From Alphaproteobacteria bacterium (GTDB lineage: Bacteria; Pseudomonadota; Alphaproteobacteria; MPNO01; UBA830), in assembly GCA_038146925.1 (NCBI GenBank), contig JAYQSP010000008.1:31901-95900 (forward strand): 64,000 nucleotides of DNA, written 5' to 3'. The translations under genes were made by a program, and so were the position numbers. Position 1 is the first letter of the stretch. The number at the start of each line of letters is the position of its first letter. A model generated the notes under the pieces. The model made no database searches, was not told the origin of the DNA, and saw only the letters and a program-made list of their open reading frames with translations. Below, in pieces: positions 1 to 64,000 of this stretch.

Positions 1-731
1 TCGTTGATGTACAGGCAGGTTAGGATCGTGAACACGTATGCCTGCAAAAACGCGATCAGCAGTTCCAGAGCGGTCAGCGCGCCGACGAACGCGAGGGGCA
101 GAACGCCCGCGGCGCCCAGCAGCGGCACGAAGCCCGCAAAGACTTTGAGAAGCGTGTGTCCGGCCAGCATGTTGGCGAACAGACGCATGGCGAGGCTGAT
201 GGGACGCGAGAGGTAGGAAATAACCTCGATCGGAATCATCAGCGGCCACATCCACAGCGGCACGCCCGGCGGGACGAAAAGCGAGAAAAAGTGCATGCCG
301 TGCTTCGCGAAACCGAGAATGGTCACCCCGGTGAAGACGACCATCGCCATGGCAAATGTGACGGCGACGTGACTGGTGAAAGTGAAGCTGTAGGGCACCA
401 TGCCGAGCATGTTCCCGAACAGGATGAACATGAACAGCGTGAAAATGAACGGGAAGTACTTGCGGCCTTCATTGCCGACCGTGTCACGAATCAGATTGGC
501 GACGAATTCGTAGCACATCTCCGCGACGACCTGCCATCGGCCCGGGATCATTGCGCGTTTGCGCGTACCGGCCAGCATCAACAGGCATATCAGCGCAACC
601 GTGATCACCATCATCAGCGCAGAATTGGTGAAGGAGATATCGTTGCCGGCAACCTCGATCGGGATCAGTTCCTTGATCTCGAATTGTTCGAGTGGGCTGT
701 GTTTCTCGCCGCCGTGTGTATCAGTAGCCAA
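1..731 (-). CDS. atpB: F0F1 ATP synthase subunit a (3' end runs off window)
   Basis: Minus-strand translation from TTG at 731 gives MATDTHGGEKHSPLEQFEIK...SRPISLAMRLFANMLAGH...FLQAYVFTILTCLYIN. Not in the ORF track because the stop lies outside the window. Confidence 0.95.
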   Translation of the reverse strand, partial: MATDTHGGEKHSPLEQFEIKELIPIEVAGNDISFTNSALMMVITVALICLLMLAGTRKRAMIPGRWQVVAEMCYEFVANLIRDTVGNEGRKYFPFIFTLFMFILFGNMLGMVPYSFTFTSHVAVTFAMAMVVFTGVTILGFAKHGMHFFSLFVPPGVPLWMWPLMIPIEVISYLSRPISLAMRLFANMLAGHTLLKVFAGFVPLLGAAGVLPLAFVGALTALELLIAFLQAYVFTILTCLYIN

Positions 732-734
732 CGG

Positions 735-1103
735 TTATTCCCCGTCTCGATCCATCTTTGTGTCTTCGGACGACCGCCGGTCCGCCGGCTTGTATCCGAT
801 CGCGCCGCCCTGGTTCTGGACGACCCGGTAGACATTGAACATTCCCGCTGCCGCCCCCAACAGGAAGAACACCAGCATGAACCATGGTTTCGTACCAAGC
901 CAGCTATCGAGCAGCAGCCCGAAACCGACCCCGATGACCAGTGCCGCGACCAGTTCCGTTCCGATGCGCATTGCAAATCCCAGACCGCCCTGTGAAGATT
1001 TAGGGTTTTCGGTCCGCCCGGCTGCAACGTCCTGTTCGCTGCGAAACCGGCGTAACCGTTCGTCCAAATCCTTATGGGAGTCCCTAGGTTCGCGCTCCGT
1101 CAT
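735..1103 (-). CDS. atpI: ATP synthase protein I (AtpZ/AtpI family)
   Basis: GLGFAMRIGTELVAALVIGVGFGLLLDSWLGTKPWFMLVFFLLGAAAGMFNVYR; lies directly upstream of atpB. Start estimated. Confidence 0.9.
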   Translation of the reverse strand: MTEREPRDSHKDLDERLRRFRSEQDVAAGRTENPKSSQGGLGFAMRIGTELVAALVIGVGFGLLLDSWLGTKPWFMLVFFLLGAAAGMFNVYRVVQNQGGAIGYKPADRRSSEDTKMDRDGE

Positions 1104-1241
1104 CGAGAATTGATGCGACATGATCTTCGCAGACGATTTCGCGCCTGCGAAAGCGAGCGCACCATACGGTGTGCCCCATACCCTGTCAACCCTCGCCTTT
1201 GGCATATAACATGTTGATAATAAACAGTAAAAAGAACTGCG

Positions 1242-4200
1242 TCAGGCTGTCTCACGGAGTCGTTCCGCGGTCTGCAGATCGACCGAAACAAGCTGCGAGA
1301 CGCCGCGTTCCGACATGGTGACGCCGTACAGGCGATCCATCCGCGCCATGGTCAGGCGGTGATGGGTGACCAGCAGGAAACGGGTGCTCGACTGACGGCT
1401 CATTTCATCCAGCAGCGTGCAGAAACGGTCGACGTTGCTGTCGTCCAGCGGCGCATCGACCTCGTCCAGCACGCAGATCGGCGCCGGATTGGTCAGGAAC
1501 ACCGCGAACAGCAGCGCCAGCGCGGTCAACGCCTGCTCGCCGCCGGACAGCAGCGTCATGCTCTGCAGACGCTTGCCGGGCGGGCTGGCGAACACTTCGA
1601 GACCGGCTTCCAGCGGATCGTCCGCTTCGGTCAGCCGCAGATGCGCCCTGCCGCCGCCGAACAGCTTGGCGAACAGTTCGCGGAAATGCTGATCGACCTC
1701 GTTGAACGCTGTCACCAGACGTTCGCGGGCCTCGCGGTTAAGCCCGGAAATCCCCTGGCGCAGCCGCGCGATCGCGGCGATCAGATCTTCGCGCTCTGTT
1801 TCCATGCCGCGGATTTTTTCGTCCAGTTCCGACGCTTCCTGTTCCGCGCGCAGGTTGACCGGGCCCATATTGTCGCGTTCGCGCTGCAGGCGTTCCAGCT
1901 TGGTCTCTACCGCGTCCTGCGGCGGCAGATCGTCTTCCTCGTCGATGCCGACGGATGACAGGCAGTCTTCCGGCGCGCATTCCAGCCGTTCGGTAATGCG
2001 TTCGGCGATCACGGCCAGCGACTGGTCGATCTGCTCGACTGCCGCTTCGCGCCGCACGCGGTCTTCGCGGGTTTCCGACAGGCGGCTTTCCCGGTTGCGG
2101 AGCTCGCGGGTCAGCTCCTCCAGCCGGGTCTCGGCGGCGGCGAGATTGTCGGCTGCTTCGTTGCGGGCGGCTTCCGAGGTTTCGATCCGGTCCAGCAGGG
2201 CGGAACGTTCGGTGGCAATTTCCTGGGGACGTGCTTTCAGCTTTTCCAGTTCGGCCGTTTCCTGCGTCCGACGGGCAGCCAGCTGTTCCAGCTGTTTCAT
2301 CGCGTTCGCGGAGCGGTTCTTCCAGGATTCGAGATCGTTGGCGATGACCTGCAGGCGCAGAATGCGCGTTTCCGATTCCTGATCCAGCCGGTCGTGCGCG
2401 CTGCGGATTTCCGCAAGCGATGTGCGTTTCCCGGCAAGTTCGACCTGTTTTTCCTCGACCGTGCGCCGCCGGTCGGCGACATCGGCAAGGCCTTCCAGTT
2501 CTTCGCGGGCCGCTTTTTCCTGCGCGTCAAGCTCGGCGACATCGGCGTTCAGGCTGTCGATCGCGTCCTTGAGACCGCTGACGCGGGATCGCGCGTCCGC
2601 TGTGCTTTCGGCCAGCGCCGAGGCGTCATCGTTGGTTTTCTGCGCGTCGGCATCGGCGGCCCACACCGCTTCGCGAGCCCGCCGTTCGGCATCCGCCGCT
2701 TCACGTGCGGCGGTGGCGGTGCGTTCTCTTTCCGCACGCGCGTCGGCGGCCTTTTTCTCCGCCGTCTCCAGTTCGTCGCGCATTTCGTCCAGCCGGTTGC
2801 GTTGGGCAAGTCGGGTGGCGGCGGCGGTTGGGGCGCCGGAAGCAGCGGTATACCCGTCCCAGCGCCACAGTGCGCCGTTGGCTGAGACCAGTCGCTGACC
2901 CTGTTCCAGGTCCGCGTGCAGGCGCTGACCCTGTTCGTCGTTTTCGACCACGCCGATCTGTGACAGACGGCGCATCAGGGCTGCCGGGCCGCGCACAAAC
3001 TCACTCAGCCGTTTGACGTTTTCCGGCAGACCGCGCGGATTCTCGAACATCGGAAGCGCGCGCCAGTGAATCGGCGATGCCTCGTCGGTTGGCGCGATCA
3101 GGTCGTCGCCCAGCGCCGCGCCCAGCGCGACTTCGTAGCCGGCATCGACTTCGACCGCGTCGATCATCGGCGGCCACAATTCCGGATCGCCGAATTCCAG
3201 AAGCTCGGCCAGAGCCTCCTGCTCCGCGCGCAGTTTCGCGGCCGCCGAATCCGCACTCTGATGCGATTCGCGGGCGTCGTTCTCGGCGGTGCGGGCCTCC
3301 GTGGTGGCGCCTTCCGCTTCCTGAAGCGCGGTGCGCGCGGCGGCGGCGGCAAGCCGGGCGTTCTCGGCTGCCTTTCGCGCCGCTTCCAGCGCGCCGTTGT
3401 CGTCGGCGGCGGCTTCGGCGTCCTGTTGTTCCTTCGCAATATTGGTGCGGCGGTCTTCGAAGCGTTTACGCCGCATGTCGAACTCGGTCAGCTGGCGGCT
3501 CAGCGTCGCGCCGCGGGTCTCGTCCGCGACCACCGACCGGGTCAGCTCCGCCAGCTCGCGCTCGCGCGCTTCCACCTCGGCCTCTGCTTCTGCCAGCCGC
3601 GCTTTCGCAGCGGTCAGGTCGTCGGCTTCGCGCGTCTGGGCGGCGCGTATTTCGGTCGCTTCGCGTTCCAGATTTCCGACCGCTTCGGCAGCGTCGCCGC
3701 CCAGCGTCTTTTCGCGCTCGGTATCGGCGTCGATCTGGGCGATACGGTTCTGGATTTCCTCGCGCAGGGATTCAATGCGGCGCTCCTCGGCATCGAGTGC
3801 GTCGCGCGCGACCATCAGCCGTTGCAGCGCCGCCGCGGCTTCGGCTTCCTTCTGGCGAAGATCGGGCAGGGCCGACGACGCTTCGGCCTGTGCCGTCGTT
3901 GCGGCGGCGACCGCCTGGGTCAGTTCGGCGACCAGCGCTTCGATATTGCCAAGCTGTTCGGCGGCGGCTTCGCGTTCGGACTGCGCCGTGGTCCAGCGGA
4001 GATGCAGCAGGATCGCTTCATGGCGTTTTATATGGTCCGACAGATTGCGGTACCGGGTCGCCTGGCGTGCCTGGCGTTTCAGCAGCCGGTGCTGTTCTTC
4101 CAGCGCACCGACCACGTCTTCCAGCCTTTCCAGATTGGTTTCCGCCGCGCGCAACCGCAGCTCCGCTTCGTGCCGGCGGGCATGCAGGCCGGTAATGCCG

Positions 4201-4703
4201 GCAGCTTCTTCGAGCAGTCCGCGCCGCTGGGTCGGCTTGGCGTTGATGATGGCGCCGATGCGGCCCTGGCTGACCATCGCGGTCGACCGCGCGCCGGTGG
4301 AAGCGTCTGCGAACAGGGTCTGCACGTCGCGGGCGCGGGTGTCCATGCCGTTGACCTTGTAATGCGACCCGTGGCCCCGCTCGATCCGTCGCACCACGTC
4401 CAGCTCGTCCGAATCGTTGAACTGCGCCGGAGCCCGCCGGTCGGAATTGTCGAGCGACAGGATGACCTCGGCGAGATTGCGCGCCGGGCGGTCCGACGTG
4501 CCGGCAAAGATGACATCGTCCATCTCGCCGCCGCGCATCTGCTTGGCCGACGTTTCGCCCATGGCCCAGCGCAGCGCCTCGACCAGGTTGGACTTGCCGC
4601 AGCCATTGGGGCCGACAACACCGGTCAGCCCGTCATCAATCACCAGTTCGGTGGGTTCGACGAACGACTTGAAGCCGGTAAGACGCATACGGTTGAACTG
4701 CAA
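1242..4703 (-). CDS. smc: Chromosome segregation protein SMC
   Basis: GFKSF, Walker A GPNGCGKSN, long coiled coils, signature LSGGE, Walker B LDEVDAPLD; 1153 aa. Confidence 0.97.
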   Translation of the reverse strand: MQFNRMRLTGFKSFVEPTELVIDDGLTGVVGPNGCGKSNLVEALRWAMGETSAKQMRGGEMDDVIFAGTSDRPARNLAEVILSLDNSDRRAPAQFNDSDELDVVRRIERGHGSHYKVNGMDTRARDVQTLFADASTGARSTAMVSQGRIGAIINAKPTQRRGLLEEAAGITGLHARRHEAELRLRAAETNLERLEDVVGALEEQHRLLKRQARQATRYRNLSDHIKRHEAILLHLRWTTAQSEREAAAEQLGNIEALVAELTQAVAAATTAQAEASSALPDLRQKEAEAAAALQRLMVARDALDAEERRIESLREEIQNRIAQIDADTEREKTLGGDAAEAVGNLEREATEIRAAQTREADDLTAAKARLAEAEAEVEARERELAELTRSVVADETRGATLSRQLTEFDMRRKRFEDRRTNIAKEQQDAEAAADDNGALEAARKAAENARLAAAAARTALQEAEGATTEARTAENDARESHQSADSAAAKLRAEQEALAELLEFGDPELWPPMIDAVEVDAGYEVALGAALGDDLIAPTDEASPIHWRALPMFENPRGLPENVKRLSEFVRGPAALMRRLSQIGVVENDEQGQRLHADLEQGQRLVSANGALWRWDGYTAASGAPTAAATRLAQRNRLDEMRDELETAEKKAADARAERERTATAAREAADAERRAREAVWAADADAQKTNDDASALAESTADARSRVSGLKDAIDSLNADVAELDAQEKAAREELEGLADVADRRRTVEEKQVELAGKRTSLAEIRSAHDRLDQESETRILRLQVIANDLESWKNRSANAMKQLEQLAARRTQETAELEKLKARPQEIATERSALLDRIETSEAARNEAADNLAAAETRLEELTRELRNRESRLSETREDRVRREAAVEQIDQSLAVIAERITERLECAPEDCLSSVGIDEEDDLPPQDAVETKLERLQRERDNMGPVNLRAEQEASELDEKIRGMETEREDLIAAIARLRQGISGLNREARERLVTAFNEVDQHFRELFAKLFGGGRAHLRLTEADDPLEAGLEVFASPPGKRLQSMTLLSGGEQALTALALLFAVFLTNPAPICVLDEVDAPLDDSNVDRFCTLLDEMSRQSSTRFLLVTHHRLTMARMDRLYGVTMSERGVSQLVSVDLQTAERLRETA

Positions 4704-4733
4704 CTTCGAATTACTCCTGTTTATTCGGGACCC

Positions 4734-5384
4734 TTACTTCCCGATCATGCCGTTGAGCAGGGTGCGGAACTGATCCAGCGTCATGCCGCCGCCGTAACGG
4801 TCGCCGTTGACGAAGATCGTCGGCGTCGCCTGGACCTTGAAATCGTTGGATGCCTGCAGGCGCTGCTGCAGGATTTCGTTCTGGATTTCGACGTTCTTCA
4901 GGCACTGGTCGAACTTGTTCTGCGACATCCCGCCAAGTCGGGCGATCTTCGCCAGCGCCTGTGCCGGGTTGGACGCGCGCGACCAGCTTGCCTGCGATCC
5001 GTAGAAGGTTTCGATAAAGCCGAAGAACGTGTCGCGGCCGGAACAGCGCGCGATCATCGCCGCGCCCAGCGCCAGCCGGTCGAGGGGGAAGTCGCGGTAG
5101 ATGTATCTGATCTTGCCGGTGTCGATGAATTCCTTCTTCAGTCCGGGCAGCACCTGGGTGTGGAACTGGGCGCAATGCGGGCAGGTCAGCGACGCGTATT
5201 CGACGACCACGATCTTCGCATCCATCGGACCGAGGGCGTAATCCTTGCCCGAGATCTTCAGATCCGCGACGTTGCCGCTCGGCGCCGGCGGCTGGGCCGC
5301 ATCGTTCTGCGCCACCGCGGGCGTTGCCGTCAGGAACAGCAGGGCCGCAGCCGGGACTGCAATGTGTTTCAACATATTCCGCAT
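4734..5384 (-). CDS. DsbA-family thiol-disulfide oxidoreductase
   Basis: Signal peptide, EYASLTCPHCA, cis-Pro loop ATPTIFVNG; GGGAG SD before the ATG at 5384. Confidence 0.9.
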   Translation of the reverse strand: MRNMLKHIAVPAAALLFLTATPAVAQNDAAQPPAPSGNVADLKISGKDYALGPMDAKIVVVEYASLTCPHCAQFHTQVLPGLKKEFIDTGKIRYIYRDFPLDRLALGAAMIARCSGRDTFFGFIETFYGSQASWSRASNPAQALAKIARLGGMSQNKFDQCLKNVEIQNEILQQRLQASNDFKVQATPTIFVNGDRYGGGMTLDQFRTLLNGMIGK

Positions 5385-5503
5385 CTTCATCTCCCAAATA
5401 CAATATCTAGCGGGTAATTCTCTGTCCAGCACAGGATAGGCCCCAAATATGGCGGTTTTCAGGCGTTATCCACCGGTTTTCGGATCCGTGCCGGGGCGAT
5501 TCT

Positions 5504-6028
5504 CTATTCGGATTTGCGGCCCACGCCGACGGCGCGGCCAAGGTCCGCCAGCGCGTCGCGCAGACCGGGGTCTTCGATGGCGTCGAGGGTGCGTTGCAGC
5601 CGGGCTTCGTCGGTCTCGGGAAGGCGCTTGGGACCGACCCGACGCGGCTTGCGCATCGGCGGGACCGGCCCCTGCTGGTAGCGCAGATCCGCGACCGCCC
5701 GGTATCCGAAAAAGCCGTTTATGCGTTCGATCAGTTGCGGCGCGATATGCTGCAGTTCCAGCGCGAAGCCCGAGCTGACCCGCAGGTGCAGGATGCCGTC
5801 GCCCTTGGCTCCGCGCGGGAAGACCAGTTTCTGGGGCACAGTTTCGCGTGCCAGCAGGTCGCCGGCGATGGCCGGCCAGTCGGTGATCAGCCTGGCCTGG
5901 GCGAAGCCGCGTTTGCGCAATGCCGGCGCGGCAATCGTCGGCAGGCTTGCGCCAACGGCCAGCAGTCCCCGTTCCTTGCGGCGGCTGGGATCGTGCGGCG
6001 GGCGCTTGCGGCGGGGCGTTTTGACCAT
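5504..6028 (-). CDS. DUF721 / DciA family protein
   Basis: RKRGFAQARLITDWPAIAG...ALELQHIAPQLIERINGFFGYRAV; typical position between dsbA and mutY. Confidence 0.8.
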   Translation of the reverse strand: MVKTPRRKRPPHDPSRRKERGLLAVGASLPTIAAPALRKRGFAQARLITDWPAIAGDLLARETVPQKLVFPRGAKGDGILHLRVSSGFALELQHIAPQLIERINGFFGYRAVADLRYQQGPVPPMRKPRRVGPKRLPETDEARLQRTLDAIEDPGLRDALADLGRAVGVGRKSE

Positions 6029-6085
6029 ATGGTTATGGTAGGGTGCCGACCCGCCCCCGACAACAGACGAAGCCGTGAGAAATTC

Positions 6086-7159
6086 GTGACCGCCCGTCGC
6101 GCCAGACCGAAACAATCAGACGATCTCTCCGCCGCGCTGCTGGACTGGTACGACCGTCACCGCCGGGCGATGCCGTGGCGCGCCCTGCCGGGCGAGACGC
6201 CGGACGCCTATGCCGTGTGGCTGAGCGAGATCATGCTGCAGCAGACTACGGTGGCGACCGTCGGTCCCTACTTCGAAAAATTTCTGGCGCGCTGGCCGAC
6301 CGTCGGCGACCTTGCCGCCGCCGATCTGGACGAGGTGCTGCACGCCTGGGCCGGACTCGGCTACTACGCGCGTGCCCGCAACCTGCACAAATGCGCGAAT
6401 GTGGTTTCGGCGGAGCACGGCGGCAAGTTCCCCGACACCGAAGCGGCACTGCTGAAACTGCCGGGCATCGGCCCCTATACCGCAGCGGCGGTGGCGGCCA
6501 TTGCCTATGACCGGAAGGCGACGGTGGTTGACGGCAACGTCGAACGCGTCATGGCGCGGCTGTTCGCCGTGACCGACCCGCTGCCGGGATCGAAGCCCCG
6601 ACTGAAAGAACTGGCCGAGAGCCTGACGCCGGATCACCGCTGCGGCGATTACGCCCAGGCGACGATGGATCTCGGCGCGACGATCTGTTCGCCGGCCAAC
6701 CCGGCCTGCGGCATCTGCCCGTGGCGCGACGCCTGCGACGGACAAGCGCGGGGAATCGCCGCCGATCTGCCGAAAAAAGCCCCCAGGAAAGAACGCCCCA
6801 CCCGCTACGGCATCGCCTTCTGGCTGGTGGCCGAAGACGGTTCCGTTCTGCTGCGCCGCCGCCCGGAATCAGGCCTGCTCGGCGGCATGATGGAAGTGCC
6901 GTCCACCGATTGGGCGGAAGGCGACTGGCCGGAAGACGAGACGGCGGGCGTGCCGGTTGGAGCCGACTGGCGACCCGTGACCGGCATGGTGCGGCATACC
7001 TTCACGCATTTTCATCTGGAGCTGCGGGTACTGGCGGCGACGATCGACGGCAAGCCCGATCTCGGCGGCGTCTGGTGCCCGCCGGACGGATTTGATGATT
7101 ACGCGCTGCCGACGGTGATGAAGAAGGTGGTACGGTTGGGTGTGCAGAAAAGTGACTAG
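6086..7159 (+). CDS. mutY: A/G-specific adenine glycosylase
   Basis: WLSEIMLQQT, GLGYYARARNL, HhH LPGIGPYTA, VDGNVERV, 4Fe-4S C-x6-C-x2-C-x5-C; GTG start estimated. Confidence 0.96.
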   Translation: MTARRARPKQSDDLSAALLDWYDRHRRAMPWRALPGETPDAYAVWLSEIMLQQTTVATVGPYFEKFLARWPTVGDLAAADLDEVLHAWAGLGYYARARNLHKCANVVSAEHGGKFPDTEAALLKLPGIGPYTAAAVAAIAYDRKATVVDGNVERVMARLFAVTDPLPGSKPRLKELAESLTPDHRCGDYAQATMDLGATICSPANPACGICPWRDACDGQARGIAADLPKKAPRKERPTRYGIAFWLVAEDGSVLLRRRPESGLLGGMMEVPSTDWAEGDWPEDETAGVPVGADWRPVTGMVRHTFTHFHLELRVLAATIDGKPDLGGVWCPPDGFDDYALPTVMKKVVRLGVQKSD

Positions 7160-7171
7160 GCGCTGCCGCGC

Positions 7172-8152
7172 TCAGCTTTCTGTTGCCGCCACCCTTTCTT
7201 TCCACGCTGTCACCATCCCGCCAGCCGCATTGTCCCCCAGCCGCGACATCGCCTGCGCCACGAAATCCATGCCGGCGCGGTCCATGAAGGCCTGCATCAG
7301 GCGCAGGGTGACCGGGCCGGGAAGGGGCGTGCCGTCTTCGCCTGCGCCGCCGATTGGCGCGCCGTTCAGGCTGGTCGTCGGCATGATGACCGGCGTGGTG
7401 CTGCAGACGAAGGCTTCGTCGGCGGCGTAGACATCATAGGGCGTGTAGTTGCCTTCGACCGCTTCGATTCCAAGCTCGGCGGCCAGCTCCAGGATAGTGG
7501 CGCGGGTCACGCCGCCCAGCACGTTGCGGGCGGACGACGTGTGCAGTTTGCCGTCGGCCACGAAGAAGAAATTTCCGGTATTGGTTTCGGTGATATTGCC
7601 GTCGCCGTCCAGCATCAGCGGGATCGCGCCGGGGTCGACGCGCCCGGCTTCCAGTGCCGCCTGGATCTGGTTCATCCGGCTCAGCACCTTGGCCTTCGGG
7701 TCGATGCTGTCGGGCGGTGTGCGGCGTACGCCGGGGGTCATCAGCCGCAGCCCGTTCACGTATGTCCCCGCATAGGTGTCGAATTCGATTTCGACGCAGA
7801 ACATGGAAACGATGGTTTTCGACGGCCGGCCCATGACGTTGTCGCCGCGGGTGATGACGTGCCAGACCGCGTAGTCGCTGGCCGCGTCGATCCGGCCGAG
7901 ATTGCGGTCGAGCGTTTCCTGCGTCGCGGCGGCAAGTTCCGCGCGGCTCAGACCCGGATCGATGCGGACATAGGCGAGCGACCGGAACAGCCGGTGGAGA
8001 TGTGCATCCAGGCTGAACAGCTTGTGGCCGAATGTGCGGGTGACCTCGTAAATGCCGTCACCGCCGAAAAAGCCGCGTTCGGTGACCGGAATCAGCGCGT
8101 CTGCTTCCGGCACGAACGCGCCGTTCAGATAGATGATGTTATCGCCGCTCAT
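7172..8152 (-). CDS. PLP-dependent aminotransferase class IV (BCAT/DAT-like)
   Basis: IYLNGAFVP, RGFFGGDGIYEVTRT, DPKAK, ETNTGNFF, LGGVTR, ADEAF. Confidence 0.88.
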   Translation of the reverse strand: MSGDNIIYLNGAFVPEADALIPVTERGFFGGDGIYEVTRTFGHKLFSLDAHLHRLFRSLAYVRIDPGLSRAELAAATQETLDRNLGRIDAASDYAVWHVITRGDNVMGRPSKTIVSMFCVEIEFDTYAGTYVNGLRLMTPGVRRTPPDSIDPKAKVLSRMNQIQAALEAGRVDPGAIPLMLDGDGNITETNTGNFFFVADGKLHTSSARNVLGGVTRATILELAAELGIEAVEGNYTPYDVYAADEAFVCSTTPVIMPTTSLNGAPIGGAGEDGTPLPGPVTLRLMQAFMDRAGMDFVAQAMSRLGDNAAGGMVTAWKERVAATES

Positions 8153-8264
8153 CGTTGTCTTCCTCTGCGTTTTCGGTCCCGGCCACCGCAAAGCGTATGA
8201 AGAAACCCGGATCGAGTCCATGAGACGCTTTTGACGCAGATGGACGGGGCATGACATCGGGCGG

Positions 8265-8281
8265 TGTAAAGAAATTTTACG
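8265..8281 (+). promoter_or_regulatory. Putative enhancer-binding-protein site (TGT-N11-ACA type) for the PEP-CTERM gene
   Basis: TGTAAAGAAATTTTACG, a near-palindrome about 65 bp upstream of a sigma54 promoter. Confidence 0.6.
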
Positions 8282-8345
8282 AATTCGTCATGCCGACCCC
8301 GCGCCCTTCGGTCTAATGGTCTGAAAACATGATGTTTTTGGAGAC

Positions 8346-8361
8346 TGGCACGTATCTTGCT
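8346..8361 (+). promoter_or_regulatory. Sigma54 (RpoN) -24/-12 promoter
   Basis: TGGCACG-TATC-TTGCT, consensus match with correct GG-N10-GC spacing, about 48 nt before the ATG at 8409. Confidence 0.85.
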
Positions 8362-8408
8362 TTGATAATCAGCAACGGCATAAACGCGTAGAGTTGGGAA
8401 GTTTCGTT

Positions 8409-9071
8409 ATGATCCATCGCCTGTCCTTCAAAAATCTGCTGGTCGCCGCGGCCCTGGTGTTCCCGGTATCAGCCAACGCCGTCACCCTGGTGCAGACCAG
8501 CGATCCGGGCTTTTACAACAACAGCATCGGCACGGTGCTTAATCTGACCAACGGCGGCGAAGGCGGACCGTTTCCGGTGACCAACGATTCAACGCTGAAT
8601 TTCCCCACCGCGCCAGATTTGAGCGCGGCGAGCGGCGCGTTGGGCAACTGGCTGACCGATCCCGGAAGCCTGAATGCCAACTGGTCCGCCGAAGCGTCGA
8701 TCCCCAATTCTTGGACGCCTGGTGACGAGGTCGCGATCATCTATGAATTCAATACACTGGGTGCGACCAATGTGGTCGCCAATTTCGGCGTAGATAACGG
8801 CATCTTCGCCTGGCTGGACGGAAATTATCTGTTCGGCGCGCGTGCCGGCGGCGGACCGATTCTGGGCGAGTATTCGCTCAACCTCGGCGATCTGGCTGCG
8901 GGCACACATTACCTGCAGCTGTTGCTGGAAGATCACGGCGGTTCGAACGGCTACGCGGTGCAGATCACCGCGGATACGTTCATCTCCGCGCCCGTGCCGG
9001 AACCTGCCACGCTCGCCATCCTGGGGCTGGGGCTCGCCGGGCTGGGATTTGCGCGCCGTCGCCGGCGGTAA
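8409..9071 (+). CDS. PEP-CTERM sorting domain protein (exosortase target)
   Basis: Signal peptide ending SANA; C-terminal VPEPATLAILGLGLAGLGFARRRRR. Confidence 0.93.
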   Translation: MIHRLSFKNLLVAAALVFPVSANAVTLVQTSDPGFYNNSIGTVLNLTNGGEGGPFPVTNDSTLNFPTAPDLSAASGALGNWLTDPGSLNANWSAEASIPNSWTPGDEVAIIYEFNTLGATNVVANFGVDNGIFAWLDGNYLFGARAGGGPILGEYSLNLGDLAAGTHYLQLLLEDHGGSNGYAVQITADTFISAPVPEPATLAILGLGLAGLGFARRRRR

Positions 9072-9103
9072 GGTTTCGCGTAAGCGGGCAGCATCCCGCT
9101 AGT

Positions 9104-9132
9104 TATTCCCCCGGCACAAGGCCGGGGGAATA
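9104..9132. repeat. Perfect 12-bp-stem hairpin (REP-like or bidirectional terminator) within a four-hairpin array
   Basis: TATTCCCCCGGC-ACAAG-GCCGGGGGAATA between convergent genes. Confidence 0.6.
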
Positions 9133-9205
9133 GACATATTGCAGTAGCTAAACCGTCTGAAATATAGACGCTCCAGGGGCCGTATCGATCCGGCCCGCGT
9201 CTGCA

Positions 9206-10357
<1,152 letters not shown>

Positions 10358-10467
10358 TTATCCACAAAGCATGATTCCAGCGCGACTCCCCGTCAAGAAT
10401 TATTTTTAGAGTCAAAGGGTTAGGGTGAATCTACGCTATATCTGGAGTCCCGGACTCTGCGAGACTC
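10358..10467 (-). promoter_or_regulatory. ccrM promoter region: sigma70-like TTGACG-N17-CATGCT, seven GANTC sites, DnaA box
   Basis: GANTC at 10373, 10384, 10409, 10427, 10445, 10453 and 10463; TTATCCACA at 10358-10366. Confidence 0.7.
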
Positions 10468-11063
10468 AACATCTTGGCGATGGGAGCATAGGTCCGCCGG
10501 TGATGTGCGGTGATTCCGGCGGCGGCAAGACCGTCCCGGTGCTGCCGCGTGCCGTATCCGGCGTTCCGTTCCCATCCGAACGCGGGGTAGCGTGCCGCCA
10601 GCGCGGCCATGATCCGGTCGCGTGTCACCTTGGCGACGATGGACGCTGCCGCGATCGATATACTGAGACTGTCGCCCTTTACGACCGTTCGCCCGGCACA
10701 GGGCAGGTCCGGCGGCAGCCGGTTGCCGTCGATAAGTGCGATATCGGGTGCGGCGCCGAGCCCGCCCACTGCGCGGCGCATGGCGGCATAAGTAGCCGCA
10801 AGAATGTTGTCGCGTTCGATTTCCGCCACGCTGGCGGCCCCGATGCCGATATCGGCCCAGCGATACAATTCCTCCAGCAGCATTTCGCGGCGGGCGGCGC
10901 TCAGTTTCTTGGAATCGTCCAGGCCCGTCATCAGCGCGTCCGGCATGTCGGCGGGAAGGATGACGGCCGCCGCGACGACCGGCCCGGCCCAGGGGCCGCG
11001 CCCTGCCTCGTCGACCCCCGCGACGACGCCGGTGCAGGCCTGCTCCAGGGAGAGATCAGGCAT
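10431..11063 (-). CDS. rnhB: Ribonuclease HII
   Basis: AGVDEAGRGPWAGPV, LDDSKKL, KGD, IAAASIVAKVTRD, NAGYGT, HHRRTY. Confidence 0.95.
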   Translation of the reverse strand: MPDLSLEQACTGVVAGVDEAGRGPWAGPVVAAAVILPADMPDALMTGLDDSKKLSAARREMLLEELYRWADIGIGAASVAEIERDNILAATYAAMRRAVGGLGAAPDIALIDGNRLPPDLPCAGRTVVKGDSLSISIAAASIVAKVTRDRIMAALAARYPAFGWERNAGYGTRQHRDGLAAAGITAHHRRTYAPIAKMLSLAESGTPDIA

Positions 11064-12531
11064 CGGGCTTTTTGTCCGGGCCGGCGTCGCAGCCATTCTC
11101 GACGGAATGTTTTTCCGCGGTATCGAAGTCTGTACTGCCGGTATCGGTTTCCGTTTCGGCTGCATCCTTCGGGGGCGCCAGCAACTTCGTCGATGCAGGC
11201 ATCCGCCGATGCGGTTCCTTGATCCGGGCGAGAAACGGGAACCGGGTGGTGGCGCGATCCCAGGTGGTGCGCGCCAGGACGCGTGTGACGAGAACGAATC
11301 GACGCGAACCGTGCTGGACGACTTTGACCTCGTCGCCATAGGCGGCGTCGATCAGCTCGTGCAGCGTGTCGATGCGGCGGCTGGCCAGGCCGTGGACACG
11401 GCGCGCGCTGGTAAGCCACAGCGGGTTTAATGACAGGCTCAGCACCGTGACGGCGATGACGAGGCGGGATTCCTCTTCGCCGATGGCGCCCGCTGCCAGG
11501 CCGGTCGCCGCCAGCAGGAAGGAGAATTCGCCGAGTTGCGACAGCGTCAGACCCTGCAGCGAGGCCCGCTGCCAGGTTTCGCCGAGAAACCGCATGATGC
11601 CGATATTCATCGCCGTCTTGAACAGGGTAACGACCAGCAGCACCACCAGCACGGTCCAGAAATTCTCGGCGATGAATTTCAGATCGATCAACAGACCGAC
11701 CGACAGGAAGAACACCATCACCAGCACGCTCTGGATCGGTCGGATGGCGTGCACCATCTGTTCGCGCTGGGTCGACCGGCCGATCACCAGCCCGGCGAGA
11801 AATGCGCCGTAGGCCGGCGACAGCCCCATGAAACCGAAGACGGCGCCGAACCCGAAGCAATAGACCAGTCCGGTCAGCGGCGAAAGGTCGACATTCCCCA
11901 TCACGATGCGGGCGAAGGGCAGGTTGACGCGGCGTTTGTTCAGCGTGCGCACCAGAACCACCAGCACGCCCACCGACAACGCGATCTGAACGAAGGCCCA
12001 GAAGCCCAGCGTACCGCTGCCGATGTTTTCGACGATCAGCAGCATCGGCAGGAAGGCGAGGTCCTGACCGATCAGGATGGCTACGGCGATCTTGCCGGTG
12101 CGGGCGCGCAGCTGGCCAGTTTCCTCCAGCATCTTGATGGCGACGGCTGTGCTCGACAGCGCGATGACGAAACCGAGCAGGATCGACTGTGCCGTGGTGA
12201 AGCCGAGAAACACAGAACACAGGAATATGGCGACCAGACTGCCCGCGATCTGCAGCGCCACGGCGCTGAGCGCCATTTTCCATGTCACCATGAAAATGCG
12301 CACGCTAAGCTCGGTGCCGATCAGAAACAGCAGCAGCAGCACGCCGAGCTCCGCCAGCCCGCCGATCTGTTCGCGGTTCTCGACCACGCCGAACGCACTC
12401 GGCCCCAGCAGCACGCCGGCGACGATATAGCCGACCAGCGCCGGCTGTTTCAGCCGTGCCATCAGCATGCCGCAAAGCAGGGCAGCCAGCCCGACAACGG
12501 CCATGCCGGTTAGGTTAATGTGTGCATCCAT
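11056..12531 (-). CDS. Cation:proton antiporter (CPA2/Kef-like, no TrkA domain seen)
   Basis: GYIVAGVLLGP, AELGVLLLLFLIG, ALSSTA, GQDLA, GAFLAG, SQLGEFSF. Confidence 0.88.
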   Translation of the reverse strand: MDAHINLTGMAVVGLAALLCGMLMARLKQPALVGYIVAGVLLGPSAFGVVENREQIGGLAELGVLLLLFLIGTELSVRIFMVTWKMALSAVALQIAGSLVAIFLCSVFLGFTTAQSILLGFVIALSSTAVAIKMLEETGQLRARTGKIAVAILIGQDLAFLPMLLIVENIGSGTLGFWAFVQIALSVGVLVVLVRTLNKRRVNLPFARIVMGNVDLSPLTGLVYCFGFGAVFGFMGLSPAYGAFLAGLVIGRSTQREQMVHAIRPIQSVLVMVFFLSVGLLIDLKFIAENFWTVLVVLLVVTLFKTAMNIGIMRFLGETWQRASLQGLTLSQLGEFSFLLAATGLAAGAIGEEESRLVIAVTVLSLSLNPLWLTSARRVHGLASRRIDTLHELIDAAYGDEVKVVQHGSRRFVLVTRVLARTTWDRATTRFPFLARIKEPHRRMPASTKLLAPPKDAAETETDTGSTDFDTAEKHSVENGCDAGPDKKPDA

Positions 12532-12597
12532 GGAGGCGGCAACTTAACACGCCATCCGGTTCACGCGGGAGAATCTGTATCCGTGCGGCCTGGAAAT

Positions 12598-13683
12598 TCA
12601 GTCGAACAGTCCCGCTTGGTCGCCCCGTCGCAGCGGTGGCCGGAACAAGTCGGTCCGCAGCTTGTACCGGCGTTCGTTGAGACCGAGGCGTTTGCAGGCT
12701 TTTTCGAACCGCTGCTGCAGCAGCCGGGCGTATGCGCCTGTGCCACGCATGCGCTGGCCGAATTCCGGCACGTACATCTGGCCCTCCCGCGTGCCGCGCA
12801 CGGCGTTCAGTACGTGGTCGGCCTTCATCGGCACGTGCGCTTCCAGCCATTCGCGGAACAGATCCTTTATTTCCAGCGGCAGGCGCAGCAGCACGTAGCC
12901 GGCGATGGTCGCGCCCGCGCCGCACGCGGCTTCGAGAATCGATTCCAGTTCCGGATCGTTCAGCACCGGTATCATCGGTGCGGCCATCACGCCGGTCTGC
13001 ACGCCGGCGTCCGACAGCGCCCGGATCGCTTCCAGCCGCCGGGCCGGGGTCGGGCAACGCGGTTCCATCTTGCGGGCGAAGCCGCGGTCCAGCGTGGTGA
13101 CCGACAGGCAGACCTGCGCCAGGCCCTTTCTTCCCATCGGGCCCAGGATATCGAGATCGCGCATCACCAGGCTGGACTTGGTAACGATGCCGACCGGATG
13201 GTCATGCGCAGCCAGGACTTCGAGTATGCGGCGGGTAATATTGAGTTCGCGTTCGACCGGCTGATACGGATCGGTATTCGTGCCCATCGCCATGACGGCG
13301 CATTTGTATTTCGGCGTGCGCAGCTCTTTTTCCAGCAGGGCGGCGGCGTCCGGCTTGTAGAAAATCCTGCTTTCGAAATCGAGCCCGGGCGACAGGCCGA
13401 GATAGGCATGGGTCGGTCGTGCGAAACAATAGACGCAGCCGTGCTCGCACCCTTTGTAGGGATTGATCGACCGGTCGAACGGCACGTCAGGCGACTGGTT
13501 GCGGGTGACGATCTTTTTCGTGGCTTCGGCGGTCAACGTGGTGCGCAGGGGTGGAATATCGACATCGAGGGCCGAACCCCAGCCATCGTCGATGGGCATG
13601 CTGTCATGCGGTTCGAACCGGCCCGCCCGGTTGCTGACGGCGCCGCGTCCCTTGCGCGGGGTGTCGGGTATCTGCGTATCCAT
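12598..13683 (-). CDS. PA0069/Rv2578c-family radical SAM protein (SplB-like)
   Basis: SINPYKGCEHGCVYCFARPTH, GLDFE, GTNTDPYQPVE. Confidence 0.9.
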   Translation of the reverse strand: MDTQIPDTPRKGRGAVSNRAGRFEPHDSMPIDDGWGSALDVDIPPLRTTLTAEATKKIVTRNQSPDVPFDRSINPYKGCEHGCVYCFARPTHAYLGLSPGLDFESRIFYKPDAAALLEKELRTPKYKCAVMAMGTNTDPYQPVERELNITRRILEVLAAHDHPVGIVTKSSLVMRDLDILGPMGRKGLAQVCLSVTTLDRGFARKMEPRCPTPARRLEAIRALSDAGVQTGVMAAPMIPVLNDPELESILEAACGAGATIAGYVLLRLPLEIKDLFREWLEAHVPMKADHVLNAVRGTREGQMYVPEFGQRMRGTGAYARLLQQRFEKACKRLGLNERRYKLRTDLFRPPLRRGDQAGLFD

Positions 13684-13710
13684 GGGGCGGCGAGAGTGAC
13701 TCTGAAAAAA

Positions 13711-13725
13711 GAACAAAACAAGAAC
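13711..13725 (-). promoter_or_regulatory. Alphaproteobacterial LexA (SOS) box
   Basis: GTTC-TTGTTTT-GTTC on the minus strand (GAAC-N7-GAAC on plus), about 28 nt upstream of the radical SAM start. Confidence 0.8.
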
Positions 13726-13800
13726 TTTTTTGACATCAAATCGCTGTCATTTTGGCGGCGTTCTGGAGACAGAGGCGGGATCGGTGCAGCGTGCCATGTT

Positions 13801-14496
13801 ATGAACACGTTTAATATGAATTCGCCACCAACCCTCTCCGTCGTCATTCCCACGTTGAACGCAGCGCGGACGTTACCCGTGACGCTGGCCGCATTGCGAG
13901 GCGGCGTTGACGATATCGTTGTCGCGGATGGCGGTTCTTCGGACGACACTGTCGATATTGCCCGGGTCGGGGGAGCAACCGTGGCGGTTTCGGAACGGGG
14001 GCGCGGCATTCAGCTTCGAACCGGCGCGGAAGCGGCGGCCTGCGACTGGCTGCTGTTTCTTCATGCCGATACCCGTCTGCAGGAAAGCTGGCGGCATCAG
14101 GTAGAGGATTTCACGACCGATCCGGACAACCGGAATCGTGCCGCCGTGTTCGCCTTCGCGCTGGACGATGCGTCTGCTCCGGCGCGTCGGGTGGAGAAAC
14201 TCGTCGCCTGGCGCTGCCGTTTGCTGGGGCTGCCCTATGGCGATCAGGGACTGTTGATTTCAAGGGCGCATTACGACGCGCTCGGCGGGTTCCGGCCGAT
14301 GCCGCTGATGGAGGACGTCGATATCGTTCGTCGCATCGGAAAGAAAAACCTGACGGTGCTCAGCGCAAAGGCCGTCACGTCGGCCGAGCGTTATCGGCGC
14401 GATGGATGGTGGAGGCGCCCGGTCCGGAACCTCCTTTGCCTGTTTCTGTATTTTACGGGCGTGCCGCCGCGCATTCTGGAAAATATCTACCGGTGA
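13801..14496 (+). CDS. Glycosyltransferase family 2 (TIGR04283-like)
   Basis: LSVVIPTLN, VADGGSSDDT, LLFLHADT, LPYGDQGL, PLMEDV, TSAERY. Confidence 0.88.
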   Translation: MNTFNMNSPPTLSVVIPTLNAARTLPVTLAALRGGVDDIVVADGGSSDDTVDIARVGGATVAVSERGRGIQLRTGAEAAACDWLLFLHADTRLQESWRHQVEDFTTDPDNRNRAAVFAFALDDASAPARRVEKLVAWRCRLLGLPYGDQGLLISRAHYDALGGFRPMPLMEDVDIVRRIGKKNLTVLSAKAVTSAERYRRDGWWRRPVRNLLCLFLYFTGVPPRILENIYR

Positions 14497-15086
14497 AACA
14501 CGTCGTCATCTTCGCCCGCCGCCCGCAGCTCGGGCGCGTCAAGACCCGGCTGGCACGCGATATAGGGCCGGTGGAAACGTTGCGGTTTTACCGGTCGACC
14601 CTGGCGACCGTGACCCGCCGACTGTCCGCCGATGGCGGCTGGCAGACCTGGCTGGGGCTGACGCCGGACGAGACGGTTTTCGATGACCGCCTGTATCCGC
14701 CGATGGCGGGCCGGCTGCCGCAGGGCGGCGGCGATCTGGGCCTTCGCATGGCAAGATGTATGGCCCGGTTCGGGCATCAGCCGGCGTTGATCGTCGGCAG
14801 CGACATACCCGATGTAGACCGGCGGCATATCAGAGCGGCGTTCGCCGAACTGCGCCTCAACGATCTGGTGTTCGGGCCGTCCGGCGACGGCGGCTACTGG
14901 CTGGTCGGCGCGGCGCAGGGCGCGCGGGTGGGCGGGTTGTTCGACGACGTGCGATGGTCGACGGAACACGCGCTGGCCGACACGCTGGAAAACGTGCGCC
15001 CGGGCGTGCGGGTCGGCATGCTGGGAGAACTCGCCGATATTGACGACGGGGACGCCTATGCCGCGTGGCGGCGCGCTGCCGGATAA
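14493..15086 (+). CDS. DUF2064 / TIGR04282-like glycosyltransferase
   Basis: GRVKTRLA, QGGGDLGLRM, IVGSDIP, GPSGDGGYWLVG, VRWST, LADID; GTGA overlap with the upstream gene. Confidence 0.88.
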   Translation: MKHVVIFARRPQLGRVKTRLARDIGPVETLRFYRSTLATVTRRLSADGGWQTWLGLTPDETVFDDRLYPPMAGRLPQGGGDLGLRMARCMARFGHQPALIVGSDIPDVDRRHIRAAFAELRLNDLVFGPSGDGGYWLVGAAQGARVGGLFDDVRWSTEHALADTLENVRPGVRVGMLGELADIDDGDAYAAWRRAAG

Positions 15087-15090
15087 CGGA

Positions 15091-15621
15091 TTACTTTTCC
15101 TGCAGCCGCGGTATCAGTTCCACGAAGTTGCACGGCTTGTGCCTGATATCGAGCTGGTAGACGAGAATGTCGTCCCAGGCATCCTTGCAGGCGCCGGTGG
15201 AACCGGGCAGGGCGAACAGATAGGTGCCGTTGGCGACGCCGGCGGTGGCGCGTGACTGAATGGTCGACGTGCCGATTTTCTCATACGACAGCATACGGAA
15301 CAGTTCGCCGAAGCCGGCGACTTCCTTTTCGTAGACGGCGTGGAATGCTTCAGGCGTTACGTCGCGTCCCGTGACCCCGGTGCCGCCGGTTGCCAGCACG
15401 GCGTCGATTTCCGGGTTGTCGATCCAGCTGCGCAGCTGCGTGACGATTGCGTCCTTGTCGTCTTTCACGATCGCACGGCCGGCCAGATTGTGACCCGCGC
15501 CCTGCAGGCGTTCGCACAGCGTGTCGCCGGATTTGTCGTCCGCGGCGGTCCGCGTATCCGACACCGTCATCACGGCTATGTTGATTGCGACGAAATCTAT
15601 GTCTTCGTTAATTCCGAACAT
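15091..15621 (-). CDS. moaB: Molybdenum cofactor biosynthesis protein B
   Basis: VMTVSDTR, DKSG, TGGTGVTGRDVTPEA, GFGELFR, QSRA, LPGS. Confidence 0.93.
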   Translation of the reverse strand: MFGINEDIDFVAINIAVMTVSDTRTAADDKSGDTLCERLQGAGHNLAGRAIVKDDKDAIVTQLRSWIDNPEIDAVLATGGTGVTGRDVTPEAFHAVYEKEVAGFGELFRMLSYEKIGTSTIQSRATAGVANGTYLFALPGSTGACKDAWDDILVYQLDIRHKPCNFVELIPRLQEK

Positions 15622-17431
15622 CTTCGGCCACCGATCCTTCTGCACCGTCGACAGCGATGTAGACCGGTCGCTCGCCCGCGGCAAGGGCGTCGAGCGAGGG
15701 GGCGGGTTCGCCCAGGCGTTCGCGGTACATCCAGAGATTGGACAATACCCGTTCGATGAAGATGCGCGTTTCCCGCGCCGGGATGCTTTCGATGAACATC
15801 AGCGCATCGGTATAGGCGCCCTTGCGGGCCCGGCGCTGCCATTTCCGCAAATTGCCCGGTCCGCCGTTATAGGCCGCGGCCGTCAGCAGCAGGTCGCCGT
15901 TGATGTGATCGTTCTCCAGCAGATGCCGGATATATTTCTGCCCGAGGGAGATGTTGAGCGCCGGATCGTAGAGCCGGTCGCGTTTCTTGCTGCGGAAGCG
16001 TTTCTGGGCGATGAAGCCTGCGGTGGCCGGCATCAGCTGCATCAGGCCGCGCGCGCCGGCGGAGCTCTTTGCCCGCACGTTGAACGCCGATTCCTGGCGC
16101 ATGAAGGCGAAGATCAGCGCCCGGTCGATCCGGAATCCTTCACGTGGTTTCCAGTCCGGCAGCGGATACAGCGCGCCCGCGGGTATCGGGCCGGCAGCAC
16201 CGATCAGCGCCGCCCCCGCACGATAGGACACCATGGGCAGGGATTTGTTTTCGGCGACGGCGATCAGCGCTTCCGTCAGGGCGCGGTCGCCGGCATCGGC
16301 CATGAAGCGCAGTTCGCGTTCGGCGCGGGTATTTTGTCCGACTTGCAGCAGCGCCGTCGCACGTCTGCCGCTCGGCGCCTTCAGGACGCGTTCGAGCCGG
16401 GCTTCGGTCAGAAGCATCGGCGACCAGTCGAGCGGCGATTGCTCGCCCAGCCAGCGCCGGGCAATGATGCCGTAAAAAGTGCGCGGCTGTTCGGCCGCCA
16501 TTGTAAGCCAGCGGCTGACATTGGTGGGGCGTTGGCCGGCCATGTTGGAGCGCGCGGCCCAGAATGCAGCGGCGGCATGGTCGTAGCCGGTCACTTTCGG
16601 CGACAGGGCGACGGCTTCGAAATGATCGGCCGCTTCGAGGTACTTGCCAAGACGATAGGCCGACAGTCCGGCGATCCAGTGCGCGTAAGGAATGCGCGAT
16701 CCGGACCGCGCCGCCGCACGCGATGCCAGGTCGTATGCTTTGTCACCGTCGCCATGGAAAAACCAGCCTGACGCAATATGGGTGCGGGCGAGATCGAGCC
16801 CGGTGCGACCCAGACGGCGTTGCACCGTCTTGCCCGATATATAACGTGTGGCCGCCGATAGCCGACGCTGATAGGTCATGCGGCGGACCTGATGAATAAT
16901 GCGTTTCGCGGACCGTTTACCGGGGCGATATCCGGAATGTTCGATAATCGTCGTTGGCTGATAGGACGGGTAAAACTTGCGCTGCGGCTTGCGGGGCGCG
17001 CGATAGTTCCGCGGCTTGCGCGACAGCGCCAGCTTGTAGATACGCCGGGCGTCCGGATGATCGGCATAGGATTTCAGCCACTTGGCGAGCTCGGTATAAC
17101 GCGACCGGTATTTTGTCGGATGCAGATAGCGCTGCGCCTGGACGTGGCCCAACAGCAACCGGTCATCGAGCTGTTTGATCAGCTTGTCGGCGCGGCGCCA
17201 GTCGCCCTTCTTCTGCAGGGCGAAGATACGCCTGTACCGTCGTTCGTCCGGCGCCGAGAGTATCTCCGGCAGGTCAACGCTTCTGGCTTCCGACCCGGCG
17301 GGGAGGGATGCGGTTTCCGCAGCCTGCGACGCGGACGGCGGCACAACCGCCAGAACCGTCCAGGCGAAAAGCGCCGCACCGACCATTCCGGTTCGACCAA
17401 GACGTTGATCTATCGAGAAAATTCCCCGCAT
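15608..17431 (-). CDS. Soluble lytic murein transglycosylase (SLT domain)
   Basis: C-terminal RQESAF, GARGLMQLMPATA, AAYNGGPG, FIESIP.ETR. Confidence 0.9.
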   Translation of the reverse strand: MRGIFSIDQRLGRTGMVGAALFAWTVLAVVPPSASQAAETASLPAGSEARSVDLPEILSAPDERRYRRIFALQKKGDWRRADKLIKQLDDRLLLGHVQAQRYLHPTKYRSRYTELAKWLKSYADHPDARRIYKLALSRKPRNYRAPRKPQRKFYPSYQPTTIIEHSGYRPGKRSAKRIIHQVRRMTYQRRLSAATRYISGKTVQRRLGRTGLDLARTHIASGWFFHGDGDKAYDLASRAAARSGSRIPYAHWIAGLSAYRLGKYLEAADHFEAVALSPKVTGYDHAAAAFWAARSNMAGQRPTNVSRWLTMAAEQPRTFYGIIARRWLGEQSPLDWSPMLLTEARLERVLKAPSGRRATALLQVGQNTRAERELRFMADAGDRALTEALIAVAENKSLPMVSYRAGAALIGAAGPIPAGALYPLPDWKPREGFRIDRALIFAFMRQESAFNVRAKSSAGARGLMQLMPATAGFIAQKRFRSKKRDRLYDPALNISLGQKYIRHLLENDHINGDLLLTAAAYNGGPGNLRKWQRRARKGAYTDALMFIESIPARETRIFIERVLSNLWMYRERLGEPAPSLDALAAGERPVYIAVDGAEGSVAEDVRN

Positions 17432-17556
17432 GCCCCTGTTAAAGTCGAAATTGGTTAATTATTCCTGACCGGTTCTAGCCGATGGCCTCCGAACCGGCAA
17501 CAAATGTTAACGATTTTTAACGACGATTTGAGCGGGGAAACGCGTTGGACGGCGGT

Positions 17557-18363
17557 TCAGGACGCTTCATCCAGCCGCGCGCGGATTTCGAGCAGATCCT
17601 GCCAGGTTTCCCGCTTCTGTGCAGGCTGGCGCAGCAGATATGCGGGGTGGAGCAGAGCGCGGGCGGGGACAGGATCGCCGGTTACGGGTTCGTACTGCAT
17701 CCATTTGCCACGCAGACGCATGATGCCTTCCTTGCGACGCAGCAGCGTTTTCGCCGACGTGCCTCCGACGAAGAGCAGAATGTCCGGCTTCACCAGTGCG
17801 ATGTGGCGTTCCAGAAACGGCAGACAGGCCGCGATCTCGGCGTCGGTCGGGTTGCGGTTGCCGGGGGGGCGCCATGGCAGGATGTTGGTGATGTATACCT
17901 CTGACCGTTCTATCCCGATGGCCGCGAGCATCCTGTCCAGCAACTGGCCAGCCGGTCCGACAAAGGGCACGCCCTTGCGGTCTTCTTCGCCGCCGGGCGC
18001 CTCGCCGATGAACATCAGCCGCGCGTCCGCCGTGCCGTCGGCAAAGACGAAGTTCATCGCCGTTTCTTTCAGCGGGCAACCGTCGAAAGCTTCGAACGCG
18101 GCGCGGAGTTCGTCCAGCGTCGAAGCCGCAGCGGCGATTTCCTGTGCAGTTTGGACGGCGGCGTCGCGGGATTGCAGCGGGGGCGGCGAAGCCGCTTCGC
18201 GCAACGATGTCGGTTTCGCGGCCGGGCGCGCGGCAGGCGCGGGCTGCGCCGCCGCCGGCGGTGGCGTGCTGAACCGGTCTACCGGCGCATCGCCGATCGT
18301 TTCGTCAACCCCTGCTTCGACATACCAGTCGAGCAGCGCTCGTGTTTCCGCGGTGCCGATCAT
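17557..18363 (-). CDS. Uracil-DNA glycosylase family 4
   Basis: [32 protein letters not shown]. Confidence 0.92.
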
Positions 18364-18464
18364 GCTTGCAATCTAGATCATTTCGTCGCGGCTGGATAAT
18401 CCGCAATCGCGTGGTATACACAAAACCGAAACAAAAAAGACGCAACCGAAACGCGGAGCGACGA

Positions 18465-20099
18465 ATGGAACGGGAATCGATGGAATTCGATGTGGTGATC
18501 GTGGGCGCCGGCCCGTCGGGGCTGGCCTCCGCGATCCGCCTGCGGCAGCTGGCCGAGGAAAAGGGCAGCGAGATTTCCGTCTGCGTCATCGAAAAGGGAT
18601 CGGAGGTCGGCGCACATATCCTGTCCGGCGCGGTGATGGAACCGCGCGCCCTGAACGAATTGTTGCCCGACTGGAAAGACCGCGCCGCGCCGCTGAATAC
18701 GCCCGTGGAAGAAGACCGGTTCCTTCTTCTCGGGAAATCGCGGGCGACTAAACTGCCGACGCCGCCGCAGATGAACAATCACGGCAACTATATCGTCAGC
18801 CTGGGCAATGTGTGCCGCTGGCTCGGCGAGCAGGCCGAGGCAGTGGGCGTGGAGATATATCCCGGCTTCGCCGCTGCCGAGGTGCTGTACGACGATGACG
18901 GCAAGGTCAAGGGCGTCGCCACCGGCGATATGGGGATCGGCAAGGACGGCGAACAGACCGCCAATTACCAGCCCGGGTTCGAACTGCACGCAAAACAGAC
19001 GATCTTCGCCGAAGGGTGCCGCGGGTCGCTGACCAAGGCATTGTTCGAAAAATTCGATCTGCGCGACGGCGTCGATCCGCAGACCTACGGTATCGGCATC
19101 AAGGAACTGTGGGAGGTCGATCCCGACAAGCACCATCCCGGCCGGGTGGTGCATACTATCGGCTGGCCGATGGATACCGGCACGTATGGCGGTTCGTTCC
19201 TGTATCATCTGGAAGATAACCAGGTCGCGGTAGGCTTCGTGATCGGGCTCGACTATGCCAATCCTCATCTCAGCCCGTTCGACGAATTCCAGCGCTTCAA
19301 GACCCATCCTGAAATCCGCCCGACGTTCGAGGGTGGCCGGCGCATCGCCTATGGCGCGCGTGCAATCAACGAAGGCGGTTATCAGTCGGTCCCGAAGCTG
19401 ACTTTTCCCGGCGGCGTCCTGATCGGCTGCACCGCCGGGTTCCTGAACGTACCCAAGATCAAGGGCAGTCATACCGCGATGAAATCCGGCATGCTGGCGG
19501 CGGAAGCCGTGTTCGAAATTCTGACCGGCGAATCCGAACGGGCGGAAGCGGCATCGTACGAAGCGGCGATCCGGCAAAGCTGGGTCTGGGACGAACTCTA
19601 TCGCGTGCGCAATATCCGGCCGTCTTTCAAATGGGGTCTGTGGGGCGGGCTGATCTATTCCGCGGTCGATACCTATCTGCTGCGCGGTCGTGCGCCGTGG
19701 ACGCTGAGACATCATGCCGATCACACGATGCTGAAAAAAGCATCCGAAGCGCCAAAGATCGATTACCCGAAACCGGATGGCGAGGTGTCATTTGATCGCC
19801 TGTCGTCTGTGTTCATCTCCAACACCAATCACGAGGAAAACCAGCCGGCCCATTTGAAGCTGAAAGACGAAAGCGTGCCCATCGCCGTCAATCTGGCGGA
19901 ATACGATGCGCCGGAGCAGCGCTACTGCCCGGCCGGGGTATACGAGATCGTGGCGGAAGACGACGGATCCAATCCGCAACTGCAGATCAACGCGCAGAAC
20001 TGCGTTCATTGCAAAACCTGCGACATCAAGGACCCGATGCAGAACATCAACTGGGTCGTACCCGAAGGCGGCGGCGGGCCGAACTACCCCAATATGTAG
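18465..20099 (+). CDS. Electron transfer flavoprotein-ubiquinone oxidoreductase
   Basis: [57 protein letters not shown]. Confidence 0.96.
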
Positions 20100-20292
20100 C
20101 TGAAATCTCCGCCGCAGGCGGTATCGGGCGCAAATTCGGGTTATCGACGTTTAACTGTCCGCCGGTTAGCCCTATATTGTCGGCTAACGAAGGTTAAATG
20201 GCGGTAGGCGCGCGACTAAACCCCTTCTTCATGGTTTTCGCCGACGCTGGCCGCCCGACGCTACCACCTGAACAAAACGGAGCGGGCGCAAA

Positions 20293-22020
20293 ATGCGCAG
20301 CACGTCGCCCAGAAAGATATTCTACGCGGTCACGGCACTCGCCGTCCTCACGGCGTGCGCGCCCGATGACGAGAAGCCGGCGGTGCAGTCTTCCGCGATC
20401 ATGACTGCTTCCGCGTCGCCGGCGGGGAACTACCTCGCCGGACGTCAGGCTCAGAAAAACCGCGATTTCGGCAATGCCTCCCGTTTTCTGGGGAAGGCAC
20501 TGGAAAAAACGCCGGATAACACGCTCTTGCTGCGCAATACCTTCCTGGCGCGGCTTGCTGACGGCGATATAACCGAAGCCGTTCCCATGGCGCGCGAAAT
20601 CGTGAAGCGTCAAAACTCAGCACCCATCGCCAAGCTGATCCTGCTCGTCGACGCCGTGGAACGGAACGACCTGCCCGGCGCCGGGCCGATGCTGGCGAAT
20701 TTCCCTGAACGCGGCTTCAGCGGTTTCCTGAAGCCATTGCTGACATCGTGGGTGATGGTTGGCGCCACAGACGGCTCGGATCCAATCGAAGCTTTGTCGC
20801 CGCTGAAGAATCAGTCCGGCCTGCGGGTACTGTACGAACTGCACGCGGCGTTGTTGTCGGATGCGGTCGGCCGGCCTGAGGAAGCGGAAAAGCACTACAA
20901 GTTTGCTGCGAAAAACGTTCGCCGCTCGACGTTGCGCGTGGTGCAGGGGTACGGGCAACACCTCGAACGTGCCGGGAAAACCGAACAGGCACGGCTTCTG
21001 TACGAGACCTACCTCAAGGAAAATCCGGATTCGGTCGTGCTCGGCCCGGCGATGGAGCGGCTCGACAAAGGCGAGAAGCCGGCATTGCTGGTGTCGGGTC
21101 CCGCAGAAGGTATCGCCGAGGCGCTTTTCAACATTGCAGGGACGATGACGCGGCAGAATTCCGCTCAGGATGCGTTGATTTTCGGTCAGCTGGCTCTTCA
21201 TCTGCGGCCGGATTTCGATCTGGCGCGGATGCTGGTCGCGGGCATTCTGGAATCGATGAACCGCAACGAAGACGCGATCGCCGCCTATCGTGAAATCGAT
21301 TCCCAATCGCCGTTTCACTGGTCGGCCCGGCTTCGTGTGGCGGGAAACCTGGAAGCGCTGGACCGTGACGACGACGCGATCGCTCTGTTGCAGATTCTGA
21401 CCCGCGAAGACGCGACCCGGCCGGAGCCCCTGGTCAGTCTGGGCGATCTGTTGCGGTCGAACAAACGGTTCGCCGAATCTGTCGCCGCCTACGACCGCGC
21501 GATCGAACTGCTGTCCGATCTCGACAAGCGTCACTGGACGATCCTGTATTCGCGCGGTATCTCGCTGGAACGCTCCAAGCAGTGGGAACGCGCCGAACGC
21601 GATTTCAAGCGTGCGCTCGAACTCAACCCCGATCAGCCATACGTATTGAACTATCTCGGCTATTCCTGGGTTGATCAGGGGATCAATCTCGGACCGGCGC
21701 GGGAGATGATCGAGCGCGCCGTCAAGTTGCGTCCCAACGACGGCTACATCGTCGACAGCCTGGGCTGGGTGCTGTATCGCCTGAAGGATTTCGAAGGCGC
21801 GGTCGAACACCTCGAACGGGCGGTGGAACTGCGGCCCAACGATCCCACGATCAACGATCACCTCGGCGACGCCTACTGGCGGGTCGGACGATACACCGAG
21901 GCGCGTTTTCAATGGCAGCGGGCATTGGCGCTGAAGCCGGAAGCAGATCAGATTTCGGCCATCGAAGACAAGCTGCAGCGTGGGCTGGCGGCGTCGGGCA
22001 GTAGCGAACAGGACAGCTGA
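20293..22020 (+). CDS. TPR-repeat lipoprotein
   Basis: Lipobox LTAC; VLNYLGYSW, GYIVDSLGW, INDHLGDAYW; conserved upstream of ispE. Confidence 0.88.
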   Translation: MRSTSPRKIFYAVTALAVLTACAPDDEKPAVQSSAIMTASASPAGNYLAGRQAQKNRDFGNASRFLGKALEKTPDNTLLLRNTFLARLADGDITEAVPMAREIVKRQNSAPIAKLILLVDAVERNDLPGAGPMLANFPERGFSGFLKPLLTSWVMVGATDGSDPIEALSPLKNQSGLRVLYELHAALLSDAVGRPEEAEKHYKFAAKNVRRSTLRVVQGYGQHLERAGKTEQARLLYETYLKENPDSVVLGPAMERLDKGEKPALLVSGPAEGIAEALFNIAGTMTRQNSAQDALIFGQLALHLRPDFDLARMLVAGILESMNRNEDAIAAYREIDSQSPFHWSARLRVAGNLEALDRDDDAIALLQILTREDATRPEPLVSLGDLLRSNKRFAESVAAYDRAIELLSDLDKRHWTILYSRGISLERSKQWERAERDFKRALELNPDQPYVLNYLGYSWVDQGINLGPAREMIERAVKLRPNDGYIVDSLGWVLYRLKDFEGAVEHLERAVELRPNDPTINDHLGDAYWRVGRYTEARFQWQRALALKPEADQISAIEDKLQRGLAASGSSEQDS

Positions 22021-22026
22021 GTTCGC

Positions 22027-22923
22027 GTGCCGGTCACCGATCAACGCCTGGCCCTCGACGCACCGGCCAAAATCAATCTCTATCTTCATGTCGTCGGACG
22101 CCGCGACGACGGCTACCATCTGCTCGACAGTCTGGTCGCTTTCACGGAGTACGGCGACCGACTTATCGCCCGTCCTGCGGACGATCTGACGCTCCGTATC
22201 GAGGGGCCGTTCGGCCGCGGTCTGGCCGGAGCCGGCGGCGACAATCTGATCCTTCGGGCCGCCCGGGCTCTTCAGGACGCGTCAGGCGTGCGCGCCGGTG
22301 CGGCGCTCACGCTCGTCAAAAACCTTCCGGTGTCGTCGGGGATCGGCGGCGGCTCAACGGATGCGGCCGCGACGCTGCGCCTTCTCGCGCAGCTTTGGGG
22401 GTTGAACATCGATGACGCGCGCTTGTCGGACATCGGCCTGCCCATCGGGGCCGATGTGCCGGTCTGCGTCGCGGGCGTGACCTGCAGCATGAGAGGTATC
22501 GGAGAAAAGATCGTCCCGGTCGATCCGGTGCCATACTGCGCGGTGGTGCTGGTCAACGGTGGGGAAGCCGTATCGACGCCGGCCGTCTTCGCCGCGCGTC
22601 GGGGCGATTTCTCGAACGGTGCCGAATGGGAGACGCCGGACGATTTCAATCCCTTCGTCGCCGGGCTTCGAACCCGTAGGAACGATCTGGCACCTGCTGC
22701 GCGCACGGTGTCGCCTGTCATCGACGACGTCCTGGCGTCACTGGAGAGTACCGAAGGGTGCGCGCTGGCCCGGTTGTCGGGAAGCGGCGGGACCTGTTTC
22801 GGCCTGTTCGCAGATCAGTCGCGCGCGGAACGGGCGGTGATGGACATCCGTTCCAGCCATCCGGCGTGGTGGAGCGTGTCAACACATTTTCGCGCAACAC
22901 GCGCGGAAATATATCCAGAGTAA
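22027..22923 (+). CDS. ispE: 4-diphosphocytidyl-2-C-methyl-D-erythritol kinase
   Basis: APAKINLYLHV.GRRDDGYH, KNLPVSSGIGGGSTDAAA, GADVPVC, LSGSG.TCF. Confidence 0.95.
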   Translation: MPVTDQRLALDAPAKINLYLHVVGRRDDGYHLLDSLVAFTEYGDRLIARPADDLTLRIEGPFGRGLAGAGGDNLILRAARALQDASGVRAGAALTLVKNLPVSSGIGGGSTDAAATLRLLAQLWGLNIDDARLSDIGLPIGADVPVCVAGVTCSMRGIGEKIVPVDPVPYCAVVLVNGGEAVSTPAVFAARRGDFSNGAEWETPDDFNPFVAGLRTRRNDLAPAARTVSPVIDDVLASLESTEGCALARLSGSGGTCFGLFADQSRAERAVMDIRSSHPAWWSVSTHFRATRAEIYPE

Positions 22924-22937
22924 GAGACGCTTTGCGG

Positions 22938-23490
22938 TTACTGTTTGCCCGACATCGTCGCGGCGACCGCGCGGAGATCTTCCAGCAGTTCCCGGCTCGC
23001 TTTTCCGTCTGTCTCCAACCCTGCGAACTGCTGATACAGCTTGATGGCATTGGTCGTGCGCCGGCCCAGGCTGCCATCCACCGGGCCCGGGTTAAAGTTC
23101 ATCGCATCCAGCAGCGTCTGGATCTCAATGATTTCCTGTTTGCCGATCGGTTTGGCGGCGGCCGCCGCGGCAGGCGGCGGTTCCTTCGGCGCATCGGCCG
23201 CCCGCGCGGCCAGACGGGTTTCGATACGGCGCAGTCTTTCGGGCGCCTGGGCGTCGCCCTGGGCCGCGGCGCGCTCGAACCATCTGCGCGCCTGCTCCAG
23301 GTCGGGCTCGCCGGTTGTAAATCCGAGTTCGTATAACGACATGAGGCTGAACTACGATGTGCTCAATTCCGCCTAGGTGGCCTCGGTCATTCACTACTAC
23401 ATGCGGGTAATTGATCTTGGTTCCCCGTTCGTCCGCATAGGCGGCGGCCAAATTGTGCTGGTTGCGCGCCCCGTCGGCGATTCCTTGGAA
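22938..23490 (-). pseudogene. Decayed Sel1-repeat + peptidoglycan-binding domain gene (3' ORF 22938-23342 still open)
   Basis: ORF has DLEQARRWFERAAAQGD and IQTLL...FNPGPVDG.LG.RT. Upstream in frame it reads EAT*AELSTS*FSLMSLYE, and another frame has NQHNLAAAYADERGTKINY, both Sel1-like with stops or a frameshift. Confidence 0.7.
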
Positions 23491-23640
23491 GGCACATGGC
23501 ATATTCAGATCAACCACGGGCCGACTACACCTGAAAATAATTGAATGCGTGACCGGAACGTGACGCACCATCTTTTCGAAAATCCGAAGGCGAACGTTGC
23601 ATCAAAGCCCTGTGATCCGATATGTTCGCAACGCGCTTGA

Positions 23641-23715
23641 TGGGGCGTAGCCAAGTGGTAAGGCAACGGGTTTTGATCCCGTGATTCGCAGGTTCGATCC
23701 CTGCCGCCCCAGCCA
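23641..23715 (+). tRNA. tRNA-Gln(TTG)
   Basis: TGGGGCG acceptor stem, anticodon arm ACGGG-TTTTGAT-CCCGT, GGTTCGATCC T-loop, encoded CCA. Confidence 0.97.
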
Positions 23716-23768
23716 GCGACTCGCCCCTCGATAGAAGATATCGGGCAGGTCTGCTTTGTCGACCGCTT

Positions 23769-24190
23769 TCAATAAGCGTGTCTGAGCTGCTGCTGAAGAG
23801 CTTTCTGATCCGGCTCTTTCAAGAAATTCTGGCAGACTCCCGACCAGGTGAAGCTGATCGAGTTGCCGACGATATCCACATCGTATTTGTTATGGGCATC
23901 GGCATTCGGCGCCCATTTCACCAAAGCCCTAAGGCCGGCGGCAAAATTGTTCCGGTCGAGGGTGTCTTTTTTCCAGTCAGTCTGGCCGACCCGGACGGAA
24001 AAGATTTCGATTCTGTCGTCGATGTCGAATTCCTCGGACAGCTATTCTGAATTATTGGAAAATGAGCTGGTAAGGCAATCCAGCGCCGCTATGCAGAATG
24101 CCGCTTTGTCCCGCGGAGCACCCGTCTATGCCTGCGCCAGTTCGTCGAAGGCCGGTTATAAATTCACGTCCTTTCGGACCGCATTTATAT
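23769..24190 (-). pseudogene. Decayed gene fragment of unknown family
   Basis: One minus frame reads protein-like over ~140 codons (EEFDIDDRIEIFSVRVGQTDWKK...KYDVDIVGNSISFTW) with host-like codons but three in-frame TAA/TAG stops. Confidence 0.5.
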
Positions 24191-24215
24191 GAAATTCAGA
24201 CTTATCTATCCTTTT

Positions 24216-25073
24216 TTAATATTCCTTGGCCTTGCGGAATGTTTGGGCCTCACGGAGGCGAAATAAGCCATCTGACAAGACCATATGCGGCACGGTCAAT
24301 CCGGCAAGTCCAATGAAAACTACCCTAAGCAAAGCTGATTCTAGAGGCATTGCCAAGGCACACCACCACCAAGCAACGCCGCCCGCACTCCAACTTACTA
24401 AAGTTAATAGCAATGCCTGGGTGTAAAGCGTACGCCTCAGCATGATTGTTTGGACCGATTGCCAAATGCGCCTCATATGTCGAGGAGAATGTATACAGCA
24501 AAAATAAAACGCGAAGCCGACGAGTGGAGGTACTTGCGAAAATAATATGAGCAATAGTGAAAGTTCTAAAAACCCGGCCCGCCAGCGATTGGTCCGAAGT
24601 GCCCGCCACCCATAGATACCTAATGACACCACCATGATCGCGGAAAATATGTCAATTGCAATCCAGACAGGACTAGTCATATCGCCAGAAAGAAAGGCGA
24701 AAACCTTATCAACTGCGGCCCTATGACTTTGGCTGATGCCCGCTACAACAACACCCCCATGGGCGAATGTCTGTACCCACCTAAACCATCCGCCGCTGAC
24801 ACGTGCATCGCCAAAACCAAAGTGGATAATGCTTATAGCTAAAAACATTATCAATGACGCGGCAGGGAACAACAGCCAAAGACAAACAAATAAAATAGCA
24901 AGCCCGATGTAGAGCGCAGCAAAACCCAAAAAAAATGTTAAGCGCCTAGAATGACCCAAATAGGTTGCAACCGCTCCGTCAAAAGCACCATGCGGCAAGC
25001 CAATTACTACCACAGCCATAACGGCTACCAGATTAGCTATGCCGAAATTGGCAATAAGAGTTTCTAGTGCCAT
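24216..25073 (-). CDS. blh: Beta-carotene 15,15'-dioxygenase (Brp/Blh family)
   Basis: IGLPHGAFD, SIIHFG, YFCCIHSPRH, LTVPHM; membrane protein at the end of the crt operon. Confidence 0.93.
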   Translation of the reverse strand: MALETLIANFGIANLVAVMAVVVIGLPHGAFDGAVATYLGHSRRLTFFLGFAALYIGLAILFVCLWLLFPAASLIMFLAISIIHFGFGDARVSGGWFRWVQTFAHGGVVVAGISQSHRAAVDKVFAFLSGDMTSPVWIAIDIFSAIMVVSLGIYGWRALRTNRWRAGFLELSLLLILFSQVPPLVGFAFYFCCIHSPRHMRRIWQSVQTIMLRRTLYTQALLLTLVSWSAGGVAWWWCALAMPLESALLRVVFIGLAGLTVPHMVLSDGLFRLREAQTFRKAKEY

Positions 25074-25078
25074 TCGCT

Positions 25079-26254
25079 CTATCTAGTTGGCGCTTTAGAG
25101 CGGGGGTAGTTCGGTGCCAGTCCCGACCAGTCCAGCAGATACAATGCCGTTGCTTTGAAAAACACCCATTTAGGCATCGATAGAACCACTTTCACCCTTA
25201 GTTTCCAGTTAGCTTCACCGCTAAGGAAGAGCGCAAATTCATCGCCACTAAGCTCGCGTCCCATCCGCAGAAATAACTCAGCTGCCACACTAGGCCAATT
25301 GCGCAAAACAGTGACAAACAGCTCATCCATCCAAAGATCAACCGGTTTATGGGGGCACCTCACCAGCAATGGCGATCCATGCGGAGTATCTTCAGCATTA
25401 GCGGCAGCAAGCGTCGCTGCAATTTGTTTTTGGATAAATGAAAAGGCATAACCGCTAGAAGGCCGAACCGCCCCACCATTGGCGCCAATCCCAGTATAAG
25501 CCGAAACTTTATTTGGTAACCGGCCAAGCGGTATGGCACCGGCTTCGGTGCTGGTAATTTGAAATTTTTCTACTCCATGTTCTGCGAATAGATAGTCTCG
25601 AATTGCAGACTCAAAAAAAATATCTGGTTCGCGGTGTTCGGCAAACATCGTAGATTCAACAAGCGCAGAGCTGGTCGAAAACGGCAACAGGTAAATGAAA
25701 TGTATGCCGCGCGATTGATCGCACCTAAAATCCATTAAGATTGCGGTTGTTGGATCAAAACTGCCGCTTGCTGCCTTTACCTCCCAGCCGATGAAATGTT
25801 GGATCATCTGGCCATTAGGCAGCTGGGGGGGGCGGCTATCAAGAATCTGAGCCGCGGGATCAGGTTTTACGACATTTTGAGAGGCAAATTCCACACCATG
25901 CTTGGCTGCCTGCTGGCGGCAATGCGTCTCCCATATGCGCCGTTGCAGCGCGTGATAGCTATGAACTACCGAAGTCATAACCACGCTGCCCGCCGACGTT
26001 TTAATAGACCACTTTGACCATTTATGCCGGGCCAGCCCAGCGGCTACCTCTAATCCTTTAACCCTCCAAAACCCCCAGACATGGTCTTTGACCCTGGGGG
26101 CATTTTTAGGGGTGATAACGGTAATTCTGTGGTGCGGCAACGCATTCGCTTGGGCGGCAAGTGATAGACCTGCGCACCCATCCCCCAGGACATGAACTGG
26201 TTGAGTCAGATGCAGCGTGTCGCGCCTGGCCGATTCGACCAGCCTAGCTAGCAT
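25079..26254 (-). CDS. crtY: Lycopene beta-cyclase
   Basis: VLGDGCAGLSLA, QHFIGWEV, LMDFR.DQ..GIHFIYLLPFS...ALVEST, RPSSGYAF. Confidence 0.9.
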   Translation of the reverse strand: MLARLVESARRDTLHLTQPVHVLGDGCAGLSLAAQANALPHHRITVITPKNAPRVKDHVWGFWRVKGLEVAAGLARHKWSKWSIKTSAGSVVMTSVVHSYHALQRRIWETHCRQQAAKHGVEFASQNVVKPDPAAQILDSRPPQLPNGQMIQHFIGWEVKAASGSFDPTTAILMDFRCDQSRGIHFIYLLPFSTSSALVESTMFAEHREPDIFFESAIRDYLFAEHGVEKFQITSTEAGAIPLGRLPNKVSAYTGIGANGGAVRPSSGYAFSFIQKQIAATLAAANAEDTPHGSPLLVRCPHKPVDLWMDELFVTVLRNWPSVAAELFLRMGRELSGDEFALFLSGEANWKLRVKVVLSMPKWVFFKATALYLLDWSGLAPNYPRSKAPTR

Positions 26255-27164
26255 GTGGCAGCCCTTTCAGGTGAATATGTAACTCCTGATCGTGGGGTCC
26301 GGGGTGCGACATTATACGTGTTGGAAGACTGCTAAACGCAATTATTGAACAGCACAATTTTGAAGTTTTACTGGTGACTTGGCGCCCCTCATGCCAAGCG
26401 TATCCGCGTCTAGCCAGCTGGACTCCAATTTGGCGGTAAATCAGCCCCGCCACAGCGATACCCAGATGCGCTCGCCACGGTAAATATCGATACCCACGCG
26501 CTCCGCTCATGTAAAATTTATCTGCGAGTTTTAATAACCGTTTTACTGCGGCACGAACTTGTTGCGCGGCCAGTCCATCCGGTTCCCTAGCCGCAAGGCA
26601 GATTGCGTCAGGTGACAAATCATTTACCCACTCACCAGGAATGTATCGACGCCCCATTAGGGCATCCTCAAAAACGTCGCGGGCGATATTTGTTAATTGC
26701 ATTCCGATCCCGAGGTCAACGGCATAAGCTTTGGCCTTCGTATCAGCGCACTCCAACACGTCACACATCAGCAATCCAACGGTTCCCGCAACTCGATAGG
26801 CATAGACGAGCAAATCTGCTTCACCTGAGAGACAAACCTCATTAGCCGAGTCCTGAAGCAGTCCTTCTATTAAAGCAGTCAGAACGTCTTGCGAGAATTT
26901 CATATCACGCATAAAGGGCTGAAACTTGGAAAAGGCCGGATCATCGCTGGATCGATTTTGGCTGAGGTCTGCATGAATAATTTTCAGACGCTCGGTCCCA
27001 TCAGGAACATCGCTATCAGCCATATCATCCAAAAGGCGGCAAAAAGCATAGAGACGCGCCGCATTATGCCCCATCCGGCTACCAAGAAATCGACTCGCCC
27101 AATAAAAGCTTTTGCCGTTTGACCTCAACGAATCCTGAGGTTCTAACTTTTCGTTAGAAATCAT
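26244..27164 (-). CDS. crtB: Phytoene synthase
   Basis: GKSFYWAS, LYAFCRLLDDMAD, YRVAGTVGLLM, LGIGMQLTNIARDV.ED...GRRYIP. Confidence 0.94.
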   Translation of the reverse strand: MISNEKLEPQDSLRSNGKSFYWASRFLGSRMGHNAARLYAFCRLLDDMADSDVPDGTERLKIIHADLSQNRSSDDPAFSKFQPFMRDMKFSQDVLTALIEGLLQDSANEVCLSGEADLLVYAYRVAGTVGLLMCDVLECADTKAKAYAVDLGIGMQLTNIARDVFEDALMGRRYIPGEWVNDLSPDAICLAAREPDGLAAQQVRAAVKRLLKLADKFYMSGARGYRYLPWRAHLGIAVAGLIYRQIGVQLARRGYAWHEGRQVTSKTSKLCCSIIAFSSLPTRIMSHPGPHDQELHIHLKGLPHAS

Positions 27165-27211
27165 TCAGATATCTTTTAACCATGATCGACGCCAGAAGAA
27201 TGGTATCTTAG

Positions 27212-28741
27212 CTATCGAGGCTTAAGCGCCTGCTCTTCTTCATCAATAAGTGCTCTAACTACTTTAGCAGAACACAGTACGCCGGGTATTCCCGCACCTG
27301 GATGTGTACCCGCACCAGCAAAATACAGGTTTGGGATATGTGGGTCGCGATTGTGATAACGAAACCAAGCTGATTGTGAAAAAATTGGAGAAATTGAAAA
27401 TCCTGCACCGTGCATTGATCGGTAATCGGACTTAAAATCTTCGGGTGTCATCCAGAAATCATCGCTAATTACGTCTTCCAATCCGGGCATCATGGATTTA
27501 CTGAGAGCGGCGACAATTCGATTGCGCAAATCTGGACCCTTGACTTTCCAATCCACATTACCGAGCAAATTTGGCACTGGACACAAAGCATAAAAACTAT
27601 CGCACCCTTCTGGAGCAAAGCGAGTGTCAGTCGCAGTTGGTCTGTGCAAGTACAGTGAAAAGTCATCTGCCAGCACTTTGCGGTCAAAAATATCGGCGAG
27701 TAATTCCTTATAGCGTGGCCCCATCCAAATGGTGTGATGTGCGACATCGCTATATTGCTTTCGGGTTCCAAAAAACAACACATACAAACCCATAGAATAC
27801 TGCGTCATCGATTCAGGGAGCGCACGCTTTCTCTGGTTCGCACCGGGTAACATCTGGGAATAGACCGTTGGCGGATCACCGTTACAAATAATCCGCTCTG
27901 CCGCAAAAACTTGGCCATCAACGGCGCGGGCACCCGTTGCGCGGCCCTCGTGAAGGCTGATTTCCGCGATATCTATGCCCAACCGTACTTCCACCCCGAC
28001 CCGTCTAAGCAAAGAGTGTAACTCCGTCACCAGCTTGCCAGTCCCACCCATACAAAAGAACACACCCCAGCGGCGTTCGAGATAGTGGATCAGGCTGTAG
28101 ATAGAAGTAGTGGTGAATGGATTTCCGCCAACCAGCAATGGATGAATTGAGAAAGCCTGCCGTAATAATGGATGCTTTATATGACTGTTAACGATCCCCG
28201 CAACTGTCCTGTAGCTACTTAATCGCAACAGCGACGGCACCTGCGCTGCCATCGTCCAGAATTTAACAAAAGGCCTCGCTGCAAGTTTCTCAAAACCAAC
28301 CTCAAAAATATCCTTTGAGGTTTGCAGTAGCTTAGCGTAGCCCGATACATCGGGCGCATGAAACCGCCTAATCTCGGCATTCGTATCCTCAATCGATGGG
28401 CGATAGTCAAACTGACGGCCATCATGAAAATGAAACCGATACCATGGATCAAGTGGCTTGAAATCAAGGTGTTCTTCGCGGCGCTCTCCAAATAATGCGA
28501 ATAACTCATCAAATAAGAATGGCGCAGTAATAACTGTTGGCCCAGCATCATGTCGAAAGCCACCTTTTTCGAAAACCTGAGCGCGGCCACCTATCGCTTG
28601 CAGTCTGTCAACCAACGTAACCGAATAGCCTTTAGCACGCATTTGTAGGGCGACCGCAATCCCGCCAAAGCCAGCTCCAATCACCAAAATGTCGCTCTTG
28701 TGCCTTAGAGATTGGTCAGAAATATCACTGGAAGAACTGAT
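27212..28741 (-). CDS. crtI: Phytoene desaturase (start probably non-canonical ATC at 28741; first TTG is at 28687)
   Basis: ILVIGAGFGG, DAGPTVIT, HPLLVGGNPF, DDFSLYLH.P, GAGTHPGAGIPGVLCSA. Confidence 0.94.
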   Translation of the reverse strand: MSSSSDISDQSLRHKSDILVIGAGFGGIAVALQMRAKGYSVTLVDRLQAIGGRAQVFEKGGFRHDAGPTVITAPFLFDELFALFGERREEHLDFKPLDPWYRFHFHDGRQFDYRPSIEDTNAEIRRFHAPDVSGYAKLLQTSKDIFEVGFEKLAARPFVKFWTMAAQVPSLLRLSSYRTVAGIVNSHIKHPLLRQAFSIHPLLVGGNPFTTTSIYSLIHYLERRWGVFFCMGGTGKLVTELHSLLRRVGVEVRLGIDIAEISLHEGRATGARAVDGQVFAAERIICNGDPPTVYSQMLPGANQRKRALPESMTQYSMGLYVLFFGTRKQYSDVAHHTIWMGPRYKELLADIFDRKVLADDFSLYLHRPTATDTRFAPEGCDSFYALCPVPNLLGNVDWKVKGPDLRNRIVAALSKSMMPGLEDVISDDFWMTPEDFKSDYRSMHGAGFSISPIFSQSAWFRYHNRDPHIPNLYFAGAGTHPGAGIPGVLCSAKVVRALIDEEEQALKPR

Positions 28742-28770
28742 AGGTTTCTCCCGTAGTTTCTCTGGAATGG

Positions 28771-29823
28771 TTATTTCGCGTTGTATGAAGACACGACGAG
28801 ATGTGGTGATAGCGCGGTGGCTGGTTTTTTACAAATTTGCTGCAGCATTTGTTGAACCGGCATAATCACGTTGACGAGCTCGGCGGGCTGCGCCGCTGCC
28901 AGCTCCTCGCTCTCCCGCAGCATTTTGAGCATCTTTTGAGCCGCAAAATGCATAGCAGAAGACTCGATGATCTTGCTTTGCCACGCTTTAAGATTAACAT
29001 TGCAGTCGGCCTCATACCAATTTTCAAAATCGGCTTTTATCGGCTCATCCAGCATCTCATGGTAGAGCACAGTAACCGCATTTGGTCTGCGCCGTCCGAG
29101 GTCTGAAGCAATGGCCTCGGCGCCATCGTCACCCATAAAATTGAGAATATCATTAGCGATCTGGTAGGCGTTTCCGAGACATCGGAAATAGGCGCCTATG
29201 CTTGTCATCATACCGCCATGTAGTCCCATATTAAGCACGCCTTCCAATGGTGCTGTTAATAAAGGGGCTGTTTTATCGGCAGAAATTTGTAAATAGTCAC
29301 GCCAACTACATATTCGCTGCATATCGAATTCACATGCCTCTCCGAGGGTCGTTATTTTCATGTGACTGGCTAGGATTTTGACGAGAATTGGGGTGTGCGA
29401 CCGTTGTGCCGCTTCCGCCGCTAGTTCAAATGACAAGGCAATCATCCAGTCACCCAGAGCTAATGCAACATTACTGCCGTATTGCGCATAGACCGAAGGG
29501 CGTCCTCGACGGAACTGGTCGCCGTCGCATATGTCATCATGGACTAATGACGCATTATGCATCACTTCAACTGCGACCGCCCAATGCAATGCTGCTGCCT
29601 CGTCAACAGACAGCGCAGATGCTGCCCTTAACGCCATTTTTGCTCGCAGCATCTTGCCGGTCTTGGTGAAGTGATAGGCCGCGGCTTCAGCAAGGGGTTG
29701 CCCCGGGTTCGGAAGACGGGATGCGACGAAGCTAACTAAATAATCACTGGCAGAAGTTCGTAATAAAGAGGCCGGCTCGTTGTCTGCAAGGTGGTCACTC
29801 ACCGCTGGTGACAAATCTTTCAT
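28771..29823 (-). CDS. crtE: Geranylgeranyl pyrophosphate synthase
   Basis: GKMLR, VEVMHNASLVHDDICDGD..RRGRPS, KTAPL, YQIANDILN; first gene of the crt block. Confidence 0.9.
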   Translation of the reverse strand: MKDLSPAVSDHLADNEPASLLRTSASDYLVSFVASRLPNPGQPLAEAAAYHFTKTGKMLRAKMALRAASALSVDEAAALHWAVAVEVMHNASLVHDDICDGDQFRRGRPSVYAQYGSNVALALGDWMIALSFELAAEAAQRSHTPILVKILASHMKITTLGEACEFDMQRICSWRDYLQISADKTAPLLTAPLEGVLNMGLHGGMMTSIGAYFRCLGNAYQIANDILNFMGDDGAEAIASDLGRRRPNAVTVLYHEMLDEPIKADFENWYEADCNVNLKAWQSKIIESSAMHFAAQKMLKMLRESEELAAAQPAELVNVIMPVQQMLQQICKKPATALSPHLVVSSYNAK

Positions 29824-29941
29824 GGTGCCTGCCTGGTTATTTTATCGTATTTTCCCGTTCGGCGTCGCTGGACACTCCACAGATGGGACGGGTTCCATTT
29901 ACGGTTAATAAATAATTTCGGCGGAGTGTTTGTGACAAATT

Positions 29942-29974
29942 AAAAAAGAAGGGGCGGCCTAATTAGGCCACCCC
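29942..29974 (-). terminator. Rho-independent terminator of the proteorhodopsin gene
   Basis: Minus strand GGGGTGGCCT-AATT-AGGCCGCCCC followed by TTCTTTTTT. Confidence 0.85.
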
Positions 29975-29981
29975 AACTATT

Positions 29982-30767
29982 TTATTTAGATGCTTCGCTT
30001 TCGGTAACAGCCACATTCCAGATAATCACCCCGAACGCTATCTTGTTCAGAACGTCAGCGAGGTTATAGATCACGTTAAGTGAATTCGCCGCAACTGATG
30101 GGTCACCCGCAAGAAGGTACCCGTAGAAATAACCTATCGGGTATATCGCCCAGCCAATAGTCACGATCCAACGCATCAGAGAAAAAGCCGACTTAACCGA
30201 CGCTGGCGCTTTCTCGGCTGACATCTTGCCAGCTTCACCTAGGAAGATTTCATAGAGGATGTAAGCCCAACCAACCATGCCAATAACAAAGCCGAGCGTC
30301 GCATTGATGTAACCAACTTCGCCGGCGTAACCGCCCAGAAGCATGACCAATGTACCAATCATCAGCTTCCAGAATATCCCGCCCGACGCGCTGCCAACGG
30401 CCCGAAGGATCAGATAGAATTCGACCATCAGCAACGGCACGGTAATCAACCAGTCAATGTACCGGTAAACTGTTGGTGTTTCACCCGTGCTCACCCACAC
30501 GTCACGCATGTAGAAATAGTGCACAGCAGCAACCAGAGTTACCAGACCAGACACTGTTAGTGACGTCTTCCACTTTGCTGAAACGCGCTGTGTTTCAATA
30601 AAGAAAAACGCTGTCGCCGCGACAAGCGCCATAGAGATCAACCAAAATGAAATGCCAACATAGTCGTCAGACTTAAGATTTGCGTCTGCGGCAAATGCAC
30701 TTGTTGGTGCAACAAGCAATGTCGCCATCGCCAGCGCAGCAGATTTTTTGAAAAACGTGATGTTCAT
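29982..30767 (-). CDS. Proteorhodopsin (DTE proton pump, green-tuned L105)
   Basis: Signal peptide; VHYFYMR (His75 equivalent); RYIDWLITVPLLMVEF (D97, T101, L105, E108); YNLADVLNKIAFG (D227, retinal K231). Confidence 0.97.
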   Translation of the reverse strand: MNITFFKKSAALAMATLLVAPTSAFAADANLKSDDYVGISFWLISMALVAATAFFFIETQRVSAKWKTSLTVSGLVTLVAAVHYFYMRDVWVSTGETPTVYRYIDWLITVPLLMVEFYLILRAVGSASGGIFWKLMIGTLVMLLGGYAGEVGYINATLGFVIGMVGWAYILYEIFLGEAGKMSAEKAPASVKSAFSLMRWIVTIGWAIYPIGYFYGYLLAGDPSVAANSLNVIYNLADVLNKIAFGVIIWNVAVTESEASK

Positions 30768-30901
30768 AACTTTCCTTCCCTCCGTTGTTTATCGGGAGTA
30801 ATTTAAGTTACGCCCCGTGGTTAAAGCAAATATTTTCGATATCTCATGATTCTCTGCATTTTTAAGGTTCCCAGCATTAATTCAAAGACTTTTTTATCCG
30901 G

Positions 30902-31155
30902 TCTTATATCGCCGTGCTGGTAACACCGGAAATCGCCGGTCTGACGTACGTGACCTTAGGTCTGGTGGACGCAGGCGGCGAACCGTGGTTCGGCATTATC
31001 GATAGTTTTAGGTTAGGGATTGTCAGTATGGTGCCTGCCTGATGTCGATGCTGGTGGTCAAGTTGATCACACCGGCGCCGAATCTGGGAACGCAGGCGAT
31101 AGTGGATGAGATCTGTAAGCCTTCGGGCAAGACGCCCCTCGATCGGGCGCACTAG
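30902..31155 (+). pseudogene. Remnant of a sodium:solute symporter (ActP/VC_2705-like)
   Basis: IAVLVTPEIAGLTYVTLGLVDAGG resembles the family motif VLATPEIAGLPYVISGLVAAGG. It is fused to EPWFGI... and then, after a frameshift, VVKLITPAP...QAIVDEI.KPSG*. Confidence 0.75.
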
Positions 31156-31178
31156 ACCGCACCGATTGAAGGAACCGT

Positions 31179-31209
31179 CGGGGGCGGATGTATTTCCGCC
31201 CCCGTTTTT
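31179..31209 (+). terminator. Rho-independent terminator after the symporter remnant
   Basis: CGGGGGCGGA-TGTATT-TCCGCCCCCG-TTTTT. Confidence 0.85.
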
Positions 31210-31224
31210 CGTACAAGGAGTCCC

Positions 31225-31587
31225 ATGAAAAACCCCGCCGCCATCTTCCCGATCTGGGTGATTGCGATCGACTATATCCTCGGTTTGATCATGTGGACGC
31301 TGATCGGCAGGGTGGCGATGAATATCTTTCTGCCCGAAAACTCGAACTTCTTTTTCATGAAGTTCTTCGTCCGGTCCACCGATCCGCTTATCCGGGTGTT
31401 CAGGCCCATCACGCCCGGGTTTCTGGTTCAGCCGATGGTGCCGCTCTACGTCGCATGGTTCATTTTCATGTTCCGTTTTTATGCCATGCCCTGGTTCCTC
31501 GGATATTCGGTCATGGGAATGCTGTCCTTTCCGCTGGAAGGCGAAATCGCGGCGACGATCTATCAAATTCTGTCTCCGAGGCCCTGA
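31225..31587 (+). CDS. YggT-like membrane protein
   Basis: AAGGAG SD; DYILGLIMWTLIGR...RSTDPLIRVFRPITPGFL. Confidence 0.65.
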   Translation: MKNPAAIFPIWVIAIDYILGLIMWTLIGRVAMNIFLPENSNFFFMKFFVRSTDPLIRVFRPITPGFLVQPMVPLYVAWFIFMFRFYAMPWFLGYSVMGMLSFPLEGEIAATIYQILSPRP

Positions 31588-31594
31588 ACCGGCT

Positions 31595-31834
31595 ATGTCC
31601 AACGACATCACGATCCTGGACGCGACGGGCCTGCGGTGCCCGCTGCCCGTACTGCGAGCGCGAAGGATGCTGAAGGATGTCGCGCCCGGGGAATTGCTGG
31701 ACGTGTTTGCTACCGACAAAGCCGCGCCTGCCGATTTCGAGGCTTTCTGTCGCGAGACCGGGCACAGCCTGATCAACATCGAACAGGTCGGCGAGATTTT
31801 CCAGATCCGGGTGAAAAAAGCGGGGCCCGGGTAG
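31595..31834 (+). CDS. TusA-family sulfur carrier
   Basis: LDATGLRCPLPVL, ATD..A.ADF.AFC..TGH. Confidence 0.9.
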   Translation: MSNDITILDATGLRCPLPVLRARRMLKDVAPGELLDVFATDKAAPADFEAFCRETGHSLINIEQVGEIFQIRVKKAGPG

Positions 31835-31838
31835 TCGC

Positions 31839-33311
31839 TCAGCTGCGCACCCCTCTGGGAACCACGGCGCGCTCCGCCAGTTCGAACAGGCCCTGTGCCG
31901 CCAGCGCCATGACCGCAGCGGGGACGGCGCCTTCGAGAATCAGCGACGTATCGTCCAGCCGGATTCCGGTCAGGATGGGTTGGCCGTATCCGCCGGCCCC
32001 GATCAGCGCGCCCAGCGTGGCCGTGCCGATATTGATCACCGCCGAGGTTTTGATCCCCGCCATGATCGACCGCATGGCAAGCGGCAGTTCCACCAGGCGC
32101 AGCCGCGCCCCGTCGGCGAGGCCCATTGCGCGTGCGGATTCCACGATTGCCGGATCGATCCCGAGCAGCCCGGCCTGGGTGTTCCGGACGATCGGCAGCA
32201 GGCTGTATAGAAACAGCGCGACCACGGCGGGCGGACCGCCAATGCCCAGAAACGGGATCATGAAGACGAACAGCGCCAATGACGGGATCGTTTGCAAAAT
32301 GCCGGTCAGTCCCAGAATGATCTGGCCGAAGCGCCGGTTTCGTGCCGCGGCGACGCCCAGCGGAATGGAAATCAGGATCGCCGCCCCCAACGACAGGCCG
32401 ACCAGCACCAGGTGATCCAGCGTGGTCCGACACAGGCGCTGGCCCATGGTCTCGGTCGCGATGGCCCCGGCTGTTCCCGTTTTTGCGCGGACGAAATCCG
32501 CGGCGACGGACGCTTCCGTCTTCCTGTCGATCTTCACGGCGGCGTTCATCGCGGACATGGCGCTGCCGTCGATCGCGTTCTCCATCTCTTTCAGGGCCGC
32601 CTCAACACGGGGCAGACGTTTGGCCAGATCGGCGCGATACAGGAAAACCGCTTCGTAGGCGGGGAAATGATCCAGATCGTCTTCCAGCACATGCAGCTTG
32701 TAATAGGCGATCTCCGCATCGGTGGTGTAGACGTCGATGGCGTCGATACTGCCCCCCGCCAGTCCGCGATAGGCGAGGTCGTGATCCAGGCCTCGGGCAT
32801 TCGCCAGGTTAAGACCGTATTTTTGCCGCAGCGCCGGCCAGCCGTCGGCCCTATCCATGAATTCGTTGGAGAATCCCAGCGCAAGACCGGTATGCGGGCG
32901 GAGGTCGGAAATTTTCCTCAGCCCGTATTTTTCGGCCGTCTTTGCCGTGACGCCGATTGCATAGGTGTTGTTGAATCCCATCGGCGCCGTCATGCGGATG
33001 CCCTGCCGGTTCAGCGCGATCCGCATGGCATCCATCCCGTCGATGTTCCGGTCGGCAAGCAGTTCCTGGGAAATCGTGCCGGTATATTCCGGATATATGT
33101 CGATGTTGCCTTTAAGCAGGGCTTCCCAGAGCACCCGGGTGCCGCCCAGCTCGCGGCGGTGACGGGCGGATTTTTCCGACGACTTGACCAGCTGACGGGC
33201 GATTTCTCCCAGGATCACGGATTCGGTGAATTTCTTGGACCCGATAGTAACGTCCTGCGCCTGCGCCGGCAGGGTCCAGGCCAGAACCGCGGCGATCAGC
33301 AGGAATCTCAT
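31839..33311 (-). CDS. Osmoprotectant (glycine betaine/choline) ABC transporter, fused substrate-binding/permease
   Basis: IGSKKFTESVILGE, IYPEYTGT, GFNNTYA, FPAYEA; QTIPSLAL, EAA loop ESARAMGL. Confidence 0.9.
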   Translation of the reverse strand: MRFLLIAAVLAWTLPAQAQDVTIGSKKFTESVILGEIARQLVKSSEKSARHRRELGGTRVLWEALLKGNIDIYPEYTGTISQELLADRNIDGMDAMRIALNRQGIRMTAPMGFNNTYAIGVTAKTAEKYGLRKISDLRPHTGLALGFSNEFMDRADGWPALRQKYGLNLANARGLDHDLAYRGLAGGSIDAIDVYTTDAEIAYYKLHVLEDDLDHFPAYEAVFLYRADLAKRLPRVEAALKEMENAIDGSAMSAMNAAVKIDRKTEASVAADFVRAKTGTAGAIATETMGQRLCRTTLDHLVLVGLSLGAAILISIPLGVAAARNRRFGQIILGLTGILQTIPSLALFVFMIPFLGIGGPPAVVALFLYSLLPIVRNTQAGLLGIDPAIVESARAMGLADGARLRLVELPLAMRSIMAGIKTSAVINIGTATLGALIGAGGYGQPILTGIRLDDTSLILEGAVPAAVMALAAQGLFELAERAVVPRGVRS

Positions 33312-34042
33312 GCGTCCGCCCGGCGGCGTTGTGCGCGAATGAAGGCTTGGACGAAAGAAGACGCCGGGGTGTTGTGAAGATCGTTCATGGTCCCACGCTG
33401 TTCGATCGCGCCGTCCAGCATCAGGACAATATCGTCTCCGAAATAAGCCGCTTCCGACAGATCGTGCGTGACCATCACCACGGTTTTGCCGAGATCGCGG
33501 AATATTTCCCGCAGTTCGGTCTGAAGATCGTATCGGACCATCGGGTCCAGCGCGCCCAGCGGCTCGTCCAGCAGCAGCGCATCCGGGTCCAGCATCAGCG
33601 CCCGCATCAGGCTGATTCTTTGGCGCTGCCCGCCCGACAGTTGAGACGGATAGCGGTCGAGGGCATTTTTCGGGAACTGCGTGAGTTCGGCGAGCGCATC
33701 CAGACGGGTTTTCGTCCGCGCTACATCCCAGCCCGATTGCTGCGCCATCAGCGTCACGTTGCGCGCCGCCGTCATATGCGGAAACAACCCGCCTTCCTGG
33801 ATGACGTATCCCATGCGACGGCGGAGATATGATGCGGATTCCGGAGTAACGGCCTCGCCATCGAAGACAACACTGCCCCGGTCGGGAAGCACCAGTCCGT
33901 TCATGATGCGCAGCAGCGTCGATTTTCCGCAGCCGCTGGGGCCGATCAGCGCCGTGGTCCTGCCGACCCGAAGTTCCAGATCGGTCGTCCCCAGTGCGAC
34001 CGTATCGCCGTAGGTTTTGGAAACGCCCGATAGGGTGAACAT
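33308..34042 (-). CDS. Osmoprotectant ABC transporter ATP-binding protein
   Basis: GPSGCGKST, GYVIQEGGLFPH, LSGGQRQR, LLDEPLGALD. Confidence 0.92.
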   Translation of the reverse strand: MFTLSGVSKTYGDTVALGTTDLELRVGRTTALIGPSGCGKSTLLRIMNGLVLPDRGSVVFDGEAVTPESASYLRRRMGYVIQEGGLFPHMTAARNVTLMAQQSGWDVARTKTRLDALAELTQFPKNALDRYPSQLSGGQRQRISLMRALMLDPDALLLDEPLGALDPMVRYDLQTELREIFRDLGKTVVMVTHDLSEAAYFGDDIVLMLDGAIEQRGTMNDLHNTPASSFVQAFIRAQRRRADA

Positions 34043-34084
34043 GGAAGGCATCTCAACCCATGCCGGACAGACGTGCAAGGTTCC

Positions 34085-35275
34085 TTACATCGTCCGGTTT
34101 CGCGAAAACAGCAGCAACAGGATCGAAGCCACCATGAAGGCGGCGGAAAGGTATAGAACTTCGTTGGTCAGGTTGCCGTCCAAAAGCGCGCCGTAGGCGA
34201 GAGGCGCGATTCCCTGACCCACATTGAACCCGGTGCTGACGAACGCGAACACGGTGCCGAGCGCGCCGGCCGGCGCGACGGCGCGCACCATCATGTCGCG
34301 CGACGGATTGACGATCCCGCGCACGAAACCGCCCAGAACGAAGGCGCCGACGACGAGGAAGACGGGAATCAGCGCCGTTCCCACGATGGCAAGCAGCGTT
34401 GCGTATATCGAGAACGAGACCACCAGCACGAGGTCGTGGCGCGGCGTTTTGTCGGCCAGCCAGCCGCCGAACAGCGTGCCCAGCGCATTGCTGAACAGCA
34501 GCACGGACAGGATATAGGCCGCGGTTTCCACCGTGACGCCGTAGAGCGCCGGCAGATAGATCGGCGCAAAGGCGGTGAGGCCGATATTGGCGGACGACGT
34601 CAGCACGTAGAACAGGAAAAGCAGCACCACGCCCCGGTTGATCATCGACCGCAGCGGTGTTTCGGATCTGGTCTTTTGCTTGGTCGCCGCGTCTTCGCGC
34701 AGCGTGTCGCCCGAGAAAACGAAGATGAGGCTTAGCAAAACGCCGACGGAGCCGGCGATGATGAGTGCCGTACGCCAGTCGGTCTGGGTCATCAATATAA
34801 CCATGACGGCAGGCCCGGCCGCGGTCCCCAGGGAACCGCCGAAGGAATGCATCGAATAGGCCCGGCCCTGGCGCGATTCGTCGACCGAAGCCGTCAGAAT
34901 CACGTAGTCGGCCGGGTGAAAAACGCTGTTGCCCGCACCCGCGACAAAGAACAACGCCAGAAGTTCCCAGTACGAAGATGTGAATCCGGACAGGCCGAAG
35001 GCGGCCGAGGTGACGAACAGGCCGCCGATCAGTACGCGGCGGGCGCCGAATTTGTCGACCAGAATCCCCATCGGCGTCTGAAGCACGCCGGTGGCGACGT
35101 TATAGGCGGTCAGGATCGCGCCGAGCTGCAGATTGGTGACGTTCAAATCCGCGCTGATCGCCACGAAAAGCGGCACCAGACCGAACATGTAGAAATGGCT
35201 GAGAAAATGGCCGAACCCGACAAGGCTGATGGCGCGGATTTCGCGGCCGATGGCGGCAGAGGGAACGGAGGTCAT
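34085..35275 (-). CDS. MFS transporter (Fsr-like)
   Basis: GHFLSHFY, GILVDKFGARR, GNSVFHP, GGWLADK; about 12 TM segments. Confidence 0.88.
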   Translation of the reverse strand: MTSVPSAAIGREIRAISLVGFGHFLSHFYMFGLVPLFVAISADLNVTNLQLGAILTAYNVATGVLQTPMGILVDKFGARRVLIGGLFVTSAAFGLSGFTSSYWELLALFFVAGAGNSVFHPADYVILTASVDESRQGRAYSMHSFGGSLGTAAGPAVMVILMTQTDWRTALIIAGSVGVLLSLIFVFSGDTLREDAATKQKTRSETPLRSMINRGVVLLFLFYVLTSSANIGLTAFAPIYLPALYGVTVETAAYILSVLLFSNALGTLFGGWLADKTPRHDLVLVVSFSIYATLLAIVGTALIPVFLVVGAFVLGGFVRGIVNPSRDMMVRAVAPAGALGTVFAFVSTGFNVGQGIAPLAYGALLDGNLTNEVLYLSAAFMVASILLLLFSRNRTM

Positions 35276-35440
35276 CTTCGGGGCTGTCCTTGTCAACGCC
35301 GGGGTCGATTTGTCCAACCCGGCTCGTCACATTTTGTTATCCACAGATAACATCCACGTTAACCTGCGTTGTTAAGAACGCTGCAAGCCTCCATCTGATA
35401 ATCGACAGGCAGCGACCAATCAACACGGAGATGACACGCC

Positions 35441-36316
35441 ATGAACGCGCGAACGGTTCGGATGTGCGACAGAACGCCTTTTCGCTTCGCGGGGCTGGTT
35501 CTGCTGTCGGCGCTGTTTCTGGTTGCCGCGGCTTTCAGCGCGGCCGCGGCACCGAAGGCGGAACTCTGGCCTCACTGGACCAAGCATGACCGCCATTCCC
35601 GGCTGTCGATCGATCATTCGGCCTGGAGCCGTTTTCTGAAGATGTACGTTCGTACCGACCGGAATGGCGTGAACGTCGTGGCGTATGGCGATGTGTCTAA
35701 GGCCAGCCGCAAGTTGCTTGACGGTTATATTGCGATGCTGGAGATGGTGCCGATCGCCACCTATCCGCGCGCCGAGCAGTTCGCCTACTGGGTCAATCTC
35801 TATAACGCTCTGACGGTGCGGGTCATCCTTGCCTATTTCCCTGTCGACAGCATCAGGGATATCAAGATTTCGCCCGGCTGGTTTTCGTCCGGCCCCTGGG
35901 GCAAGAAGCTGATCAAGGTCGACGACCGGCCTTTGTCGCTGGACGACATCGAACACCGAATCCTTCGACCAATCTGGAAGGACCCGCGCGTACACTACGC
36001 GGTCAACTGCGCGTCCATCGGATGCCCGAACCTGCAGAAACAGGCCTTTACCGCTGCAACCACCGAGGAAATGCTGGATCGCGGCGCCCGCGCCTATATC
36101 AATCATCCGCGCGGCGCCGAGATCGTCGACGGTGAACTGTATGTGAGTTCGATCTACAGCTGGTTCAAAGAGGATTTCGGTGGCACCGACCGAGGCGTCA
36201 TCGCTCATCTGAGCCGATACGCCGAGCCCCCACTAAAGGAAAAGCTGGACGGTGTCTCCGACATTGCCGGCAATCGGTACGATTGGGAGCTTAATCTTTA
36301 CCGCAGGCCGGAGTAG
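35441..36316 (+). CDS. DUF547 domain secreted protein
   Basis: AYWVNLYNALT, LSLDDIEH.ILR, DPRVHYAVNCASIGCP, SSIYSWFKEDFG, YDWELN. Confidence 0.9.
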   Translation: MNARTVRMCDRTPFRFAGLVLLSALFLVAAAFSAAAAPKAELWPHWTKHDRHSRLSIDHSAWSRFLKMYVRTDRNGVNVVAYGDVSKASRKLLDGYIAMLEMVPIATYPRAEQFAYWVNLYNALTVRVILAYFPVDSIRDIKISPGWFSSGPWGKKLIKVDDRPLSLDDIEHRILRPIWKDPRVHYAVNCASIGCPNLQKQAFTAATTEEMLDRGARAYINHPRGAEIVDGELYVSSIYSWFKEDFGGTDRGVIAHLSRYAEPPLKEKLDGVSDIAGNRYDWELNLYRRPE

Positions 36317-36333
36317 GGCGTCAGAACGCCCGA

Positions 36334-36792
36334 TCAGTCTCCGCCGGTTGCCGCACCTGACAGGGTGTTTGCCGGTGCCGGGACAGGAAGGCCGAGAACG
36401 TCGCACAATTCTGTGATGACCTCGGCTTCGACCTGGCTGAGGTCTCCGTCGGCTTTCGAGATCGCGACAGCCACCCGTAATACATGCTCCGCTGCGTCGG
36501 CGTCGCCTGCAATTTTCCGGATGGCAGCAATAGCCGCCGCTTTGCCGGCCTCTGCATCGCGGTCGATCCCGTCTGCAAAATCACGGTAGATATCGACGGC
36601 GACATGCGGGTCGTAGATCTGGAGGTCCTGAACGGAGTCCAGAACGCTATCCAGCGCATTCAGCTCTGAAAACGTGACTTCGCCGTCTGCGGTCGCGACG
36701 AGCGCAGTCGCCGCCATTGTCGCATCCAGAAACTGCCGGTTCCGGAAGCGCGTCAGGCTTTTCCGCAATGTTTCGCGAGCAGTCTGAAACAT
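36334..36792 (-). CDS. TerB-family protein
   Basis: AATALVATADGEV..SE, AISKADGDL...E...I.ELC..LG. Confidence 0.82.
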   Translation of the reverse strand: MFQTARETLRKSLTRFRNRQFLDATMAATALVATADGEVTFSELNALDSVLDSVQDLQIYDPHVAVDIYRDFADGIDRDAEAGKAAAIAAIRKIAGDADAAEHVLRVAVAISKADGDLSQVEAEVITELCDVLGLPVPAPANTLSGAATGGD

Positions 36793-36877
36793 TTAGAGTT
36801 CCCCGAGACCCACCACGCCACGAAAGTTAGCACATCATTCGCCTTCTATCGAAAAAACTTATTTTCCGGTTTCGGTA

Positions 36878-37246
36878 ATGTCGGCACCCGCCCGTTATTT
36901 CCTGATGTGTCTGGGCTGGCTGTGCGTGGCCCTCGGTCTTATCGGGATTGTGGTGCCCGGATTGCCGACCACACCGTTTATGCTTCTCGCAGCCTGGGCT
37001 TTCTCGCGATCGTCGGAAAGGTTTCAGGCCTGGCTGCTCGACCATCCCAGCTTCGGCCCCGCGGTCAGGGACTGGCGCGAACGCAATGCAATCGCCAGGC
37101 AGGCGAAGTACCTGGCGGTCGGAATGATGACGCTGAGTTTCCTGCTGACCTGGACCCTGGTTTCCTCAGACTGGCGGCTGCTTTCCTTCATGGCGGTGAC
37201 CATGATAGGTGCAGGGGTATATGTCTGTTCCAGGCCGGACGCCTAG
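36878..37246 (+). CDS. YbaN / DUF454 membrane protein
   Basis: LGLIGIVVPGLPTTPFMLLAAWAFSRSS.RF..WL..HP.FGP. Confidence 0.9.
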   Translation: MSAPARYFLMCLGWLCVALGLIGIVVPGLPTTPFMLLAAWAFSRSSERFQAWLLDHPSFGPAVRDWRERNAIARQAKYLAVGMMTLSFLLTWTLVSSDWRLLSFMAVTMIGAGVYVCSRPDA

Positions 37247-37255
37247 CGACGGCAC

Positions 37256-37807
37256 CTATTTGGGTGGCGGCACTTCGTCGATGCGTTTGTAGGCCTCTTC
37301 GCTGAATTCCGCGGCCGGGGCGTCGCCGCCGATGACGAAAAGCATCACCGATTCCTTTTCGCCATCCGGCACCTCGACGCATTCGAACCGGCGGATGGCA
37401 CCCGGCGGGAAGGAGACCACGTCGCACGGACCGACGATGATTTCCTCGTAATCGTCGCCCTCGTTCCAGGCGCATTTCCATTTCCCGGTAATAGGCATAA
37501 AGGTCTCGTTCGTATCGTGATTGTGCATCAGCGGACCCTTGCCGGCCTCAGCCTTGACGAAGCCCATGTTGAAGCCCTCCGAAATCGGAATCGCCGCCTG
37601 CAACGCCACGTCTTCGCCGACCGGCGATACCACGCTCTCTTCGCCGTCGTTCTCCGGCGGCTGGAAGCCGATAACGTTGATCAGCTCGCGATCGCATTCG
37701 GGGAGGTGACTGTCCGGCAGACCGGTCCGCGCGCCTTTAAGTTCCTTGAACAGAGCGACGCGTTTCATCATTTCGTCTCGCGTCCAGACGCGGGTTTCAG
37801 GCAACAT
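37256..37807 (-). CDS. Cupin domain protein
   Basis: GKGPLMHNHDTNETF..ITG.W, GPCDVVSFPPG..R.F. Confidence 0.75.
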   Translation of the reverse strand: MLPETRVWTRDEMMKRVALFKELKGARTGLPDSHLPECDRELINVIGFQPPENDGEESVVSPVGEDVALQAAIPISEGFNMGFVKAEAGKGPLMHNHDTNETFMPITGKWKCAWNEGDDYEEIIVGPCDVVSFPPGAIRRFECVEVPDGEKESVMLFVIGGDAPAAEFSEEAYKRIDEVPPPK

Positions 37808-37850
37808 CGAATTCCTCCCCTGATGGCATTTCCGGGTAATTGTAACCCTG

Positions 37851-38612
37851 TCAGTTTTTCAGACGATACCCCGTTCGGAAAATCCACCACACAATGCCGA
37901 TGCAGACAGCGAGAAACAGCACGATCATCCCAATGCTGAGAACCACAGGCACGTCCGCCTTACCGTAGAAGCTCCAGCGGAAGGCGCTGATCAGATAGAC
38001 GACGGGGTTGAACAGGCTCAGCGTGCGCCAGAAGGCGGGCAGCATGTCGATGGAATAAAAACTGCCGCCGAGAAACGTCAGCGGCGTGATGACGAGCATC
38101 GGAACGAACTGCAGTTTTTCGAAGTTGTCGGCCCAGATCCCGATGATGAAACCGAGAAGGCTGAATGTCAGCGCCGTCACGACGAGAATGCATACCATCG
38201 CGACGGGGTGGGCGATGGAATAATCCACGAAAAGCGTTGCGGTGGCGAGGATGATGAAACCCAGAACGATCGACTTCGTGGCGGCGGCTCCCACATAGCC
38301 CATAACCACTTCCAGTGCCGACACCGGGGCAGAGAGAATTTCGTATATCGTACCCACGAAGCGCGGCATGTGAATCCCGAACGCGGCATTCGACACGCTT
38401 TCCGTCAGTATCGACAGCATGACCAGGCCGGGGATAATGAAAGCCGCGAAGCTGACGCCGTCGATCTGTGTGATGCGCGAACCGATCGCTGCGCCGAAGA
38501 CGACGAAATACAGAGTGGTTGTAACGACCGGCGAGACGATGCTTTGAAAAATCGTCCTTCCGGTGCGCGCCATTTCGAACATGTAGATCGCCCGGAGCCC
38601 GTGGATGTTCAT
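37851..38612 (-). CDS. ABC-2 permease (YadH-like)
   Basis: [46 protein letters not shown]. Confidence 0.9.
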
Positions 38613-39553
38613 TGGGATTTCTCCACCAGACTGACGAAGATGTCCTCAAGCGAACTTTGCCGCGTGTCCATGTCGGTAAACCTGATGCCGAGATCGGCGA
38701 GATCGCTCAGCAGCCGGGTGGCGCCGGTCCGTTCGCCCTTCGGATCGAATGTATAGACCAGTGTGTTGCCGTCTTCCCTCAGATTCAGGGCGTATGCCGA
38801 CAGCGCGGCCGGTAACACGGTCATTGGTGTCTGAAGATGGAGGTGGAGTTCCTTTTCGCCCAGCTTGCTCATAAGGGCGTCCTTGTTTTCCACAAGGATG
38901 ATCCTGCCGCCGTCGATCACGCCGATCCGGTCGGCCATTTCTTCGGCTTCCTCGATATAGTGCGTGGTCAGAATAATCGTGACGCCCGTCCGCTGCAGTT
39001 TCCGTACCATCTCCCACATGCCGCGCCGAAGTTCCACGTCGACGCCGGCGGTCGGTTCGTCGAGGAATAGTATCTCCGGCTCGTGCGACAGCGCCTTGGC
39101 GATCAGAACCCGGCGTTTCATGCCTCCTGACAGGGTGATGATCTTCGAATCCTTTCGGTCCCACAGCGACAGATCCCGCAGTATGCGCTCTATGATCTGC
39201 GGATCGGCTTTCTTACCGAACAGACCCCGGCTGAAGCTGACCGTGTTCCACACCGTTTCGAACGCGTCGGTGGTCAGCTCCTGGGGGACCAGGCCGATTT
39301 TCGAGCGGGTTATGCGATAGTCGCGGACGACATCGTGGCCGGCCGCGGTGATCCGTCCGCCGGTCGGGTTGACGATGCCGCAGATGATGCTGATCAGGGT
39401 GGTCTTGCCCGCGCCGTTGGGGCCCAGTAGCGCGAAAATCTCGCCCCGCCGGATATCGAGATCGACATCGGTCAGCGCGGCGTGCCCGCCATCATAGATT
39501 TTCGAAAGATTCGAGACGGAGATCGCGGTATCCGGCGTCATATCGTTGGGCAT
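38609..39553 (-). CDS. ABC transporter ATP-binding protein (YadG-like)
   Basis: [37 protein letters not shown]. Confidence 0.92.
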
Positions 39554-39698
39554 TGGCTCTCGGAAAAGGCGTGCGGGTTTCTGGACTCTTAGAGACCCAT
39601 TCGACGGCAGGGTCAATAGATCGCGGGCCGTGTTCCGGCGATGAAACGAATCCTGTATGTTGCCGCCAATCGGAATTACCAAACAGGACAACCGGACA

Positions 39699-41303
39699 AT
39701 GGCCGAAGACTTTCGCGAACTGATAGACGAGCTCCACGCGGCGGACGAACTGATAGAGATCGAAAAGCCGGTTGATATCCGACACATCGCGACACTGGTC
39801 GATCAGTCCGACAAGGCGCTGATGTTCACGAACGTCAATGGGTACGATATGCCCGTGGTTTCAGGGGTTACCAACAGCCGGGAGCGGCTGGCCATCGCGG
39901 CCGGGTGCGATTTTTCGGATATCGAGGGACGTTTGCGCGAGGGCCTCGACCGGCCGATCGAGCCGGTATACGTAAATACCGGCCCGGCACGGGAAGTCTA
40001 CGTCGAAGGCGACGACGTCGATCTTTATTCCATGCCGGTGCCGCTGTTTTCCGTGCTCGATGGCGGACCGATGATCACTGCCGGAATCACGCTGTCGCGC
40101 GACCCGGACGAAGACGAGAATTCCGCCATCAATGCCGGCGTCTACCGGTTTCTGGTCAAGGAAAAGAATCTGACCGGGATCGATATCGTCACGCCCAACA
40201 ACCTCCATCGATACGCAGCCAAGGCGTACGAGAAAGGCGAGCCGTTGCCGATTTCGATCAATATCGGTACCCATCCGTTCGAACTGATCTGTTCCACCTA
40301 CAAGGCCCGGGCCGGGGTCAGCGAACTCGGCATCGCCGGCGGCATGCGCGGCAAGGGCGTGCCGCTGACCCAGTGCCAGACCATCGACATGCCGTGCATC
40401 GCCGACGCCGAAATCGTGCTGGAGGCCGAAATCCTGCCGACCGGCTGGACTCAGCCCGAAGGCCGGTTCGGCGAATTCACGCGCCTGATGGGCGGGCTTC
40501 ACTGGAACCCGCATGTGCGGATCAAGGCGATCTCGATGCGCAAGAACCCTCTCTATTACGCACTCCACATGCCCTGGGAAAACATCTGGCCGTCAGGACC
40601 CATTTACGAAGCCAATGTGCGTCGCGTCCTCGACGAGGCCGGCGTCAACGTCACCGCCGTCAACATCACGCCCGGGGGGTGCTGCCACTGGCATGCGATT
40701 GTCGCCATCAAACCGCTGCCTGGCGACGGTAAGAACGCGATCACGGCCGCGCTCTCGGTCGCCGACATGAAACACGTCACCGTGGTCGATCACGATATCG
40801 ACGTGTTCGATCACGTCGATGTTGAATGGGCGGTTGCGACGCGTGTCCAGGCGGACCGGGACGTGGTAATTATTTCCGGCGCGAGGTCCAAGCCACTCGA
40901 CCCCAGCCTGCCGCCGCCGGGCCCGTATTCCCGGGTGCCGACAACGGCCAAGATGGGTATCGATGCGACGATTCCCGACAACGTGCCGCGCGAACGCTTT
41001 CACCGCATCGCCTATGCCTATGCCGACGAAGTGAAGCTCGACGATTTCATCGGACCGGCGAACGGAACGGCAAAACCGGTCACCGAAATTTCGCCCGAAG
41101 ACCTGGCGGGTCAGATCAAGGCGCTGATCACCGAGGAGCCGCTTTATTTCGCCGAATTATGCGAGAAATTCGTTGCCCACGGTTTCCAGGCGGTGACGCG
41201 GGCGATCGGCGTGCTGCATGAAAGCGGCGTCCTGTGGCAGGATCCGGAAGGGAAATTCTGCCTGAAAGAGTCCCGGTTCGCGGCGGTGCCGCCGAAGCGG
41301 TAG
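39699..41303 (+). CDS. UbiD-family (prFMN-dependent) decarboxylase with C-terminal extension
   Basis: [35 protein letters not shown]...VEWA.ATR.QA.RD, LDPS, KMGIDAT. Confidence 0.9.
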
Positions 41304-41359
41304 TACTTAATTTTCTATCCGTTTGCGCGAGCCGGAGCCGTGAAAAGAACGGCGCACTT

Positions 41360-41875
41360 CTAGTCGTCGTAGCCTATCAGCGAATGGACCGGCACATCCA
41401 GCCGGTCCCTGCCGTTGAGGAAATTGAGCTCGATGATAAAAGACGAAGCGACGACATCGGCGCCGACGCCGCGCAGCAGCTCGACTGCGGCGGCGGCGGT
41501 GCCGCCGGTTGCCAGCAGATCATCCATGAGGACGACTTTCTGCCCCTGATGCAGGGCGTCCGCCTGAATTTCGATCGTGTCGGAGCCGTATTCCAGATCG
41601 TAGGTGTGGGAAATCGTCTCGCCAGGCAATTTGTCTTTCTTGCGTACCATCGTGAACCCGATCCCGAGGCGGAGCGCCAGAGGCGCCGCCACCAGAAATC
41701 CGCGCGATTCGATTCCGACCAGCCGATCAGGTTTGTAGGGGCCGATCTCTTCGGTCAGTCGGTCCACCGTGGCTTCCCATGCCTCGGCATGCTGCAGCAG
41801 AGTGGAAATGTCGTAGAAAAGTATGCCCGGCTTGGGGAAATCCGGCACAGACCGGATGTGGTCTTTCAAGTTCAT
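41360..41875 (-). CDS. apt: Adenine phosphoribosyltransferase
   Basis: [39 protein letters not shown]. Confidence 0.96.
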
Positions 41876-41959
41876 GGCGAATCCTGATTGGGTGTTGGTG
41901 CGGCGAATGCGGCATGTCATCCTACCCAATCGTCAACCTCGCGCCAACGGACACCTGAC

Positions 41960-43282
41960 ATGGAACACGTCTTTCACCGGTTTCCGAAATCGACCCTGCC
42001 GGTCGTTGCCCGGGGCGACGGCATGTTTGTCTATGACAAAGACGGCAACGAATACCTCGATGCGTGCGGGGGCGCCGCCGTTTCGTGTCTCGGCCATTCG
42101 GACGAGAGCGTCAAACGCGCGATCGTCGACCAGCTCGATCGCATCCCGTTCGCACACACGGCCTTCTACACGTCCGATGTGGCGGAACAGCTGGCAGACC
42201 GGCTGACGGCCATGGCGCCCGGAAACCTGTCGCGTGTCTACTTCACGTCCGGCGGGTCGGAGGCGACGGAAACGGCGCTGAAGATGGCGCGACAGTATTT
42301 CGTCGAAAAAGGAGAGCCCGAGCGGCGGCATATCATCTCCCGCCGGCAGAGTTATCATGGCAATACGCTGGGCGCGCTGGCGGCAGGGGGCAACCAGTGG
42401 CGGCGCGCGCAGTTCGAGCCGCTGCTGTTCGAAACGCATCATATCGCTCCATGCTATGAGTACCGGGACCGGGAGCCGGATGAATCGCCGGAAGCGTACG
42501 GCATAAGGGTCGCAGACGAACTGGACGAGCAGATTTCGGAACTCGGCGCCGAGAACGTAATTGCCTTTATCGCAGAAACCGTCGTCGGGGCGACATCCGG
42601 CGCGGTGCCGCCGACGCCGGGATACTTCAAACGCATCCGCGAGATCTGCGACCGGCATGGCATCCTGCTGATCCTCGACGAGGTAATGTGCGGAACAGGG
42701 CGCACGGGGACTATGTTCGCCTGCGAACAGGACGATATCGCCCCCGATCTCCTGACGATGGCAAAAGGTTTGGGCGCTGGGTACCAGCCGATCGGGGCGG
42801 TGATGGTCGGCGCGCATCTGTTCGACGCGTTTCGCGGCGGCAGCGGGTTTTTCCAGCACGGCCATACCTATATGGCTCATCCGACTGCGTGCGCCGCTTC
42901 GCTCGCGGTTATAAACGCCATCGAGGAACGCGATTTGCTCGCAAACGTGCGGGACAGAGGCGCGGAACTGCGCGCGGCGCTCGAAGACCGGTTCGGCCAG
43001 CATCCCCATATCGGCGATATTCGGGGACGGGGGCTGTTTATCGGCCTTGAAATCGTTCGCGACCGGGAGTCCAAAGAGCCGTTCGACGGCGGCGCGGCGC
43101 TGGCCGGGGCGATAAAGGCCAACGCCATGGCCGCAGGTCTGATGATTTATCCCATGGGCGGCACGATCGATGGCAGCCGCGGTACCCACATTCTGCTGGC
43201 ACCGCCCTACATCCTGGAGAGCGGACATATTGGCATAATCGTCGATCGATTGGGCGCCGCCATCGACGCCTCGACCCCCTGA
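41960..43282 (+). CDS. PLP-dependent aminotransferase class III
   Basis: YLDACGGAAVSCLGH, SGGSEA.E, SYHGNT, DEVMCG.GRTG, AKGLG.GY.P, HGHTY. Confidence 0.92.
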   Translation: MEHVFHRFPKSTLPVVARGDGMFVYDKDGNEYLDACGGAAVSCLGHSDESVKRAIVDQLDRIPFAHTAFYTSDVAEQLADRLTAMAPGNLSRVYFTSGGSEATETALKMARQYFVEKGEPERRHIISRRQSYHGNTLGALAAGGNQWRRAQFEPLLFETHHIAPCYEYRDREPDESPEAYGIRVADELDEQISELGAENVIAFIAETVVGATSGAVPPTPGYFKRIREICDRHGILLILDEVMCGTGRTGTMFACEQDDIAPDLLTMAKGLGAGYQPIGAVMVGAHLFDAFRGGSGFFQHGHTYMAHPTACAASLAVINAIEERDLLANVRDRGAELRAALEDRFGQHPHIGDIRGRGLFIGLEIVRDRESKEPFDGGAALAGAIKANAMAAGLMIYPMGGTIDGSRGTHILLAPPYILESGHIGIIVDRLGAAIDASTP

Positions 43283-43527
43283 TCCGGCACGGAACAGAAA
43301 GTTAGAAATCTAAACAATACAATTGTTTAGGGTCGTTGCAGTGCGGATGCCGCGTTGACGCCGCGGTTTCGGATGGGCATTCTTGGATACAGGTTGTGAG
43401 CCGACCGGGCTCATGGTCCACAACGACGCGAACGCGTTTAACCGCCGGTTTCCAATGGTCGGGACCGGTCGTGGTTTTCCGGCAAACCCGCAGAAAACCG
43501 GATTACGCAAAGGGAGACACATCAGAT

Positions 43528-44508
43528 ATGAAAAAACTCGTGATCAGTCTGTCCGCCGCCGTCATCGCGGCAGGGACATACAGCGTTGCCACCAGCGGTA
43601 CTGCCGTTGCGCAGCAGCAGTTCATTTCCATCGGCACCGGCGGTGTGACCGGCGTCTACTATCCGACCGGCGGCGCGATCTGCCGACTGGTCAACCGGGG
43701 CCGCAAGGATCACAACATCCGCTGCTCGGTCGAATCCACGGGTGGCTCGATATACAACATTAACACCATCAAGGCCGGCGAACTCGATTTCGGCGTCGCC
43801 CAGTCGGATTGGCAGTATCATGCCTATAACGGTACCTCCAAGTTCAAGGACGCCGGCGCATATAAAGACCTGCGGGCCGTGTTCTCGGTTCATCCGGAAC
43901 CCTTTACCGTCGTCGCCCGAGCAGATGCAGGGATCAAGAATTTCGGCGACCTCAAGGGCAAGCGTGTCAACATCGGCAACCCCGGTTCCGGTCAGCGCGG
44001 CACCATGGAAGTCCTGATGGGCGAAATGGGCTGGGACAAGAGCGTTTTCAAGCTTGCCTCCGAGCTGAAATCCGCCGAACAGAGCCAGGCGCTGTGCGAC
44101 AACAAGATCGACGCCATGGTCTTCACGGTCGGTCATCCGTCCGGTTCGATCAAGGAAGCCACCACGTCCTGCTCATCGGTCCTGGTCAACGTCACAGGCC
44201 CGGCCGTTGATGCCCTCGTCAAGAAGAATTCGTTCTACCGCAAGGCCACCATTCCGGGCGGTATGTACACCGGTTCGCCCAACGACACGCAGACCTTCGG
44301 CGTCGGCGCCACCTTCGTCAGCTCGACCAAGGTTGCCGACAAGGTCGTCTACGAAGTCGTGAAAGCGGTGTTCGAAAACTTCGACCGCTTCAAGAAGCTT
44401 CATCCGGCGTTCCGTAAGCTGAAGGAATCGGAAATGATCAAGGACGGTCTTTCCGCGCCGCTGCATGTCGGTGCCGCGAAGTACTACAAGGAAAAGGGCT
44501 GGATGTAA
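43528..44508 (+). CDS. TAXI-family TRAP solute-binding subunit
   Basis: [39 protein letters not shown]. Confidence 0.94.
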
Positions 44509-44526
44509 TATCCGCCTGACGACGAC

Positions 44527-44550
44527 GGGGGAGGCGTCGCCGCCTCCCCC
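44527..44550 (+). terminator. Stem-loop after the TAXI gene (stabiliser or partial terminator, no U-tract)
   Basis: GGGGGAGGCG-TCGC-CGCCTCCCCC. Confidence 0.55.
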
Positions 44551-44664
44551 GGACTCTCCCCGGAAAGCGGCAAAGACCGCGGAGACAAAAGATATATAAC
44601 AAACCCGGCCACTCTATGCCGGGAAGCGCGAGGGTGCACCATCGCCGATCAGGATCAATCTACC

Positions 44665-47271
44665 ATGCAAATGGCGGATGAGGAGCTGCAGGATCTTGTA
44701 GCTTCCACGGATACCGGCGCCCGTAATCCGGGCGGCAGCGTGGCGAAGCTGCTTGCCGGCGTGGCGCTGGCATGGTCGCTGTTCCAACTGTGGATTGCGT
44801 CGCCGCTGCCGTTCATGGTCACCGATATCATCCCGGTTCTGAACAACACCGAAACCCGGTCGATCCATCTGGCCTTCGCGATCTTTCTGGCCTTCGCAGC
44901 ATATCCCGCCCTGAAACGTTCGCCGCGCGACCGCATCCCGCTGCAAGACTGGGTGTTCGCGCTAGTCGGCGCGTTCGCGGCTGCCTACCTGTTCCTGTTT
45001 TACGGCGAACTGTCGGAACGCCCTGGCGCGCCCATCGAAATGGATCTGTGGATCGCCGGTATCGGGCTGGTCGCCCTACTGGAAGCCACGCGCCGGGCGC
45101 TGGGACCGCCGCTGATGATCGTCGCGCTGGTTTTTCTCGCATATGTGTTCTTCGGCGACAGCGCCGTTGTGCCAGAAGCCATCCGCTGGAAAGGCGCGTC
45201 CTTTGCCAAGGCGATGAGTCACCAGTGGCTGACGACCGAAGGCGTGTACGGTATCGCGCTGGGCGTTTCGACCAGTTTCGTGTTCCTTTTCGTGCTGTTC
45301 GGCTCGCTACTCGATAAGGCAGGGGCCGGCAATTACTTCATCAAGGTCGCGTTCTCGCTGCTCGGCCATCTGCGCGGCGGACCCGCCAAGGCGGCCGTTC
45401 TTGCCTCCGCGATGACCGGACTGATCTCTGGCTCTTCGATCGCCAACGTCGTGACCACGGGCACGTTCACCATTCCGCTGATGAAGCGCGTCGGCTTCAC
45501 GCCGGAGCAAGGCGGGTCGGTCGAGGTCGCGTCCTCGGTCAACGGGCAGATTATGCCGCCGGTCATGGGGGCAGCGGCGTTTCTCATGGTCGAATATGTC
45601 GGCATTTCGTATCTCGAAGTCATCACACACGCATTTCTGCCGGCGGTGATTTCCTACATCGCGCTTCTGTACATCGTGCATCTCGAAGCGCTGAAGAACG
45701 AGATGGAAGGCCTGCCCAAACCGGGCGCGGAGAAAACGGCGATGATGCGGCTGGTGGGTGCCGGTATTTCGACATCGTCGATCCTGATCCTCGCCGGCAT
45801 CGTCTATTACGGCATCCTCGGCATCAAGTCGGTGTTCGGCGATGTCTCGGGCGGCATCCTGGCGATCGCCGTTCTGATTATTTACGTCGCGCTGATCTGG
45901 TTCGCGACGAAAAGCCCGGACCTGGAAATGGACGATCCCAACGCGGAAATCGTCTCGCTGCCGGAATTCATGCCGACCTTCAAGACCGGTCTGCACTACA
46001 TTTTGCCGATCGTCGTGCTCATCTGGTTCCTGATAGTGGAACGCAAGTCGCCGGGGCTGTCGGCCTTCTGGGCCAGTGCGCTGATGTTGTTCATTCTGAT
46101 CACCCAGCACCCGCTGAAAGCGATGTTCCGGAAAACCGCCGACACATCCGCCGCATTCAGACGCGGCTGGGACGAATTGATCGATGGCCTGATTGTCGGT
46201 GCGCGCAACATGATCGGCATCGGCGTCGCTACCGCCGCAGCCGGCATCATCGTCGGCACCGTCACCCTGACCGGCATCGGCCAGGTGATGACCGAATTCG
46301 TCGAAGTGCTGTCCGGCGGCTACCTGATCGTCATGCTGATTCTGGTCGCCATCATCAGCCTGATTCTCGGTATGGGGCTGCCGACGACGGCCAATTACAT
46401 TGTCGTGTCGTCGCTGATGGCGGGCGTTGTGGTCGAACTCGGCGCCGCCAACGGGCTGATCGTGCCGTTGATCGCTGTGCATATGTTCGTGTTCTATTTC
46501 GGCATCATGGCGGATGTGACGCCACCTGTGGGACTTGCGTCGTTTGCGGCGGCAGCCGTGTCCGGCGGCGATCCGATCAAAACCGGTTTCACGGCGTTCT
46601 TCTATTCGCTGCGGACGGTCATCCTGCCGTTCCTGTTTATCTTCAACACCGACCTTCTGCTGATCGATGTCGGCTGGGTGGATGGTATCGCGGTGTTCAT
46701 TGTGGCCACGGCGGCGATGCTGATCTTCGCCGCCGGCACGCAGGGCTTTTTCATCGCCCGCAGCAAAGCCTGGGAATCGGTTCTGCTGATCCTGATCGCG
46801 TTCACGCTGTTCCGGCCCGGTTTCTGGCTCGACCAGGTGCAGGCGCCGTTCGAATCCGCCGATCCCAAAAGCCTCGTCCAGGTGGCCGAAGCACAGCCCG
46901 CCGGGTCCGAACTACGGGTGTTTGTCGTCGGTCAGAACGCGGAAGGCGCGGATGTCGAAACCACGGTGGTCTTGCCTCTCGGCCCGAGAGCGGGCGGCGA
47001 AAAACGACTGGAATTCGCAGGCATCAAAATCGTCGAGAACGACGGCAAGGTTGTGATCGACGACGTGATCCAGGCAGACGAACAGGGCAAGGATACGGCG
47101 GCCAAGACCGCCAAGCTGGAATTCGACATGGTCATCCAGTCGGCAGAGGCGCCCCGCGAGCGCATGCCGAAACAAATTTTCTACATCCCGGCGATCGTTC
47201 TGCTGGGGCTGATCTGGATGCTGCAGCGGCGCCGGCGCACCGAGCGGTTGGCGCAGCGGGCCGCCGCATAG
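44665..47271 (+). CDS. TRAP transporter fused permease (4TM/12TM)
   Basis: GGPAKAAV, SGSSIANVVTTG.FTIP, GQIMPPVMGAAAF, LGMGLPTTA.Y, ADVTPPV. Confidence 0.94.
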   Translation: MQMADEELQDLVASTDTGARNPGGSVAKLLAGVALAWSLFQLWIASPLPFMVTDIIPVLNNTETRSIHLAFAIFLAFAAYPALKRSPRDRIPLQDWVFALVGAFAAAYLFLFYGELSERPGAPIEMDLWIAGIGLVALLEATRRALGPPLMIVALVFLAYVFFGDSAVVPEAIRWKGASFAKAMSHQWLTTEGVYGIALGVSTSFVFLFVLFGSLLDKAGAGNYFIKVAFSLLGHLRGGPAKAAVLASAMTGLISGSSIANVVTTGTFTIPLMKRVGFTPEQGGSVEVASSVNGQIMPPVMGAAAFLMVEYVGISYLEVITHAFLPAVISYIALLYIVHLEALKNEMEGLPKPGAEKTAMMRLVGAGISTSSILILAGIVYYGILGIKSVFGDVSGGILAIAVLIIYVALIWFATKSPDLEMDDPNAEIVSLPEFMPTFKTGLHYILPIVVLIWFLIVERKSPGLSAFWASALMLFILITQHPLKAMFRKTADTSAAFRRGWDELIDGLIVGARNMIGIGVATAAAGIIVGTVTLTGIGQVMTEFVEVLSGGYLIVMLILVAIISLILGMGLPTTANYIVVSSLMAGVVVELGAANGLIVPLIAVHMFVFYFGIMADVTPPVGLASFAAAAVSGGDPIKTGFTAFFYSLRTVILPFLFIFNTDLLLIDVGWVDGIAVFIVATAAMLIFAAGTQGFFIARSKAWESVLLILIAFTLFRPGFWLDQVQAPFESADPKSLVQVAEAQPAGSELRVFVVGQNAEGADVETTVVLPLGPRAGGEKRLEFAGIKIVENDGKVVIDDVIQADEQGKDTAAKTAKLEFDMVIQSAEAPRERMPKQIFYIPAIVLLGLIWMLQRRRRTERLAQRAAA

Positions 47272-47283
47272 GGGGAGAGAGAC

Positions 47284-47709
47284 ATGTATTCCGACATTCT
47301 TTTGCCGGTCGATCTGGGAAACGAGAGTTCCTGGGCGAAGGCTTTGCCGACGGCGATCGAGTACTGCCAGGCATTCGGCTCGACCCTTCATGTCATGACC
47401 GTCATGCCGGATTTCGGCTCGCCGATGGTCGCGCAATTCTTCCCCGACGATCACGAAGATAAAATGATGGATAACGCCAACGAGGTGCTTCACAAATTCG
47501 TCGCGGACCGCGTCCCCGACGGCATCAAGGTGCAGCATATCGTCGCCGACGGCACGATCTACAAGACGATCATCGACACGGCCGAAGACATCGGCGCGGA
47601 TCTGATCGTTATGGGGTCGCACCGGCCGGAACTGCAGGACTACCTGCTCGGCCCCAACGCCGCCCGTGTGGTGCGTCATTCGTCCAAATCCGTGTTGGTG
47701 GTGAGGTAG
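47284..47709 (+). CDS. Universal stress protein
   Basis: ILLPVD, ADLIVMGSH, LLGPNA.RVVRH...SVLVVR; typical of TAXI operons. Confidence 0.92.
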   Translation: MYSDILLPVDLGNESSWAKALPTAIEYCQAFGSTLHVMTVMPDFGSPMVAQFFPDDHEDKMMDNANEVLHKFVADRVPDGIKVQHIVADGTIYKTIIDTAEDIGADLIVMGSHRPELQDYLLGPNAARVVRHSSKSVLVVR

Positions 47710-47814
47710 ACGCGCGGGCGATCATCGGCACGTGACTCCGGGGAGACTGTTGGCACGCGAAACCGCCGGAAGACGCGTCCGATTTGGATTTTTCCGAAAG
47801 GCGGCCCGGCGGCA

Positions 47815-48632
47815 ATGATCGTCGCTACGTTATTTGCAGGGCCCCCTGCCCATGCGGGCGATGCGGCTCCGGTACTCCAGACGGTCCCTAAGCCTGAGGA
47901 ATCTCATGTCTGGGGGTCCGATGCGTCGGAACGCGGATACGGCTGAGCGGTTCACGAAAAGGCCTACGGGCATTCTGTCATTCTTAACAGGCGCTGGTAC
48001 GCCGGAGAGTTCGCGAAGGGCAGGCACACGCTGCCTGCCTACCTGATTGTCGTTACCCTTATCACCAAAAGACAATACGCAACCAGGGGTCCCATTCCCG
48101 ATGTCGACCGGTCGACCTAGGAATCATTCGGCCTGATCCACCCCTGGCAGCGTACGCGGCGATACGCATGGAAAGACGGCGCCATTCCAGCGGGCCGGGC
48201 AGATCACCCCTTGGTGCTGGTATCGCACGCCGATGATGCCGCCGATGCAGCGTTGGTCTCGGTCGAGACGGGTCCAACCTGGCGTCTGCCGCCGGAAGCC
48301 GAGTGGGAAAAGGCAGTTCTCGGGACCGAAGGCCAGCGCTTTTCCCGGGGTGACAGGTTCGAGGTATTACAGTTGAACAGTCACGATGCTGGAACTTGTG
48401 ACATGCTGCCGAGTCGCTTGTTTCCATCAGGCCAAAGCCCTTAAGGCGTGCAGGATGCCGCCGGGTAGGAGTCCGAGCGGAAGGCGACGCCCGCGCGGAC
48501 AGGCCGATACGTCGTCAAGAGCGGTTTCCTCTAACGAAAGAGGATGAGGAGGCTGCCGGCCCAATGCACTGCAAGACCGTCCCGAGGGATTGAGACATAT
48601 CCTGTTCGGGTTTCGGTTGGTCAGTGGAGAAC
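47815..48632 (+). pseudogene. Decayed formylglycine-generating-enzyme (SUMF1/EgtB/PvdO) family gene
   Basis: GSDASERGYG*, HPLVLVSHAD, WRLPPEAEWEKA..GTEG.RF, SP*GVQDAAG*, RHILFGFRLV, with several stops and frameshifts. Confidence 0.8.
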
Positions 48633-48725
48633 AGCCTCTGCAGTTCACGGCGATTTTATCGTTTTAGGGTCGTTATTTCTCGTGGATAGACTAGTTCACA
48701 ACATAATTTCCGGCGCGATACGGTC

Positions 48726-49106
48726 GTGCCGTGCGACCCAGACAACTATCGCGCAATCACCATTGACTTCCCGCCTGCTTATACGCCTGTTTCGACCAAC
48801 CGCTGGGTGACCGGCGCAACCTGGCAAAGATCTCACGATGTTTACAAAATGACCAGTCTGTTCGACATCAATTATCCGCTGCGATCCTTGCTGATGAACC
48901 GGTGGATCTCCGCCGTTCTGAACAGGTCTCACCAGCAGACTGTTGAACTGATCCAGACCCGTGACGCCCGTGGGAAAGATTGGGCCGCCGCCGAACACAC
49001 AGACACCATATATTGGGACCGCGATCTAGACACCACGGCTCTCGTCGATGGGTCTACAGACGTTCATACCGCCGCCACGCAGGCAGCACCGGTGGCGACG
49101 GGCTAG
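48726..49106 (+). pseudogene. Probable C-terminal fragment of a DUF6969-like gene
   Basis: TNRWVTG.TW....DV, FDI..P...L.NRWISA, DRDL; no convincing start. Family recognised from memory only. Confidence 0.4.
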
Positions 49107-49110
49107 AGCA

Positions 49111-49497
49111 CTATTTCGAGGCTTCTTTCAAGAATTCTATTAGATTTTCCATATCGGTCGGCTTTTTGATGCCGGCGAAGACCATTTTTGTGCCTTTGAC
49201 AAAGGAGCGCGGCTTAGCGAGATATTCTGCCAACGTCTTTTCATTCCAGACGAGCCCACCGGTACCAGCCTTCTTCATCGCCTTGGAATATTTGTACTTT
49301 TCCGTCGTTCCGGCCGTGCGCCCGATAATACCGTGCAGGCTGGGGCCGATGCGGTGCTTGCTCTCGACCAGCGTATGACAGGCTTTGCACTTGTTGAATA
49401 CTCGTTTGCCTTTTTTAACATCTGCCGCATTGGCAAAACCAAGCGAAACTAATGTTAAAACTACGGCGGCTGCGAAGGTAGACACGAATTTTTTCAT
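49111..49497 (-). CDS. Cytochrome c2-like class I cytochrome c
   Basis: Signal peptide, CKACH, GPSLHG..GR.AG, YKYS.AM, GTKM.F.G. Confidence 0.93.
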   Translation of the reverse strand: MKKFVSTFAAAVVLTLVSLGFANAADVKKGKRVFNKCKACHTLVESKHRIGPSLHGIIGRTAGTTEKYKYSKAMKKAGTGGLVWNEKTLAEYLAKPRSFVKGTKMVFAGIKKPTDMENLIEFLKEASK

Positions 49498-49635
49498 GGC
49501 ATATTCCGGACATTTGTTGGCTTGGATCGTTATGTAAGTATCGCTTATCGGCAGGTCAAACGACGATATCACCACAGTGGCCGGATAGACTCTCGTTTTT
49601 CCTATGCCTCTAACTGATGGGGCCGCTTCAGGCCC

Positions 49636-50892
49636 TTACCCATCCAGCATGCGGCCTTTGCCGATCGCATCGGTGCCGAATCGCGCGCGCAGGTCGTCGA
49701 CCGCGGTTTCGACCTGCTTGCGCCGTTGCGAATCCGGGTCCGCCAGATCGATCGGATCGCAGCGATCCGCAGGCTCGAACTCGGATAATCCCACACCCAG
49801 CAGCCGGTACGGCGTGCCGTTTGCCTCTTTCTCCAGCAGCGGTGCCGCGGCGGCGAAAATGACGTCGGCGAGCTGCGTCGGATGCGGCAGCGTGCGCGAC
49901 CGGGTGTGGATGGCGAAGCGGGATGTTTTAAGTTTCAGAGTTACCGTACGGCCGCCGATCTCTTCCTTCTTTACGCCGGCGGAGACCTTTTCGGTCTGAC
50001 GCCAGAGGATGCGTTTCAATTTCCGGACATCGGCAATGTCTTCGCTGAATGTGGTCTCGCTTGACAGGCTCTTGCGGCCACTTCCCGGTACGACCTTGCG
50101 ATTGTCGCGCCCGCGGGCAAAGCGGGCAAGCCGACCGCCGATTTCGCCGTACCGGCGTGCGAGTTCTGTCTCTGCGTAGCCCTGTAGCTGGCCGATCCGC
50201 GTAATGCCGTCCCGCTCGAGCCGTGTCTGGAATACCCTGCCCACGCCCCAGATGCGGGATACCGGCTGATCGGCGAGAAACGATACCGTTTCCTCCCGGC
50301 CGATGACCGTGAACCCGTGCGGTTTGTTCAGGCTCGAGGCGAATTTGGCGAGGAACTTGTTGTGGCTGAGACCAACCGTCACGGTGATCCCGTGCTCGTC
50401 ATGGATGTCCGCGGCCAGCCGGGCGAGGGTTCGTGCGGGGCTTGAGCCGTGCAGCCGTTCGGTGCCCGCCAGATCGAGAAACGCTTCGTCGATGGAGATC
50501 GGCTCGACCAGCGGCGTGACGTTGCGCATCATTTCCCTGACCGCGCGGCCGACGATGCTGTACTTCTTCATGTCCGGCGGGATCACTACCGCACCGGGGC
50601 AGGCTTTCAGCGCCTTAAACATCGGCATGGCCGAATGGACTCCGTATCGCCGGGCCACATAGCAGGCCGCCATCACAACGCCCCGCTTGCGGCCCCCGAC
50701 CAGTACAGGCTTGTCCGTCAGATCCGGATTGCCGCGCTTCTCGACGCTGGCATAGAACGAATCGCAATCGATGTGCGCGGTGGAAAGAGTATTCAGTTCC
50801 AGATGCTTAACGATCATGCCACCGCCGCAGGCAGAGCAGGTATCTGCGGATCCCGGAGTTTCGGTCAGACAGGTGCGGCACAGCGAGGGCAT
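49636..50892 (-). CDS. dinB: DNA polymerase IV
   Basis: HIDCDSFYASVE, AACY.AR.YGV.SAM, SIDEAFLD, NKFLAK, WGVG; N-terminal CxxC..CxxC. Confidence 0.93.
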   Translation of the reverse strand: MPSLCRTCLTETPGSADTCSACGGGMIVKHLELNTLSTAHIDCDSFYASVEKRGNPDLTDKPVLVGGRKRGVVMAACYVARRYGVHSAMPMFKALKACPGAVVIPPDMKKYSIVGRAVREMMRNVTPLVEPISIDEAFLDLAGTERLHGSSPARTLARLAADIHDEHGITVTVGLSHNKFLAKFASSLNKPHGFTVIGREETVSFLADQPVSRIWGVGRVFQTRLERDGITRIGQLQGYAETELARRYGEIGGRLARFARGRDNRKVVPGSGRKSLSSETTFSEDIADVRKLKRILWRQTEKVSAGVKKEEIGGRTVTLKLKTSRFAIHTRSRTLPHPTQLADVIFAAAAPLLEKEANGTPYRLLGVGLSEFEPADRCDPIDLADPDSQRRKQVETAVDDLRARFGTDAIGKGRMLDG

Positions 50893-51179
50893 GAACCAAT
50901 CCTGTGCCCGTACCCGCCCAGCGTCAATCCTTTCCAATGCAAAGACCCGAGGGAACACGCCGGTATATTCTTTGAACGCTTTAGGTGCTTTCCCGGCGGC
51001 TTCCCCGGTGCGCGGCTAGGGTATAAGTGCGACGACTGCAGGTCACGAATAGACGGTAAAGATCTTAACGTTTTTCGAGTTTAACCGGTCTATCGGCCCG
51101 GGGTGCGTCGCGGAGCGGTCCTTCATATTTTCACGCTTTACCCTGAGACACGCCGAACAGGCTTCCCTAAAATGGCGAC

Positions 51180-51905
51180 ATGATAGACAAGACAATTAAC
51201 TCTCTCGGTCAGGCTGTCTCGGTGATCGAGGATGGCGCGACCATCCTCATCAGCGGGTTCGGCGAATCCGGCAATCCGACCGAACTTGCCCATGCGCTGA
51301 TCGATCACGGCGCTCGCGATCTAACCCTCGTCAACAACAACGCTGGCAACGGCCATGTCGGTCTGGCCGCGCTCTTGGAGTCAGGCCAGGTGCGGAAAAT
51401 CATCTGTTCGTTCCCCCGGTCGTCGCATTCGGAGGTATTCGATACCCTGTACCGGGAAGGCCGGATCGAGCTGGAAGTTGTGCCGCAGGGAACGCTTGCG
51501 GAACGCATTCGCGCGGCCGGCGCCGGGATCGGCGGCTTCTATACCCGAACGACCATCGGCACGCCATTGGCGGAAGGCAAGGAACGCCGCATTTATCGCG
51601 GCGACGAATTTGTGCTCGAAGATCCGCTCCATGCCGACGTCGCGCTTGTGAAAGCCGAGCTTGCCGACCGCTGGGGCAACCTGACTTATCGGCTGGCGGC
51701 GCGGAATTTCGGACCGATCATGTGCACCGCGGCCAAGACGACTATCGTTCAGGCCCGGCAGATTGTCGATCTGGGTGAAATTCCCCCCGAACAGGTGGTC
51801 ACCCCCGGCATTTACGTCGACCGCATCGTGGAGGTTGCGAACCCGGCGAGCGAACGCGAAATGATCGAACGGGATATCCGGTATCCGGCTGGAGGCGTGC
51901 AATGA
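51180..51905 (+). CDS. pcaI: 3-oxoadipate (3-oxoacid) CoA-transferase subunit A
   Basis: GFG..G.P, NNNAGNG, CSFPR, PQGTLAERIRAAG.G, ARNFGP.M, TPGIYV. Confidence 0.85.
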   Translation: MIDKTINSLGQAVSVIEDGATILISGFGESGNPTELAHALIDHGARDLTLVNNNAGNGHVGLAALLESGQVRKIICSFPRSSHSEVFDTLYREGRIELEVVPQGTLAERIRAAGAGIGGFYTRTTIGTPLAEGKERRIYRGDEFVLEDPLHADVALVKAELADRWGNLTYRLAARNFGPIMCTAAKTTIVQARQIVDLGEIPPEQVVTPGIYVDRIVEVANPASEREMIERDIRYPAGGVQ

Positions 51906-52579
51906 CCAATAAGCTTACCCGCCAACAGGTCGCCTGGCGTTTAGCGCAAGATATCGAGGACGGAAACTGCGTCAATCTTGGTATCGGCATGCCCGAACTG
52001 GTTGCTAACTATATTCCCGACGGCCGCGAGATCGTCTTTCACAGCGAGAACGGCATACTCGGTATGGGGCCGGAGCCCCGCGCCAACGAGGTCGACTACG
52101 ATCTTATTAATGCCGGTAAGAAGCCCGTGACTATGCTGCCGGGCGGGGCTTTTTTTCATCATGCGGATTCGTTCGGCATGATCCGCGGGGGGCATATCGA
52201 TATCTGCGTTCTCGGGGCATTCCAGATTTCTGCGAAAGGCGATCTCGCCAACTGGTCGACCGGCGGACCCGATGCGGTGCCCGCAGTCGGCGGCGCGATG
52301 GACCTTGCGGTCGGCGCGCGCAAGGTGCTGGTGATGACCGAGCACAACACCAAGAAGGGTGATTTCAAGATCGTCGAGGAATGCACCTATCCCCTGACTG
52401 GACCCGGCGTGGTCACTGCGGTCTATACGGACATCGCGGTGATTGATATCTCCGATAGCGGACCGATCGCCCGTGAGAAGGTTGCGGGGATTTCTTTCGA
52501 TGAGCTGCAGGCGCGCACTGGCACAGTGCTTGCCGGCGCGGACACCTGCAGAGAATTGTCTGCGCCCGACGTTGGTTAA
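51902..52579 (+). CDS. pcaJ: 3-oxoadipate (3-oxoacid) CoA-transferase subunit B
   Basis: VNLGIGMP, catalytic SENG, NAGK, PAVGGAMDL; ATGA overlap with subunit A. Confidence 0.85.
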   Translation: MTNKLTRQQVAWRLAQDIEDGNCVNLGIGMPELVANYIPDGREIVFHSENGILGMGPEPRANEVDYDLINAGKKPVTMLPGGAFFHHADSFGMIRGGHIDICVLGAFQISAKGDLANWSTGGPDAVPAVGGAMDLAVGARKVLVMTEHNTKKGDFKIVEECTYPLTGPGVVTAVYTDIAVIDISDSGPIAREKVAGISFDELQARTGTVLAGADTCRELSAPDVG

Positions 52580-52812
52580 TGGAGCGCACCGGTATCCGGC
52601 AGGGTCGGGCCTCTCCTGTCCGCGCATGGATCGCAGGGCGAGGCCGAATGCGACCCTGGCTTGGTCGACAGCGCGATCCGAAGAGCGGGTTGCCCGGGAA
52701 CAGGTAATCGATACGATGCCGTTGATTTCCAGCGCTTTTAAGCCGCCATGCCCAGGTGGTCGCCGTGTTCCCGCCGTTGTGAAATCCGTCTGCTTGGCGG
52801 TATACAGAACGC

Positions 52813-53460
52813 ATGAATGACCGAATGACCATCAACGCCACGGAAGGTATGCCGCCGCGATGCGCGCTAGAGGAATTGTCGACCCTGTTTCCAACGACAC
52901 TGATGCGCCGTCGGATGCCGGATGCAAAGTCAAGGAACCGGCGCATTCGGAAAATCATTCTCGAGCGTGAAAAATCCGACCCAGGCGTGCGCCACAGCAA
53001 TGTTGGCGGCTGGCATTCGACCGCCGACTTGTGGGATTGGCCCAACGCGGAAATACGGGATCTCTGTGCTTGGGTACAAACAGCCGTAGAGGAACTAACG
53101 GCAACAGTCGCGCCGGTCCAGCCCGGAGACAGGGTGCAGGCGGAAATTTATGGCGGATCGTGGGTTAATCTGCTGCGGGATGGCGGATACAACAAACCGC
53201 ACAATCATCCCGGAGCGGTATGGTCGGCAGTTTACTATGTCTCGACCGGCGATCCCTATCCCGAACCGCCTGGCAACGGGAGTTTCGAATTCATGGATCC
53301 GCGGGGCGGAAACGTGCATGGCGGTAAGGAAATTATCCAGCCCGAACCCGGCTTGTTGATGGTGTTTCCCGCGTGGTTGTTCCATTATGTGAATCCATAT
53401 CACGGCGACGGCGAGCGCATTTCTGTCGCCTGGAATTTCAACGTCGAAATTCTGCGATAG
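52813..53460 (+). CDS. Putative 2OG-Fe(II) oxygenase (TIGR02466-like)
   Basis: SNVGGWHS, WVN, HNHPG..WSAVYYV, DPR, FPAWL.H.V.P, RISVAWN. Confidence 0.82.
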   Translation: MNDRMTINATEGMPPRCALEELSTLFPTTLMRRRMPDAKSRNRRIRKIILEREKSDPGVRHSNVGGWHSTADLWDWPNAEIRDLCAWVQTAVEELTATVAPVQPGDRVQAEIYGGSWVNLLRDGGYNKPHNHPGAVWSAVYYVSTGDPYPEPPGNGSFEFMDPRGGNVHGGKEIIQPEPGLLMVFPAWLFHYVNPYHGDGERISVAWNFNVEILR

Positions 53461-53736
53461 CAGTCAGGTACTCCTCACATCTGTTGTTATAGGCGGCGCT
53501 GGCGATCGACGATCCTGGCATCCGGTTCCTAGTTCCGCCGGAAATGGGGACCGAAGGCGAACCAACAACTCGTGTCCCCGGATTGAATGCTGTAGATAAT
53601 CGGGTCACGGTCGATATGAAGTTTTTCAACGATGGCGGGATCGCCACGCGCTTAGAGCATATAGTTCCCCATGCCGCATCCCAAGGTGAGCCGACGCAGA
53701 TTCTTATTGGTTCTGGTGCGAATTCCCGGTAAGGCG

Positions 53737-54645
53737 TTAGTTCCCGAAATCGAACAGCCGCAGCGGGTTCTCGACGAGGATCCGTTGCTGGTCTTTTTCG
53801 TCGGGCACCAGCCGGGGAATCATATCGACCAATTCGCCGGTGTCGCACTGATCGCCGATATTGTAGCGCTGCGAATGCGGCCAGTCCGTGCCCCACAGAA
53901 TGCGGTCCGGCGCCGCGGCGACCAACGCCTGCGCGTATTCGGGAGCATCCACATAAGGCGGTCCCGCCGCCGAGCAGCGCTCGATGCAGGAAATCTTTGC
54001 CCAGATGTGCCCGTTATCCCGCAGCAGTTCGACCAGTTGCCGGAATGCCGGCTGGTTTAGGCCGTCGCCGAAATCGATCCGCGCGTAATGATCGATGATC
54101 GTTGGCAGGTGCATGCCGGCCAGCCAGTCCGCGTTGGCGAGCAATCCGTCCGGCTTGGTGTGGATGGTCAGCGACCAGCCAAGATCCGCGACCCGGTCGG
54201 CGACTGATTGGATCAGGTCCAGATTTCCCGTGCCTCCGCTTTCCGCGATCATGTTGAACCGGACGCCGCGGATGCCGCCCGCATGCAGAGCTTCGAGGTC
54301 GGTATCGGTGAACGTATCATCCACCTTGGCGATGCCCATCAGCCTGCCGTCCGACCGGGCGATCGCATCCAGAGTGACCGAATTGTCGTGGCCATGGGCC
54401 ATGGGCTGGATGACGACGCCGCGCGATATGCGGAGATGCGCCATCAACTGGTGATAATGCTCCAGCGGCGCGGCGGGCGGCGTGTAGACGCGCTTCTCGG
54501 GCGGCGACCAGGGAAATACCTCCGGCGGTCCGAAAATATGGAAATGCGTGTCCACAGATCCGGGCGGCAGGGCGTAGGACGGTTTGCGCGGGCTGGGATG
54601 AGGTGGAAAACAGTAGGGCAGGTCTTTCGGCTCGGTCATGGGCAT
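53737..54645 (-). CDS. Amidohydrolase (2-pyrone-4,6-dicarboxylate lactonase-like)
   Basis: DTHFHIFGP, GIRGVRFN, IDH, WAKIS, WGTDWPH, NP.RLF.F. Confidence 0.82.
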   Translation of the reverse strand: MPMTEPKDLPYCFPPHPSPRKPSYALPPGSVDTHFHIFGPPEVFPWSPPEKRVYTPPAAPLEHYHQLMAHLRISRGVVIQPMAHGHDNSVTLDAIARSDGRLMGIAKVDDTFTDTDLEALHAGGIRGVRFNMIAESGGTGNLDLIQSVADRVADLGWSLTIHTKPDGLLANADWLAGMHLPTIIDHYARIDFGDGLNQPAFRQLVELLRDNGHIWAKISCIERCSAAGPPYVDAPEYAQALVAAAPDRILWGTDWPHSQRYNIGDQCDTGELVDMIPRLVPDEKDQQRILVENPLRLFDFGN

Positions 54646-54737
54646 ACTCCGGATGCGGGATGCTCATGACATAGCAGTGGCGCTTCCGGTCTGCCAGAAT
54701 ACGGTGACATGACTGCAATACGGTATGGAGTAGCGAT

Positions 54738-55340
54738 ATGGTCCGTGTGAAGCCGATTAAACGCGAAGACGCCCCCGAGCTGGAGGACGTTTTCAGTCGC
54801 GCCGAGCAGGCGCTTGGATTCGTGCCCAACAGCTTCTTCGCGATGGGCCGCTCGCCCGGCATCCTGCGCGCATTTACCCGCTTGGCGCGCGAAGTGATCG
54901 GCATGCCCGGCAAGGCGCCCCTGCCGCTGAAGCGCATGGCCGGCTATATGGCAAGCCGGTCGGCAGGCTGCATGTACTGTTCCTCCCACACGGCGGAAAC
55001 CGCCAGCGTGGTCGACGGCGTACCGCCCGAAAAAGTCGCCGCGATCTGGGAATACGAAACCAGCGATCTGTTCGACGATGCCGAACGTGCCGTTCTGCGA
55101 ATGGCGCAGGGCGCGGGGACGACGCCGAATGCCGTGTCGGACGAGGACATGGAAGAACTGCACAAATACTTCGACGACGACCAGATCGTCGAGCTGGTCG
55201 CCGCCGTCTGCCTGTTCGGCTGGCTGAACCGGTGGAACGATACCATGGCCACCGACCTGGAACCGCGCCCGCTGGAATTCGGGCTGTCGACCCTGTCCGA
55301 CAGCGGCTGGGAACCCGGAAAGCACGTCGCTGGAGATTAG
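54738..55340 (+). CDS. AhpD / carboxymuconolactone decarboxylase-like protein
   Basis: GFVPNS, GCMYC..H, F...QIVEL...C..G.LNRWND. Confidence 0.85.
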   Translation: MVRVKPIKREDAPELEDVFSRAEQALGFVPNSFFAMGRSPGILRAFTRLAREVIGMPGKAPLPLKRMAGYMASRSAGCMYCSSHTAETASVVDGVPPEKVAAIWEYETSDLFDDAERAVLRMAQGAGTTPNAVSDEDMEELHKYFDDDQIVELVAAVCLFGWLNRWNDTMATDLEPRPLEFGLSTLSDSGWEPGKHVAGD

Positions 55341-55343
55341 GCC

Positions 55344-56192
55344 ATGAAGCATTCGCCTGCTGAAGGATCGCAGGGGCCGGATGCCTATCCGTCCCTGAAG
55401 GAGAGATCCGTCATCGTGACCGGGGGTGGACAGGGTATTGGCCGGCATCTCGCCCTTGCTCTGGCGGAACGCGGCGCGAACGTAGTCGTGACGGCAGCCC
55501 GGGACGCGTCGTCACTGGATGAAACCGTTTCGCTGGCTAAGGGTCTTGCCGGGCGAATTGCGCCGTTGCAGGCCGATGTCCGTAAGCTCGACGATTGCGA
55601 TAAAACGGTGGCGTTCGCACTGTCTGAGTTCGGCGGACTGCAGGCGCTGGTCAACAACGCGGCGAGGGGGATCGCCTACGTGCGCGAAACCACGGGCGGA
55701 GATCCGGTCCCGTTCTGGGAAACCGACCGCGGCCGCTGGGCCGAAACCATGACCACGAATGTTATCGGCACGTTCCAGATGAGCGCGGTGGCCGGGACTC
55801 ATATGGTGGAACAGGGTTTCGGACGGATCATCAACGTATCGACCAGCGACCGGTCGATGGTCCGCGAAATGAACACTCCCTACGGCCCGTCAAAAGCCGC
55901 GCTGGAAGCGATGAGCGCAGCCTGGGCGAAAGAAGGCGCGGAGAAAGGCGTCACCGTGAATGTCCTGCTGCCCGGAGGCGCGACCGATACCCGCATGGTG
56001 ACCGGCGTCTCGCAGCGTGTGCCGCTGCCGCCCGACATTATGAATCCGGCCATTCTCTGGATGTGCGCCGACGATTCGTCCGGTCATACCGGCGGTCGCT
56101 ACAAGGCGGATGACTGGGACCCGAAGGCGGAGCCGGAAGCCGCCGCCGCTGGCGCCCGTCAGCCGGCACACGATCTGCCCGTCATCATGTAG
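55344..56192 (+). CDS. Short-chain dehydrogenase/reductase
   Basis: TGGGQGIG, LVNNA, YGPSK, VNVLLPGG.TDT. Confidence 0.9.
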   Translation: MKHSPAEGSQGPDAYPSLKERSVIVTGGGQGIGRHLALALAERGANVVVTAARDASSLDETVSLAKGLAGRIAPLQADVRKLDDCDKTVAFALSEFGGLQALVNNAARGIAYVRETTGGDPVPFWETDRGRWAETMTTNVIGTFQMSAVAGTHMVEQGFGRIINVSTSDRSMVREMNTPYGPSKAALEAMSAAWAKEGAEKGVTVNVLLPGGATDTRMVTGVSQRVPLPPDIMNPAILWMCADDSSGHTGGRYKADDWDPKAEPEAAAAGARQPAHDLPVIM

Positions 56193-57066
56193 CGTTTCGT
56201 TCCCGCGTTTCGCGGTGCCAGATATACAATCCGCTGCCGATCACGATGGCTGTGCCGAGAATGGAATACTCGTCCGGCACCTGGTCGAACACGATGATGC
56301 TGATGATCGTCACCCAGACGATCTGGGTATAGAGAAACGGCGACAGGGTGGACACGGCGGCAACCTCGAACGCGCGGATCAGCAGATAATGCCCGAAGCC
56401 GAATAATGCACCGGTCGCCACCATGATCGCCCAGGCGGTCGCGTCCGGCGTCGTCCAGACGAACGGCGCTATACCCGACATCACGATCACCCCGACGGTG
56501 GACGTCCAGAACAGGCTGGTTTTGGTGTCCTCGGTGCGGCCCGCAATGCGGGTCATGATCTGGTAGGAGGCATAACAGATGGCCGTCAGCAAAGGCAGGA
56601 ACGCCGCCCAGTGCATCACGCCAAGACCCGGCCGGATGATGACCAGCACACCAAGGAACCCGACGAAAATGGCGGCCCAGCGCCTCGGACCGACTTTTTC
56701 TCCCAGAAACGGGATCGACAATGCGGTGACCAGGAGCGGCGCTGCAAAGTTGATGGCGACGGCCTCCGGCAGCGACAGATAGATCAGTGCCGTAAAAAAC
56801 GTGATCGTCCCCATCATCAAAGTGATCGACCGCGCGATATGCAGGAACGGCCGGGATGTCTTCATCTGGCTGACGATGCCCGACCGCGAAAAGATCAGCA
56901 GAAACACCAGCGCGTGAAATACGTAGCGCGCCCACACGACCTGCAGGATGTCGTAATCCTTCGCCAGCGTCTTCACGCAGGCTTCGCCCATGCCGAAAAA
57001 GGCGACGCCCGCGCACAGCCGAAAAATGCCGAGACGGGGGTTCTGGATTTTGGGGGCTACGTCCAT
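56185..57066 (-). CDS. DMT/EamA family transporter
   Basis: QVVWARY, A.AINF.APL, LGEKVG.RRW, IIRPG, LSPF.Y.QIVW. Confidence 0.9.
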   Translation of the reverse strand: MDVAPKIQNPRLGIFRLCAGVAFFGMGEACVKTLAKDYDILQVVWARYVFHALVFLLIFSRSGIVSQMKTSRPFLHIARSITLMMGTITFFTALIYLSLPEAVAINFAAPLLVTALSIPFLGEKVGPRRWAAIFVGFLGVLVIIRPGLGVMHWAAFLPLLTAICYASYQIMTRIAGRTEDTKTSLFWTSTVGVIVMSGIAPFVWTTPDATAWAIMVATGALFGFGHYLLIRAFEVAAVSTLSPFLYTQIVWVTIISIIVFDQVPDEYSILGTAIVIGSGLYIWHRETRERNAT

Positions 57067-57094
57067 TCGGTCGTCCTGATGGCGCCACCCCGTC

Positions 57095-57215
57095 GTCCCC
57101 TCGCCCCTCCGGGGAGAGGGCTAGGGAGAGGAGAAAACAGGCGGTCCAGACGGCAGCATCGTTTGTGTTGAGGCAACACCCTCTCCCCGGCCCTCTCCCT
57201 CAAGGGGGGAGGGGG
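57095..57215. repeat. Palindromic interspersed repeat (RIME/CIR-like), copy 1
   Basis: Arms CCCCTCGCCCCTCCGGGGAGAGGGCTAGGGAGAGG and CCCTCTCCCCGGCCCTCTCCCTCAAGGGGGGAGGGGG; homologous to the reverse complement of 61707-61819. Confidence 0.75.
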
Positions 57216-57265
57216 TAAAAATTAGTTGGCGCGGCAAACGCTCGGTAGATCCAGGGGAGATCGGC

Positions 57266-58390
57266 TCAACCCCATACTTCCTCCGCGATCTCGACGATGT
57301 TGAGCAGTTTGGCGACCTGGTCGTCCACGCTGATCAGGTTGCCGACGGCGTTGGAGGAGAACCCGCATTGCGGCGACAGGCAAAGCTGGTCGATATCGAC
57401 GTATTGCGACGCCTCTTCGATGCGGCGAAGGATTTCGTCACGCGGTTCCATTTCCCCGCGCTTGGTCGTCAGCAAGCCAAGGACGATCTTGGGTCCGCCC
57501 TTGGGCACGAAACGCAGCGGCTCGAACCCGCCCGACCGATCATCGTCGTATTCCAGGAAAATACCGTCCACCTTGGTCAGGTTGAAGACCTTCTCGGCGA
57601 TGGCTTCGTATCCCCCCGAGGCGAACCACTGGCTTTGCGCGTTGCCGCGGCACATATGGACGCAGACCGCCATGTCGTCGGGCCGGCCCTCGATGGATTT
57701 GTTGATGATGTCGGCATAGGTGGCAGGCAGCTCGTCCGGGTCCTCACCCAGTTTGCGGGCCGCTTCCCGCATGTTTTCGTCGCACAGATAGGCGAGGTTG
57801 GTATCGTCGAGCTGCAGATAACGGCAACCGGCATCGGCCAGGCCATGCACTTCTTCCCGGTAGACACGGGCCAGATCGTCAAAGAAGTCGTCCATGTCCG
57901 GATAGACGTCTTTGTCGATCGCTTCCCGGCCGCCGCGAAAATGCGTCATTGTGGGTGACGGGATGGTAATTTTCGGTGTTCGGTCGGTCAGACCCTGCAC
58001 CACCTTGAAGTTCTCCACCTCGATACCCGTTTCCGGTCGCGACAGTTTTTCCGTGATAAAGGCAACGAACGGAGCCTTTTCCGGGTCGGCGGATTCGCCT
58101 TCCGCGCCTTCCGGCATCATGCGGCGAAAATCGACGCCCCCCACCTTGTCGAGAAAATCGAAGTGAAAATTCTCGCGTCGGTATTCTCCGTCTGTGATCG
58201 ATTGCAGGCCGATATCCTCCTGCATCTTCACAGCGCCGGCGATGGCTTCGTTTTCCTTGTCGCGCAATTCACCGGCGGAAATCTCGCCTGCCTTGAAGCG
58301 TTCGCGGTCTCTAAGCAGGCTTTCCGGCCGTTGCAGGCTGCCGACATGGTCGGCCCGGAAAGGACCCTTCGCATTTGTCATGTTTATCAT
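57266..58390 (-). CDS. Cobalamin-independent methionine synthase II-like protein (single domain)
   Basis: RADHVGSL.RP, ITDGEYRR, Zn ligands VHMCRGN, FLEYD, SPQCGF. Confidence 0.88.
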   Translation of the reverse strand: MINMTNAKGPFRADHVGSLQRPESLLRDRERFKAGEISAGELRDKENEAIAGAVKMQEDIGLQSITDGEYRRENFHFDFLDKVGGVDFRRMMPEGAEGESADPEKAPFVAFITEKLSRPETGIEVENFKVVQGLTDRTPKITIPSPTMTHFRGGREAIDKDVYPDMDDFFDDLARVYREEVHGLADAGCRYLQLDDTNLAYLCDENMREAARKLGEDPDELPATYADIINKSIEGRPDDMAVCVHMCRGNAQSQWFASGGYEAIAEKVFNLTKVDGIFLEYDDDRSGGFEPLRFVPKGGPKIVLGLLTTKRGEMEPRDEILRRIEEASQYVDIDQLCLSPQCGFSSNAVGNLISVDDQVAKLLNIVEIAEEVWG

Positions 58391-58403
58391 CCCTGTCAGG
58401 GCG

Positions 58404-58727
58404 TTATTGCAGGATCGACATTTCGGTCGGCGTCAGGCGGGTCACCACCATCGCTTCGCGGTTCAGCATCGACGTCAGGCGCGGACTGACATCGTCTTTC
58501 CAGTAGTCGCTGCCGTAAACTTCGTCGTACAGGCGTTCGCGTTCCGCTTCGCTTTCGAAGCGGCGGATCCAGACATAGACGGAATCGTCTTCCTCGCCTC
58601 GGAAACTGCCGGCGATCACCATGCCCTTGGAAACCTGAAACGGGATGATTTCTTCCTGCATTACCTTCAGCCAGTTTTCCATCTGTCCTTCGAGGACCGT
58701 GTATTGCCGTAATTCGTAGAATGCCAT
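58404..58727 (-). CDS. NIPSNAP family protein
   Basis: FYELRQY, YVWIRRF.SE.ER, L.PT..S.LQ. Confidence 0.85.
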   Translation of the reverse strand: MAFYELRQYTVLEGQMENWLKVMQEEIIPFQVSKGMVIAGSFRGEEDDSVYVWIRRFESEAERERLYDEVYGSDYWKDDVSPRLTSMLNREAMVVTRLTPTEMSILQ

Positions 58728-58754
58728 CTGTTGGTGCTCCCTTATTGTTATCCC

Positions 58755-59165
58755 TTAATCGTCCACCACGGCGGTGACGTCAATCTCCACCAGCGCGCCT
58801 TCGACAAGCAGCGCCTCGACGCCGACGCAGGTGCTGGCGGCGGAACCGCCGTCGCCGTAGAAATCCGTCATCGCCTTCATGATGACCGGACGATGGCCCA
58901 GTTCCAGACCCACAACGAATACCCGCTGGCGCACCACGTTCGCAGAGGTCGCCCCAGCAAGTTCCAGAGATCGGCGGATCGTATCGCAGATATAGGCCAT
59001 CTGCGCCGCCAGGTCGCCGGCGCCGACCAGTTCGCCGTCGGAGGTGGAGGCGACGAGCCCGGAAAGATGGATCGTCTTGCCGCCGCTTGAGGCGACCAGG
59101 TTCGTGAAATGCGGCTTGTTGTGCAGGAATTCGGGGCGAATGCGGTCGATCTGGGCGGCGGACAT
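58755..59165 (-). CDS. RidA/YjgF family protein
   Basis: IHLSG, GDL.AQ, ST.VGV.AL....LVEID.TA. It has Gly-Leu-Val where Gly-Gln is usual and lacks the catalytic Arg (reads ASTC). Confidence 0.85.
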   Translation of the reverse strand: MSAAQIDRIRPEFLHNKPHFTNLVASSGGKTIHLSGLVASTSDGELVGAGDLAAQMAYICDTIRRSLELAGATSANVVRQRVFVVGLELGHRPVIMKAMTDFYGDGGSAASTCVGVEALLVEGALVEIDVTAVVDD

Positions 59166-59437
59166 GCGGGTGCTCCGGAAGCTGAAATGACGATGCTCTT
59201 GTATACAGGCTTCACCGACCCGCCGCACGGTCATCGCGACGGTCTTGCCGGAAGCTCCGTCCGTGAGATCCCGCTTTTCGCCTGTACCCAACTAGCGACG
59301 CAGTCTGCGGCATGCGTGTTTGCTCTGTCTGATATCAGCGCGCGGCTCGCATCGTCCGGCTGCGCTCATCCCTGACCGGCGAGCTGACTGTGCCGCCGCC
59401 GTGCGAGGAATAAAACAGGGATATTCAGGGCAAAAAC

Positions 59438-59514
59438 TGGTCGGAGTGAGAGGATTCGAACCTCCGGCCCCTGCCTCCCGAAGACAGTGCTCTACCAGGC
59501 TGAGCTACACTCCG
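59438..59514 (-). tRNA. tRNA-Pro(CGG)
   Basis: Minus strand CGGAGTGTAGCTCAGCCTGGTAGAGCA-CTGTC-TTCGGGA-GGCAG...GGTTCGAATCC...CACTCCGACCA. Confidence 0.97.
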
Positions 59515-59648
59515 ACCGGAACGGGCGGGGTTATACCTCTCCCGGTCGCGCCCGGCAAGCAAATGCGGGCGGCTCGGCGTCGGATTGTTGACTCGCCCCC
59601 GGCGCGGTTTCACTCTGCCCCTTCCGATCACTGCAGGAACCGCAATCC

Positions 59649-60836
59649 GTGTCCGACGCTGCACTGCCGTTAAGCCGTTTCAAGGTCCTTGATCTGACAC
59701 GCGTCCGCGCGGGACCGACCTGCGTGCGCCAGCTCGCCGACTGGGGCGCCGACTGCATAAAGATCGAACTGCCGCCCTCGGCCGGCATCAAGGAAGGCAT
59801 CACCGGCGACCGCAACGGCCCCGATTTTCAGAATCTTCACCGCAACAAGCGCTCCATGACGCTGAATCTGAAGAAGGAGGCGGGGCGCGAGGTGTTCTAC
59901 AAGCTGGTCGAGGGTGCCGATGTGGTGGTCGAAAACTATCGGCCGGATGTCAAATACCGCCTCGGCGTGGATTACGAGACCCTGAAATCCGTAAATCCAC
60001 GCATCGTGCTCGGCTCGATTTCGGGGTTCGGCCAGGACGGTCCGTATGAGAAACGTCCCGGCGTCGACCAGATCGCGCAGGGCCTGGGCGGCATCATGTC
60101 GATCACCGGGCTGCCGGGGCAGGGGCCGGTGCGGGTCGGTACCGCGATCGCCGATCTGTCGTCGGGGCTCTATTGCGCCATCGGGATTCTGATCGCCCTG
60201 CTGGAGCGCGAGGCATCCGGCGAAGGGCAGTGGGTACATACATCTCTGCTGGAATCCCAGGTCTCGATGCTGGATTTTCAGGCGGCGCGCTGGCTGATCG
60301 GCGGCGAGGTGCCGCCGCAGGCGGGCAACAATCACCCGACCTCGATCCCGACCGGCGTGTATCCCTGCAAGGACGGGCATTTCAATATCGCGGCCGGCGG
60401 CCAGGATATGTTCGAACGGCTGTGCCGTGCGCTCGGCGCCGACGAAATCGCATCGAACCCGGATTACGCCACGGGGAAACTGCGGCTCCAACACCGCGAT
60501 GCGCTGAACACGGAAATTTCCGAATACACCAGGACCAGAACCAGCGCCGAGTGGATCGATATCTTTAACGAAGGGGGCGTGCCCTGCGGACCGATCCATA
60601 CGATCGACAAGATGTTCGACGACCCTCAGGTAAAGCATCTGGGGCTTGCGGCACCTGTCACGTCGCCGACCCACGGCGACATGCATGTTGTCGGGCAGGC
60701 AATCAATATGAGCCGCGCGCCCCGCGACATCCGAAGCGCGACACCCGGGCTTGGCGAACACACCGACGACATTCTCGCCGATCTGGGCTACGACGCCGCT
60801 GCGATCGAACAACTCCGCGCTGACAGCGCGGTCTGA
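59649..60836 (+). CDS. CaiB/BaiF family III CoA-transferase
   Basis: VLDL.R..AGP, L.D.GA..IKIE, RNKRS, ENYRP, ISGFGQ.GP, D...Q...G.M, P.LGEHT. Confidence 0.92.
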   Translation: MSDAALPLSRFKVLDLTRVRAGPTCVRQLADWGADCIKIELPPSAGIKEGITGDRNGPDFQNLHRNKRSMTLNLKKEAGREVFYKLVEGADVVVENYRPDVKYRLGVDYETLKSVNPRIVLGSISGFGQDGPYEKRPGVDQIAQGLGGIMSITGLPGQGPVRVGTAIADLSSGLYCAIGILIALLEREASGEGQWVHTSLLESQVSMLDFQAARWLIGGEVPPQAGNNHPTSIPTGVYPCKDGHFNIAAGGQDMFERLCRALGADEIASNPDYATGKLRLQHRDALNTEISEYTRTRTSAEWIDIFNEGGVPCGPIHTIDKMFDDPQVKHLGLAAPVTSPTHGDMHVVGQAINMSRAPRDIRSATPGLGEHTDDILADLGYDAAAIEQLRADSAV

Positions 60837-60853
60837 CGGAAAGGAAACCCGAC

Positions 60854-61675
60854 ATGGCCGATGCCGCAGAAAACGCGAAATCCGAAGCCGCCGCCGGCAC
60901 GATGCATGTCCGCAAGGAAAACGGCATCGGCTGGATGATCTACGACCAGCAGGCCAAGTACAACGCCGTCACCTACGACATGCGCCGGGCCATCCCCGGA
61001 ATCATGGCCGACTTCGAAGCGGATGAAGACGTACGCGTGGCGGTGATCGCGGGCGCCGGCGACAAGGCGTTTATTTCCGGTTCCGATATTTCCCAGTTCG
61101 GCGAAAAGCGGTCGTCGGAAGATGCGCGTCGGATGTACGACGAGGCCTCGGAACAGGCCAATCTCGCGATGCGGGAGTTTTCCAAACCGATGATTGCGAT
61201 GATCCACGGCTACTGCCTCGGTGCCGGTGTACTGACCGCCATGCTGTGCGATTTTCGCATTGCCGCCGATAATGCCCGGTTCGGCGCGCCGCCTGCCAAG
61301 CTCGGTCTCGGCTTCGGCTATGGCGGCGTGGACGACCTGGTAAAGCTGGTTGGTCCTGCCTACGCCGCCGAGATGCTGTTCACCGGCGATCGCTACGGGG
61401 CGGAGGACGCCCTGAAAATGGGCATGGTGAACCGGGTGGTGCCATATGCGGATCTCGAATCCACAGTGCAGGAAATTGCCGCTACCATCGCCGCCAATGC
61501 GCCGCTGACCCTGAAATCGGTCAAGACGTCGATCCGCAACACCCAGCTCGACGAAAGCGCCCGCGACATGGCCACCGTTCAGGCCCAGATCGACGCCTGC
61601 TTCGCCAGCGACGACTACAAGGAAGGCCGCCAGGCGTTCATGGAAAAGCGCAAGCCGGTGTTCAGGGGGAAGTGA
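60854..61675 (+). CDS. Enoyl-CoA hydratase/isomerase family protein
   Basis: AFISGSDI, KP.IA.I.GYCLGAG, CD.RIA, P.AKLG, S.DY.EG..AF.EKR.P.F.G. Confidence 0.9.
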   Translation: MADAAENAKSEAAAGTMHVRKENGIGWMIYDQQAKYNAVTYDMRRAIPGIMADFEADEDVRVAVIAGAGDKAFISGSDISQFGEKRSSEDARRMYDEASEQANLAMREFSKPMIAMIHGYCLGAGVLTAMLCDFRIAADNARFGAPPAKLGLGFGYGGVDDLVKLVGPAYAAEMLFTGDRYGAEDALKMGMVNRVVPYADLESTVQEIAATIAANAPLTLKSVKTSIRNTQLDESARDMATVQAQIDACFASDDYKEGRQAFMEKRKPVFRGK

Positions 61676-61706
61676 ACGAAAGCGGATGCATTATGAAAAC
61701 AAGTTT

Positions 61707-61819
61707 CTCATTTCCCTCGAGGGGGAGGGTCAGGGAGAGGGTGATCTGTCCGCTAAACGCCGTCTGATTTGGAGGCCGTCCCCCTCTCCGTAGACTTCTC
61801 TCCGCAGGGGCGAGGGGAC
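61707..61819. repeat. Palindromic interspersed repeat (RIME/CIR-like), copy 2
   Basis: CCCTCGAGGGGGAGGGTCAGGGAGAGGGTG...CCCCCTCTCCGTAGACTTCTCTCCGCAGGGGCGAGGGGAC between convergent genes. Confidence 0.72.
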
Positions 61820-61844
61820 CAGGTCGGGTTTCGACGCGCGACCC

Positions 61845-62867
61845 TCAAAAACTCCGGTGAATCGCGAACTCGACCGCTTCGTTCAGCGACGCTTTTATCT
61901 CGCTGTCCGGGAAGGGTTCGAGCGCGGCGCGCGCCTTTGCGCCGTACTCGCGGGCGCGTTCCATGGTCGCGGTCAACGCGCCGGATTTTTCCAGCATGAC
62001 GACGGCGCGGCGGAAGTCGCCTTTTTTCTGTTCCTGATCTTCCAGGGTGCGGCGCCAGAAGGCCTTTTCGTCGTCGTCCGCCGCGTTGAATGCCAGAACA
62101 ATGGGCAGGGTGATCTTGCCGTCGCGGAAATCATCGCCCACGGTTTTGCCCAGGGTCGCCTGGCGCGCGGAATAATCGAGCACGTCGTCGACCAGCTGGA
62201 ACGCCATACCGATATTATGTCCGAACGAATCGAGTGCGCGCCAGTCGTCTTCGGGCCGTTCGGCGACGACGGCGCCGATCTCGCTCGCCGCGGCGAACAG
62301 TTTGGCGGTCTTGGAGCGTATGACTTCCAGGTAATCCGCCTCGGTCGTCTCGGTGTCGTTGGCGGTGACCAGTTGCAGCACTTCGCCCTCGGCGATGATC
62401 GACGAGGCCTGCGACAGAATGCGCAACACGTCTAGATTGCCGTCCTCGACCATCAGCTCGAACGCGCGGCTGAACAGAAAATCGCCGACCAGCACGCTGG
62501 ACTTGTTGCCCCAGACCGCATTGGCGCTGGCCGCGCCCCGGCGCAGGTCGCTCTCGTCGACCACGTCGTCGTGCAGCAGGGTCGCGGTGTGAATGAACTC
62601 GACGCAGGCGGCGAGGCCGATATGACGGTCTCCCCCATAGCCGCACATGCGCGCGCTGGCGAGGGTCAGCATCGGGCGCAGCCGTTTGCCGCCCGCCGCG
62701 ATGATGTGGCCGGCAACCTGCGGTATCAGAATGACCGGGCTGTCCATCCGGTCGATGATGGTCTGGTTGACCTGCTGGATATCATCCTGCGTCAACGCGG
62801 TCAGCGCGTCGATGGACGGTTTCGGACGTTCCTGACGCTCACGGTCGAGATCGACAACGACGCTCAC
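61845..62867 (-). CDS. ispB: Long-chain polyprenyl diphosphate synthase
   Basis: GGKRLRP, HTATLLHDDVVD....RRG, LVGDFLFSR, KTA, FQLVDDVLD, GK..GDD...GK.TLP; GTG start estimated. Confidence 0.92.
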   Translation of the reverse strand: MSVVVDLDRERQERPKPSIDALTALTQDDIQQVNQTIIDRMDSPVILIPQVAGHIIAAGGKRLRPMLTLASARMCGYGGDRHIGLAACVEFIHTATLLHDDVVDESDLRRGAASANAVWGNKSSVLVGDFLFSRAFELMVEDGNLDVLRILSQASSIIAEGEVLQLVTANDTETTEADYLEVIRSKTAKLFAAASEIGAVVAERPEDDWRALDSFGHNIGMAFQLVDDVLDYSARQATLGKTVGDDFRDGKITLPIVLAFNAADDDEKAFWRRTLEDQEQKKGDFRRAVVMLEKSGALTATMERAREYGAKARAALEPFPDSEIKASLNEAVEFAIHRSF

Positions 62868-62945
62868 GTTTGCCTCGATTCTTGACGATTGCAGTGCACA
62901 CACGGAACATAGTCCGGGCAAGGTGACGGTCAAGGCGGAAGGCGC

Positions 62946-63164
62946 GTGAAAGAACTGTTCCGATCCAACGAAATGGTGTTCCTGTCCTGGGCGGAAGCGC
63001 TGCTCAAATCCGAGGATATCGAAATGATCGTGCTCGACGGGCATATGAGCGTTCTCGAAGGCAGCGTCGGCGCCATCCCGCGCCGCGTCATGGTGGCGGA
63101 CGAAGACTACAACCGAGCTTGCCGCGCGTTGCGTGATGCAGGCGAGGGAGACCGCCTTGTCTGA
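62946..63164 (+). CDS. DUF2007 domain protein
   Basis: MKELFRSN..V.LS.A.ALL....I, D.HMSVLEGS.G..PRR.MV. Confidence 0.85.
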   Translation: MKELFRSNEMVFLSWAEALLKSEDIEMIVLDGHMSVLEGSVGAIPRRVMVADEDYNRACRALRDAGEGDRLV

Positions 63165-63921
63165 CGCCGTCGGCGGGGTTCCGTCCGGAGAACTGACCGA
63201 GGACAGATTTCTCGACGGCACCGTCATTCTGCGCCAGCCGGCCGAAGGTTACCGCGCGGCGATCGACCCTGTGATGCTGGCTGCCGCGGTCGATGCCGGA
63301 CCGGGCGACCGGGTGTTGGAAGCGGGTACCGGTCATGGCGCTGCGGCGATTTGTCTCGCGCGGCGGGTGCCGGATTGCAGCGTGACCGGTCTCGAAATTC
63401 AGCCGGATCTGGTACGGCTCGCCAACGACAATGCCCGGCTGAACGGCCTGTCCGGCAGCGTACAGGTGATGGTCGGCGATCTGGTAAGGCCGTTGCCGCG
63501 CATCGCCGCCGGGGGCTTCGATCATGTGCTGGCCAATCCGCCGTATCTGGACAGCTTCCGGGCGGACGTATCGCCCGACCCCGGACGCGCCGCCGCCAAT
63601 GTCGAGGGAGTGGCGGACCTTCGCGACTGGATCGGTTTCCTTTTGCGCATGGTGCGGACCAAGGGAACGATCACGCTGATCCATCGCGCCGACAGGCTGG
63701 ACGAAATTCTCGCCCTGCTGCACGGAAACGCCGGCGAAACGGTGGTCTTTCCGCTGTGGCCCAAACGGGGGGTGGCCGCCAAGCGGGTGATCGTGCGGGC
63801 GAGAAAAGGAATTCGCACGCCTTTGGCGTTATCTCCGGGCCTTGTTTTGCACGAAGAAGATGGCACCTATACGGAACAGGCCGACGCGATCCTTCGCGGC
63901 GGCCCCTGCATTCTTCGTTAG
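63157..63921 (+). CDS. SAM-dependent methyltransferase (tRNA1(Val) m6A37 / TrmN6-like)
   Basis: QP..GYRA.IDP..LA, VLEAG.G.G, ANPPY, IHRADRL; GAGGGAG SD before the TTG. Confidence 0.85.
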   Translation: MSDAVGGVPSGELTEDRFLDGTVILRQPAEGYRAAIDPVMLAAAVDAGPGDRVLEAGTGHGAAAICLARRVPDCSVTGLEIQPDLVRLANDNARLNGLSGSVQVMVGDLVRPLPRIAAGGFDHVLANPPYLDSFRADVSPDPGRAAANVEGVADLRDWIGFLLRMVRTKGTITLIHRADRLDEILALLHGNAGETVVFPLWPKRGVAAKRVIVRARKGIRTPLALSPGLVLHEEDGTYTEQADAILRGGPCILR

Positions 63922-63937
63922 GTGATATAAGAAAATA

Positions 63938-64000
63938 ATGGGCATCGACGACATCAAAACCATCCTTGGCGACTTGCTCGCCAAGCTTCCTATCGAACGC
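63938..64000 (+). CDS. 5' end of the next gene (truncated; product not determinable, possibly an S49 peptidase from synteny)
   Basis: ATG at 63938 is open to the window end: MGIDDIKTILGDLLAKLPIER. Confidence 0.4.
   Translation, partial: MGIDDIKTILGDLLAKLPIER

Follow-up and report, generated by a model that had tools for sequence, protein, structure and literature searches.

Probable horizontal acquisition of a SAR116-type proteorhodopsin photosystem by an uncultured high-GC alphaproteobacterium

How does a complete set of low-GC phototrophy genes come to lie beside a tRNA gene in a high-GC alphaproteobacterial genome, and what has kept it there? The question is raised by a locus within a 64-kb stretch of alphaproteobacterial DNA (the window), in which an earlier note, made from the letters alone, had described a proteorhodopsin (PR) gene followed by genes for retinal synthesis, acquired en bloc from a lower-GC marine lineage and preserved while its neighbours decayed. 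Our analysis makes it very probable that the photosystem was acquired horizontally from a SAR116-type source by integrase-independent recombination and was then kept by selection.

The gene set described in the note was upheld by ORF reading and by Pfam and NCBIfam matches. The cassette consists of six intact minus-strand ORFs (24216-30767) in the order PR-crtE-crtI-crtB-crtY-blh, without internal stops and collinear with SAR116 loci, and all six proteins exceed the Pfam cut-off of the expected family (Table 1). At the level of NCBIfam, Blh (blh_monoox, TIGR03753, 214 bits) and CrtI (crtI_fam, TIGR02734, 545 bits) score over the cut-offs, CrtY matches cyclase models below theirs only, and CrtE attains no equivalog cut-off. 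The start of crtY overlaps crtB by 11 nt. Homologues of CrtI align from residue 14 onwards (tblastn ranges), and translation may therefore begin downstream of the TTG given as its start. A terminator-like hairpin is predicted to set PR apart from the crt-blh operon, and a scan for sigma-70-like promoters returned 9 sites against 8.8 expected, a count that says nothing about promoters here. The note's statement that idi is missing holds for the cassette; the genome has a type-2 idi at another place.

Table 1. Features of the cassette and its insertion site (positions in the window)
Feature	Position	Strand	Basis and remarks
tRNA-Gln (UUG), host gene	23641..23715	+	ARAGORN
Host pseudogene, C-terminal ~123 codons of 216-aa hypothetical-protein family	23769..24143	-	76% identical to P0164 over 90 aa
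Left junction, 9-nt microhomology CTGGCGCAG (minus strand)	24132..24140	.	Common to cassette end (L206), host gene (L173) and window
Foreign cassette	24141..30878	-	6,738 bp; blastn vs L173
blh, beta-carotene 15,15'-dioxygenase (makes retinal)	24216..25073	-	285 aa; BCD PF15461, 176 bits
crtY, lycopene beta-cyclase	25079..26254	-	391 aa; Lycopene_cycl PF05834, 143 bits
crtB, phytoene synthase	26244..27164	-	306 aa; SQS_PSY PF00494, 170 bits
crtI, phytoene desaturase	27212..28687	-	491 aa; Amino_oxidase, 122 bits
crtE, polyprenyl (GGPP) synthase	28771..29823	-	350 aa; polyprenyl_synt PF00348, 137 bits
Intrinsic-terminator-like hairpin	29951..29974	-	10 pairs, 8 GC, T run; 8 nt past PR stop; consensus scan only
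Proteorhodopsin (PR)	29982..30767	-	261 aa; Bac_rhodopsin PF01036, 161 bits; DTE, L105, predicted signal peptide
Imported PR upstream region (promoter + 5'UTR)	30768..30878	-	20-nt core identical in L206
Host pseudogene, C-terminal remnants of 603-aa sodium:solute symporter gene	30879..31155	+	Alignments to L173
Host terminator hairpin of former symporter gene	31179..31204	+	Conserved in G001
YGGT-like host gene, first intact gene rightward	31225..31587	+	PF02325, 23 bits, below 27-bit cut-off
tusA host gene	31595..31834	+	PF01206, 73 bits

The PR covers profile positions 4-223 of 224 in PF01036 and is matched by 138 rhodopsin sequences in the PDB, the best of which is another microbial rhodopsin, 9r22 (E 3.8e-86); a further PR, P0006, is 89% identical to it. 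Aligned residue by residue with the solved green PR 8cqc (E 6.5e-84), it carries the equivalents of R94, D97, T101, L105, E108, H75, D227 and K231. The helix C block with D97, T101 and E108 (proton acceptor and donor) matches green PR (GPR) column for column, and the helix G motif provides the retinal Schiff-base lysine and the counter-ion (K231 and D227 in GPR numbering). Position 105 is Leu, not Gln, aligned with L105 of GPR. PRs of the green-absorbing DTE class transport protons outward in the light and absorb near 520-525 nm. The antenna (fenestration) position is Phe, aligned to the sole Phe of GPR helix E; xanthorhodopsin (XR) position 156, placed through the GPR alignment, does not hold the Gly of antenna-binding (fenestrated) rhodopsins. 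In the available portions of two reports, L/Q105 is described as the green/blue switch (PMC9325082, PMC10807816), and the available portion of a third gives Phe as the residue of GPR 31A08 at XR position 156 and states that an antenna is precluded where this residue is bulky (10.1101/2022.08.24.505090). The alignment to 8cqc confirms the DTE motif and L105 named in the earlier note and, together with the statement on GPR 31A08, the Phe at the fenestration position. The window PR is thus a predicted green-absorbing proton pump without a carotenoid antenna, its activity and colour being deduced from its residues.

The cassette is foreign to its host in composition. GC content per kb is 48-52% across 24001-31000 and 58-69% in the remaining window, and the cassette stands at 49.4% compared to 60.5% for the whole genome; the contrast reported earlier is real, with the figure of 64% given for the flanks slightly high. 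Seven flanking genes have a GC3 of 0.72-0.82, the cassette one of 0.46-0.55. Against a median of 0.97 among 1,232 host windows, the tetranucleotide correlation of the cassette with its own genome is 0.36 (lowest 3.3%), whereas its correlation with Puniceispirillum flanks is 0.88 and 0.82. About 20 further low-GC islands are found in the same 3.75-Mb genome, several of them with integrases, so that the anomaly of the cassette is real but not unique.

Protein comparisons and phylogeny point in the same direction. Identity to the cassettes of Puniceispirillaceae (SAR116; L013-L016) is 82-85% for PR, 55-58% for CrtE, 78-80% for CrtI, 52-60% for CrtB, 51-54% for CrtY and 45-50% for Blh, the corresponding values for the congeners G001, G002 and G004 being 56-57%, 35-37%, 61-62%, 41%, 34-35% and 29-31%. 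In a PR tree of 87 rows, the window falls in a SAR116 clade (SH-aLRT 92/90). In a CrtI+B+Y+Blh tree of 46 rows, support of 99 joins it to L014-L016 as their sister, the clade around them has 100, and the congeners stand apart in a clade of their own, also with 100. Both trees come from a 'quick' search with SH-aLRT support only; the crt tree was built under LG+G4, contains many rows with deviant composition, and leaves out crtE as well as 41 of 86 loci in which one of the four genes was missing at sane length. An approximately unbiased (AU) test, run after the tree had been seen and on a group defined by kinship (same genus), rejects the window and its congeners as one clade (p 7.6e-5, delta lnL 142). 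The cassette phylogeny is incongruent with the congeners, three of four of which carry a different PR-crtEIBY-blh cassette, in the same gene order, at other loci.

Both trees and the tetranucleotide signature agree in grouping the cassette with Puniceispirillaceae and suggest a SAR116-like (Puniceispirillaceae-type) donor lineage. Acquisition en bloc from a lower-GC marine lineage, as first proposed, is borne out by these data, the identities, the AU test and the related cassette-free contig L173 described below. However, protein identity to the nearest named cassettes is only 45-85%, which means that the direct donor is not sampled, and the same clade includes PR cassettes from bins with Planktomarina and other labels, so SAR116 may be the ultimate source only. 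The lineage of the window may have received its SAR116-type cassette in substitution for one of the genus type. A tblastn search for remnants of the latter in G000 (E 1e-3 genome-wide, E 1 in C6:1-22000) found none, matching only housekeeping polyprenyl and phytoene/squalene-synthase-like genes.

The insertion site can be read directly from L173, a contig of 4.9 kb with 87-89% nucleotide identity to the window in both flanks (blastn). At the position of the cassette, L173 holds an intact sodium:solute symporter gene (186-1997, minus strand; PF00474, 179 bits) and an intact gene for a 216-aa hypothetical protein, which is also intact in the same-family genomes G006 and G016. The cassette replaces 1,883 bp of host DNA (L173 818-2700), and its insertion cut away the 5' parts of both genes. 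What is left of the 216-aa gene is 87% identical to L173 and matches residues 93-215 with 2 TAG stops, and a six-frame reading finds three in-frame stops in 24042-24215. The symporter remnant has also lost 346 nt internally, near 30975; the 37 codons at its end persist as an open ORF (31042-31155), which we considered as a conserved small gene and rejected, as it is the stump of the 603-aa gene intact in L173. G001 retains a 40-codon homologue. The gene wreckage noted earlier is thus present, but it consists of the 3' stumps of two insertion-truncated host genes rather than of neighbours decaying beside an intact cassette. Since the stumps were made by the insertion itself, they provide no clock for selection.

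The left junction, defined by three-way alignment and blastn end points, shows a 9-nt microhomology that is visible at this side alone, no donor sequence reaching past the right junction. Searched against all loci, the junction sequences matched only L206, a metagenome contig, and tblastx of the flank fragments against all loci and the genome gave self matches only. The YGGT-like gene beyond the cassette is 70% identical to that of G001 and 97% identical to L173 over 38 aa. The locus order ETF-QO, TPR, ispE, tRNA-Gln ... tusA, MFS is kept in all six loci from relatives, and the cassette, which the note had wished to see checked there, is absent from each of them and from L173. The cassette thereby shows the general marks of an acquired island: relatives lack it at the orthologous site, its composition is foreign and its phylogeny is incongruent. 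The bin of L173 (G041) was rejected as the closest relative genome: its ETF-QO is 76% identical to that of the window, compared to 85-88% for the congeners, so either the bin comes from no close relative or L173 was assigned to it wrongly, and the missing rhodopsin/crtI match of G041 carries no information.

Three other explanations must be weighed. The sharp GC change at both ends might reflect an assembly or binning chimera of a SAR116-like fragment and a high-GC genome, and short-read contigs indeed break within tRNA-Gln in four of four metagenome runs, leaving the tRNA-to-ispE link to 30-nt overlaps, the assembly itself and L173. However, single contigs bridge both true junctions (24140/24141 and 30878/30879) in all four runs, from 4 studies, which answers the note's call for junction-spanning evidence, and one contig of 7,568 bp covers 23640-31207. 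Host/cassette depth is equal in three of these runs (13.5/11.6/12.7, 22.6/24.8/25.5 and 16.5/17.9/18.6), the exception being run X7, with a depth of 10.1 for the cassette contig and 17-18 for the flanks. With host gene stumps adjoining the cassette on both sides as well, a chimera is barely credible. The cassette genotype occurs widely in metagenomes from estuaries, salt marshes and coastal sites, with at least 65% of the words of a 9.1-kb stretch present in 20 runs from 14 studies. A native cassette, vertically inherited, with gene-specific low GC and lost in relatives, is highly improbable. The shared gene order in three of four congeners shows phototrophy to be common in the genus, and the cassette of G001 is also lower in GC than one of its flanks, but the congeners' versions lie at other loci with 29-62% identity, and the rejected clade, the empty site in all six relatives, the truncation of genes intact in L173, and the foreign GC3 and tetranucleotide signature all speak against common descent. 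As two unrelated PR-crtEIBY-blh cassettes occupy four genomic contexts among five genomes of the genus, one might go further and regard rhodopsin phototrophy there as a repeatedly exchanged, IS-shuttled module and not a stable trait, an idea we find rather doubtful.

The third explanation concerns the route: the cassette would have come in as cargo on an integrative island that targeted tRNA-Gln and later lost its integrase and att sites, and its place beside the tRNA would reflect how it integrated. From the tRNA it is 425 bp to the edge of the foreign DNA and 500 bp to the blh stop; the stretch past the tRNA varies among relatives (5 states in 6 loci), with 322 bp between tRNA-Gln and yggT in G001 and lower-GC GNAT and NeuB genes in G008, and several other low-GC islands of the genome bear integrases. 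Against this stands the remnant of the host 216-aa gene, which separates the tRNA from the insert, whose ends both fall inside host coding sequences. All columns of the tRNA itself are invariant in an alignment with G001, G003 and G004. As the note had stated, the window holds neither an integrase (0 matches to PF00589, compared to 12 elsewhere in the genome) nor an att duplication: no direct repeat of the tRNA 3' end was found at the far border, and the only candidate, a 13-nt repeat (23722/31133), was rejected, since both copies have counterparts in the cassette-free site of G001 and thus do not represent a target duplication. Pfam searches found no recombinase domain in the cassette neighbours, and no IS copies or terminal inverted repeats with target-site duplication were found at the cassette borders in the window. 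Given the intervening host sequence, the lack of an integrase and of an att repeat, and nothing but a 9-nt stretch of microhomology at one of the junctions, the insert probably lies near the tRNA by chance, and a tRNA-targeted island is improbable. A hint at the vehicle comes from L206, which is 90.1% identical to the cassette over 6,654 nt and in which this copy is flanked by an IS6 transposase fragment (NF033587, 102 bits) and an rve_3 (IS3/IS481-type) remnant. These are remnants of two different IS families and hence not a canonical composite transposon, but an IS-associated element may have served as the vehicle. The genome of the window has an intact IS6 copy, 77% identical in protein.

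The pattern of substitutions shows purifying selection on the cassette. All six genes have dN/dS ratios of 0.07-0.21 relative to L206 (dS 0.27-0.34), pairwise values that span both lineages and any time before transfer, and the coding population SNPs comprise 8 synonymous and 3 non-synonymous out of 11. The earlier claim of selection therefore stands on these grounds and not on the decay of neighbouring genes.

Returning to horizontal acquisition, we propose that a SAR116-type cassette entered an uncultured high-GC alphaproteobacterium after its split from a close relative that kept the ancestral site. Illegitimate or microhomology-assisted recombination, independent of an integrase, would have put 6.7 kb of foreign DNA in place of 1.9 kb of the host's, in which the symporter and 216-aa genes had their divergent 5' halves. 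The crtE-crtI-crtB-crtY-blh operon would then convert host FPP/IPP to beta-carotene and cleave it to retinal, giving, with PR, a green-absorbing outward light-driven proton pump that would need neither external chromophore nor carotenoid antenna and that purifying selection would have retained.

Reports that the PR photosystem spreads laterally as a linked set of genes have appeared since 2005-2010, as the available portions of PMC1175822 and PMC2860489 attest, so the transfer event itself is expected, and the present case, though clear, is an ordinary instance of a familiar kind. What it adds is unusual resolution: both junctions to the nucleotide, the ancestral site in a relative, two sacrificed host genes, microhomology at one junction, no integrase, a near-identical copy in an IS context, and a different cassette in the congeners. 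It is a clean natural example of how a complete phototrophy module enters and stays in a genome, and the 6.7-kb cassette, self-sufficient for retinal by its predicted gene set, is a ready expression construct.

Among known systems, the green PRs (PDB 8cqc, 7b03, 2l6x) resemble the window PR in the DTE motif, L105, the H75/D227/K231 equivalents and the antenna-position Phe, although the window PR is a different protein. The SAR116 cassettes (L013-L016, L033) share its gene order, are the nearest named relatives for all six proteins, fall in the same clade in both trees, and have flanks (Puniceispirillum) similar to it in composition. There, cassette GC equals flank GC, so the cassette looks resident, whereas the window cassette lies 11 points below genome GC, with protein identity of only 45-85%. 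Classical tRNA-linked islands are similarly anomalous in composition, absent from relatives and near a tRNA gene, but differ in the integrase and att duplication that the window lacks, its insertion lying inside host genes 425 bp off the tRNA. The closest parallel is offered by the PR-crtEIBY-blh clusters of Vibrio sp. AND4 and V. campbellii BAA-1116, for which the available portions of PMC2860489 and PMC3380642 report lateral acquisition. According to these portions, PR and the retinal genes were likewise gained as one linked set that the host's relatives are without, the PRs cluster with alphaproteobacterial ones, and transposase genes flank the clusters, as in L206, although the IS families are IS5/IS903 in Vibrio and IS6 and IS3/IS481-type in L206. 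In contrast to the clusters so described, the window keeps no transposase, its junctions lie in two host genes and delimit a 1.9-kb replacement to the exact nucleotide, and its recipient is an alphaproteobacterium whose congeners already have another PR cassette.

The earlier note had described a proteorhodopsin (PR) and retinal gene set of low GC content in a high-GC host, and ORF calls, Pfam searches and the GC profile per kilobase all confirm this description. Its interpretation as a whole is essentially right, save for the link to the tRNA and the argument from gene decay. The correct NCBIfam models for crtE, crtB and crtY were matched below their strict equivalog cut-offs. GC content is 48–52% at 24–31 kb vs 58–69% in the remaining window, and the cassette as a whole has 49.4% GC compared with 60.5% for the host genome, G000 (3.75 Mb in 12 contigs), and a GC3 of 0.46–0.55 compared with 0.72–0.82 in seven flanking genes. 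Its tetranucleotide correlation with the genome is 0.36, against a median of 0.97 for host windows of equal size (n = 1,232), and falls in the lowest 3.3% of genome windows; the genome has about 20 low-GC islands, the cassette among them. Beyond the window, the largest contig begins with 71 kb (C11:1-71000) of about 30% GC vs 60.5% in the genome, a stretch that could represent a very large foreign island, or else a mis-join or contaminant.

Reading frames of the cassette, all without internal stops, with their protein identities (%) to the sister cassette on metagenome contig L206, to Puniceispirillaceae/SAR116 MAGs and to the congeners G001, G002 and G004, followed by the blocks aligned with the cassette-free contig L173
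Feature	Window position	Strand	Match	L206	SAR116 MAGs	Congeners
PR	29982-30767	-	expected Pfam family, well over cut-off	94.6	82-85	56-57
crtE	28771-29823	-	Pfam, well over cut-off	92.9	55-58	35-37
crtI	27212-28687	-	Pfam, well over cut-off; NCBIfam cut-off also passed	95.8	78-80	61-62
crtB	26244-27164	-	Pfam, well over cut-off	87.3	52-60	41
crtY	25079-26254	-	Pfam, well over cut-off	90.0	51-54	34-35
blh	24216-25073	-	Pfam, well over cut-off; NCBIfam cut-off also passed	85.9	45-50	29-31
L173 1-370	31340-30972		89% nt identity			
L173 717-817	30979-30879		83% nt identity			
L173 2701-3381	24140-23461		87% nt identity; tRNA-Gln within			

The boundaries of the insert emerge from alignment with L173, a 4,853-bp contig belonging to a MAG with the label uncultured Rhodospirillaceae. 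Between the aligned blocks, this contig carries an intact gene for a 603-residue sodium:solute symporter (PF00474, 179 bits) and, divergent from it, an intact gene encoding exactly P0164, a 216-residue protein of no known family. In the window, translation of the minus strand at 23772-24041 gives 76% identity to P0164, of which residues 93–215 are matched in the host genome with in-frame stops. Because L173 keeps both genes intact between the flanking blocks, window positions 24141-30878 are foreign DNA (6,738 bp) that displaced a host stretch of 1,883 bp, made up of the 5' halves of the two genes and the intervening promoter region. Near 30975 the symporter stump lacks an additional 346 nt, which lay between short repeats of similar sequence; its last 37 codons persist as an ORF at 31042-31155 that is also kept in G001. 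The gene wreckage that had been noticed around the cassette is therefore real, but it was made by the insertion itself, which truncated both genes, and not by slow decay beside the cassette.

Against a chimeric assembly, both true junctions are crossed by single contigs in all four metagenome runs examined (four studies, none flagged as a source), one contig covering 23640-31207. In these runs, the assembly breaks inside the tRNA-Gln (23641-23715), a high-depth shared repeat, in every case; a break at 31178-31207 occurs in run X7 only. Host and cassette depths are equal in three of the four runs. The exception is X7, with a depth of 10.1 for the cassette contig compared with 17–18 for both flanking contigs, possibly reflecting a co-occurring strain without the cassette. 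The distribution is wide: the exact PR sequence is recorded from 56 contigs, 126 PRs cluster with it at 90% or more, and 20 runs from 14 studies, labelled marine, seawater, estuary or salt-marsh metagenome and including five flagged as possible sources, match window positions 22800-31900 in 65% or more of the words sampled.

As to the route of entry, insertion targeted to the tRNA-Gln is probably not the explanation, because 425 bp of host-lineage sequence part the insert from the tRNA; the adjacency is probably incidental. As the earlier note had stated, the window has no tyrosine integrase, the 12 matches in the genome lying elsewhere, several in other low-GC islands, and no att duplication: comparison with G001 rules out the single candidate flanking repeat as a target duplication. 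Carriage by insertion sequences is hinted at by L206 (7,338 bp), which contains the whole cassette with 90.1% nucleotide identity to the window over 6,654 nt. Upstream of its PR lie the N-terminal 130 residues of an IS6-family transposase (NF033587, 102 bits), and downstream of blh an rve_3 C-terminal remnant of IS3/IS481 type, though this is no proof of the route taken by the window copy. The host genome has one intact IS6 transposase (77% protein identity to that of L206) and one fragment, both on contig C5, where the fragment (C5:1146-1244) and the intact copy (C5:33972-34559) flank a low-GC region of about 30 kb (C5:5501-35500) in a layout resembling a composite transposon. The homology with L206 stops at a left border identical to that of the window, where a 9-nt motif (24132-24140) forms the junction, its cassette side tracking L206 and its host side the L173 gene. 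From this left junction, which alone could be judged, we infer that the cassette may have entered by microhomology-assisted illegitimate recombination.

The host locus itself is conserved in order, with ETF-QO, TPR, ispE, tRNA-Gln and then tusA and/or MFS in all six relatives' loci (four congeners and two same-family genomes), and none of the six has a cassette at the orthologous tRNA-Gln site. Past the tRNA, almost every locus has a different sequence, from 322 bp up to yggT in G001 to genes of lower GC for GNAT acetyltransferase and NeuB-family proteins, immediately next to the tRNA, in the same-family genome G008 (L109:8296-9949), and the site is variable across the family. The nearest named relatives of the TPR protein are 62–72% identical, in MAGs labelled Alphaproteobacteria or Pseudomonadota, followed by Thalassobaculaceae, Caenispirillum and similar taxa at 38–48%. 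Between ispE and the tRNA (22924-23640, 0.7 kb) lie overlapping ORFs of 192 and 148 residues with no Pfam match; similarity to relatives is weak here, and L173 departs from the window left of 23461.

PR is found in seven of 41 related genomes, the host included, and in three of its four congeners, whose cassettes have the gene order of the window and lie in three different contexts with nothing in common outside the cassette. These three are 65–75% identical to one another in nucleotide sequence, without shared flanks. The G002 cassette site is uninterrupted in the host, its flanks lying about 670 bp apart (C6:268965-269634). The PR of G004 neighbours genes for an Fpg/Nei-type glycosylase, a glutathione peroxidase, a BLUF blue-light sensor and an amine-oxidase-like protein (L010:7536-12272), with homologues (66–87%) in two low-GC islands of the host (C6:10171-13882 and C2:71359-72135), one of which adjoins a tRNA-Ser and a broken integrase.

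The nearest named cassettes are those of Puniceispirillaceae/SAR116 MAGs, and phylogenies of PR and the Crt proteins, the check that had been proposed, place the window with them. The PR phylogeny (87 rows, quick search) groups it with five such loci (L013-L016 and L033; SH-aLRT 92/90), the congeners being far away. In the tree of CrtI, CrtB, CrtY and Blh (CrtE excluded; 46 rows, drawing on the 45 of 86 loci that carried the full four-gene set at reasonable length), L014-L016 are its sister (99) within an eight-row clade (100), and the congeners form a separate clade (100); an AU test rejects the window and congeners as a single clade (p = 7.6e-5, delta lnL 142). The tetranucleotide profile of the cassette correlates with the flanks of the Puniceispirillum loci L033 (0.88) and L013 (0.82). 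Together, these data point to a source of Puniceispirillaceae/SAR116 type, and the nearest named cassettes, at 45–85% protein identity, are not the direct donor. L013 and L033 have 46–50% GC, unlike L014-L016, loci labelled Puniceispirillaceae that have 57–61% GC and cassettes resembling their flanks (58–62%).

Between the window and L206, dN/dS is 0.07–0.21 across all six genes (dS 0.27–0.34), and eight of the 11 SNPs seen in coding sequence across the four runs are synonymous. Run X13 has a cluster of six substitutions within the 45 nt that immediately precede the PR start (30770-30811), and three of the four runs have an extra T six nucleotides upstream of the crtE start (29829); both represent strain variation in probable translation-initiation regions. 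A strong terminator-like hairpin follows the PR stop (29951-29974), and crtE to blh are closely spaced, crtB and crtY overlapping by 11 nt; because of these two features, PR most likely forms a unit of its own, beside an operon of the crt genes and blh. The host has one rhodopsin gene. No type-1 idi was found in its genome; a type-2 IPP isomerase gene is present (C11:1063802-1064791, 405 bits, over its cut-off), about 3 kb past a low-GC island (C11:1050001-1061000) with an integrase match at 1052012.

Aligned with the solved green proteorhodopsin (GPR) structure 8cqc (E = 6.5e-84), whose chain numbering in the PDB file is shifted by one, the window PR keeps the equivalents of H75, R94, D97, T101, E108, D227 and K231 of GPR. 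Position 105 is Leu, and Leu or Gln at this position sets green or blue absorption, according to PMC9325082 and PMC10807816. The helix E Phe pairs with the sole Phe in GPR helix E, the antenna position being assigned through this alignment; according to 10.1101/2022.08.24.505090, the residue of GPR 31A08 at xanthorhodopsin position 156 is Phe, and either Phe or Trp there rules out a carotenoid antenna.

The finding is real, and lateral gain of a linked PR set is already known. PMC1175822 and PMC3380642 reportedly share this theme; among the titles listed on PR with transposases, genomic islands, horizontal transfer and retinal biosynthesis, none concerned this lineage. As described in PMC2860489, Vibrio AND4 and BAA-1116 gained PR, crtEIBY and blh as a linked set, their PRs group with alphaproteobacterial PRs, and their clusters have transposases on the flanks. 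From these precedents, the present case therefore belongs with the known transfers of PR sets, to which it adds unusually fine resolution.
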